From positions 1 through 31,841 of the forward strand of contig DATCOR010000308.1 of the NCBI GenBank assembly GCA_036564585.1: a stretch of 31,841 nt of DNA, written 5' to 3'. The notes under the pieces were generated by a model. The model searched no databases. It was not told where the DNA came from and was given only the letters and a program-made list of their open reading frames with translations. The stretch comes from Candidatus Limnocylindria bacterium. Its GTDB lineage: Bacteria > Chloroflexota > Limnocylindria > P2-11E. This document shows positions 1 through 31,841 of this stretch, piece after piece; the first letter of the stretch is position 1, and every line of letters starts with the position of its first letter. Position numbers and translations under genes: made by a program.

Positions 1-335
1 GCGCCCGTGACGGTGCCGCCCTCGGTGACGCCGAAGATAGGCAGCAGCCACAACGAGATGAAGCCGCCGAGCGTGAACACGTCACCGTGGGCGAAGTTGA
101 TGAGCTCGACGATGCCGTAGACCATCGTGTACCCGAGCGCGATCAGGGCGAAGATCGATCCGTTCGCGAGCCCGTACACGAGGATCTGGATGAAGAACGC
201 CGGGCCGAGGGCCACCACCTTGGTCGCGAGGATGAGCAGCGCGATCGCGATGAGGACCAGTAGCGTTCCGTTGAGGAGTCGGCCGCGGGTCCCCGCCAGG
301 AGCCGCCTGCGCGCGTTCGCGACGCTCGAGACCAC
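1..335 (-). CDS. livH: Branched-chain amino acid ABC transporter permease (5' part; runs off window start)
   Basis: Not in ORF track. Manual translation from GTG at 335 (SD GGAGG at 344-348) gives ...GLANGSIFALIALGYTMVYGIVELINFAHGDVFTLGG, the LivH N-terminal signature; lies downstream of the liv binding protein. Confidence 0.9.
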   Translation of the reverse strand, partial: MVSSVANARRRLLAGTRGRLLNGTLLVLIAIALLILATKVVALGPAFFIQILVYGLANGSIFALIALGYTMVYGIVELINFAHGDVFTLGGFISLWLLPIFGVTEGGTVTG

Positions 336-386
336 TACGCCTTCCTCCGCTCCGCGAGCGCTAGGCGGGGAACGCTAAGCGAAAGA

Positions 387-416
387 GAGGGAGGGGGCGT
401 TGCCGCCCCCTCCCTC
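387..416 (-). terminator. Intercistronic hairpin between livK and livH
   Basis: Perfect 13-bp stem GAGGGAGGGGGCG-GCAA-CGCCCCCTCCCTC followed by TCTTT on the minus strand; partial terminator or mRNA-stabilising hairpin, as is common after ABC binding-protein genes. Confidence 0.7.
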
Positions 417-427
417 GATCGTCGTCG

Positions 428-1720
428 CTACTGGCCGACGCTGAACTGACTCTGGAAGACCCAAGCGGACGGTGTGCCCTTGGATGCCCAGAAGGCCATG
501 GTCGCGGACTTCGGGTCACCGTTGGCGTCGAACGCGTAGGTGCCGACGGTCCCGGCCAGGCCGCTGGTGGACTGGACGGCGTCGATCACCTGCTGACGGG
601 TCGGCGCCTTGCCGCCCGCTGCGTCGATCGCGCGCTTGACCGCGTCGAGGAGGATGAACGCGCAGTCGTAGGCCGGGAAGGTGTACGCACCGAGGTCGGA
701 GGCCTTGGGGTATGCCTGCTTGAAGGCCGCGACCGTTGCCGCTGCAGCCGGGTTCTGCGAAGCATCGCCGGCCGCGTTCGTGAAGAACATGTTCGCGGTG
801 TTGCTGCCGGAGTCCTTGAGGCACTGGTCGTCGCCGATGCCGTCTGGACCGGTGAACGGGACGTCGAGGATGCCGGTCATCTGGCTGCGCACGATGCAGG
901 CCTTGGTGGCCGAGGTGGCGCCGGCGTAGATCACCTGCGCGCCGGCCGCCTTGGCGGCGTTGATGAACGGCTTGAAGTCGTTCGTGGTCTTCCAGTCGAA
1001 GTCGGATCGGTTCGTGAGCGTGCCGCCAGTGGCGGTGAGGCGCTTCACGAAGTTGTCCGCCACGCCCTTGCCGAAGGTCTCGTTGTCCGAGAACACGGCG
1101 ACCTTGGTGAGCTTGAGTGTCTTGAGGATGTAGTCCGCCATCGCCGGGCCCTGGACGGTGTCCGGAGCCGCGATGCGGAAGTAGTTGTTCTTCCCGGAGG
1201 GACGGAGTGCAGCCGGCTGCGGGCTGCAGTACGGGAACGTCTGGGTGAGGCACTCGGCCGTGTTCGAGGGGCTCATCATCGCGAGCGGCCCCCCGTTCGC
1301 GATCGGGATCTCAGCCTGGGCGACGTTCGAGTTGAACGGCCCGACCATCGCGACGGTCTTCGGGTCCGAGAGCATCTGCTGGACGTTCTGCGCGCCCTTC
1401 TGCGGGTCGTGCACGCCGTTGACGGTGTCGTCGTACGGCTTGAACGTGATCTTGATGCCCTTGTAGCTCGTGGTCTGCGACAGTGCGAACGCCACGCCGT
1501 TCTGGGTCGGCAGGCCGCTCGAGGCGTCTGCTCCAGAGGTCGGCAGGTCGCTCGCGATGATGACCTCGCCGGTCGTTGCCGCCGCGGTGGTGGCCGCCGC
1601 ACCTGAGCCCGAGGCACCCGGTGTGGATGTCGTGCCCGACGTGCCGCCGCCGCCACAGGCTGCCGCAACGAGTGCGATCGCCGTCAGGACGGAAGCCATG
1701 GAAAGCCAGCGCTTCTGCAT
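428..1720 (-). CDS. livK: Branched-chain amino acid ABC transporter substrate-binding lipoprotein (LivJ/K family)
   Basis: Lipobox LVAAAC, Gly/Thr/Ala linker, motifs VGPFNS and SPSNT, YFRIAAPDTVQG, GxYxFDANGD; SD GGAGG upstream; adjacent to livH. Confidence 0.9.
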   Translation of the reverse strand: MQKRWLSMASVLTAIALVAAACGGGGTSGTTSTPGASGSGAAATTAAATTGEVIIASDLPTSGADASSGLPTQNGVAFALSQTTSYKGIKITFKPYDDTVNGVHDPQKGAQNVQQMLSDPKTVAMVGPFNSNVAQAEIPIANGGPLAMMSPSNTAECLTQTFPYCSPQPAALRPSGKNNYFRIAAPDTVQGPAMADYILKTLKLTKVAVFSDNETFGKGVADNFVKRLTATGGTLTNRSDFDWKTTNDFKPFINAAKAAGAQVIYAGATSATKACIVRSQMTGILDVPFTGPDGIGDDQCLKDSGSNTANMFFTNAAGDASQNPAAAATVAAFKQAYPKASDLGAYTFPAYDCAFILLDAVKRAIDAAGGKAPTRQQVIDAVQSTSGLAGTVGTYAFDANGDPKSATMAFWASKGTPSAWVFQSQFSVGQ

Positions 1721-1795
1721 AGGTCCTCCCTCGCCATTTGGGTGCGCCGAAGCCCGGCCTCCCCATCCGTGGGCCCGTTGGGCCCGTGACGGGTC

Positions 1796-1818
1796 AGCCT
1801 ACGAGCACCCCCTAGGCT
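1796..1818. promoter_or_regulatory. Back-to-back TAGGCT -10-like hexamers (AGCCTA-N11-TAGGCT) for divergent livK and OCD-family gene
   Basis: Inverted hexamers at 1796-1801 and 1813-1818 in the divergent intergenic region; TAGGCT recurs at several other starts in the window. Confidence 0.4.
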
Positions 1819-1828
1819 CGTCAACGAA

Positions 1829-2797
1829 ATGACGGTGCGGCTCCTGCGGGCGGCGGACCTTGCGATGGCGTGCCCCATGGTCGACGCGATCGACGCGGTG
1901 GCCGACGGTTTCACAGCCCTTTCCGCCGGTCAAGCCACCGTCCCGGTGCGCCTCTCCGTGCCGATCCGGCACGACGGCACCGTACTCACGATGCCCGCCG
2001 CGCTGGCCGGCGCGTCCTCTTATTCGGTCAAGGTGGTGAGCGTCGCGCCCCGGAACGGGCTGGCGGGCCGGCCGGTCGTGATGGGCACCGTGCTCCTTGG
2101 CGACTCCGCGACCGGCGAGCTGCTTGCGCTCATCGACGGGACCGCGCTGACGGCCCTCCGTACCGGCGCCGCCGGAGGCGTTGCCGCGCGGGAGCTCAGC
2201 CGGCCGAGCGCGACCCGGGTGGGGCTCTTCGGCGCAGGCGCCCAGGCCCGCGCGCAGCTGATCGCACTGGCCTGCGTCCGGGCGATCACGGATGTCCGCG
2301 TGGTCGTGCGCGACCCGGCACACGCCGCGGCGTTGCGCCAGTGGGCCGCCGGCCAGCCTGGGCTCGGGGCTATCGCGCTCCATGCGGCCGCTCCGAAGGA
2401 TGCTGTCGCCGACGCGGACATCGTGATCACGGCGACGACGAGTGCCACCCCGGTCTTCCAGGGCGGCTGGCTCCGCGCGGGAGCGCATGTCACCGCGGTC
2501 GGCTCGTTCACCCCGCAGATGCGCGAGCTCGACGAGGAGACGCTGCGCGGCGCCCGGCTCGTGGTCGATCAGCGCGCGGCCGCGCTCGCCGAGGCGGGTG
2601 AGCTGCAGGGCCGCGGCGACGGCGACGTCGTCGAGCTCGGGGAGATCCTGTCCGGACGCATGCCCGGCCGCACCGACGACGCGCAACGCACCGTGTTCAA
2701 GAGCGTCGGGAACGCGATCCAGGATCTTGTCGTCGCCGCGCGGGCCTACGAGCGCGCGCGAGCGCAGGGCATCGGCGAGGAGCTCGCGTTCCCATGA
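1829..2797 (+). CDS. Ornithine cyclodeaminase / mu-crystallin family protein
   Basis: KVVSV..N, LTALRTGAAGG, Rossmann GAGAQA, ITATTS..PV, HVTAVGS, ELGEIL, FKSVGNAIQD motifs. Substrate (cyclodeaminase, imine reductase or alanine dehydrogenase) cannot be assigned. Confidence 0.9.
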   Translation: MTVRLLRAADLAMACPMVDAIDAVADGFTALSAGQATVPVRLSVPIRHDGTVLTMPAALAGASSYSVKVVSVAPRNGLAGRPVVMGTVLLGDSATGELLALIDGTALTALRTGAAGGVAARELSRPSATRVGLFGAGAQARAQLIALACVRAITDVRVVVRDPAHAAALRQWAAGQPGLGAIALHAAAPKDAVADADIVITATTSATPVFQGGWLRAGAHVTAVGSFTPQMRELDEETLRGARLVVDQRAAALAEAGELQGRGDGDVVELGEILSGRMPGRTDDAQRTVFKSVGNAIQDLVVAARAYERARAQGIGEELAFP

Positions 2798-2865
2798 AGA
2801 AGGCCGGGCCGATGAAGAAAGCCGGCCCGAGGAAGAAGGCCGCGCCAAAGAAGAAGGCGGTGCCG
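2794..2865 (+). repeat. Four degenerate 18-bp tandem repeats encoding xKKAxP
   Basis: atgaagaaggccgggccg / atgaagaaagccggcccg / aggaagaaggccgcgcca / aagaagaaggcggtgccg. Confidence 0.85.
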
Positions 2866-3582
2866 AAGAAGCGCGCGGTGAAGAAGCCGTACGTTCCGAA
2901 GGTCACGCCCGCCCTGCGCGCCCGCGCGCGCACGATCCTCGCGCGGCTCGAGAAGACCTATCCCGATTGGGGCCCGACCCTCGAGTTCGCCGATCCGTTG
3001 CAGCTCCTCGTGGCGACGATCCTCGCCGCGCAGGCCCAGGACGAGCGGATCAACCAGGTCACCCGTACGGTCGTCTTCCCCAAGTACCGGTCCGCCGCCG
3101 ACTACGTCGCGGTCAAGGTCGCCGTCCTCGAGCGCGACCTCAAGCCGACCGGCTTCTTCCGCCAGAAGACGAAAGCGGTCAAAGGAGCGGCGCTCGGCAT
3201 CGTCGAGCGCTTCGGCGGAGAGGTGCCCCGCGACATGGAGGGCCTCACCTCCCTCCGCGGGGTCGGCCGGAAGACCGCTTCGATCGTCCTTGCGAACGCC
3301 TTCGGGGTGCCGGCGATCGCCGTGGACCGCCACGTCGCCCGGGTCGCCGCCCGGCTGGGCTTCAGCCGCCAGACCAAGCCGGACGAGATCGAGCAGGACC
3401 TTCGGGCGGTCTTCCGGGAGCCAGATTGGGTCAAGGCGACCTGGAATTTGATCCTTCATGGACGCCGGATCTGCAACCCGACCCCCAAATGCCCGGAGTG
3501 CGCGGTCATCGATCTCTGTCCCTATCCGAGGAAGACGAAGCCGCAGAGGTCCGCGTCGAGAGCCATCCGCCGACCGAGCTGA
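2794..3582 (+). CDS. nth: Endonuclease III (HhH-GPD, 4Fe-4S) with Lys-rich N-terminal extension
   Basis: LLVATILAAQ, HhH LRGVGRKTA (catalytic Lys), AVDRHV (catalytic Asp), HGRRIC..C..C..C cluster loop; ATGA overlap with the OCD-family gene. Confidence 0.92.
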   Translation: MKKAGPMKKAGPRKKAAPKKKAVPKKRAVKKPYVPKVTPALRARARTILARLEKTYPDWGPTLEFADPLQLLVATILAAQAQDERINQVTRTVVFPKYRSAADYVAVKVAVLERDLKPTGFFRQKTKAVKGAALGIVERFGGEVPRDMEGLTSLRGVGRKTASIVLANAFGVPAIAVDRHVARVAARLGFSRQTKPDEIEQDLRAVFREPDWVKATWNLILHGRRICNPTPKCPECAVIDLCPYPRKTKPQRSASRAIRRPS

Positions 3583-3889
3583 ATGACAGGATGAGCACGT
3601 CGCTGATGACGATGCTCAGCGTGTCGGCGAGCACGTTCGTCACGCTGGCGTTCCCTGCGCTCGCGGCGATCGAGGCCGTGACGATGGCGAGCATGCCGAC
3701 GATCGCGCCGTGGTACAGGCCGTCGCGCCCGGCCATCCGTCCCGCGACGTAGCCACCGACTGCTGTGCCTGCGAGGCCTCCGATGGCCGGAAAACCGAGG
3801 AAAATCGCGAGAATCGCGACCACTATTGAGAGCGCCAGGCCGGCGGCCACGGCGCGCGCGTCGAGCTCCGGCATCGATCGTCGGGCCAT
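3506..3889 (-). CDS. Small multi-pass membrane protein (DUF5518/TIGR04086-like)
   Basis: Four hydrophobic segments and GGYVAGRMAGRDGLYHGAIVG; TACGCT hexamer 7 nt before ATG 3889 supports the start; 3' end overlaps nth convergently. Confidence 0.7.
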   Translation of the reverse strand: MARRSMPELDARAVAAGLALSIVVAILAIFLGFPAIGGLAGTAVGGYVAGRMAGRDGLYHGAIVGMLAIVTASIAASAGNASVTNVLADTLSIVISDVLILSFSSVGGWLSTRTSAASSSSDRDRDR

Positions 3890-3910
3890 CGGCGACAGCG
3901 TAGGTCGGGC

Positions 3911-3948
3911 AAAAAGAAACCGATCCGCCCAGGCCTAGAGCGGATCGG
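3911..3948 (-). terminator. Rho-independent terminator
   Basis: CCGATCCGC-(11 nt)-GCGGATCGG followed by TTTCTTTTT on the minus strand. Confidence 0.8.
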
Positions 3949-3981
3949 CGAGATCGCGAAAGGTGTCGGATCGTGAGTACG

Positions 3982-4007
3982 AAAGAGCGACGACCTTCGT
4001 CGTCGCT
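3982..4007 (-). terminator. Hairpin/terminator directly after the Lys-rich microprotein
   Basis: AGCGACGAC-GAAG-GTCGTCGCT then CTTT, starting 13 nt after the TAG at 4021. Confidence 0.65.
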
Positions 4008-4020
4008 ACACGTCAAAGAG

Positions 4021-4083
4021 CTACTTCTTCTTCGAGGACTTCTTCTTGGCCGTCTTCTTGGCGGCCTTCTTCTTCGCTGGCAT
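4021..4083 (-). CDS. 20-aa lysine-rich microprotein MPAKKKAAKKTAKKKSSKKK
   Basis: Below the ORF-track cutoff. ATG at 4083, TAG at 4021; extended SD GAAGGGGGTGA 6 nt upstream; all 11 Lys codons are AAG; downstream hairpins. Confidence 0.8.
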   Translation of the reverse strand: MPAKKKAAKKTAKKKSSKKK

Positions 4084-4114
4084 TGGAGATCACCCCCTTC
4101 TGGCCACGGATTGT

Positions 4115-4149
4115 TTGTTATCTAGACACACACACCCGAGTGATGTCAA
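4115..4149 (-). promoter_or_regulatory. Candidate sigma70-type promoter for the microprotein
   Basis: Perfect TTGACA at 4149-4144 just after the rsrA stop. The -10 is ambiguous (TCTAGATAAC region 17-19 nt downstream) and is followed by an AT-rich stretch. Confidence 0.5.
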
Positions 4150-4152
4150 TAG

Positions 4153-4392
4153 CTAGAGCGGTGTGTCGCTCTCCATCCGCAGTCGGGCGACGATGCGCGT
4201 TCGGAGCTCCGTCGGCGCCACGTCCTCTTGGCAGCAGTCGCGGACGCGGGCGAGGAAGCGCTGTTCGAGGACGAAGCTGTCCTCGCACCCACCGCAATCG
4301 TCGAGGTGCGCGCGGACCTCGGTGACCTCGGCCGGGGCGAGCTCCCGGTCGAGGTACGTGTACAGGCGCTCGAGGCAATCGGCGCAGTCCAT
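4153..4392 (-). CDS. rsrA: Zinc-binding anti-sigma factor (RsrA/RshA-like, zf-HC2)
   Basis: MDCxxCxERLYTYLDxEL and ZAS motif HLDDCGGC (HxxxCxxC); 79 aa, no TM segment; directly after the ECF sigma. Confidence 0.88.
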   Translation of the reverse strand: MDCADCLERLYTYLDRELAPAEVTEVRAHLDDCGGCEDSFVLEQRFLARVRDCCQEDVAPTELRTRIVARLRMESDTPL

Positions 4393-4400
4393 CGGCTCCC

Positions 4401-4982
4401 CTAGTCCGCCGGCCTCGGCATCGCGCGAGCGGCGACGATGCCACGGTCCCGCGCGAGGTCGTAGAGGCGCTTCTGGAGGAACTTCCGCCCGCGATGCAGC
4501 CGGCTCATGACGGTCCCGATCGGGATGTCGAGCACCTCGGCGATCTCCTTATAGGAGAACCCTTCGACGTCGAGCAGGAGCGTGGTCCGAAACTTCTCGG
4601 GCAGTGCCTCGAGCGCGTCCTTCACTTCGCTGGAGAGGGTGTTATCGATGAGCTCGGCCTCGGGGTCGGGCGACGCCGATCCGGGGCTCACGTCCCGCAT
4701 GTGCCGGTACAGGATCGACTCCTCGACGTCGTCGAGCTCCGTCGTGTCCGGCCGGGCGGCCTTGCGGCGGTACTGGTTGATGAAGGTATTCGTGAGGATC
4801 CGGAACAGCCAGGCCTTCAAATTGGTGCCCAGCGTGAATTGGTGGCGGAAGCGGAACGCCCGGATGTAGGTCTCCTGCACGAGGTCCTCGGCCTCCGCCT
4901 CCGAGCGCGTCATCCGGAGGGCCGTTCGATACAGCGCATCGAGGAACGCGAGCGCTTCGGTCTCGAAGGGATCGGCGGCCAT
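4401..4982 (-). CDS. sigR: ECF sigma factor, SigR/SigH-like
   Basis: [65 protein letters not shown]; paired with a ZAS anti-sigma. The symbol denotes family, not proven orthology. Confidence 0.88.
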
Positions 4983-4988
4983 GTCCTC

Positions 4989-5025
4989 ACTCTACGGGAA
5001 CAATTCAGGGCTTTCGGCGCATTCC
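4989..5025 (-). promoter_or_regulatory. Candidate dual promoter of the ECF sigma: GGAAT-N19-GTT plus TAGAGT -10
   Basis: GGAAT at 5025-5021 and GTT at 5001-4999 match the SigR/SigH-type motif GGAAY-N18/19-GTT; TAGAGT at 4994-4989 lies 6 nt before the ATG. Confidence 0.6.
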
Positions 5026-5045
5026 AGGACTAGCATCCCGCGGTC

Positions 5046-6896
5046 ATGAGCGACGTGGATGTCGAGCGCAGCGAGAGGCTCCGAAGCGTCGATCTGACCT
5101 CCGGTCTCGATCGGGTGGCGCTGGCCCGCCTGGCCGCGTACATGGATCCGGTCTCCGTGCCGGCGGGCGAGGCGATCATCACCGAAGGCGAGACCGGCGA
5201 CGCGCTCTACATCATCGTGCGCGGGACCTTCGCGGTGCTCGTCGATGGTGCACGCGTGAACACCGTCGGCCCGGGTCACTACGTCGGAGAGCTGGCGCTG
5301 CTGATCGACGAGCCGCGATCGGCGACGATCCGCGCGGACACCGACGGCGAGGTGCTTCGCCTCGAGCGTCAGCAGTTCATGGATCTGTTGGGACGCGACG
5401 CACCGGCCGCGCGAGCCGTCGCGACGACGCTCGCCCGCCGGCTGCGCCGGCGCGACGGCGCGCTGCCCGATGAGGCAGAGGCCACTCTCGCGGCGATCCC
5501 GGTGCGCGCTCCCCGGTCGGCGCGCGCGCCGATCACGAAGATCGTCGGTCTGGTCATCGCGATCGCGCTCGGCGCGGCAGCGTTCTCGCCGCTCGTCGAT
5601 CTCGCGCAGTGGCGCTTCGCGTTGCTGCTGTTCGCGGCGGTCACGCTCTGGGTATCCGAGCCCGTGCCCAACGTGGTCGTCTCGCTCGGGCTGGTCGGCG
5701 CCCTGGCCCTGACCGGCATGGCCCCGTCCTACGCGGTGCTTCAGGGCTTCGCGACCCTCAACTGGGTATTCGTCCTGTCCGTGCTCGGCGTGGCGGCGGC
5801 GGTGGCCCGCTCCGGCCTGCTCCTGCGTCTCGGCCTCCTGCTCATCGAGCGGGTGCCCGCGCGCCCGGCCTGGCAGTCGGCGACGTTCCTCCTCACGGGC
5901 ATCGTGCTGACGCCACTCCTTCCGCTCGCGATGGCCCGCGCGGCGATCACCGCGCCACTTGCGGAGGGCGTCTCCGACACGATGAAGCTCCCAGCGCGCG
6001 GCCCAGCGAGCGCCGCGCTCGGGCTCTCGGCGTGGATCGGCTCGGGACCGTTGATGTTCCTGTTCATGAACGGCTCGACGGCCTGCCTCGTGGCCTGGAG
6101 CCTCATGCCGATCAAGGACGAAGTCGAATTCACCTGGACCCAGTGGTTCCTGTCGGCGGCTCCGCTCGGGGCCATCATCGCCGTCGGTTCGTTCGTGGCG
6201 ATGCGCGTCATGTTCCGCACGGGCCCTCGGCCGGCGCCGGCACGCGCGCCACTGCGGCTACAGCGGGCCATTCTCGGCCCGCCGTCGACCCGCGAGCTTT
6301 TGATCCTCGCGATCGTCGCCTCCATGCTCATCGGGTGGATTGTCGGCCCGCAGTTTCTGTGGCCGCCGGGTCTGGTCGCGCTCTTCGCGTTCATCGCGGT
6401 GATGATCGTCGCCGGCGTGTCGGATCTGAAGAACCTCGATTGGGAGTACCTCATCTTCTTCGGCGTGCTGCTGTCGATCGCGGAAGTCGCAAAAGGGCTG
6501 TCGCTGGACAAGATCGTGGGTAACAGCGCGGCCACATGGCTCACCCAGCTCGGACTCGGCGGCGCAGGGCTCGTCATCCTGGCCGGCGTGGTCACCATCC
6601 TCGTGAAGTCGCTGTTGGCCGCGGATCAGGCCGTCTTGCTGTTGTCGTTCGCGTTCATCCCCGTCGCGACGGCGGTGAACATCAGCCCCTGGCTGGTGGC
6701 GGTGGCCATCCTTGCGCTCGGACTCAGCTGGCACGTGCCGGCGCAGTCGCCGGAGTACCTAGTCGCGTACGGCGCGACCCACGGGCGCCTCTACTCGCAC
6801 GCGCAAGGGCGCCGGATGGCCCTTGTCTATGAGGCGATCGCGCTCGCGGGTCTCGCGATCTGCCTTCCGTACTGGCACCTGCTCGGCTACCTCTAG
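5046..6896 (+). CDS. cNMP-binding domain fused to an SLC13/DASS-like (ion transporter superfamily) permease
   Basis: N-terminal cNMP cassette (IITEGETGDALYIIVRG...VGELALLIDEPRSATIRA) followed by many TM segments with LWVSEPVP and FMNGS motifs. Confidence 0.8.
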   Translation: MSDVDVERSERLRSVDLTSGLDRVALARLAAYMDPVSVPAGEAIITEGETGDALYIIVRGTFAVLVDGARVNTVGPGHYVGELALLIDEPRSATIRADTDGEVLRLERQQFMDLLGRDAPAARAVATTLARRLRRRDGALPDEAEATLAAIPVRAPRSARAPITKIVGLVIAIALGAAAFSPLVDLAQWRFALLLFAAVTLWVSEPVPNVVVSLGLVGALALTGMAPSYAVLQGFATLNWVFVLSVLGVAAAVARSGLLLRLGLLLIERVPARPAWQSATFLLTGIVLTPLLPLAMARAAITAPLAEGVSDTMKLPARGPASAALGLSAWIGSGPLMFLFMNGSTACLVAWSLMPIKDEVEFTWTQWFLSAAPLGAIIAVGSFVAMRVMFRTGPRPAPARAPLRLQRAILGPPSTRELLILAIVASMLIGWIVGPQFLWPPGLVALFAFIAVMIVAGVSDLKNLDWEYLIFFGVLLSIAEVAKGLSLDKIVGNSAATWLTQLGLGGAGLVILAGVVTILVKSLLAADQAVLLLSFAFIPVATAVNISPWLVAVAILALGLSWHVPAQSPEYLVAYGATHGRLYSHAQGRRMALVYEAIALAGLAICLPYWHLLGYL

Positions 6897-6899
6897 CGC

Positions 6900-7574
6900 G
6901 TGCCGGTCACCCTCGCCGCGCGGCTCAGACAGATCGCTCGCCGCCTCCGCCGCGCGTACGGCGCGCCACCTGCGCCGCGCCGGCTGCCGCCGCTCGACGA
7001 GCTCGTGCTCACGATCCTGTCGCAGAACACGAACGACACGAACCGCGATCGCGCGTACGCGGACCTGCGGGCCACGCTCCCGGCGTGGGAGGACGTCGCC
7101 GACGCGCCGCTCCCGGTGATCGAGCGCGCTATCCGCAGTGGCGGGCTCGCGCCGACGAAGGCGCCGCGGATCCGCGCGGTCCTCCGCGCGCTGCGCGATC
7201 GCGGCATCGCGCTCGACGAGCGGGCGTTGCGCCGCATCCGGCACGACCGGCTGTTCGACCTCCTGGTGGCGCTTCCTGGTGTCGGCCCGAAGACCGCAGC
7301 GTGCGTCCTGCTGTTCTCGCTCGATCGCCCGTACTTCCCGGTCGACACGCACGTCCATCGTGTCGCGATCCGCCTCGGCCTCGTCGCGCCACGGTCGACG
7401 GCGGTGCAGACGCAGGCGCAGCTCCAGGCAGCGCTCGCACCCTCGGAGATGTACGAGGCCCACATGAATCTCATCCGGCACGGCCGCCACGTGTGCGTCG
7501 CGCTGCGACCGATCTGCTCGCAGTGCGTGCTGAACGACATCTGCCCGAGGGTCGGGGTCGTGCGCGCGCGCTGA
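6900..7574 (+). CDS. Second endonuclease III-family HhH-GPD DNA glycosylase
   Basis: TILSQNTND, GGLAPTKA, LPGVGPKTA, PVDTHV and canonical C-x6-C-x2-C-x5-C. Confidence 0.9.
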   Translation: MPVTLAARLRQIARRLRRAYGAPPAPRRLPPLDELVLTILSQNTNDTNRDRAYADLRATLPAWEDVADAPLPVIERAIRSGGLAPTKAPRIRAVLRALRDRGIALDERALRRIRHDRLFDLLVALPGVGPKTAACVLLFSLDRPYFPVDTHVHRVAIRLGLVAPRSTAVQTQAQLQAALAPSEMYEAHMNLIRHGRHVCVALRPICSQCVLNDICPRVGVVRAR

Positions 7575-7714
7575 TCCGGCAAGAGGGGACCCGCTCGCTC
7601 CCCGTTACCGCATCGTCGGCGCATCGAGGCGTGGCCGCGGGTCCGTGGCGGCTCGGGGGCCGCGAATGTGCTCGTCATCGGTACGCGCACGTTCGCGCCA
7701 TGGAGAGATATCAG

Positions 7715-8275
7715 ATGCAACAGCCCAAGGACCGCGTCACCACTCGCTCCCACTACGTGGGGGTGTTCGACGATCGCAACGATGCCGAACTCGCGGCGCG
7801 CGACCTTCGCGCGAAGGGCTTCAAGGACGACCAGATCGGGTACGCCTGGCGTGACGACTCCGGGAAGACCCATGCGGAAGGCAACAAGTCCGGCCAAATG
7901 GCCGCCTCCGGCGCCGGCACCGGCGTCGTGCTCGGCGGGATCATCGGCGCCGCCGCCGCCCTCCTCATCCCGGGTATCGGGCCGGTGGTCTCCGGCGGCC
8001 TGCTCGCTACCGCCCTCGCGGGCGGCGTCACCGGCGCGGTCGCCGGCGGCGTCTCTGGTGGCATCGCGGGCGCCCTCGTCGGCCTCGGGATCCCCGAGGT
8101 CGAAGCGAAGTACTACGACCAGCAGTTCCGCGACGGCCGCACGCTCATGACCGTGAAGGCCGACCAGCGCTACAGCGACGCGAGCGACATCGCTCGCCGC
8201 CGCAACGGCTACGACTACGAGACACGGAACGAGCGTCCGGTCCGCGAGACCGAGGTCACCGAGGTCAAGCGCTAG
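7715..8275 (+). CDS. General stress protein (YflT/17M- or DUF1269-like, glycine-zipper)
   Basis: C-terminal part of ORF 7085..8275. SD GGAGAG before ATG 7715; VGVFDDRNDAE, Gly-zipper hairpin, LVGLGIPEVEAKYY, GRTLMTV. Confidence 0.8.
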   Translation: MQQPKDRVTTRSHYVGVFDDRNDAELAARDLRAKGFKDDQIGYAWRDDSGKTHAEGNKSGQMAASGAGTGVVLGGIIGAAAALLIPGIGPVVSGGLLATALAGGVTGAVAGGVSGGIAGALVGLGIPEVEAKYYDQQFRDGRTLMTVKADQRYSDASDIARRRNGYDYETRNERPVRETEVTEVKR

Positions 8276-8295
8276 CCCAAACCGTTTCGTCGCGA

Positions 8296-8330
8296 GAGGA
8301 GGCCCGCCGGAAGGCGGGCCTCTTCATTTT
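8296..8330. terminator. Probably bidirectional terminator between convergent genes
   Basis: GAGGCCCGCC-GGAA-GGCGGGCCTC followed by TTCATTTT. Confidence 0.8.
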
Positions 8331-9775
8331 CAGCCCGGCCGGCGGATCAGCTCGGGCGTGATGTCCGGGTCGCCCATGTCCGGATCGAGCGGATAGATCG
8401 GCCGCTCGAGGGCGCGATAGGGCAGCCGCGTGATGTGCTGATCCACGCCGCCCGGCGTGAGCGCGATCATCCAGCCCCGCGCGGCGGCGAAGAGGTCGGG
8501 CACGAGATACCCGATCTTCACGACCGTCAGATCGTGCGCGGCCGGGTCGAGCCCGAGATCGACGAAGTCCCTGAGGTAGTGATAGGGCTTGCGCCCGGTC
8601 GTGAGGATCGCGCGGACGCCCCCAGACGCGATCACCGCGACGTCGCCACCGACCGGATCGCCGGCGCGCAGGCGCTGCACCCGACCCTGCAGCCGCGTCG
8701 ACCAGGGTGAGCCGAAGGCACCGCCGACGGTGACGTCCACCTCCGCGCCCGCTCCGGCGCGCACGCACGCCGCGACCGCGGCCGGGTCGACGCAGCTCGC
8801 CCAGATCGCAGTCGCCTGCCCGGACGCGATCCGCGGATGCGCGAGCAGCCGCTCGAGCATGTACGACGCGTCGCCCGCGCCACCGGCGGTGGGATTGTCC
8901 CCGGAGTCGCTGATGAAGAACGGCCGTTCCGTACGCGTGAGCCCGGCCGCGATACACGTATCGGCGTCCGCGGCCGGCACGCTGAAGTCGAAGCTCGCGC
9001 GCACATCCCAGTAGCGTTGCCCGAGCTCGCGCGCCGCGGACCCGATGGCCCCCTCATCGGTGCCGGTCACGACGACGGCGGCGCTGCAGCGCGGTTCGTC
9101 GGCCCACGCGTAGCCGATCCAGACCGCGGCATCGATGATCCCGTCGCGGCGCTCGACCTCGCTCAAGCTCCCGTAGATCGACCGCGCCGGCTCGTCTCGC
9201 GTGCAGGCGCGCTCACCCGGCAGGAGCACGGGAACGCGGACCCATGCCCGCAGTGGCCGCACCCCGCGTTCGAGGCACCCGATGAGGTTCGCGATGGCGC
9301 GCCGCTTCGTGAGCGGTGCGTCATCGTGCGGCGACATGCGGTGCGACGTGGCGAGGTCGAGGGCGCCGACGAGCCGGCGCGACATGTTCCCGTGCGGATC
9401 CATCGATGCCGAAATGAGGCAGTCCGGGCCGACGACCTTCCGGATCGACGTCGCGAGGTCGCCCTCGGCGTCGATCACGCCGACGACGGTCATCGCGCCA
9501 TGGATGTCGAGATAGACGCCATCGAGGGGCAGGGCCGCGCGCAGGCCGGCGAGCAGCTCGGTCTTGATCGAGTCGTAGAACTCGCGCTCGACGGCGCCGC
9601 CGGGCAGCGCGCGCGCGTGGACGAGCGGGATCCATTCGACGCTCGAGGGCAGCGCGTCGTACTTCGCGAGGAGCGCGGGTCCCCGGACGACGGTGAAATC
9701 CGCGGCGCGGCTGCGGTGTGGGCTGAACGCGCTCGACTCGATCGCCATGCCGCCGATCGCGACGCGCGGCCTCAC
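8330..9775 (-). CDS. M81 family metallopeptidase (MlrC-like)
   Basis: IESSAFSP, LDIHGAM, DPHGN, HRMSPHDD, LLPGE, SDSGDNPTAGGAGD, VVKIGY motifs; no signal peptide. Confidence 0.88.
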   Translation of the reverse strand: MRPRVAIGGMAIESSAFSPHRSRAADFTVVRGPALLAKYDALPSSVEWIPLVHARALPGGAVEREFYDSIKTELLAGLRAALPLDGVYLDIHGAMTVVGVIDAEGDLATSIRKVVGPDCLISASMDPHGNMSRRLVGALDLATSHRMSPHDDAPLTKRRAIANLIGCLERGVRPLRAWVRVPVLLPGERACTRDEPARSIYGSLSEVERRDGIIDAAVWIGYAWADEPRCSAAVVVTGTDEGAIGSAARELGQRYWDVRASFDFSVPAADADTCIAAGLTRTERPFFISDSGDNPTAGGAGDASYMLERLLAHPRIASGQATAIWASCVDPAAVAACVRAGAGAEVDVTVGGAFGSPWSTRLQGRVQRLRAGDPVGGDVAVIASGGVRAILTTGRKPYHYLRDFVDLGLDPAAHDLTVVKIGYLVPDLFAAARGWMIALTPGGVDQHITRLPYRALERPIYPLDPDMGDPDITPELIRRPG

Positions 9776-9800
9776 AGCCGCGGACGGTAGCCGATGGCGG

Positions 9801-11909
9801 CTAGAACAGGATCGTGCGGACCAGAGTGCTCTTGAGGCCGAGGGTCGTGCGCAGGAAGCGGTCGCCCTTGAGGTCGACCCACGCGCCGGTGCCGCGCACG
9901 CGCACCGAGATCGGACGTCCGCCGGGGCTCATGTTGAACTCCATCGACACGAAGCTCCCGATGTCGGTCCCGTAGTCCTCGATGATCTGCTCCCGGATTT
10001 CCGCACCGCTGAACGACGCGGCCCACAGGGTGTGCGGCATCGGCCCGCGCGCGTCATACGCGGCGGCCTCGGCCGGGTCCGGCGCCTCGGGGAGGTACGG
10101 CCACCCGTCCTGACACTGCCAGGTGGTCGCGACCTTCTCCGCGTCGAGGACGCAGCCCACGTTCTCGGTGATCCCGCCATCGGCGGATGAGTAGAGCGCA
10201 CGGATCGGCGCCCCGGCGTACGTGAGGATCAGGCCTGCCGTCGACGCCACCGCCGCCGTGGTGCGTGGGCTCTCGAACGAGTGGCCGCCGTAGCACTGGT
10301 CGGCCGTGTCGTCGCGCACGTCCCAGGTGCGATCGCCGGCGGTGGACTGCCGCCACGCGGCGTACGTCCGGGCCGTGATCGCCTGCGCGCGGAGCGCCTC
10401 CATCTGCCACTGGCTCGGCATCTCGCCGGGGAGCGCGCCCGCCATGTAGTCGTCCGATGACACGTCGTTGACGACGCGGAGCGCCGAGCCATCGCGTACC
10501 TGAAAGACGAGCGTGCCGCGGTAGGAGAGGCCCTTCTGATCGATCGCGATCGGATCCCAGAACTGCTTCGGCGCCAGCGTGAACGACTCGTCCGAATTGA
10601 GCCGGGCCGTGCGCGTGCCTGCGTCGTCGCGCGCATAGAGGGCGTCACCGTCGGTCCAGACGCGAACGCCTTGATCCGGACCCAGGTCGAAATACACGAC
10701 ACTCGGGTCCAGCGTGTTCACGAGGCGCATCCCACCGGCGGAGGACATCCGGGCCACGTCGTCGATCGTGCGCCCGACGCACCCTGTCGACGGCGCGGAG
10801 AGCAGCACGCGGAACGGGCGCGTGATCGGCTGGTTCGCGAGCTGCGCTCCGGGGAAATACCGCGCCACGATCTGCTCGCCGGTCAGCTTCACGCCGGTCG
10901 CGCCCTCGGCCCAGCCCTGCGCTCCCCACTGCGACAGGCCGATGCCGTGGCCCCACCCCTTGCCGTAGAACGTCACGCCGTCCTGCACGCGCACGAGCTC
11001 GTGCTTCGCCGCGACGGAGTGGCCCGAGAACCAGCCGATGCCCTCCTGGACCATGTCCCACGCGAGGATGAATGTGCCCTCGGCGCGGGGTGCGTGCACG
11101 GTGACGGTGACCGTGACCTCGTCGCCCGGCTTGACATCGTGCGGCAGGATCGCGCGTGCGCCGTCCCAGAGGACCGCGACCGGTGTGCCGTCGAGCCAGT
11201 GGTAGCCGAGGCGGACCGGCGTGGCGCCGCCCGACGGCCAGGCCTGCAAGCCGGTGTTCTCGACATGCACCTCGATCGGCACGTCCCCGCCCGGGACGAT
11301 CGTCGCCGGTGCGGTCGTCGGTCCGTACCCGGCGTCGAGGTCCGTCGTCACGCGAAGCGTGAACGCGCCCGGAACGGCGTCCCCCGATGAGAACCAGGCC
11401 TCGCCCTCACGGATGAGATCCGGCTTGATCGTGTAGATGCCGGTCGCGGGCGGAGCGGTGAGCACCATCGCCACGGTCGCGTCGCTGCCCGGCGCGACAT
11501 CCGCCGGAAGCGCGGAGCGCAGGCCGTCCCACGCGACCAGCGTCCCGGCTGCGTCATAGACGTGATACGCGAGCTTCACCGCGTGCGGACCGGTGCGTTC
11601 CCAGGTGTCGTCGCCCTGATTGCGGACCGTGACCGGGATCGCGTGCGTCTCGCTGGGCGCCAATGGTCCCTGCGGGTAGCCCGCGTACACGGCGGTCTGG
11701 CGCACGACCCTCGGGTCGAGCCCCTCGATCGTGCCCGTACCGGGCGGCAGTCCGCGCGCATAGGCGACGGCTCGGGATGCGATGTCAGCGACGGCCGTGG
11801 CGGCCCGGCCGGTCACGCTCGTCGGGTGGCCACTCGTCATCGCGGTCACCGAAGCGAGCAAGAGAGCGACGATCGCGATCCGCATGAGCAGCAGAGGTTT
11901 CCGTCCCAT
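9801..11909 (-). CDS. Secreted SpoIID/LytB-family lytic transglycosylase with two Ig-like (NBR1-like) domains
   Basis: Signal-like N-terminus; two repeats of VxVxNxGxxxW...VxLxYH(W/V)...WDG.R..LP.DV.PG; GxGWGHGIGLSQWGA; GEMPSQWQMEALRAQAITARTYA (catalytic Glu). Confidence 0.85.
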   Translation of the reverse strand: MGRKPLLLMRIAIVALLLASVTAMTSGHPTSVTGRAATAVADIASRAVAYARGLPPGTGTIEGLDPRVVRQTAVYAGYPQGPLAPSETHAIPVTVRNQGDDTWERTGPHAVKLAYHVYDAAGTLVAWDGLRSALPADVAPGSDATVAMVLTAPPATGIYTIKPDLIREGEAWFSSGDAVPGAFTLRVTTDLDAGYGPTTAPATIVPGGDVPIEVHVENTGLQAWPSGGATPVRLGYHWLDGTPVAVLWDGARAILPHDVKPGDEVTVTVTVHAPRAEGTFILAWDMVQEGIGWFSGHSVAAKHELVRVQDGVTFYGKGWGHGIGLSQWGAQGWAEGATGVKLTGEQIVARYFPGAQLANQPITRPFRVLLSAPSTGCVGRTIDDVARMSSAGGMRLVNTLDPSVVYFDLGPDQGVRVWTDGDALYARDDAGTRTARLNSDESFTLAPKQFWDPIAIDQKGLSYRGTLVFQVRDGSALRVVNDVSSDDYMAGALPGEMPSQWQMEALRAQAITARTYAAWRQSTAGDRTWDVRDDTADQCYGGHSFESPRTTAAVASTAGLILTYAGAPIRALYSSADGGITENVGCVLDAEKVATTWQCQDGWPYLPEAPDPAEAAAYDARGPMPHTLWAASFSGAEIREQIIEDYGTDIGSFVSMEFNMSPGGRPISVRVRGTGAWVDLKGDRFLRTTLGLKSTLVRTILF

Positions 11910-12097
11910 CGTGGGACGGAACGCTGTCTTCGCTCATGGGACACGCACCCTCACCGTGCTGATCCGCCGATGATCCAACCGCTGCCTGCTCTGCGGTCGA
12001 CCGGGCGACTGCTTTCACGGCGACTCACCGACGGCCCACGCGCGCCTGCGGCGCGTTACCTGCTGACCTGTTCACCGACATCTCGAGGAGGTTCAGC

Positions 12098-12520
12098 GTG
12101 AAGGTCGAAGAGCTCATGACCCGCGATCCGGCGACGCTCCGTCCAGAGTCGACGTGCACGGAAGCGGCAGCGCTCATGAAGAGCAAGGACTGCGGCTCGC
12201 TTCCGGTGGTGAAGGACGGGAAGCTGGTCGGCATCGTGACGGACCGCGACATCGTGCTCCGCGTCGTGGCCGGCAAGAAGGACCCGACGCGGATTGCGGT
12301 GGCCGAGATCATGACCGCAGCGCCGGTCACGGTCGCGCCGGCGACGCGAGCCGAAGACGCGTCCAAGGTCATGTCCGAAAAGCAGGTGCGGCGGCTGCCG
12401 GTCGTCGACGACGGGCGTCTGGTGGGCATCCTCACGATCGGACAGCTCGCCCGTCGCGAATCGCTCAACGCCGTGGGCGAGACGCTGAAGGAGGTCAGTC
12501 AGCCGACCGCGAAGCGCTAG
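12098..12520 (+). CDS. Tandem CBS-domain protein
   Basis: GSLPVVKDGKLVGIVTDRDIV and RRLPVVDDGRLVGILT; SD GAGGAGG. Confidence 0.9.
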   Translation: MKVEELMTRDPATLRPESTCTEAAALMKSKDCGSLPVVKDGKLVGIVTDRDIVLRVVAGKKDPTRIAVAEIMTAAPVTVAPATRAEDASKVMSEKQVRRLPVVDDGRLVGILTIGQLARRESLNAVGETLKEVSQPTAKR

Positions 12521-12527
12521 ATGCGCA

Positions 12528-13406
12528 TCACGACCGTCGCGTTGCCGGGGCTCCAGCTCTCACTGCGGCCGCGCGCAGCTTCGGGAACTTCACGCGGAGG
12601 TCCGTCGCGTTGACCTGGAACAGGCTCTCGGGCTCGGGGAGGCCCGCGAGCGTGTAGCGGCCGAGCGTCCGGAACGTGATCCCGTCCGACCGCACGACGT
12701 CCATCGCGTCTCGCGCCGCGGTCGAGAGCAGGATCTGCCCGCCATGTCCCGCCGAGCACACCCGCGATGCCGTGTGCACGGCGATGCCGACGTACCCGGT
12801 CTCGGCGAGCGTCGTGCGGCCGGTGTGGATGCCGATCCGAACGCAGACCTGGGTGTCCTCGGGCCACGTGCGCTCCTGCAATCCACGCTGGATCGCGACC
12901 GCCGCGGCCAGCGCCTGAGCGGGACGGCGGAACGCTGCGAAGAACTCATCGGCTCGGGCGTCGACCTCGTGTCCGCTCGCCTTGCGCACGGCGCCCCGGA
13001 TCAGCGTGCGTACCTCGCGAAGGAGCCTCGCGTAACCGTCGCCGAGCGTGCGCAGGAGCTCGGTCGAACCCTCGATGTCGGTCATCAGGAAGGTCACCGC
13101 CCCGCGGGGCAGGCTCGCGACATCCGTCGCGGGACGCCGGGACTCGGCCTGCAGGCGCTCGTTGCGCAGCTGCCCGTCGAAGAATCCGATCGGCACGATG
13201 CCGTACCTCTTCGCCGCCGCCAGGAGCCGTTGCCGCGCTTTCTCGCGCGCCGCGTCGTTCTCGAACGACGTCTGGTCGAAGCGCGAGAGCGCGTTCCGGA
13301 CATGCGATGCGTCGTGGATCGGCAGGCGGCGCCGGCCCGTCGCGTCGATGTAGGCGAATGCGCTGGCGGGGAGCTTGGCCCGGGCGGTGGCGCTGAGCGA
13401 CGGCAT
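12528..13406 (-). CDS. Class III nucleotidyl cyclase with N-terminal DUF6582-like domain
   Basis: TFLMTDIEGST, ADEFFAAF, VRIGIHTG, AVHTASRV, GGQILLS; N-terminus LPASAFAY...LPIHDASHVRNALSRFDQ. Confidence 0.85.
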   Translation of the reverse strand: MPSLSATARAKLPASAFAYIDATGRRRLPIHDASHVRNALSRFDQTSFENDAAREKARQRLLAAAKRYGIVPIGFFDGQLRNERLQAESRRPATDVASLPRGAVTFLMTDIEGSTELLRTLGDGYARLLREVRTLIRGAVRKASGHEVDARADEFFAAFRRPAQALAAAVAIQRGLQERTWPEDTQVCVRIGIHTGRTTLAETGYVGIAVHTASRVCSAGHGGQILLSTAARDAMDVVRSDGITFRTLGRYTLAGLPEPESLFQVNATDLRVKFPKLRAAAVRAGAPATRRS

Positions 13407-13490
13407 CGCTCGATTATTCGCCTTCTGCTCGGCCGCGGGTCCTATGCTCGCCCGCGCTCGGAGAAACGGGACGAGGCGCTGGAGGCCACC

Positions 13491-13886
13491 GTGAACTGGA
13501 TCGCCGTCATCGCTGCAGCGGTCGTGAGCATGATCTTGGGCTCGCTCTGGTTCTCGCCGATCCTGTTCCAGAAGCCGTGGACCGCGATGCGCGTCGACAA
13601 GAAGGAGATGAGCGGCGTCGCGAGCCCGATGCTGTACGTCATCACCGCCGTGGGTGCGCTCGTCTCTGCCATCACGCTCGACTGGCTCATCAGCCTCGCC
13701 GGTGCGAGCACGCTCGCCGGCGGGGCGATCATCGGCCTCTACGCGGGCCTCGGCTTCGTCGCCCCGGCGATCCTCTCGGACAACCTGTTCAACGAGCGGC
13801 CGTTCAAGCTCTACCTGATCGTCGCCGGCTTCCCGGTCGTGTCACTGCTCTTGATGGGCGCGATCATCGGCGCGCTTGGCGCCTAG
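13491..13886 (+). CDS. DUF1761-family membrane protein
   Basis: GTG start after SD GGAGG; NWIAVIAAAVVSMILGSLWFSPILFQKPW; four TM segments. Confidence 0.82.
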   Translation: MNWIAVIAAAVVSMILGSLWFSPILFQKPWTAMRVDKKEMSGVASPMLYVITAVGALVSAITLDWLISLAGASTLAGGAIIGLYAGLGFVAPAILSDNLFNERPFKLYLIVAGFPVVSLLLMGAIIGALGA

Positions 13887-13890
13887 CCGG

Positions 13891-14841
13891 TCACGGATCC
13901 ACCTGGCTCGACCAGGTCGCGACGAGCTCGCCCGAGCAGAACACCATGCCCGGGGCAGTGGACTTGAAGTTGAGGTAGTAGGTCTTCGGGCCGGCCGGGA
14001 CGTCCACGCGCACCGTGGCGAATGAGAGGTCCCACGTTCCGCTCGCATTCACGTTGACGCTGGTCTGCGTTCCGTTGTTCGCGAAGATCGACGGAGTACC
14101 GACGAGCGCGTAGCGACGGGTCCCGTCGGTCTGGACGACGCCCGCGCTGTCCTCGATCGTCACGTAGACCCGGTTGGCGCCGCTCACGCCGCAGTGTCCG
14201 GTCGCCTGCAGGAGCATCTGTCCGCCGGCGTGGGTCGTGGCGAGCGACGCGAGGTTGTGGGGCAACGTGTTGCCGCCGTTGGACACCCAGTTCTCATCGC
14301 AGAACCCGAACGAGCACAACCGCCCGCTGTCGGCTTCGGCCTGCGGGTTGCCGGCTCCGGCCGGCCCCGTCGCGCCGGTCGCGCCCGCGGCACCGGTGGC
14401 GCCTGTTGCGCCAGTGTCGCCCTTCGCGCCAGTTGCGCCGGTCGCGCCGGCCGCCCCGGTCGCACCCTGCGGGCCTTGCGGCCCTGTCGCACCGGTCGCG
14501 CCCGCGGCGCCGGTCGCCCCTGCTGATCCGGTCGCGCCGGTCGCTCCCCTTGCACCGGTCGCCCCTGAGGCGCCGGTGGCACCGGCCGCGCCAGTCGGCC
14601 CGGTCGGGCCGGCCGAACCGCTCTGATCCCAAGTGAGGCTCAGCTCGTTGGACCGGCAGTCACTCGCGTCGTTCACTAGCCGCAGGCTACCGTCGGGCTT
14701 GTAGCACGCTTGGATACTGCCGCTCGTGCTGTTGAACGGCCCACCCTTCGCGGCGACGACGGTGCCGCTGCCGATGAGGCAGGCGATCACCGCGATCACG
14801 ATCATGCGCAACGCACCGAGACGATGGATCTCTGCGAACAC
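13891..14841 (-). CDS. Secreted collagen-like protein
   Basis: SD GAGGAGGTG before GTG 14841; hydrophobic signal; small Cys-containing domain (IQACYK..GSLRLV...C...W); 30 Gly-X-Y triplets; beta-rich C-terminal domain. Confidence 0.85.
14350..14619 (-). repeat. Collagen 9-bp repeat array (30 Gly-X-Y triplets, mostly GAT)
   Basis: 270 nt uninterrupted, from GSA GPT GPT to GPA GAG. Confidence 0.9.
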
Positions 14842-15154
14842 GGGACACCTCCTCACACCAACGCAGCGAGTAAAGGTGAGCGTGAGCCGGCCAACAAGGG
14901 ACGGAAGGGTCCTCCTACGAACGGCCCCGCGCTAGTACGAACGGCGCACATGACGATCCCCCAACGATCCGCCTCCCGAACTCCCAACGATGTGTCCGCC
15001 GACCCTTGTGTTCGCCCGGATCGGGCGGACAGTGAGGTTCCAGTGGGTCCGATGGATCCGATGCACGCCGAGCTCAGCGCCGGCGAGTGCTCGTGATCCC
15101 TGGTAGCTCAGTCGCACACCACGCGGACACCGATATGAGAAATGGGAGCAAACC

Positions 15155-15619
15155 ATGTCAACCGATCAGAACAAGACCATCGCTCGCCGCATCGTCGACG
15201 AGGCCTGGAACAAGCACGACCCGAGCATCCTCGACACGCTCTTCTCGACCGACGCGATCCTGCACGACCCGCGGAACAAGACGATCGTCAAGGGTCCGCA
15301 GGGCGCCAAGAGCACCCTCGCGACGTACCTCAAGGCATTCCCGGACATGAAGATCTCGATCGAGCGGGAGATCGCCGAGGGCGACTTCGTGGTCCAGCAC
15401 CTCATTGCGTCCGGTAAGAACACGGGCGAGTTCAACGGCATGCCCGCGACCGGCAAGAACACCAGCGTCACCGGCGTCATGACGAGCAAGATCAAGGACG
15501 GCAAGGTCATCGAGGCCTGGTCGCTCTTCGACTCGCTCAGCCTCCTCCAGCAGCTGGGTGTCGTCCCGGCATCGCAAGCCACCCCGACGCGCGAGCCCGA
15601 GCTCGTCGGCGCTCGCTAG
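15155..15619 (+). CDS. SnoaL-like ester cyclase / NTF2-fold protein
   Basis: MSTDQNK, AFPDMKISIEREIAEGDFVV, GEFNGMPATGK, DGKVIEAWSLFD. Confidence 0.88.
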   Translation: MSTDQNKTIARRIVDEAWNKHDPSILDTLFSTDAILHDPRNKTIVKGPQGAKSTLATYLKAFPDMKISIEREIAEGDFVVQHLIASGKNTGEFNGMPATGKNTSVTGVMTSKIKDGKVIEAWSLFDSLSLLQQLGVVPASQATPTREPELVGAR

Positions 15620-15641
15620 GTCACACGCGACTCAGGTGAGC

Positions 15642-15673
15642 GGCGCCCGGCGGAGTCACCTCCGCCGGGCGTC
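15642..15673 (+). terminator. Strong hairpin after the ester cyclase gene
   Basis: 14-bp stem GGCGCCCGGCGGAG-TCAC-CTCCGCCGGGCGTC with only a short T tail. Confidence 0.6.
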
Positions 15674-15727
15674 TTCGCGCGCACGTGTAGGCTCGGCTTC
15701 GTTACCGCGAGATCGGGGAGGAATGGC

Positions 15728-15976
15728 ATGCCGAAGTTCATGGACGTTCACAGTGGGTTCGTTGGCGTGAGCGCGGAGCAGCTGAAGCAGGCGCACGAAG
15801 CGGACCTGGCGATCGAGAAGGACGAGAAGGTGCACTTCGAGCGCGCGTGGCTCGATCCGAAGAGCGGCAAGGTCTTCTGCCTCTCATCGGGCCCGAACAA
15901 AGAAGCGATCATGAAGATCCACGAGCGCGCGGGTCATCCGACGGCGGAGGTCTACGAGCTGCCGATCGAGGTCTGA
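15728..15976 (+). CDS. DUF4242 / SCO4226-type nickel-binding protein
   Basis: FMDVH, AHEADL, VHFERAW, KVFCLS.GP, IHERAGH; SD GGGAGGA. Confidence 0.88.
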   Translation: MPKFMDVHSGFVGVSAEQLKQAHEADLAIEKDEKVHFERAWLDPKSGKVFCLSSGPNKEAIMKIHERAGHPTAEVYELPIEV

Positions 15977-15979
15977 GAC

Positions 15980-17140
15980 ACGCGCCGCATCGGGATCCTC
16001 ACCGGCGGCGGTGACGTTCCGGGTCTGAACTCGGTCATCAAGAGCGTGGTGTATCGCTCGACCGAGCTCGGCTTCGCGGTGCTCGGGATCCGTCGCGGCT
16101 GGCTGGGGCTCACGAACCTTGCGCCCGGTTCCGACCTCGATCGCGAGCACGTCCTGCCGCTCGACCTCACGAACACACGGACCATTGACCGCACCGGCGG
16201 GACGATGCTGCACACGTCGCGCACGAACCCGGCCCGGATGAAACGCGATGGTCTGCCGCCGCACCTGGCCGCCGGCGCGGCACGCTACCTGACGGCCGAT
16301 GGCGTCTACGACCTCACGCCCGTGGTGTTGGAGAACATCGCGCGGCTCGGCCTCGATCACCTGGTCGTGATCGGCGGAGACGACACGCTCGGCTACGCGC
16401 ACGGCATCGCCGCGCGCGGCATCTCGCTCGTGGCGATCCCGAAGACGATGGACAACGACGTGCGCGACACCGAGTACTGCATCGGCTTCTCGACCGCGGT
16501 CACCCGGGCAAAGGAGCTCATCAACCGACAGCGGACGACGCTCGGGTCGCACGAGCGCATCGGTGTATTCCGCATCTTCGGTCGCGATTCCGGCTTCAGC
16601 GCCCTCCACATCGCGTATGTCACCTCGGCGCGCTGCCTGATCCCCGAAGCGCCGTTCGATCTCGAGCGGGTCGTCTCGCTCCTCGTCGCGGACAAACGCG
16701 CCAATCCGAGCCGCTACGCGTTCGTCATCGTCGCGGAGGGTGCCACGTGGATCGGCGCGAAGGTCGGCGAGCTGGGCGAGCCGGATGGGTTCGGTCATCG
16801 GCGAAAGGTCGACATCGGCGACGCGCTGGCCGAGGAGATCCGCCGCCGCAGCGGGGAGGATGCGATCGTCAGTCAGCTGACGTACGACCTGCGGAGCGGC
16901 GACCCGGACTCCTTCGACCAGATGGTCGCGACCACGTTCGCGAACATCGCCGTCGACCTCATCGCCGACGGTGCCTCCGGCCGCATGATCGCGATCCGCG
17001 GCGGCCGCTACACCCATGTCGCGGTGCCGGACCCCAGCCTCGGTCCGCGAACCGTGGACGTCGCTCGCTACTACAACACCGAGCGATTCCGCCCGCGCTA
17101 CGACGGTCGCGACGGCTTCTCGGTGATGCTCTCCGACTGA
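15980..17140 (+). CDS. pfkA: 6-phosphofructokinase, PPi-type signature; apparent ACG start
   Basis: The ORF track starts at 16046, but the conserved RRIGILTGGGDVPGLN lies upstream in frame, starting at ACG 15980 with SD GAGGT 7 nt before. GGDDT and PKTMDND motifs are present. Confidence 0.85.
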   Translation, partial: TRRIGILTGGGDVPGLNSVIKSVVYRSTELGFAVLGIRRGWLGLTNLAPGSDLDREHVLPLDLTNTRTIDRTGGTMLHTSRTNPARMKRDGLPPHLAAGAARYLTADGVYDLTPVVLENIARLGLDHLVVIGGDDTLGYAHGIAARGISLVAIPKTMDNDVRDTEYCIGFSTAVTRAKELINRQRTTLGSHERIGVFRIFGRDSGFSALHIAYVTSARCLIPEAPFDLERVVSLLVADKRANPSRYAFVIVAEGATWIGAKVGELGEPDGFGHRRKVDIGDALAEEIRRRSGEDAIVSQLTYDLRSGDPDSFDQMVATTFANIAVDLIADGASGRMIAIRGGRYTHVAVPDPSLGPRTVDVARYYNTERFRPRYDGRDGFSVMLSD

Positions 17141-17144
17141 CTCC

Positions 17145-17525
17145 TCAGCGCGGCGTGGGCGCGCGTCGTGCCGCGGCGCCGAGCTTGCACCACTCCTTGA
17201 CCATCGAGCGCAGCTCCGGCGCTCGCGCGCTCGCCTGCCGCACGTCGGCGATCCGCATCCGCTTCGCGACCGTCCCTTCGAGGTGCGGATAGCGTCCGCG
17301 CAGCCGTCCGCCACGGTGGAGTCGGAGATTCACGCCGGGCTCGCTGTACCGGACGAACGCGCCGAAGTCGCCGCTCTTCGTCGACGAAAAGGTGATGCCG
17401 TACTGCACGCGCTCGCGCATGCTCGGATCGGCGCCGAGGATGATCTCCCGCACCCGACGGAGCGCGGCCTCGGAGGGCGGCTTCGTCCGCGCGAACCACG
17501 CCTCGACCGCAGCTGACCTCGGCAC
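17145..17525 (-). CDS. DUF1801 (YdhG-like) protein
   Basis: LRRVREIILGADP...ERVQYG..F, VNLRLHRG.RL...PHLEG; GATAAT 6 nt before the GTG. Confidence 0.75.
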   Translation of the reverse strand: MPRSAAVEAWFARTKPPSEAALRRVREIILGADPSMRERVQYGITFSSTKSGDFGAFVRYSEPGVNLRLHRGGRLRGRYPHLEGTVAKRMRIADVRQASARAPELRSMVKEWCKLGAAARRAPTPR

Positions 17526-17572
17526 TCACCGATTATCGGACGACCCCAGGAAGATCGCGACGGTAGGCTCGC

Positions 17573-18823
17573 GTGATCGTGTCAGCTTCGTTGTGGCATC
17601 ACGCCGACTTCCTGAAGCTCTGGGCGGGCCAGACGGTCTCGGAGCTCGGGTCGACCGTGACCCGGACCGCGTTGCGCCTCGTGGCCCTGCTCACGCTCGG
17701 CGCGGGCGTCGCCGAGATGGCGTACCTCGTGGTCGCGGCATCGTCCGGCGTCCTGCTCGTCGGTCTCGTGGCCGGCGCGTGGGTCGATCGGCTGCCGCGA
17801 CGGCCGGTGCTCATCTGGACCGACGTGATCCGCGCCGGACTGCTCTTCTCCATCCCCGCGGCCGCGGCTGCGGGCACGCTTCGCATCGAGCAGCTCTACA
17901 TCGTCTCGTTCCTCGAGGCGTGCCTCGGCACGCTGTTCGACTCCGCGTACCACTCATACCTGCCCTCGCTCGTCGGGGTCGACCGGCTGCTCGAGGGCAA
18001 CGCGAAGCTCTCGCTGAGCTCCTCGGTCGCGGAGGTCGGCGGACCCGGTCTGGCGGGCGCCATCGTCCAGGTCGCGAGCGCGCCGTTCGCGATCCTCGTC
18101 GACGCTGTTTCGTTCGTCGTCTCGGCGGTCTCGCTCATCGCGATCCGCGCCCAGGAGACGCCGCGCCCGCGCGAGCTGCGCCAAGCCCTCGGCCGCGAGA
18201 TCGGGGAAGGGGTGCGCTTCGTCCAGCGGCACGCGCTCGTCTTCCCGATCGCGGCGAGCTCCGTGACGGAGCACTTCTTCGGCTCGTTCTTCGGCGCGCT
18301 CTACAGCCTCTACCTGCTCCAGGAGCTCAAGCTGACGCCGCTGCTCCTGGGCATCGTGATCTCGGCCGGCGGCCTGGGCTCGCTCGTCGGCGCCGCGTTC
18401 GCCGGACGGATGGTGCGGCGGTTCGGTCTGGGACGGTCGATCCTCGTGATGGCGCTGGCGAGCTCGGCGATCGGCGTGCTCACGCCGCTCGCGTCAGGCC
18501 CGTTGTTCGTCGCGACGCTCATGGTGTTCCTGCCCCAGCTCATCGGCGACGGTACGAATGAGATCCAGTGGATCGCGCAGGACACGGTCGTGCAGAGCGC
18601 GGTCCCCGATCGGGTGCTCGGCCGGGTGAACGCGACGCTCGACGTCCTCTCGCACGGTGCCGCGCCGTTCGGCGCGCTCGTCGCCGCCGCGATCGCCGAG
18701 AGCTTCGGTGTGCGGACGGCCATCGGGGTCGCCTGGCTCGGCACGTTCGCGTCGGTGCTGTTCATCGTGTTCTCGCCGCTGCCGCGTCTCCGGTCGGTCG
18801 ACGAGATCAAGGCGGTCGCGTAG
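17573..18823 (+). CDS. MFS transporter (DHA3/macrolide-efflux-like)
   Basis: FLKLWAGQTVSELGS, GAWVDRLPRRPVLI, RLLEGNAKL, VPDRVLGRVNA; about 12 TM segments. The true start may be GTG 17579. Confidence 0.9.
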   Translation: MIVSASLWHHADFLKLWAGQTVSELGSTVTRTALRLVALLTLGAGVAEMAYLVVAASSGVLLVGLVAGAWVDRLPRRPVLIWTDVIRAGLLFSIPAAAAAGTLRIEQLYIVSFLEACLGTLFDSAYHSYLPSLVGVDRLLEGNAKLSLSSSVAEVGGPGLAGAIVQVASAPFAILVDAVSFVVSAVSLIAIRAQETPRPRELRQALGREIGEGVRFVQRHALVFPIAASSVTEHFFGSFFGALYSLYLLQELKLTPLLLGIVISAGGLGSLVGAAFAGRMVRRFGLGRSILVMALASSAIGVLTPLASGPLFVATLMVFLPQLIGDGTNEIQWIAQDTVVQSAVPDRVLGRVNATLDVLSHGAAPFGALVAAAIAESFGVRTAIGVAWLGTFASVLFIVFSPLPRLRSVDEIKAVA

Positions 18824-18824
18824 C

Positions 18825-19760
18825 TCAGCCCGTGCGGTGACCCTCGCCCCGCCGCCGAGGCTTGGCGACTGCCTCGTTCTTGCGCTTTGCCGCCTCGACG
18901 CTCGCCTTCAGCGTCGCCATCAGATCGTCGACGGTCGCGCTCGAGACCGCCGTCTCACCGTCCTCGCCGCGCGGCCGCGCGCGCTTTGACCCGAGCAGCT
19001 CGAGCAGCTCCTCGCGGTACTGGTCGGCATGTTTGTCGGGGACCCATTCGGCCGCCAGGGCCTTGATGAGCTGCTCCGCCATGTTCAGCTCGCGATCGGA
19101 CAGCGCGACCGCCGGCAGGCGGGCGACGTCCTCGGCCTTGCGGACCTCGTCGCCGAAGTACAGCGTCTCCAGCCCGAGCACGTGTTCCAGCGGACGGATC
19201 GCAACGAGGTGCGGCTTCGTCCGGAGCACGAATCGCCCGATGCCGACCATCCCGCTGGCCTGCATTGCCCGAAGGAGCAGCAGGTACGACTTGTCGCCAG
19301 CGCGGTCTCGCGTTGGCGCGACGAAGTAGCTCTTCTCGAAGAAGACCGGATCGATCTCAGCGAGGTCGACGAACTCCTCGATCTCGATCGTGCGGCTGCG
19401 CTCCGGAGCCAAGGCCTCGAGCTCGTCCTCGCTGATCGGCACCACGTCCCGGTTCGGCAGCTCGTAGCCACGGATGACGTCGGCGGTGTCGACCGGCGCG
19501 GGCAACGGCTCTGCGGGCGAGGAGTGCGGGAACGGACGGACCGGCTCGTTCGCGGACTCCTCTGGAGTCTCGACCTGATCTTCAGGAATGAAGGCGGGCG
19601 GTTCGTAGTCATGCGTGACGCGCTCGTAGCGGATGCGCTTGCCGCTCTGACGGTCGTATAGGTGGAAGCGCACGTCCTTGGGCTCGGTCGCGGGGTAGAG
19701 GCGCACGGGAATGCTCACCAGTCCGAAGCTGATGCTGCCCGTCCATACCGCTTGGCTCAT
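18825..19760 (-). CDS. ku: Non-homologous end joining protein Ku
   Basis: Start reassigned to ATG 19760 (SD GAGGTG): VWTGSISFGLVSIPVRLY, IEIEEFVD, IDPVFFEKSYF, Y.LLLRAM, DQYREEL, DLMATLKASV. Confidence 0.93.
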   Translation of the reverse strand: MSQAVWTGSISFGLVSIPVRLYPATEPKDVRFHLYDRQSGKRIRYERVTHDYEPPAFIPEDQVETPEESANEPVRPFPHSSPAEPLPAPVDTADVIRGYELPNRDVVPISEDELEALAPERSRTIEIEEFVDLAEIDPVFFEKSYFVAPTRDRAGDKSYLLLLRAMQASGMVGIGRFVLRTKPHLVAIRPLEHVLGLETLYFGDEVRKAEDVARLPAVALSDRELNMAEQLIKALAAEWVPDKHADQYREELLELLGSKRARPRGEDGETAVSSATVDDLMATLKASVEAAKRKNEAVAKPRRRGEGHRTG

Positions 19761-19910
19761 CTCGCACCTCGCACCGAGTCGGCGGGGCATACGCGCCGTC
19801 TCCAAGTCGCGCCAGCCCGGCTCGGTTGGGAACTCGGTTTCAGAAATTCGCACGCGGAACCGAACCTAGTGATCGAGCTCAAGCCGACGCCTTTCATTTG
19901 CTCTCGTAGT

Positions 19911-19939
19911 TTGACGCATCTTAGACAGAGGGCGATGCT
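19911..19939 (+). promoter_or_regulatory. Candidate sigma70 promoter TTGACG-N17-GATGCT
   Basis: Canonical 17-nt spacer upstream of the GAF-like gene. Confidence 0.45.
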
Positions 19940-19995
19940 GTTCGTACGAGCGCGGTGAGCGCCGCGCGTCAGTCAAGGCAGCGTGCGAGGTGAGA

Positions 19996-21042
19996 ATGCC
20001 ATCGAAATCGTTCCGGGTGGCTGCCGACCGCATCGTCCGACAGGAATCAGCGTCACGGACCGACGTGCTCCGCCGATTCGGATCGCCTACCGAGCCGCGG
20101 CGTGCGATCGCGAGCGAGGACGACGAGTGGGATGCGCGCCTTGGCGCCCTCCGGGTGATCGGCGAGTACGACGCGCTAGCCGTGGTCGGGTTGGAGCCGG
20201 CGCGAATGACGCATGCACACAACGTCTCGGACCGGGCGGCGCTCGAAGACGCGGTTACGGAGGCACGCGCGGAGGCGACGCGACAGGGCATGGCTGTTCA
20301 GCTGCGCGCCCCGATCGCGCTCGCGGACGGACGCGTGTCCACCGAGGTCATGGTGGTGCCACTCAGCGGCATTGAAGGGGTCAAGGGCGCCGTGCTCGCG
20401 TTGCGCGCGGGCCGAGGCTTCAACGCCGCAGACGCCGCGCGTGCCGCGAGCATCGCGACAGTGCTGGCATTGGAGGTGACGCGCGCCGCCGTGGCGATAC
20501 GGGACACCCGGACGCGCCAGCAGGCGCTGGCGCTGTTCGAGCTCGCGCGGATCGGGCTTGCCGAACAGGATCCTGCCGAGCGCTTCCTGGTCATGGTCGA
20601 GATCGTCGCGAAGTCCTTCCGTCACGACGTCGTTCAGCTTTGGCTGTTGCGAGGCAGTGGATCGCTTCGCCTGCGAGCGGCCCATCCGCGCGAGTCCCTG
20701 GTCCTCGAGATCGCGCGGCCGCGTGATCACGCGCCGCTCGCGCGAGCGCTCGACGGTGAGGTGTTCCGGCTCACTGGGCCGTCCCTTCGCTCCTGGATCA
20801 GGCGCACGACGCATGAGCTGATCATCGCTCCACTGCCGAGCGGCGATGGTGTGTCCGGCCTGCTCGCCTTTGGACGCTGGAGCGAAGGCTATGGCGGCGA
20901 GGATGTCGAACTGGCCACACACTGCGCGGACTTTTTCGCGCAGATGGTCGCGCGGGACCGGTTCGCTCGAAGCAACCACGGGGCTATCCCGCGCGAGGAC
21001 GTGGCGGTCGATGAAACCGAGGGAAGCCTGACCGGAAGTTGA
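19996..21042 (+). CDS. Protein with two GAF-like segments and no recognisable output domain
   Basis: SD GAGGTGA before ATG 19996; VPL..GxxxGAVLALR...F...D and APL..GDGVSGLLAFGR..Y..ED patterns are GAF-like. Confidence 0.6.
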   Translation: MPSKSFRVAADRIVRQESASRTDVLRRFGSPTEPRRAIASEDDEWDARLGALRVIGEYDALAVVGLEPARMTHAHNVSDRAALEDAVTEARAEATRQGMAVQLRAPIALADGRVSTEVMVVPLSGIEGVKGAVLALRAGRGFNAADAARAASIATVLALEVTRAAVAIRDTRTRQQALALFELARIGLAEQDPAERFLVMVEIVAKSFRHDVVQLWLLRGSGSLRLRAAHPRESLVLEIARPRDHAPLARALDGEVFRLTGPSLRSWIRRTTHELIIAPLPSGDGVSGLLAFGRWSEGYGGEDVELATHCADFFAQMVARDRFARSNHGAIPREDVAVDETEGSLTGS

Positions 21043-21199
21043 TGGGCGTAGACGCCCGCGGCGCCCGGATACGCTGCCCGGTCGCGCGGTCTGGGCGGTT
21101 CCGGCGTCGGGGAGCGCGTGGACCGTGGGTCTCGACTGACGGAATCGCGGATGGCCGCAACGGAGGCGCCCCTTGGCCGAGCCCGCTCGGCGGCCCGAA

Positions 21200-21850
21200 A
21201 TGAGTCGAGTCCTCGACGGCCTGACGGTCTTCGTCGCATTTGGCGCCGTGGTGATTGCCCTGGCGATGGTCGCCAGCGTCGTCGTCGGCACAGCCGGGCT
21301 ACGCGGTGACCGCGCCGGTGCCGCGCCGACTGCCCAAGCGTCCAGACGGACGGCACCGCCGTCAGGGTCGGTGACGCCGGCATCCGTGCCGAGCCTGCCG
21401 CCGTCGCCGACCGCGAACCCGACCGAGTCATCGCCGATCGTCGCCGCGTCTTACCGTTCCGGTGGGCACACCTACGCCGGGCTCGAGGTCCGCACCGGGA
21501 CCGTCGTCACGGCCGCGTTCGATGGGCTCGTCGAGATCAGGATGTATCAGCTCATCGACGGAAACGTGCGCATCGGGTCGAACGTTCCTTCGCTGCCGTT
21601 CTATCCCTACATCACGGTCGTGTCGGCCGATCGTCGGATGACCTATCGGCCCGGTGCGCTCGGTTCCGATGTCGAGGTGCTGGCGGAAGACGGCCAGCAC
21701 ATCTCGATCGGCGGCCCACTGTTTCGTCAGGTCGGCGCCGGGCGCTCCTCGTGGGCCGCCTTCTACGACCCAGGCAGCCCGTTCCAGGTGGTGGTGTCGG
21801 TCCAGGCCGTCCCGAGCGGGCTCGATGTCGACCCGCTCAGCCTCTTCTAG
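21200..21850 (+). CDS. Membrane-anchored protein, Pro/Ser/Thr linker plus degenerate M23/LytM-like domain
   Basis: N-terminal TM segment, low-complexity linker, GTVVTAAFDGLV and V.AEDGQ.I..G patterns. The domain call is tentative. Confidence 0.6.
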   Translation: MSRVLDGLTVFVAFGAVVIALAMVASVVVGTAGLRGDRAGAAPTAQASRRTAPPSGSVTPASVPSLPPSPTANPTESSPIVAASYRSGGHTYAGLEVRTGTVVTAAFDGLVEIRMYQLIDGNVRIGSNVPSLPFYPYITVVSADRRMTYRPGALGSDVEVLAEDGQHISIGGPLFRQVGAGRSSWAAFYDPGSPFQVVVSVQAVPSGLDVDPLSLF

Positions 21851-21959
21851 GAAACGTTGATGCGATCGCGCGCACACACACCGACGAAGCGTGGCGAATC
21901 TAGAGCTCGGAACATGAACGACTCAAGCCCTCGCGGCGGCGCGCGTGCGATAGTGAGGC

Positions 21960-22634
21960 GTGCCTGTCCGTACCGTCGTCGAACGCGGACCCAAGAACAA
22001 GCGGTCCGTGGCGTTCAGCATTGACTGGCCAGGATGGAGCCGCGGCGCGAAGACCGCCGAGCTCGCCCTGGAAACCCTCGAGGCCTATCGGGACCGGTAT
22101 CGGCCCATCGCGGCCCTTGCGAAGATGTCGGAGGAGTTCGACGACGCCGGTCGCCTGAAGGTCGTGGAGGACAAGGTCGGCACCGGGTCGGTCGACTTCT
22201 GGGGCATCTCCTTTTCGCCGTCGGCGCGTGAACAGAAACCGATGCGCGAGGCGGAGCTCGAGCGTGCGATCACGCTCTTGCAGGCATGCTGGAAATACTT
22301 CGATCGTGTCGCGGCTCGCGTCTCCCCGGAGATGCGCAAGGGGCCGCGCGGCGGAGGACGGGACCGCGACCGGATCATCCGCCACACCATCCGCACGGAG
22401 AGCGAAGACTTCGCGAAACAGGTGGGTCTGCGGATCGATGAGGGGGCCGCACTCACGCCTGCCGGGCTGCGACGGCATCGGAAGGCATACGTCGCGGCGA
22501 TGCGCGCGTACAACGTGGGCGAGGTCCCTCGGCGCATGCGGTCATGGACGCTGCCGTTCCTCATCCGACACTCTGCCTTCCACACCCTCGACCATGCATG
22601 GGAGATGGAGGACAAGGACCTCTCCGCGGGATAA
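21960..22634 (+). CDS. Hypothetical protein: HicB-like N-terminus plus DinB-like four-helix C-terminus
   Basis: AFSIDWPGWSRGAKTAELAL; IIRHTI...; FLIRHSAFHTLDHAWEMED with His residues placed like DinB metal ligands. Confidence 0.6.
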   Translation: MPVRTVVERGPKNKRSVAFSIDWPGWSRGAKTAELALETLEAYRDRYRPIAALAKMSEEFDDAGRLKVVEDKVGTGSVDFWGISFSPSAREQKPMREAELERAITLLQACWKYFDRVAARVSPEMRKGPRGGGRDRDRIIRHTIRTESEDFAKQVGLRIDEGAALTPAGLRRHRKAYVAAMRAYNVGEVPRRMRSWTLPFLIRHSAFHTLDHAWEMEDKDLSAG

Positions 22635-22696
22635 CGTCCGGCGTGTTGGCTCGCGGCACCCGTGCTCAGACGGTGCCCAAAAGCCTGATCGACCTG

Positions 22697-23275
22697 TCAG
22701 ACGGGCCTGAGCTGGATCTGCTTCGAGAGCGCGTACGCGGTTGATAGATCGACATCGCTCTCCACGAGCACCCGTCCGAGCACGAGCACCGCGTTGTTCG
22801 GCGAGGAGATCTGCTTCGTCCGTTCCGGCACCGCTCCCTTCCAGTCGGGGCCGGTGATGAGGTAGTCGCCCGCCTGCGTGCCGGTGGTGCGTTTGCCCAC
22901 GTAGGCGAAAACGGCGTTCTTCGACGGATCGGTGAACTGCACGCTGTAGTAGCGATCGTTCATGTCGGGCACGTGCAAGACGAGCGGCCCCCTCCTCAGG
23001 TCTAACCAGCCGGCCGTGACGAGCGTGTCGTGGTTCACGCCCCTAGTCGCCAAGCTTGAGGCCGAGGCGGGCGGGTGAAGGGGATCTGCGAAAAGCGTTT
23101 GAGGCTCGGTCTGGAGCGTATTGAGCGGGATGGGGCCGTCGCCGAACCCTTTAGCGAGGACCGCCCTCTTATACAGGGACAGCAACATGCGCGGCCAAAA
23201 ATAGATGGCGAGGGACCATGCCGCGACCATGACTGAACCGAATACGAGTAAGTGCTCGAACTCGATATCGATCAT
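22697..23275 (-). CDS. DUF1254-domain protein with N-terminal TM anchor
   Basis: NHDTL...WLDLRRGPLVLHVPDMNDRYYSVQFTD, FAYVGKRTTGTQAGDYLITGPDWKG, LVLGRVLV. Confidence 0.85.
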   Translation of the reverse strand: MIDIEFEHLLVFGSVMVAAWSLAIYFWPRMLLSLYKRAVLAKGFGDGPIPLNTLQTEPQTLFADPLHPPASASSLATRGVNHDTLVTAGWLDLRRGPLVLHVPDMNDRYYSVQFTDPSKNAVFAYVGKRTTGTQAGDYLITGPDWKGAVPERTKQISSPNNAVLVLGRVLVESDVDLSTAYALSKQIQLRPV

Positions 23276-23937
23276 CGTTTCACTTCGACGACCGGCGGCA
23301 CCTTGTACGTGCCGTGGAGAATGGCCTCGCCGGGTATGTACACGCGCAGCCAGAGGATGAGCTTGCCCGAAGGCGTGGGCAGCCAGTTGGACTCGTGCCC
23401 CGCCGGAGCGGCGTTCTGGATGAAGATATCGACCGAACCGTCGGGGTTCTGCGCGAGGCCGGAACGATCGCTGACGCTGTACCGATCGATCGGATTCGCC
23501 ACAAAGTGATTCCTCGCATCACCCATCGTGATCGACCAGAAGGCGCTGTTCGGCGGAAGTTGTCCTACTGGAAAGTGCATGACGTAGTCGTGCACTCCGG
23601 AGAGCGCATGGCCCGCGCCATCGGTGTTCGTCCACCAATACATCGCCTCTTGCGGGACGTTCACCGGGCCGGGAAATAACTGAGCGTGCGCCGCTCGCAG
23701 CAGCATGCCGTTGCCGGGCTCACCTAAGCCGAACATGGTGATCCAGCCGTTCACCTTCGTGGCCTTGATCTTCGCGTAGATCTGGGCCGTGACGAACGCC
23801 AGCCCGCCGCCGATGAGGATGCCTTGCACGACGTCGTTACGCACGGTTCTTGTGTGGGGAAAGAAGAACGCATAGATGATGAAGAGGACGCATATCACGC
23901 CGACGACCGTCGCCAGGTAAGTGGATGTCCTGCTCAT
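23272..23937 (-). CDS. DUF1214-domain protein with N-terminal TM segments
   Basis: EAMYW..D..G..LSG...Y..HF..GQLPPNSAFWSIT, NPIDRYSV, NPDGSVDI.IQ, NWLPTP, LWLRVY. Confidence 0.85.
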   Translation of the reverse strand: MSRTSTYLATVVGVICVLFIIYAFFFPHTRTVRNDVVQGILIGGGLAFVTAQIYAKIKATKVNGWITMFGLGEPGNGMLLRAAHAQLFPGPVNVPQEAMYWWTNTDGAGHALSGVHDYVMHFPVGQLPPNSAFWSITMGDARNHFVANPIDRYSVSDRSGLAQNPDGSVDIFIQNAAPAGHESNWLPTPSGKLILWLRVYIPGEAILHGTYKVPPVVEVKR

Positions 23938-23963
23938 ATCACCGTCGTGATGTAGGCGTTCAT
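23934..23963 (-). CDS. Mini-ORF 2 (MNAYITTVI), ATGA-coupled at both ends
   Basis: ATG 23963 overlaps the TGA of mini-ORF 1; its own TGA (23936-23934) overlaps the DUF1214 ATG. Confidence 0.35.
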   Translation of the reverse strand: MNAYITTVI

Positions 23964-24010
23964 GAGAACCTAGGCCCCGGACTATTCGTGGCGCTGGATC
24001 CCGACGGCAC
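23960..24010 (-). CDS. Mini-ORF 1 (16 aa, VPSGSSATNSPGPRFS) with strong SD
   Basis: AAGGAG at 24024-24019, 8 nt before GTG 24010; TGA at 23962-23960. Confidence 0.35.
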   Translation of the reverse strand: MPSGSSATNSPGPRFS

Positions 24011-24061
24011 CGAAGCTACTCCTTGATGCGGAAAAGTGACTTTGCTCGAGAACTCTGACTG

Positions 24062-24134
24062 AGCCGACGGGCAGACTCGAACTGCCGACCGGCGGTTTAC
24101 GAAACCGCTGCTCTACCAACTGAGCTACGTCGGC
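24062..24134 (-). tRNA. tRNA-Thr(CGT)
   Basis: Acceptor stem GCCGACG/CGTCGGC, D-arm GCTC-AGTTGGTA-GAGC, anticodon arm GCGGT-TTCGTAA-ACCGC, T-arm GGCAG-TTCGAGT-CTGCC; CCA not fully encoded. Confidence 0.97.
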
Positions 24135-24137
24135 ACT

Positions 24138-24168
24138 ATGGCCGAAGGCCATTTTATGGCCTTCGGCC
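24138..24168. repeat. Nested inverted repeat with a TAAAAT -10 in its centre, upstream of the tRNA
   Basis: GGCCGAAGGCCAT-TTT-ATGGCCTTCGGCC (24140-24168); ATGGCC-GAA-GGCCAT (24138-24152) is an alternative hairpin. Confidence 0.8.
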
Positions 24169-24225
24169 TGCTCCGCGTGCCTCGGCCGCTAGCTGCGGCG
24201 GGTCCGCTTCTTCGGCCGCGCGGCG

Positions 24226-24675
24226 TCAGAAGAAGCGGTGGTAGTGCAGGAACTCGTCGTCCTTCGTCCAGCCGCATGCCTCATAGAGCCGTTGGGCGCC
24301 AAGGTTCGTGATCTGGGTGCTCAACGTGAGGCCCTTCGCGCCGGTCTCGGCGGCCCAGCGTTCCGCGCGCTCGAGCAGCGCGCGACCGGCTCCCGACTTG
24401 CGCGCGTCCGGCGTCACGAAGAGATCGTTCAGGACCCAGAGCCGCTTCATCGAGACCGACGAGAACGATGGGTACAGCTGGGTGAAGCCCACGATCGCGC
24501 CGTCGACGACGGCGAGGAAGATCACCGACTCGCCGCGCTTGAATCGATCGGCGAGGAACGCTCGAGCGCCGGTGAGGTCGGCCGCCTGCCCGTAGAACCG
24601 GCGATAGGCATCGAACAGCGGTACCAGCGCGTCGACGTCGTCGAGCTCCGCGCGCACCGAGCGGACCTCAGGCAT
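24226..24675 (-). CDS. GNAT-family N-acetyltransferase
   Basis: Start ATG 24675 overlaps the Rieske gene end; LFDAYRRFY, GFTQLYPSFSSVS, LNDLFV.PDARKSGAGRAL, AQRLYEACGW. Confidence 0.88.
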   Translation of the reverse strand: MPEVRSVRAELDDVDALVPLFDAYRRFYGQAADLTGARAFLADRFKRGESVIFLAVVDGAIVGFTQLYPSFSSVSMKRLWVLNDLFVTPDARKSGAGRALLERAERWAAETGAKGLTLSTQITNLGAQRLYEACGWTKDDEFLHYHRFF

Positions 24676-25759
24676 GCATGAATTCGGCGAGCAGCCGGTG
24701 GAAGTGGTGCACGCCGCCCTCGCGGGTAGGGGAGTAGCGGCCGCGGTCGTACAGCCGCGACCGGACCCCGCGCTGCACCGCTTCGACGATCGCCTCATCC
24801 TCGCGTTCGACCCGATCGAGCCCGGAACCCGCACCCTCGCCGCGTGCGCTCTCGTCCCATACGAACGGCAGGAACGAGACCCGCGTGCGATCGACCGCGA
24901 GCGGCGTGACGACATTCACCGACACGCCCCACGGATACACGTTGAACATCGTCGTCGGGAAAAGCCAGAAGTAGTACGCCGCGATCGATCGATCGGCGTC
25001 GCGGTGACCGGCCGGCAACGCGAACGACCGCTCGCCGGGCTTCGCGATGCCCAGCTGCAGGACGGCGTACCGCTCGAGCTCTACGGCGTACGCGCCGTAG
25101 TCGAGCGTCGTCGCGAGGCTCGAGTGGACGTACGGGATGTGGAAGCCCTCGAGGTAGTTGTCGACGTAGAGGGCCCAGTTCGCTTCCACGAGGTAGTCGC
25201 GCGCCGCCGCCGCGTCGTAGACAAGATCGGCGAACGGCAGTCCGCCGAGGCGCGCGCGGACGGGCGCGGCCACATCGTCGAACCTCATCGCCGGCGCGAG
25301 CGCGACCATGAAGAAGCGTTCGAGCTGCGCGAGCGAGACCCGCGGCAGGTCGTCGGCCTTCGACGGGAAGTTCGCCGTGCCCTCGAACTCCGGCATCGAG
25401 TGGAACCGGCCGTCGAGCGTGAACCGCCGTCCGTGATACCGGCAGCGCAGCTGCTGGAGGTGACCGGCGCCCTCGACGACGAGCGTCCCGCGGTGCGTGC
25501 ACACGTTCGAGAGGCAATGCAGCCGGTCGTCGGCATCGCGCGTCAGCACGAGCGGCTCATCGAGCGCGCCGGGAAGGAGCGTGAACGGGAACACCTGGCC
25601 GGCGACGCTCACGAGGTCGTCGTGGCCGGCGTACTGCCACGTTCGCGCGAAGACGCGCTCGCGCTGCACGCGGAACAGCTCGGGGTCCGAGTACACGCGG
25701 GCGGGCAGGGTCGCCGCGGTGCGGATGTCCGGATCGATGCCGAACGGTCGCTCGCTCAC
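24668..25759 (-). CDS. Rieske non-heme iron oxygenase alpha subunit (choline/carnitine monooxygenase-like)
   Basis: C-terminal part of ORF 24668..27274; Rieske CTH-x18-CRYH, NWALYVDNYLEGFHIPYVH, EREDEAIVE; GTG start at 25759. Confidence 0.9.
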   Translation of the reverse strand: MSERPFGIDPDIRTAATLPARVYSDPELFRVQRERVFARTWQYAGHDDLVSVAGQVFPFTLLPGALDEPLVLTRDADDRLHCLSNVCTHRGTLVVEGAGHLQQLRCRYHGRRFTLDGRFHSMPEFEGTANFPSKADDLPRVSLAQLERFFMVALAPAMRFDDVAAPVRARLGGLPFADLVYDAAAARDYLVEANWALYVDNYLEGFHIPYVHSSLATTLDYGAYAVELERYAVLQLGIAKPGERSFALPAGHRDADRSIAAYYFWLFPTTMFNVYPWGVSVNVVTPLAVDRTRVSFLPFVWDESARGEGAGSGLDRVEREDEAIVEAVQRGVRSRLYDRGRYSPTREGGVHHFHRLLAEFMHA

Positions 25760-25795
25760 GGCGGCGATGCTACGGCGCGTAGGCTGAAACCCATG
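25757..25795. promoter_or_regulatory. Bidirectional leaderless promoter
   Basis: CAC-N7-ATGCTA-N7-TAGGCT-N7-ATG: TAGCAT (minus) and TAGGCT (plus), each 7 nt from its start codon; no SD on either side. Confidence 0.65.
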
Positions 25796-27409
25796 TCCGA
25801 CGCCTACGCCCTCGTCCTCCATTCCCACCTGCCCTACGTGCGGGGTGCCGGCCGCTGGCCCCACGGCGAAGAGTGGGTCCACGAGGCGATCCTCGGCACG
25901 TACCTCCCACTGCTCGTCCTCCTTCACGACCTGCGCGACGAGGGCGTGCGCTACCGCATCACCATCGGGCTCACGCCGACGCTCCTCGAACAGCTCGCCG
26001 ATCCGGACATCTGCACGCGATTCCTCGCGTACGCCGACGATCAGATCCGGCGAGCCGAGCTCGACGCCTGGGACTTCGGCGTCGCCGGTGCGTCGGCGAA
26101 GCAGGCCGTCGCGGAGTTCTACCGCGGCTCGTATGGCCGGCTGAAGCTCGCGTTCACCCAGCGGTTCGGGCGCGACATCGTCGGGGCGTTCGCGGACCTC
26201 GCGCGTACCGGCGAGGTCGAGATCCTCACCTCCGCCGCGACGCATGGCTACCTGCCGCTGCTCGACGCGCGCTCGGTGGAGGCGCAGCTCCGCGTCGGAC
26301 TCGCGTCCACGAAGCGCCTGGTCGGCATCGAGCCGACCGGCATCTGGCTCCCCGAGTGCGCGTACAAGCCCGGCCTCGAGCGTGCGCTCGAGCGCCACGG
26401 GTTCACACACTTCTTCACCGACGCCGCGCTCATGCGTGGCCGCGAGGTCGGCCTCGCGGCGAAGCCGTTCCGCTCGAAGCGCGCCGAGCGGCACTCCGGC
26501 ACCGGCGCGCGCGTCGCGGTGCTGGATCAGGCCGAGCCGCTCATCGATCCCGAGGTCGATCTCTTCCGGCCGTACCTCGTCGCCGACTCCGCGGTCGCCG
26601 CGGTGTCGCGCCATACGGAGATATCCGGCCAGGTCTGGTCGGCGTCGCAGGGCTACCCCGGCGACCCGTTCTACCGCGAGTTCCACCGCAAGGACGATCG
26701 CTCCGGCCTCCGGTACTGGCGCGTCACGGGCACGACGGATCTCGGCAACAAGGCCGAGTACTCGGTGCCGAGGGCCGGCGAGCGCGTCCGGGCACATGCC
26801 GAGCACTTCACGGCGTCGGTCCGCGACGAGCTCGCCGCCCACCGCAGCGCGACGGGGCGCGATGGGATGCTCGTCACGACCTTCGACAGCGAGCTCTTCG
26901 GGCACTGGTGGTTCGAGGGCATCGACTGGCTCGGCATCGTGTTGCGCGAGCTCAGTGACCTCGCGACGACTGTCGCGGGCCGGCTCGAGGCCCAGCCGCC
27001 GCGCGAGCGGATCGCGCTCGCCGAGGGCTCGTGGGGCAAGAACAACGATCACTCGACCTGGATCGCGCCGCAGACGAACTGGATGTGGGACGGGATCCGC
27101 AGCGCCGCATCGAAGATCCGCGGCCTCGCGGACGATCCGCCACGCGACGCGCTGCGCAAGCGGGCCGCGGATCACGCGCTCCGCGAGCTGCTGCTGCTCG
27201 AGTCGAGCGACTGGCCGTTCCTCGTCACGACGGGGCAGGCCGGTGACTACGCGACCGAACGCTTCCGCTCGCACGCCCAGCGTCTGCAGCGCTCGCTCGA
27301 GATCGCGGCGCGCGGCACGGGCCAGGATCAGGTCGAGCTGCGCAGCCTCGAGCGGGCGGACAACCCATTCCCGGACGCGCGGATCGAGGACTTCGCCGAG
27401 GTCAGCTAG
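25793..27409 (+). CDS. GH57 1,4-alpha-glucan branching enzyme (DUF1957 type)
   Basis: LVLHSHLPYV, ATHGYLPL, GIWLPECAY (nucleophile Glu), FDSELFGHWWFEG (acid/base Asp), SSDWPF. Confidence 0.92.
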   Translation: MSDAYALVLHSHLPYVRGAGRWPHGEEWVHEAILGTYLPLLVLLHDLRDEGVRYRITIGLTPTLLEQLADPDICTRFLAYADDQIRRAELDAWDFGVAGASAKQAVAEFYRGSYGRLKLAFTQRFGRDIVGAFADLARTGEVEILTSAATHGYLPLLDARSVEAQLRVGLASTKRLVGIEPTGIWLPECAYKPGLERALERHGFTHFFTDAALMRGREVGLAAKPFRSKRAERHSGTGARVAVLDQAEPLIDPEVDLFRPYLVADSAVAAVSRHTEISGQVWSASQGYPGDPFYREFHRKDDRSGLRYWRVTGTTDLGNKAEYSVPRAGERVRAHAEHFTASVRDELAAHRSATGRDGMLVTTFDSELFGHWWFEGIDWLGIVLRELSDLATTVAGRLEAQPPRERIALAEGSWGKNNDHSTWIAPQTNWMWDGIRSAASKIRGLADDPPRDALRKRAADHALRELLLLESSDWPFLVTTGQAGDYATERFRSHAQRLQRSLEIAARGTGQDQVELRSLERADNPFPDARIEDFAEVS

Positions 27410-28136
27410 CCGCGCACAGCGCGTCGAACCCGCTCGTCCAGGTCGCGCGCAGATCCGGGCCGATCGCGTAGGCCTCGTAGCCCGGCAGGTTCTCGAGGTA
27501 GTCGATCGCGCGCGTACCCATTGCGAACGCCGCGGTCGCCTGCACGTCGGCCTCGACGATGCTCGGGCCGACCACCGTCAGACTCACGAGCTCGTCCGCC
27601 GGCGCGCCCGTGTGCGGGTCGTAGATGTGCGCGCCCTTCTCGTACGTGCCCGATGTCGCGACCGCGAGATCGCCGCCGAGCACGACTCGAACGACCGATC
27701 CGCGCTCGACCGGATGCCGGATCCCGATGCGCCACGGCTCGCCCGCGTCGCTTTCGCCACGGGTCCGAACGTCGCCGCCGGCATCGACGAAGTACGCGCG
27801 ATGCCCATGGGCATCGAGGATCGCGCACGCGCGCTCGATCGCCCAGCCCTTCACGTAGCCCGACGGATCGAGCGCCGCGCCACGCCACGCGCTGAAGAAC
27901 CCGCCCGTCGCAGTTTCGTACCGCTCGCACCGCGCGAGCACGTCCTGCACCTCGGCGCTCGCGTCGTCGATCCGCAGGCGCCCGTCGTTGATCCGGGACA
28001 CCGCGCTGTCCGGCGCGAACGGGCTGAAGACCGCGTCGATGCGCCGGAGCTCCGCGAACGCCTCGTCGATGCCGCGGTCGCCGTCGCGCACGTCGATGGT
28101 GATCGGCATGCCCATGATCTCCTCGGTCCGGCGCAT
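27402..28136 (-). CDS. apbE: FAD:protein FMN transferase
   Basis: MGMPITI, FSPF.PDS.VSRIN, DPSGYVKGWA, DAGGD, WRIGIRHP, ATSG.YE, HIYDP.TG, ADVQATA. Confidence 0.92.
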   Translation of the reverse strand: MRRTEEIMGMPITIDVRDGDRGIDEAFAELRRIDAVFSPFAPDSAVSRINDGRLRIDDASAEVQDVLARCERYETATGGFFSAWRGAALDPSGYVKGWAIERACAILDAHGHRAYFVDAGGDVRTRGESDAGEPWRIGIRHPVERGSVVRVVLGGDLAVATSGTYEKGAHIYDPHTGAPADELVSLTVVGPSIVEADVQATAAFAMGTRAIDYLENLPGYEAYAIGPDLRATWTSGFDALCAAS

Positions 28137-28138
28137 CG

Positions 28139-28609
28139 CTACTGGCCCGCCTGCTTCAGGGCGCTCGCGAGGGATTGGGCGTACGCGCGGCTCGTGTAGG
28201 TCGCGCCCGACACGATGTCCACGCGGGCAGACTGCGCCTGGATCGCCTCCGAGCGGAGGATCGGCGCCGAGTACTGGCTGATACGCGCCGATCGCGAACG
28301 GTCACTTGGCAGCTGGAGCGCCTGGACGTCGAGGATCTTGCCGCCCGACAGCGCGATCTGGACCTGCACCGGCCCGAACGGCGTCTCGAACGTCGGTCCG
28401 GTGAAGGCGGTCCCGCCGGCGGCGCCGCCGGTCGCGGGCGGATTCGTCGCGCGCGCGGTCGGCTGCGGCGCGCGCCCGGGTGCCGTCGTGACCCGCGGCG
28501 AGGGCACGCTCACGACCGGGACGTCGATCGGCTCGGCCGAGACCTTGAAGGTCACGACCCAGTACACGCCGATGACGGTGGTCGCGAAGGCCGCAAGCGC
28601 GCGTCTCAT
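28139..28609 (-). CDS. Membrane-anchored FMN-binding (flavinylated) protein
   Basis: N-terminal hydrophobic segment, Pro/Thr linker, T.FGPVQV, flavinylation motif DIVSGATYTS. Confidence 0.9.
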   Translation of the reverse strand: MRRALAAFATTVIGVYWVVTFKVSAEPIDVPVVSVPSPRVTTAPGRAPQPTARATNPPATGGAAGGTAFTGPTFETPFGPVQVQIALSGGKILDVQALQLPSDRSRSARISQYSAPILRSEAIQAQSARVDIVSGATYTSRAYAQSLASALKQAGQ

Positions 28610-29976
28610 CAGAAGTCGAACGCCTCCGTGTGGATGCGGTCGGGGGCCAGGCCGAGTGCCCGAAGCGTGTGGACGAGCTGCCGCGTCATGCCATGCGGCC
28701 CGCAGATGAACACGTCGCGCTCCATCACGTCAGGCACCATTTTGACCAGGTTCGCCTGCTGGAACCAGTCCGCGTGGATCCAGCCCTGCGGCCCGCGGTT
28801 GCTCACCAGATATTCGACCCGGACGCCGAATCGCGATTCGAGCGAGTCGAACTCGCCGCGGAACGCGATATCTCGCTGGCGGCGGCAGCGATACAGGACA
28901 CACACGTCCACTCCGTCGCGTGCCAGGACCTCGGCGAGCGGCCGGATCGGAGCGATCCCGATCCCGCCGCCCACCAGCAACGCTTTTCTGCTCCGGCAGG
29001 CCTCGCGCGTGAACAGTCCGAACGGTCCCTCGACGATGACCGGCGTGCCCCGTCGGAGCTGCTGGAGGCCGGCGGTGAAGTCGCCGATGCTCTTGGTAGT
29101 GAAGCGAAGATGCCGCGCGCCCGGGCCCGATGAGAGCGAGAACGGGTGCGCCTCGAACCAGCGCGAGCCGTCGAGGAACCGCCAGAGGAAGAACTGCCCT
29201 GCCTGGAACGGCAGCGCTGCGACGTCGCGACCCGACACGTAGATCGAGATCGCCTCGTGCGCTTCGCGCTCCACGCGTTCGACGCGGAATCGATGCCGGT
29301 CGTATCGCATCAGGGGTCGCGCCACGCGGTAGTACAGCAGCGCGACGGTGACGACCGCGTACAGCGCCCACCAGTACGCGACGGATAGCGGCGCGCGGAT
29401 GAAATCGATGCCCACGGTCAGCTCGTGCGCGAACGCAAGCGCGATCGCCACGTACGAGTAGAGGTGGATGAAGTACCAGGTCTGGTACGAGAGCCGCCGC
29501 CGCGCAGCCGACATCGAGAGTCCGGCCACGGCGATCAACAGGAGGAGCGCGGCGATGGCCGGCACGAGGCCGTCGTAGTGGTCGATGAAGTCACCGAGCT
29601 GCTGGAGGATGCCGTAGCCGTTGTCCATCGCGTAAGCGATCGTCTGCGCGACGGCGTGCGCCACGAGCAGCCACAGGATCAGGAACCCGTTTCGGCGATG
29701 GATGACGACGAGGCTCTCCATCCCGAAGGCGTCGTCGAGCCACGGGATCCGCGCCATGAGGAGGAGCTCCCAGAGCACGAGGTACGTGCCGATGAGAGCG
29801 GTGACCCGGCCGATGACGTTGAGCGCGTCGGCAGCCGTCCTCACGCCGTCGTGGCCGCTGCCGACCCACCAGAGGAGAAGGATCGCGGCCAGGTTCGCGT
29901 TGAAGACCGCCCAGATGATGTCGCGACCCGCCTGACCCGCGAAACGGCGCGCCGGTACCGCGGTGGGCTGCTCCAC
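28609..29976 (-). CDS. Ferric-reductase-like transmembrane domain plus FAD/NAD(P)-binding ferredoxin reductase domain
   Basis: Start reassigned to GTG 29976; TM His residues (IHRRNG, AHAV, FIHLYSY, FAHEL), HPFSLSS, VEGPFG.F, GGGIGIAP, FICGP, IHTEAFDF; TGATG coupling to the FMN-bind gene. Confidence 0.9.
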   Translation of the reverse strand: MEQPTAVPARRFAGQAGRDIIWAVFNANLAAILLLWWVGSGHDGVRTAADALNVIGRVTALIGTYLVLWELLLMARIPWLDDAFGMESLVVIHRRNGFLILWLLVAHAVAQTIAYAMDNGYGILQQLGDFIDHYDGLVPAIAALLLLIAVAGLSMSAARRRLSYQTWYFIHLYSYVAIALAFAHELTVGIDFIRAPLSVAYWWALYAVVTVALLYYRVARPLMRYDRHRFRVERVEREAHEAISIYVSGRDVAALPFQAGQFFLWRFLDGSRWFEAHPFSLSSGPGARHLRFTTKSIGDFTAGLQQLRRGTPVIVEGPFGLFTREACRSRKALLVGGGIGIAPIRPLAEVLARDGVDVCVLYRCRRQRDIAFRGEFDSLESRFGVRVEYLVSNRGPQGWIHADWFQQANLVKMVPDVMERDVFICGPHGMTRQLVHTLRALGLAPDRIHTEAFDF

Positions 29977-30013
29977 TGCCGGTACTACCCGGCCCGGAGC
30001 TGCCTCGTTTCGG

Positions 30014-30817
30014 CTAGCCCTTCTTGCCCTTCGGGGCGGGCGCGGCCTTGGCCGCAGGCGCCGCTCCCTTGGCCGCGGGCGCTGCGCCCTTGGCTGCGGG
30101 CGCTGCGCCCTTGGCTGCGGGCGCACCGGCGGCAGGCGCGCCGCCCGCGGCGGGCGCGGCACCAGCCGCTGCCGGTGCGGCACCTTCGGCGGCCGGCTCG
30201 CCCTCGACGGCCTCGCCCTCGACGGTGGCGGCCGGCTTCTCGACGACTTCCTCGGCGCGCGGCGCGACGGCCTTCGCCACGACCTGCTCGCCGTCATTGA
30301 GGATCTCGATCTTCGACCCGTCGACGACAAGGTCACGCACGTAGAGGGCGTCCTCGATCTGCTCGATCTTCGCAAGGTCGACGTCGATCTGGTGCGGAAT
30401 GTCCTGCGGGAACGCTTCGATGCGCACCTCGCTCAGCGCGTGGACCATGACGCCGCCGTGGGTGCGGACCGCCGGAGACTCGCCGGTGAAGTGCAGCGGC
30501 ACGATCGCGTGGGTCTTCTCGGTGAGCGAGACCCGCGCGAAGTCCACGTGCAGGAGGGAGCCGCTCTTCGGCTCGCGCGAGACGTCGTGCACGAGCACCG
30601 CGACGTCGCCGCCATCGAGCCCCGTCAATGACAGGAGCGTGGTCTGGCCCCAGCGGCGATAGCCTTTCTGGAAGACGCTCGTGTCCGTCTCGACCGGGGT
30701 CGAATCGGCGTGGCCGCCGAAGATCACGGCGGGCAGGCGGCCCTCGCGGCGCAGCGCGCCGACCTTCTTGCCGAGCACGGTGCGCGGACGGACCTCGAGC
30801 TTCGGTGCATCAGCCAA
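30014..30817 (-). CDS. rplY: 50S ribosomal protein bL25 / general stress protein Ctc (long form)
   Basis: GKKVGALRREGRLPAVIFG, LLHVDFARV, VPLHFTG, PQDIP..I.VD; TTG start with SD AGGGGAG. Confidence 0.93.
   Translation of the reverse strand: MADAPKLEVRPRTVLGKKVGALRREGRLPAVIFGGHADSTPVETDTSVFQKGYRRWGQTTLLSLTGLDGGDVAVLVHDVSREPKSGSLLHVDFARVSLTEKTHAIVPLHFTGESPAVRTHGGVMVHALSEVRIEAFPQDIPHQIDVDLAKIEQIEDALYVRDLVVDGSKIEILNDGEQVVAKAVAPRAEEVVEKPAATVEGEAVEGEPAAEGAAPAAAGAAPAAGGAPAAGAPAAKGAAPAAKGAAPAAKGAAPAAKAAPAPKGKKG
30055..30124 (-). repeat. 21-bp tandem repeat in the rplY tail (AAKGAAP x3)
   Basis: Two identical copies of cgggcgctgcgcccttggctg (30076-30117), one degenerate copy (30055-30075) and a partial copy. 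Confidence 0.85.
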
Positions 30818-30861
30818 GTGGATTCGCTCCCCTGATCGCGGTCTTGAGAGACTCGATTATC

Positions 30862-31527
30862 TCAGGGCGGGGTCGGGAGGTCCACCACGAGCCGGACAGG
30901 GCTCGCCAGCTGGCTCACCTTGGCGCAGGCCAGCCGCTCGAGCCCGAGGCCCCATGACGTGACCCGCTCGAAGTCGTCGATGAGCTTCACCTCACGCACG
31001 AGCGGGAGTGCGGGTCGGAGGTCCGTTTGCGTGAACGTCTGCGTTCCGGTGGTCGGATCGACGGTCGACGAGTTGCTCAGGCGCACTGAGAGGAACGCAT
31101 TGCCGTCGACGGGCACCTGGCGTCCGCTCGTACCGACGAACTGGGTCGCGACCGCGATCGACCAGGGCGGGAGGCCATAGGCACCGACCGTCGAGGGGCC
31201 GAACTCGAAGACCACCCGGTCGAATCCCGGGTTGTGCGCGGCGCGGACGGCCGTGATCTGGGCCTGGAATGCGGTGCTCCCGCCGGTCTGGGCCGGGCAC
31301 GCCACCGGCGTCGAGCCCGGTGAGGGGCTCGGGCCAACGGTGGGGCTCGGGCTGGGCGACGGCGTGGGCGGAGGCGTGGTCGGCGATGGCCGAGCGAGCG
31401 TCTGGGTCGGCGTCGGCGCAGCGGTCGTCGGGACCGCGGATGTGGCCGGCGGGGTGGTCGTGACAGGCGTGCAGGCGGCCACGGCGATCAGCGCGGCGGC
31501 ACACAACAGGAGGAAGCGCTCGTTCAT
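30862..31527 (-). CDS. Lipoprotein with Pro/Thr/Ser linker and AMIN-like domain
   Basis: Lipobox LIAVAAC; VRAAHNPGFDRVVFEF; DFERVTSWGLGL; SPVRLVVDL. Confidence 0.75.
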   Translation of the reverse strand: MNERFLLLCAAALIAVAACTPVTTTPPATSAVPTTAAPTPTQTLARPSPTTPPPTPSPSPSPTVGPSPSPGSTPVACPAQTGGSTAFQAQITAVRAAHNPGFDRVVFEFGPSTVGAYGLPPWSIAVATQFVGTSGRQVPVDGNAFLSVRLSNSSTVDPTTGTQTFTQTDLRPALPLVREVKLIDDFERVTSWGLGLERLACAKVSQLASPVRLVVDLPTPP

Positions 31528-31620
31528 GTCGGCCCAGTCTGACCGAATCCACGCGGTGTGTCGAGAATCCTTACAAGCAGACGGCGATTTTGTACGCAGA
31601 CCGTACGGCGAAATGAAATT

Positions 31621-31629
31621 TGGTAGAAT
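31621..31629 (+). promoter_or_regulatory. Extended -10 (TGG-TAGAAT) for a leaderless GH57 gene
   Basis: TGn-TAGAAT 8 nt before GTG 31638; no SD. Confidence 0.6.
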
Positions 31630-31637
31630 GCCTCCAA

Positions 31638-31841
31638 GTGGCCGATCGGCTGCGTTTGGCGCTGGTTTTTCACCAGCACCAGCCAGCGGGGAACTTCCCC
31701 CATGTATTCGCTGACGTAGCCGAGCGCGCGTATGCGCCGCTCGTGGCTGCGCTCTATCGGCACCCCGAAGTGAAGGCGACCCTCCACTTCTCCGGGCCGC
31801 TCCTGGACTGGCTCGAGGGCAACCGGCCCGATGTCATCGGC
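31638..31841 (+). CDS. GH57 alpha-amylase / 4-alpha-glucanotransferase (5' part; runs off window end)
   Basis: Not in ORF track. Translation MADRLRLALVFHQHQPAGNFPHVFADVAERAYAPLVAAL...LHFSGPLLDWL matches the GH57 H(N/Q)HQP and SGPLL motifs. Confidence 0.85.
   Translation, partial: MADRLRLALVFHQHQPAGNFPHVFADVAERAYAPLVAALYRHPEVKATLHFSGPLLDWLEGNRPDVIG

Follow-up and report, generated by a model that had tools for sequence, protein, structure and literature searches.

A conserved, duplicated and transcribed oligolysine micro-gene of Limnocylindria as a possible miniature of H1-like polycations

Is the short lysine-rich reading frame that follows a sigma/anti-sigma factor gene pair in a Candidatus Limnocylindria genome a gene, and if so, what might its product do? 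The window, by which we mean the whole stretch of 31,841 nucleotides that was analyzed (~69% G+C), carries on its minus strand the gene order sigH, rsrA, micro-ORF and membrane gene. The first of these encodes a SigH/SigR-like ECF sigma factor (4401..4982; best NCBIfam match SigH_actino, below cut-off), and the second an RsrA-like ZAS anti-sigma factor (4153..4392; PF13490; TIGR03988 at 73.5 bits against a cut-off of 62.5), close relatives of which are annotated as "mycothiol system anti-sigma-R factor" and assigned to Candidatus Limnocylindria, in keeping with an uncultured soil organism that belongs to Chloroflexota and not to the actinobacteria. The syntenic downstream neighbor of the micro-ORF encodes a 127-aa membrane protein with a weak DUF3792/TIGR04086 match (3506..3889). 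The micro-ORF itself, hereafter copy A, occupies 4021..4083 with its stop codon, starting with an ATG at 4083 and ending with a TAG at 4023-4021. Its product is MPAKKKAAKKTAKKKSSKKK, in which Lys makes up 11 of the 20 residues and every Lys codon is AAG. We recovered the same coordinates and codons as the original prediction, which had described a 20-residue poly-Lys microprotein expressed from its own transcription unit, and had read it either as a replacement of ribosomal protein bL37 or as a minimal nucleic-acid-condensing peptide. Our analysis shows that the micro-gene is genuine: its reading frame is conserved, it is duplicated, it has escaped annotation, and a discrete RNA from it is found in soil metatranscriptomes.

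The expression signals claimed for the micro-ORF, namely a TTGACA hexamer, an extended Shine-Dalgarno sequence and two hairpins, the second with a T-tract, were all located on the minus strand, and both promoter boxes proved to be conserved across the copy-A loci, as expected of a gene with expression signals of its own. The -35-like hexamer TTGACA (4144..4149) is invariant in 26 of 26 aligned copy-A loci across genera. It is followed by the box TGTGTCTAGATA (4119..4130), the probable -10 region, whose exact hexamer is ambiguous; the box is nearly invariant in the alignment, reads TGTGTCTATATA in other genera and occurs as a single copy in the genome. In the 26 loci its consensus, TGTGTCTA(G/T)ATA, lies 12 nt 3' of TTGACA and is invariant or nearly so. 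The same holds for the leader consensus GTGGCCAG(A/G)AGG(A/G)GGTGAT, which corresponds to the 5' UTR GTGGCCAGAAGGGGGTGATC (4088..4107), conserved in the alignment across the family. This leader contains the long Shine-Dalgarno sequence GAAGGGGGTGA at 4100-4090, which is GGAGGTGAT in most relatives, its complementarity being judged against the canonical anti-Shine-Dalgarno sequence in an assembly that lacks the organism's own 16S 3' end. The signals are conserved in these 26 loci while the spacers between them drift.

Downstream of the stop codon, hairpin 1 (GCGACGACG AAGG TCGTCGC) and its T-rich tail TCTTTCGT occupy 3979..4006, with the stem-loop itself at 4006-3987. A GC hairpin is kept at this position in 18 of 18 sequences and its stem sequence differs by genus; hairpin 1 is the working terminator of the micro-gene. 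Beyond it lies a non-coding element of ~63 nt (3911..3973) that is almost invariant across genera and present once in the genome. This ultra-conserved element includes hairpin 2 (3949-3919) and the T-run TTCTTTTT, and its candidate roles are a second terminator and/or a control region of the next gene. The arrangement as a whole would amount to a sigma-70-type promoter (TTGACA followed by the downstream box) driving an RNA of ~140-165 nt, which would consist of a 34-nt leader, a very strong ribosome-binding site, a 20-codon ORF and a GC hairpin terminator.

When 40 relatives were searched at the DNA level, the locus was found within the genus at 70-97% identity, and almost every genome gave a second, shorter match to the Shine-Dalgarno and ORF part. 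The 2.19-Mb assembly from which the window comes contains exactly two short Lys-rich ORFs, copy A and a paralog on contig 65, copy B (MPAKKKAAKKTSKKKAKKK). Copy B sits in the gene order UDG (uracil-DNA glycosylase), excisionase-family HTH_17, micro-ORF and CAP-domain gene. It has no conserved promoter-like box and starts ~45 nt past the stop of the HTH gene, and for these two reasons it is probably co-transcribed with that gene. A pattern describing the start of the gene, GGTGA-N4-9-ATG-SCN-GCN-AAR-AAR-AAR, was found in 83 of 91 family genomes, mostly twice in each, and was not found in any of 195 genomes from two other families of this class; as a control, the reversed pattern had 0 matches. 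A looser pattern was present in 26 of 27 family genomes, with sporadic unrelated matches elsewhere. A profile search with the peptide alignment found nothing in a sister family, but it also missed both known copies in the genome of origin; that negative result was therefore set aside as void and DNA patterns were used instead.

Conservation extends to the peptide and its frame. In 14 loci of the same genus the peptide is identical or nearly so, with flanks down to 81% DNA identity. After rsrA, the corresponding place holds the variant MAAKKKAAKKSSKKSSKKK in another genus of the family and MAAKKKSKKGGKKK in a second family of the order. Length changes between genera comprise whole codons, and each successive AAG run shares the frame of the ATG and of the stop, while the third codon positions of Pro2 and Ala3 vary among genomes. 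Paralogs within a genome are more alike than orthologs between genomes, being identical in genome G003 and one residue apart in G005, which points to gene conversion or to a shared constraint. Some of the tallies and alignments include the unpublished genomes G007 (L005), G011, G298 (L083) and G375 (L071), none of which is decisive alone. The assertion that the cassette did not arise by chance was upheld, as there are only two such ORFs in the assembly and the ORF, Shine-Dalgarno sequence, promoter boxes and hairpin 1 are conserved in the family; frame, Shine-Dalgarno sequence and Lys content are all kept in related genomes.

Metatranscriptomes provide evidence of an RNA. For the interval 3905-4150, 32-41% of the sampled words were present in many metatranscriptomes from soil, rhizosphere and plant-associated material, against 5-8% for 3400-5000. 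We compared four runs from soil or rhizosphere, one from each of four studies, over 3300-5100. Each yielded a single contig of 127-164 nt with 3-6 mismatches and a depth of 3-21; these contigs carry no strand, and depth is the assembler's figure and a poor measure of expression, with much of the depth at 4032-4092 coming from Lys-rich sequences of other organisms. The contigs span 3965-4116, 3953-4115, 3966-4071 and 3979-4117. Three of them have their 5' ends at 4115-4117, 2-4 nt past the putative -10 box, and the fourth starts from 4071; the 3' ends, at 3979, 3966, 3965 and 3953, are all just past hairpin 1. These recurring ends fit a transcript that runs from just past the conserved box to just past the hairpin. 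The depth of rsrA and of the membrane gene was approximately zero in all four runs, and the presence of discrete contigs at the micro-ORF next to neighboring genes at almost no depth agrees with the proposal that it forms its own transcription unit.

The RNA of this gene is present in soil and rhizosphere metatranscriptomes of many studies, yet the exact peptide and two variants have no entry among ~15 billion predicted proteins. A search of NCBIfam with the peptide returned 0 families at E<=1, and searches of PDB sequences with the peptide or with a bL37-like protein returned nothing useful. A Pfam hmmscan was blank for the peptide, and equally blank for a true bL37. In the literature searched we found no published description of lysine-rich small ORF genes of this kind. 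The peptide is invisible to standard genomics and proteomics because gene callers discard short ORFs and trypsin destroys the product.

We infer that the micro-ORF is translated and that its peptide is abundant. The product would take the form PAKKKAAKKTAKKKSSKKK with the Met removed; once the initiator Met is off, the mature peptide probably begins PAKKK, and would have a charge of ~+11 and no fold-building residue. The 30 distinct family peptides range in length from 12 to 21 aa and are composed only of K (57%), A, S, T, G, P, H and the initiator M. Arg and aromatic and hydrophobic residues are absent, and Lys codons are chosen throughout even though those for Arg would be in keeping with a genome of 69% GC. 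R, E and D, which a slip across the AAG repeats would create, are missing from all 30.

The reading we prefer, to which we would grant nearly even chances, is that of an abundant polycation that acts through its charge, binding nucleic acids or other polyanions. It is favored because the family shows the properties of a histone H1 tail: no fold, a drifting length, a preserved charge and N-terminus, and the use of Lys only. A peptide of this type would be made in quantity, would be disordered like the H1 tail, and would coat or condense nucleic acids or other polyanions, possibly polyphosphate, the choice of any one binding partner being purely conjectural. The location of copy B, with a DNA-binding HTH gene immediately before it and a DNA-repair gene before that, counts for this reading, as does a continuum of sizes that reaches, under the same start pattern, to AKKA-repeat proteins of 50-270 aa. 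Between the two roles offered by the original prediction, a minimal nucleic-acid-condensing peptide would appear to be the better reading in comparison with a replacement of bL37.

The likeness to PAKK-rich H1 tails that had been suggested is apparent in the Lys/Ala/Pro/Ser composition and the PAKK and AKKA motifs of the family peptides. Described H1-like Lys/Ala proteins or tails include Hc1 and Hc2 of Chlamydia, AlgP of Pseudomonas, the C-terminal PAKK repeats of mycobacterial HupB/Hlp and DdbA of Streptomyces (PMC2848022, PMC9239181, PMC3643593). Nucleoid proteins of the H1-like type bind DNA and compact it, or are associated with granules of polyphosphate or PHA. These proteins share with the oligolysine peptide a composition of the Lys/Ala/Ser/Pro type, AKKA/PAKK-type motifs, the use of Lys and not Arg, and a length that varies by gain and loss of repeat units. 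They differ in size and architecture, as the H1-like proteins are ~100-240 aa long or form a tail on a folded domain, whereas the oligolysine peptide has 12-21 aa and no domain. Unlike them, the oligolysine gene is stand-alone, exists in two copies and has its own promoter and terminator. We suggest that it would best be filed as a miniature, stand-alone variant of the H1-like polycationic proteins. Against a polycation counts the length of the peptide, which falls well below that of every characterized H1-like protein.

Two more specific versions of the nucleoid idea were considered and rejected. The first, that the peptide stands in for a missing HU, fails because HU occurs exactly where the peptide occurs: it is present in 21 of 21 family genomes and in 22 of 22 genomes of the two families with the gene, whereas none turned up in 68 genomes from the remaining three families. 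Since HU is already there wherever the peptide is, no missing nucleoid protein calls for replacement, and the peptide is an addition and not a substitute. The second, that sister families carry a longer H1-like protein at the same position, was dropped since the H1-like protein of a third family (103-111 aa, with the same start) lies in a different context. One sister family has no clear SigH ortholog, its best matches showing 34-39% identity, and positions in that family are therefore not comparable.

The other role originally proposed, replacement of bL37, is contradicted by the retention of a bL37-like gene elsewhere in the genome and throughout the family. This 35-aa gene (G000:C154:2331-2435) has the motif M-S-K...ANHG..P and a strong terminator downstream. 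It gives weak NCBIfam matches (NF047429, E=0.035; NF047428, E=1.4), shares 42-54% identity with the bL37 proteins of Cellulomonas and of other Chloroflexota, and is present at 79-100% identity in 39 of 39 family genomes, in which the sources name it "hypothetical protein". The oligolysine peptide is, as had been noted, unlike bL37: it has no M-S/A-K ... ANHG(K/R)(R/K)P motif and matches neither NF047428 nor NF047429. The ribosomal site of bL37 is a 23S/5S rRNA pocket near H39/H89. The suggested synteny, in which bL37 directly follows sigH and its anti-sigma factor in actinobacteria, stands in part. Actinobacterial synteny was examined through RsrA representatives, and in Cellulomonas triticagri a 24-aa bL37, MSKRGRKRRSRAGSSANHGKRPNA (Pfam HR_L37), does lie directly past the sigma-rsrA pair, but on the opposite strand, so that the genes are convergent; a Streptomycetaceae locus has no bL37 after sigma-rsrA. 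Within 1.5 kb of bL37 in other Chloroflexota there is neither sigH nor rsrA, and we found nothing relevant in the literature linking bL37 to sigH.

Even with bL37 in place, the peptide could be a lineage-specific ribosome-bound microprotein that fills a pocket in rRNA, an analog of bS22/eL41, bL37 or Thx; we regard this as unlikely, though it is the strongest of the competing explanations. It speaks for this role that the gene is tiny and occurs twice, with maximal expression signals and a very basic product, and that bL37 adjoins rsrA in Cellulomonas. In size the peptide (20 aa) is like bL37 (NF047428, NF047429, PF26427), bS22 (NF047430)/eL41 and Thx (24-35 aa), with which it also shares a very high positive charge and frequent omission from annotation. 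A bS22-type site could moreover be vacant in these organisms, since NF047430 was found neither in the genome studied here nor in any of 101 genomes of the class, yet in 25-34 of 151 genomes across the phylum. The two other large families of the class have neither bS22 nor the oligolysine gene, however, so the two do not form a complementary pattern. The bL37 and bS22 proteins of this phylum have a fixed length, and their families have conserved motifs with Arg, His, Trp and hydrophobic residues, in contrast to a low-complexity peptide of 12-21 aa that lacks Arg, aromatics and hydrophobics, varies in length and has no sequence match to them; phylum bS22 sequences (MGS(V/I)(I/V)KKRRKKM.KHK..K.L...R..R, ~30 aa) show no similarity to it. 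Its composition and variable length appear unlike those of any known pocket-filling ribosomal microprotein. Against a ribosomal role stands also the coexistence in the family of the oligolysine gene with the bL37-like gene. The oligolysine gene is, in addition, never located inside a ribosomal-protein operon, whereas the S10 operon of some Chloroflexota has true bS22 inserted between uL23 and uL2. Copy B, behind its excisionase-type HTH gene, might be taken to occupy the position at which actinobacteria would keep bS22. The idea that it marks a bS22 locus was dropped: at the Chloroflexota bS22 loci examined, the genes just upstream encode uL23, a HIT-domain protein and UbiA, and no excisionase-family HTH gene was found beside bS22.

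A polycation acting as a protein product also has to be weighed against explanations in which the peptide itself has no role. The micro-ORF could be a regulatory leader peptide or uORF, in which translation of the Lys codons controls the downstream gene, for instance through lysyl-tRNA or stalling. Its layout, with a short ORF followed by two hairpins just 5' of a co-directional gene and with the ultra-conserved, terminator-containing element directly before that gene, is what such a leader would look like. This explanation is improbable, as the two paralogs precede unrelated genes, for a membrane protein and a CAP-domain protein, neither of which is linked to lysine. The peptide's N-terminus, composition and frame are conserved and the paralogs co-vary within genomes; the RNA contigs stop past hairpin 1, with the downstream gene at near-zero depth in the same runs; and the micro-ORF has a conserved promoter of its own. 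The downstream gene, for its part, seems to have its own putative leaderless-type start, a TACGCT located 7 nt 5' of its ATG. In attenuators of this type, alternative terminator and antiterminator pairings overlap the ORF; a single fold computed for the transcript forms hairpins 1 and 2 and showed no convincing alternative.

We give still less weight to the view that the open frame is incidental to an sRNA without coding function or to an AAG repeat prone to slippage. The discrete RNA of ~150 nt has structured ends, and low-complexity AAG repeats can grow by slippage, but every locus keeps the ATG, the well-spaced and very strong Shine-Dalgarno sequence, the AAG frame and the stop in spite of indels. 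Rfam has no family matching the transcript or the conserved 3' element. As a whole, the transcript folds with no more than a modest advantage over shuffled sequences (z = -2.2).

Oligolysine peptides are antimicrobial in vitro, and in three loci of other phyla a micro-ORF lies behind a HEPN-domain gene, both of which would suit a polycationic antimicrobial that is exported, or one partner in a toxin-antitoxin pair. Peptides of bS22 and bL37 are also known to inhibit bacterial growth (PMC10085706), but this is the explanation we find hardest to credit, since neither locus has a signal peptide or a transporter, immunity or modification gene, and the peptide lacks the amphipathic or hydrophobic face typical of antimicrobials.

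A polycation remains our preferred reading, and similar genes appear in other lineages. A scan of a genome collection with the same start pattern returned at least 120 loci. Of the 120 listed, 80 are Lys-rich micro-ORFs of 6-47 aa (median 21), ten share the start but encode longer AKKA-repeat proteins (51-270 aa), and ~30 are unrelated, a number close to the ~26 chance matches estimated from the degeneracy of the pattern and the size of the collection. The micro-ORFs listed come from Acidobacteriota, Nitrospirota, Eisenbacteria, Methylomirabilota, Patescibacteria, Verrucomicrobiota, Bifidobacterium, Eremiobacterota, Dormibacterota and DPANN archaea, among others. The neighbors of these look-alikes are heterogeneous (PrmC, SerRS-SecA, LpxC, HEPN, sigma-54 activators) and indicate no process, and clustering of the neighbors in other phyla revealed lineage-specific syntenies only. 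As a tentative generalization, somewhat less secure than the polycation reading itself, we propose that a widespread and unannotated class of polycations may exist in DPANN archaea and more than ten bacterial phyla, made up of oligolysine peptides of ~10-50 aa whose micro-genes stand alone and are strongly expressed. Acting on the nucleoid, RNA, ribosomes or polyphosphate, such a class might play the part of a miniature H1 or of a "proteinaceous polyamine", with the Limnocylindria pair as one conserved and transcribed example.

If binding of DNA, RNA, ribosomes or polyphosphate is true of the peptide, it would be a new and very simple player in bacterial chromatin or translation, and this would apply to abundant uncultured soil lineages and, by the pattern scan, to many other phyla. 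The peptide may rank among the most abundant polycations in the cells that carry it. Proteomics based on trypsin would destroy an oligolysine peptide of this kind. The analysis also brings two gains for annotation: the divergent bL37-like gene of Limnocylindria, now named "hypothetical", and the bS22 gene inside the S10 operon of some Chloroflexota.

Between copy A of the oligolysine micro-ORF and the membrane gene that follows it lies a non-coding element of approximately 63 nt (window 3911-3973, minus strand; GATCCGRCACCTTTCGCGAWCYCGCCGATCCGC...GCGGATCGGTTTCTTTTT). It is nearly invariant between genera, while the proteins encoded on either side of it fall to 50-75% identity in the same comparisons. 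It is present in single copy, contains hairpin 2, the second of the two hairpins 3' of copy A, and ends about 20 nt upstream of the membrane gene. A search of Rfam returned no match for it. The sequence TACGCT lies 7 nt upstream of the membrane-gene ATG at 3889, and judged from this arrangement the gene looks leaderless.

Downstream of the paralogous copy B (G000:C65:3400-3459, equivalent to 1518-1577 of extracted locus L016) comes a GC hairpin, GCGCCGCGGGCGGGCGGCGC, that is invariant and lacks a T-run; after it stands the nonamer CTTTCGTAC. This nonamer is shared with copy A, where it is found after hairpin 1, and occurs five times in the assembly.

A separate small basic protein of 35 aa, MSKGQRKQKTTGKLGWRSKKANHGRKPGMGRGKRN, is encoded at G000:C154:2331-2435 (L025) with a strong terminator 3' of the gene, and seems to represent a divergent form of bL37, with an insertion of 5 aa and an extended C terminus. 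Its NCBIfam scores are below the cut-offs. The gene was found in 39 of 39 family genomes, and public sources list its product as "hypothetical protein". The gene for the small ribosomal protein bS22 is located within the S10 ribosomal operon of some small-genome Chloroflexota, immediately between uL23 and uL2 (L207:1498-1593, L209:1498-1593, and L210:1495-1590).

In the two families with the oligolysine gene, HU (PF00216) was detected in 22/22 genomes searched; in the three other families of the class it was found in none of 68 genomes, each at least 90% complete. This apparent absence of HU from three families is unusual. A family within this class whose genomes are approximately 1.1 Mb in size encodes an H1-like protein of 103-111 aa, MAAKKKAKKAVAAAAPAAPKVKKAKK... 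(L056-L059 and L111), which has a start motif in common with the micro-ORFs. In other phyla, tandem pairs of oligolysine micro-ORFs spaced about 95-120 nt apart were identified downstream of a HEPN-domain gene (L181 and L184), the two copies being identical in L184.

The same oligolysine locus is also present in public MAG contigs labeled as Thermoanaerobaculia, Candidatus Saccharimonadales, and Actinomycetota (L092, L163, and L125). SigH and RsrA of L092 and L163 are 95-99% identical to the proteins of the window, and L125 carries a family variant of the peptide with a more distant homolog of the membrane gene. These contigs are likely mis-binned or mislabeled.

In one relative (L004, G019:C22) the rsrA match is in two pieces separated by about 100 nt, which could reflect a small insertion within rsrA or an assembly artefact. 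Elsewhere in the window, 5046-6896 (plus strand) encodes a 616-aa fusion of an N-terminal cyclic-nucleotide-binding domain to a membrane domain of the Na/sulfate-symporter or citrate-transporter type.

What the first reader, a model, noticed from the sequence alone, without database searches (positions are those of the whole stretch)
15968..16045. PFK has no canonical start: ACG initiation or in-frame UGA read-through from DUF4242
Seen: ...GAG GTC TGA GAC ACG CGC CGC ATC GGG ATC CTC ACC GGC GGC GGT GAC. The essential N-terminal strand with the GGGD motif sits in frame with the upstream gene after its TGA, with no ATG/GTG/TTG in between. ACG (15980) has GAGGT 7 nt upstream and would give the textbook start MRRIGILTGGGD. 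Options: (a) a real near-cognate ACG start that throttles a glycolytic enzyme; (b) UGA read-through giving a Ni-binding-domain/PFK fusion; (c) an ATG-to-ACG mutation or consensus error. The ORF-track start (16046) would delete catalytic residues.
Basis: partly seen in the sequence, partly recalled or inferred. Interest (0 to 1): 0.7.

Follow-up and report, generated by a model that had tools for sequence, protein, structure and literature searches.

The report
Start-less phosphofructokinase kept by selection
In a group of uncultured soil Chloroflexota, a 48-50 base deletion removed the ribosome-binding site and ATG of the phosphofructokinase gene, yet this start-less version is common in nature and still evolves like a working gene, so it is probably translated in an unusual way, most likely by ribosomes restarting at ACG three bases after the stop of the gene in front.

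Summary
PFK (15980-17140) follows the TGA of an SCO4226-like gene in frame, and no ATG/GTG/TTG precedes the GGGD loop. The cause is not an ATG-to-ACG change or a consensus error. The three closest species keep the same gene pair but have 51-53 nt between the stop and this ACG; that spacer holds an SD, an ATG and two codons. The window has 3 nt (GAC), so 48-50 nt were deleted and ACG is the ancestral Thr4 codon.

The deletion is real. Contigs from four runs in three studies bridge it without gaps, and one JGI contig has the same junction with a TAG stop. About 60 public contigs carry N-truncated PFK calls, the mark of this allele.

The start-less gene is not decaying. dN/dS is 0.05-0.11. The window's own branch has 19 synonymous changes and 1 non-synonymous. 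Changes inside start-less clades avoid conserved sites.

The allele is scattered over the PFK tree, by recombination or recurrence.

The mechanism is inferred. I favour coupled reinitiation at ACG (GAGGT 7 nt upstream, +3 nt after the stop). Rivals are an AUC/AUU start, a read-through fusion, or a recurrent loss-of-function allele.

This scan has noted ACG starts before, but only in archaea.

The parts
15644..15671 (+). Perfect 12-bp GC-rich hairpin (CGCCCGGCGGAG-TCAC-CTCCGCCGGGCG) between the SnoaL-like gene and the SCO4226-like gene. It probably marks the 5' boundary of the two-gene unit.
   Evidence: Read; conserved in L002-L004. The terminator scan did not call it because there is no T-run.
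15728..15976 (+). SCO4226-family (DUF4242) nickel-binding protein gene, 82 aa, preceded by a strong SD (GGGGAGGA) 6 nt before its ATG. It is the upstream partner that would deliver terminating ribosomes.
   Evidence: Pfam PF14026 80.4 bits; NCBIfam NF033706 equivalog 141.6 bits, cut-off 125. Intact in all five loci, pN/pS 0.015-0.10.
15968..15972 (+). SD-like GAGGT inside the last codons (I-E-V) of the upstream gene, 7 nt before ACG.
   Evidence: The same ATCGAGGTC is present in L002-L004 and L032, so it is inherited coding sequence, not a newly evolved SD.
15974..15976 (+). Stop codon TGA of the upstream gene, in frame with PFK. The same position is TAG in L032.
15977..15979 (+). GAC, all that remains between the stop and ACG. 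This is the deletion scar: L002, L003 and L004 have 51, 53 and 53 nt here, holding SD, ATG and two codons.
15980..15982 (+). ACG, the ancestral Thr4 codon and the favoured candidate start (would give M-R-R-I-G-I-L-T-G-G-G-D).
   Evidence: ACG is also kept in L032.
15989..15991 (+). ATC (Ile), the alternative near-cognate start. The 383-aa protein on record for this window (source NCBI) begins here (MGILTGGGD). L032 has ATT at this position.
   Evidence: (P0001, 383 aa).
15980..17140 (+). Phosphofructokinase ORF, intact, 386 codons counted from ACG, with the Asp/Lys motifs GGDDT and PKTMDND.
   Evidence: dN/dS 0.05-0.11.
16046..16048 (+). GTG, the first canonical start in frame (the ORF-list start). 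It is a synonymous variant private to the window and would remove the GGGD loop.
   Evidence: L002, L003, L004 and L032 have GTC here, and the X6 contig reads C at 16048.

Best explanation
Shown: in an ancestor whose SCO4226-like gene and PFK gene were separated by a 51-53 nt spacer (SD, ATG, two codons), 48-50 nt were deleted, leaving stop-GAC-ACG. This start-less allele is real, occurs in many soil metagenomes beside the intact ATG allele, and its PFK reading frame stays whole and under purifying selection. Inferred: PFK is therefore still made. It must be transcribed together with the upstream gene. Ribosomes that finish that well-translated 82-codon ORF terminate at TGA/TAG. Held by the GAGGT that pairs with the 16S rRNA tail, they reinitiate with initiator tRNA on the near-cognate ACG 3 nt downstream. 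The protein would start M-R-R-I-G-I-L-T-G-G-G-D. If figures measured in E. coli apply, output would be about two to three orders of magnitude lower than from the ATG allele and would depend on translation of the upstream gene. My odds are about 0.45 for ACG specifically and about 0.6 for coupled near-cognate initiation (ACG or AUC/AUU) in general.
For: Deletion: the alignment with L002/L003/L004 (PFK 97/95/93% aa identity, same gene pair) shows the missing spacer with SD and ATG. More distant relatives start M-P-G-(A/T)-R-R-I-G at ATG/GTG.
Real and widespread: Logan contigs bridge 15974-15985 with 0 gaps in X1 and X2 (study P1), X5 (P2) and X6 (P3, a 1825-nt contig, 54 differences in 1187 nt). 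JGI contig L032 has ...GAG GTC TAG GAC ACG CGT CGC ATT GGG. The 90% protein clusters hold N-truncated calls of 363/364/353 aa on about 60 contigs, against about 35 contigs with 389-aa ATG forms. One truncated call (P0145) matches L032's contig by length (7787 nt) and by protein sequence.
Still selected: NG86 dN/dS is 0.05 for win-L002, 0.10 for win-L032 and 0.11 for L032-L004. Polarised terminal branches give 19 syn: 1 nonsyn for the window (p=1.4e-10 against neutrality) and 31:11 for L032 (p=1.8e-10), no worse than the ATG sisters at 25:4 and 20.5:9.5. Inside three clades made only of truncated calls, 5 of 25 aa changes hit sites that are at least 90% conserved, although such sites are 53.5% of all sites (p=6e-4); this matches the ATG clades (13/84). 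The first 22 codons differ between the window and L032 by 4 synonymous and 0 non-synonymous changes.
Site choice: GAGGT lies 7 nt before ACG. The stop-to-start spacing of +3 nt is the same as in the classic coupled pairs galT/galK and rplK/rplA (PMC12548453). The upstream gene has a strong SD and is conserved. An ACG start leaves 3 residues before IG, within the 2-7 seen in 107 homologues, whereas an ATC start leaves 0. ACG does initiate with Met in E. coli (bioRxiv 10.1101/063800).
Against: No RNA, ribosome-footprint or peptide evidence was obtained. In E. coli, ACG belongs to the 0.1-1% class, below AUC/AUU/AUA/CUG at 1-2%, and it is not among the start codons accepted in Ribo-RET mapping. 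ACG is conserved in only two full DNA sequences of the allele, and it is also the inherited Thr codon, so its conservation says little. The SD-like GAGGT is inherited coding sequence. The allele is polyphyletic on the PFK tree (AU test rejects window+L032, delta lnL 86.6; at least 8 state changes on the protein tree). One truncated call (P0019) has a body identical to 389-aa forms. Part of the low dN/dS may therefore predate the deletion in each background, if the allele spreads by recombination or recurs.
Confidence: 0.45

Rival explanations
1. Initiation at the Ile codon AUC 15989 (AUU in L032), 12 nt after the stop, giving M-G-I-L-T-G-G-G-D. This is the start implied by the 383-aa protein on record for this window (source NCBI).
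For: AUC and AUU are accepted rare bacterial starts and are stronger than ACG in E. coli (1-2% against 0.1-1%; listed as start codons). The codon is a near-cognate in both DNA copies (ATC, ATT). P0001 on record starts here, and P0146 (L032-like, NCBI) starts at the next ATC.
Against: The only SD-like motif would lie 16 nt upstream. The product would have no residue before the IG strand, shorter than any of 107 homologues (minimum M-R-I-G). An annotation pipeline's choice is limited to table-11 starts and is not evidence. ATC/ATT are ordinary synonymous Ile codons.
Confidence: 0.17
2. The start-less allele is a loss-of-function allele and PFK is not made. It looks intact because the deletion recurs, or moves by recombination, onto backgrounds whose PFK was functional until recently. 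PFK is dispensable in this genus.
For: Only 11 of 23 other genomes of the genus have any PFK-family hit, and four of those without one are 91-93% complete. The allele is scattered over the tree. L032 is a mosaic that switches affinity near the junction. P0019 (truncated call) is identical in body to the 389-aa P0003/P0004. G000 has a GlpX FBPase, so gluconeogenesis does not need a reversible PFK.
Against: No frameshift or stop occurs in any of 25 distinct truncated-call sequences or in the bridging contigs. Three clades made only of start-less calls have internal diversity that still avoids conserved sites (p=6e-4). The window's branch shows 19 syn: 1 nonsyn, although a strain 4.5% diverged (X6) already shares the deletion. 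The allele is at least as frequent as the ATG allele.
Confidence: 0.2
3. Stop-codon read-through produces a low level of an SCO4226-like/PFK fusion protein (82 aa, one residue at the stop, Asp, then PFK).
For: The two ORFs are in frame in the window and L032, and, judging by the absence of gaps, in the X1, X2, X5 and X6 contigs. A stop has persisted rather than a frameshifted arrangement.
Against: The stop is TGA in the window and TAG in L032, so no specific recoding signal is kept. The L002-type ancestor was already in frame and lost 48 nt, so the frame is inherited, not selected. No protein of about 470 aa appears among the 120 best PFK hits, although lengths of 212-676 aa were searched. No stable structure is predicted at the junction (z=0.42). 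If a fusion were useful, a sense mutation at the stop would be expected to spread.
Confidence: 0.1
4. Sequencing, assembly or consensus error, or a private ATG-to-ACG mutation, in this genome bin.
For: The genome is a fragmented bin (315 contigs, 62% complete).
Against: The same junction is present in independent assemblies of four runs from three studies and in a JGI contig of another sample. Relatives show that ACG is Thr4, not a mutated ATG.
Confidence: 0.01
5. Translation starts at the first canonical codon (GTG 16046 or 16049), giving an N-truncated protein without the GGGD loop.
For: This is what mechanical ORF finders and most gene callers report.
Against: GTG 16046 is private to the window. 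The callers' starts differ among lineages (363, 364, 353 and 311 aa). The 22 codons upstream show only synonymous differences. The product would lack the first strand and the phosphate-binding GGGD loop.
Confidence: 0.02

Closest known systems
Translational coupling by termination-reinitiation at +3 nt spacing (E. coli galT-galK, rplK-rplA; review PMC12548453; Huber et al. PMC6728339, PMC10666635)
   Same: Co-directional genes, with the stop of the upstream gene 3 nt before the proposed start, an SD inside the end of the upstream ORF, and a very short distance as coupling requires.
   Different: The known pairs restart at AUG/GUG; here no canonical codon exists. Coupling was not tested. The arrangement arose by a recent deletion and is polymorphic. 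The partners are not subunits of one complex.
Natural near-cognate bacterial starts (E. coli infC and pcnB AUU, from my own knowledge) and measured initiation from all 64 codons (Hecht et al., bioRxiv 10.1101/063800)
   Same: SD-led initiation by initiator tRNA on a codon one base away from AUG, giving low expression sensitive to IF3. ACG was shown to yield Met-initiated protein in E. coli.
   Different: ACG is not among annotated or accepted bacterial start codons. Here the codon was not selected as a start; it was exposed by a deletion.
ACG starts in eukaryotic viruses (AAV VP2, Sendai C') and ACG-to-AUG editing in plastids (own knowledge); ACG starts noted earlier in this scan in Bathyarchaeia, Thermoplasmata and Asgard archaea
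   Same: ACG sits at the head of a conserved protein with no canonical start available.
   Different: Those cases are in eukaryotes, organelles or archaea, and the ACG replaces ATG at the homologous position in many species. Here it is a bacterium, ACG is the former fourth codon, and relatives carry ATG upstream.
Programmed stop read-through extensions (phage Qbeta A1 protein, own knowledge)
   Same: In-frame UGA between two coding segments.
   Different: The stop identity is not conserved (TGA/TAG), no stimulatory structure is predicted, and no fused homologues were found.
Gene inactivation by loss of the start codon (early pseudogene)
   Same: SD and ATG were removed by a small deletion in a gene that half of the genus lacks.
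   Different: The ORF is intact in every copy seen, omega is 0.02-0.13, the allele is frequent, and it has diversified under constraint.

Membership tests
Phosphofructokinase, PFK-A family (PF00365) | Full-length match to the family profile above the curated cut-off | tested here: met
   213.6 bits against a cut-off of 30.9, profile positions 1-277 of 277. The NCBIfam subfamily models score below their cut-offs (PFK_mixed 261.7 against 430.6), so no equivalog name is assigned.
Phosphofructokinase, PFK-A family (PF00365) | N-terminal strand plus GGGD phosphate-binding loop | tested here: met
   RRIGILTGGGDVPGLN at 15983-16030 aligns to KRIGVLTSGGDSPGMN of chain 1mto_A. It lies upstream of every canonical start.
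PPi-dependent subtype of PFK-A | Asp and Lys at the positions of E. coli Gly104 and Gly124 (this rule is from my own knowledge of the literature) | tested here: met
   GGDDT and PKTMDND, against GGDGS and PGTIDND in 1mto_A. Only the motif was tested; donor specificity itself cannot be tested here.
SCO4226-family nickel-binding protein (PF14026 / NF033706) | Equivalog-level profile match over the whole length | tested here: met
   141.6 bits against a cut-off of 125, positions 1-82 of 82. Nickel binding was not tested.
Gene with a near-cognate (non-AUG/GUG/UUG) start codon | No canonical start in frame between the upstream stop and the conserved N-terminus | tested here: met
   the same holds in L032.
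Gene with a near-cognate (non-AUG/GUG/UUG) start codon | Near-cognate codon at SD-compatible spacing | tested here: met
   GAGGT 15968-15972 lies 7 nt before ACG 15980. For ATC 15989 the spacing is 16 nt.
Gene with a near-cognate (non-AUG/GUG/UUG) start codon | The codon is conserved as such across lineages that lack a canonical start | tested here: inconclusive
   ACG is present in both full DNA copies (window, L032), and no difference at 15944-16011 appears among the listed variants of four runs. However, 98 variant rows were not shown.
Gene with a near-cognate (non-AUG/GUG/UUG) start codon | Protein N-terminus or initiating-ribosome footprint at the codon | not testable with these tools
Translationally coupled pair (termination-reinitiation) | Co-directional genes with overlap or a very short stop-start distance | tested here: met
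   +3 nt (TGA GAC ACG). Coupling falls off by about 20 nt (PMC10666635).
Translationally coupled pair (termination-reinitiation) | Downstream translation depends on translation of the upstream ORF | not testable with these tools
   This needs reporter constructs with premature stops in the upstream ORF.
Programmed stop-codon read-through fusion | Conserved stop identity or context, or a stimulatory RNA structure | tested here: not met
   TGA in the window and TAG in L032. The fold of 15930-16050 is no better than shuffles (z=0.42).
Programmed stop-codon read-through fusion | Relatives in which the two parts are fused by a sense codon | tested here: not met
   No protein of about 470 aa among the 120 best hits, with lengths of 212-676 aa searched. 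Only the best 120 of 7837 hits were inspected.
Pseudogene | Disrupted frame or relaxed selection | tested here: not met
   No stops or frameshifts. Omega is 0.05-0.11, the terminal branch has 19 syn: 1 nonsyn, and changes avoid conserved sites. Caveat: the timing of the deletion in each background is uncertain.

The most novel reading that the evidence does not exclude
A natural bacterial ACG start. In soil Limnocylindria, a deletion fused the PFK coding sequence to the stop of an SCO4226-like gene. The enzyme would then be made only by terminating ribosomes that restart at ACG. This low-output, strictly coupled allele would be kept by selection beside the ordinary ATG allele as a population-level dosage polymorphism for the committed step of glycolysis.
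Probability: 0.35. Interest if true: 0.75.

Novelty: new variant of a known kind. Interest (0 to 1): 0.6.

Why it matters
Gene finders and annotation pipelines disagree on this gene (363, 364, 353, 311, 381 and 383 aa calls for essentially one protein), and none can propose ACG. Metabolic reconstructions of these abundant soil bacteria will therefore record a truncated or doubtful PFK.

Biologically, this is a natural experiment. Two alleles of one gene, with and without SD and ATG, coexist in wild populations, and the start-less one still behaves as a constrained gene.

If it is translated by reinitiation at ACG (or AUC), it would be a rare natural bacterial case where a central metabolic enzyme depends on a near-cognate start and on translation of its neighbour. 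It would also give a simple, clonable test case for two open questions: what start-codon rules apply to post-termination ribosomes, and how far start-codon choice sets enzyme dosage in nature. If it is instead a recurrent loss-of-function allele, it documents how a gene is lost stepwise in a genus where half the genomes already lack it.

Tried and rejected
The junction DNA of the roughly 60 truncated-call contigs could not be read, and 'truncated call' remains a proxy. It was checked against DNA only for the window and L032.
2. Junction-pattern scans found nothing. The first pattern required TGA and returned 0 hits in metagenome contigs and genome contigs, which is why it missed L032 with its TAG. 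The second pattern, allowing TRR, returned 0 hits in genome contigs. The tools state that records of the window's genome, or of one very near it, may be left out, so these zeros say little.
3. A simple slippage origin was rejected. An imperfect direct repeat (GGCACGCC-CATCG after the stop, GG(A/C)AC(G/A)CGCCGCATCG at the PFK start) flanks the lost segment in L002/L003. The product it predicts would keep AGCGG, which the window lacks. The way the deletion arose is unresolved.
4. A single clean origin was rejected. The AU test rejects window+L032 as a clade on PFK. Independent recurrence is also hard to accept, because both copies share the odd stop-GAC-ACG junction. The mosaic pattern of L032 favours spread by recombination, but this is not proven.
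5. The promoter and terminator scan of 15100-17400 found nothing. The RNA fold of the junction was no better than shuffles.
Nothing is known about expression.
7. A literature search for a published bacterial or phage ACG start confirmed by peptide (a lead from an earlier scan note) did not find the paper. No such precedent is cited.
8. UGA as a sense codon (another genetic code) or selenocysteine was rejected, because the homologous stop is TAG in L032.
Full report
1. THE OBSERVATION

The window reads ...CCG ATC GAG GTC TGA GAC ACG CGC CGC ATC GGG ATC CTC ACC GGC GGC GGT GAC....
- The upstream ORF (15728-15976, 82 aa) is an SCO4226-family/DUF4242 protein: Pfam PF14026 at 80.4 bits, and the NCBIfam equivalog NF033706 at 141.6 bits against a cut-off of 125.
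- The downstream ORF is a PFK-A family phosphofructokinase. The Pfam profile is matched from position 1 at the third residue after ACG 15980.
- In that frame nothing but TGA-GAC precedes ACG. The first ATG/GTG/TTG is GTG 16046, beyond the GGGD loop.

The case is also exceptional. I fetched 29 loci from related genomes and 78 complete loci from metagenomes. All have ATG/GTG/TTG 2-7 codons before the IG(I/V)LTGGGD strand, except one, L032. One of those loci, L024, belongs to the unpublished genome G007 and matters to no claim.

2. WHAT HAPPENED: A DELETION, NOT A POINT MUTATION

The three closest species of the same genus are G002/L002, G006/L003 and G017/L004, with PFK 97, 95 and 93% identical in protein. 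They keep the same neighbourhood: a SnoaL-like gene, a GC hairpin, the SCO4226-like gene, then PFK.
- In these species the stop of the SCO4226-like gene is followed by 51, 53 and 53 nt before the ACG/ACA codon. That spacer holds a GGGAG/GGAGG Shine-Dalgarno sequence, an ATG and two codons (Ser/Pro, Gly).
- In the window only GAC remains there.
- The ancestral protein began M-(S/P)-G-T-R-R-I-G. More distant relatives begin M-P-G-(A/T)-R-R-I-G.
ACG is therefore the old Thr4 codon, exposed by a 48-50 nt deletion that took away the SD and the ATG. The idea of an ATG-to-ACG change is refuted.

An imperfect direct repeat flanks the lost segment, but simple slippage on it would not give the exact junction. 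How the deletion arose is open.

3. IS IT REAL?

Yes.
- Contigs assembled independently from public runs cross the junction with no gap: X1 (386 nt, 2 differences) and X2 (269 nt, 2 differences) from one soil study; X5 (185 nt, 5 differences) from a second study; X6 (a 1825-nt contig, 54 differences over 1187 nt, 95.5% identity) from a third.
- The JGI contig Ga0310810_10021520 (L032; PFK 92% aa, 88% nt identical) has the same junction with a different stop: GAG GTC TAG GAC ACG CGT CGC ATT GGG.
- The 90% protein clusters around the window's PFK contain many N-truncated gene calls (363, 364 and 353 aa) on about 60 contigs from JGI, ENA and NCBI. The 389-aa ATG forms sit on about 35 contigs.
- One truncated call, P0145, matches L032's contig by length (7787 nt) and by protein sequence, so the truncated call is the gene finders' response to the missing start.
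- Names attached to near-identical proteins place the organisms in Candidatus Limnocylindria (Chloroflexota).

4. IS THE START-LESS GENE DECAYING?

The evidence says no.
- The ORF is whole in the window, in L032, in the bridging contigs and in 25 distinct truncated-call proteins. All of these run to the same C-terminus.
- Nei-Gojobori dN/dS is 0.05 (window-L002), 0.10 (window-L032) and 0.11 (L032-L004). ATG-bearing pairs give 0.09-0.13.
- Changes polarised by outgroups onto terminal branches: window 19 synonymous and 1 non-synonymous; L032 31 and 11. The ATG sisters L002 and L004 show 25:4 and 20.5:9.5. Against the neutral 304:851 site ratio, the window and L032 branches give p of about 1e-10.
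- The X6 strain is as far from the window (4.5%) as L002 is (5.0% over the same stretch) and already carries the deletion.
- In a tree of 61 close proteins there are three clades made only of truncated calls. The 25 amino-acid changes inside them hit sites at least 90% conserved in 82 distant homologues only 5 times, although such sites are 53.5% of the protein (p=6e-4). ATG-only clades behave the same (13 of 84; Fisher p=0.56).
- The 22 codons between ACG and the first GTG differ between the window and L032 by four synonymous changes and no replacement. GTG 16046 itself is private to the window. So the N-terminal strand and the GGGD loop are still being read as protein.

5. A COMPLICATION

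The allele is not monophyletic.
- On the PFK tree the window pairs with L002 and L032 pairs with L004. Forcing window+L032 together costs 86.6 log-likelihood units and is rejected by the AU test.
- On the protein tree the truncated state needs at least 8 changes, at least 4 of them forced by well-supported branches. One truncated call (P0019) has a body identical to 389-aa forms.
- Yet both DNA copies share the idiosyncratic stop-GAC-ACG junction, which no ATG allele would give by a clean excision.
- L032 is a mosaic. Upstream of the junction it sides with the window/L002 group; within PFK it sides with L004; the switch falls near the junction.
The simplest reading is one old deletion moved between backgrounds by homologous recombination. 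Recurrence is not excluded. This weakens, but does not remove, the selection argument: some of the low dN/dS may predate the arrival of the deletion in a given background. The within-clade test is less exposed to this.

6. HOW PFK IS PROBABLY MADE (INFERRED)

With 3 nt between the genes, PFK can only be transcribed with the SCO4226-like gene. That gene is conserved (pN/pS 0.015-0.10) and has a strong SD. The candidate mechanisms are these.

a) Reinitiation at ACG.
- For: the terminating ribosome sits 3 nt from ACG, the spacing of the classic coupled pairs galT/galK and rplK/rplA (PMC12548453). Coupling needs such short distances (PMC10666635). GAGGT lies 7 nt upstream. The product M-R-R-I-G... 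has an N-terminal length within the family's range. ACG does yield Met-initiated protein in E. coli.
- Against: in E. coli it does so at only 0.1-1% of AUG (bioRxiv 10.1101/063800).

b) AUC 15989 (AUU in L032).
- For: it is a stronger near-cognate (1-2%), and the 383-aa protein on record for this window (source NCBI) starts there.
- Against: it has no SD at useful spacing, and the N-terminus would be shorter than in any of 107 homologues.

c) Read-through fusion.
- For: the frame is kept everywhere.
- Against: an L002-type ancestor was already in frame; the stop is TGA in one copy and TAG in the other; no protein of about 470 aa exists among the 120 best hits; no structure is predicted (z=0.42).

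d) No translation, that is, a loss-of-function allele.
- For: PFK is patchy in the genus. Only 11 of 23 other genomes have a hit, and four without one are 91-93% complete. G000 has a GlpX FBPase.

My odds are: ACG 0.45, AUC/AUU 0.17, read-through 0.10, loss of function 0.20, other 0.08.

Whichever near-cognate route is used, the expected output is far below that of the ATG allele.

7. OTHER FEATURES OF THE ENZYME

It carries GGDDT and PKTMDND where the ATP-dependent Bacillus enzyme has GGDGS and PGTIDND. By the published Asp104/Lys124 rule (my own knowledge) this is the PPi-type signature. The phosphoryl donor was not tested. It is the only PFK-family gene found in the 62%-complete bin.

8. 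COMPARISON WITH WHAT IS KNOWN, AND NOVELTY

The pieces are known kinds: near-cognate starts, termination-reinitiation coupling, and start loss by deletion. Four things are unusual:
- the combination of these pieces;
- the absence of any canonical start for a central metabolic enzyme;
- the persistence and frequency of the allele beside the ATG allele;
- the signs of continued constraint.
ACG is not an accepted bacterial start codon. Earlier notes of this scan report conserved ACG starts only in archaea (not checked here). I found no paper describing this allele, though my searches targeted ACG starts, not this gene. I class it as a new variant of a known kind and give it an interest of 0.6. 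It would rank higher if ACG reinitiation were shown, and lower if the allele proves to be a recurrent knockout.

9. LIMITS
- There is no expression evidence of any kind.
- Only two full DNA copies of the allele were available.
- Read laying returned contigs, not reads, and hid 98 variant rows.
- E. coli efficiencies may not hold for Chloroflexota.
- The genome is an incomplete metagenome bin.

Noticed in passing
window 13891-14856 (-): A 321-aa ORF with a long collagen-like run of Gly-X-Y triplets ([28 protein letters not shown]...) behind a hydrophobic N-terminal segment. The repeat makes several spurious ORFs on both strands. It may be a collagen-like surface protein.
   Followed up: no
window 15644-15671 (+): A perfect 12-bp GC hairpin with a 4-nt loop sits between the SnoaL-like gene and the SCO4226-like gene and is conserved in L002-L004. 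It has no T-run, so the terminator scan did not call it. It may be a terminator or a processing site that sets off the two-gene unit.
   Followed up: partly
window 17144-17535: About 392 nt, holding a minus-strand 126-aa ORF (17145-17525) with no Pfam match, are absent from L002 but present in L003 and L004. This is a presence/absence polymorphism right after the PFK stop.
   Followed up: no
genus of G000: PFK is patchy. Only 11 of 23 other genomes of the genus have any PFK-family hit, including four genomes 91-93% complete with none. Two genomes carry only a distant paralogue (37-41% identity).
   Followed up: partly
L032 (Ga0310810_10021520), whole locus: The contig is a mosaic. The SnoaL-like and SCO4226-like genes are closest to the window/L002 group, while the PFK body is closest to L004. 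This indicates homologous recombination between lineages 8-11% apart.
   Followed up: partly
proteins P0122 and P0146: Near-identical PFKs from GenBank bins are labelled Candidatus Saccharimonadales, while the others are labelled Candidatus Limnocylindria/Chloroflexota. These are probably mis-binned or mis-named contigs.
   Followed up: no
L005-L008 against the window: In the more distant species of the genus the DNA upstream of PFK matches other parts of this window (for example 5745-6897, 6909-7580, 12087-12504). The SCO4226-like/PFK adjacency is therefore recent and limited to the window/L002/L003/L004/L032 clade.
   Followed up: no
G000 contig C224:15093-16007: A GlpX-type (class II) fructose-1,6-bisphosphatase is present (460 bits). 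No class I FBPase was found in the 62%-complete bin.
   Followed up: partly
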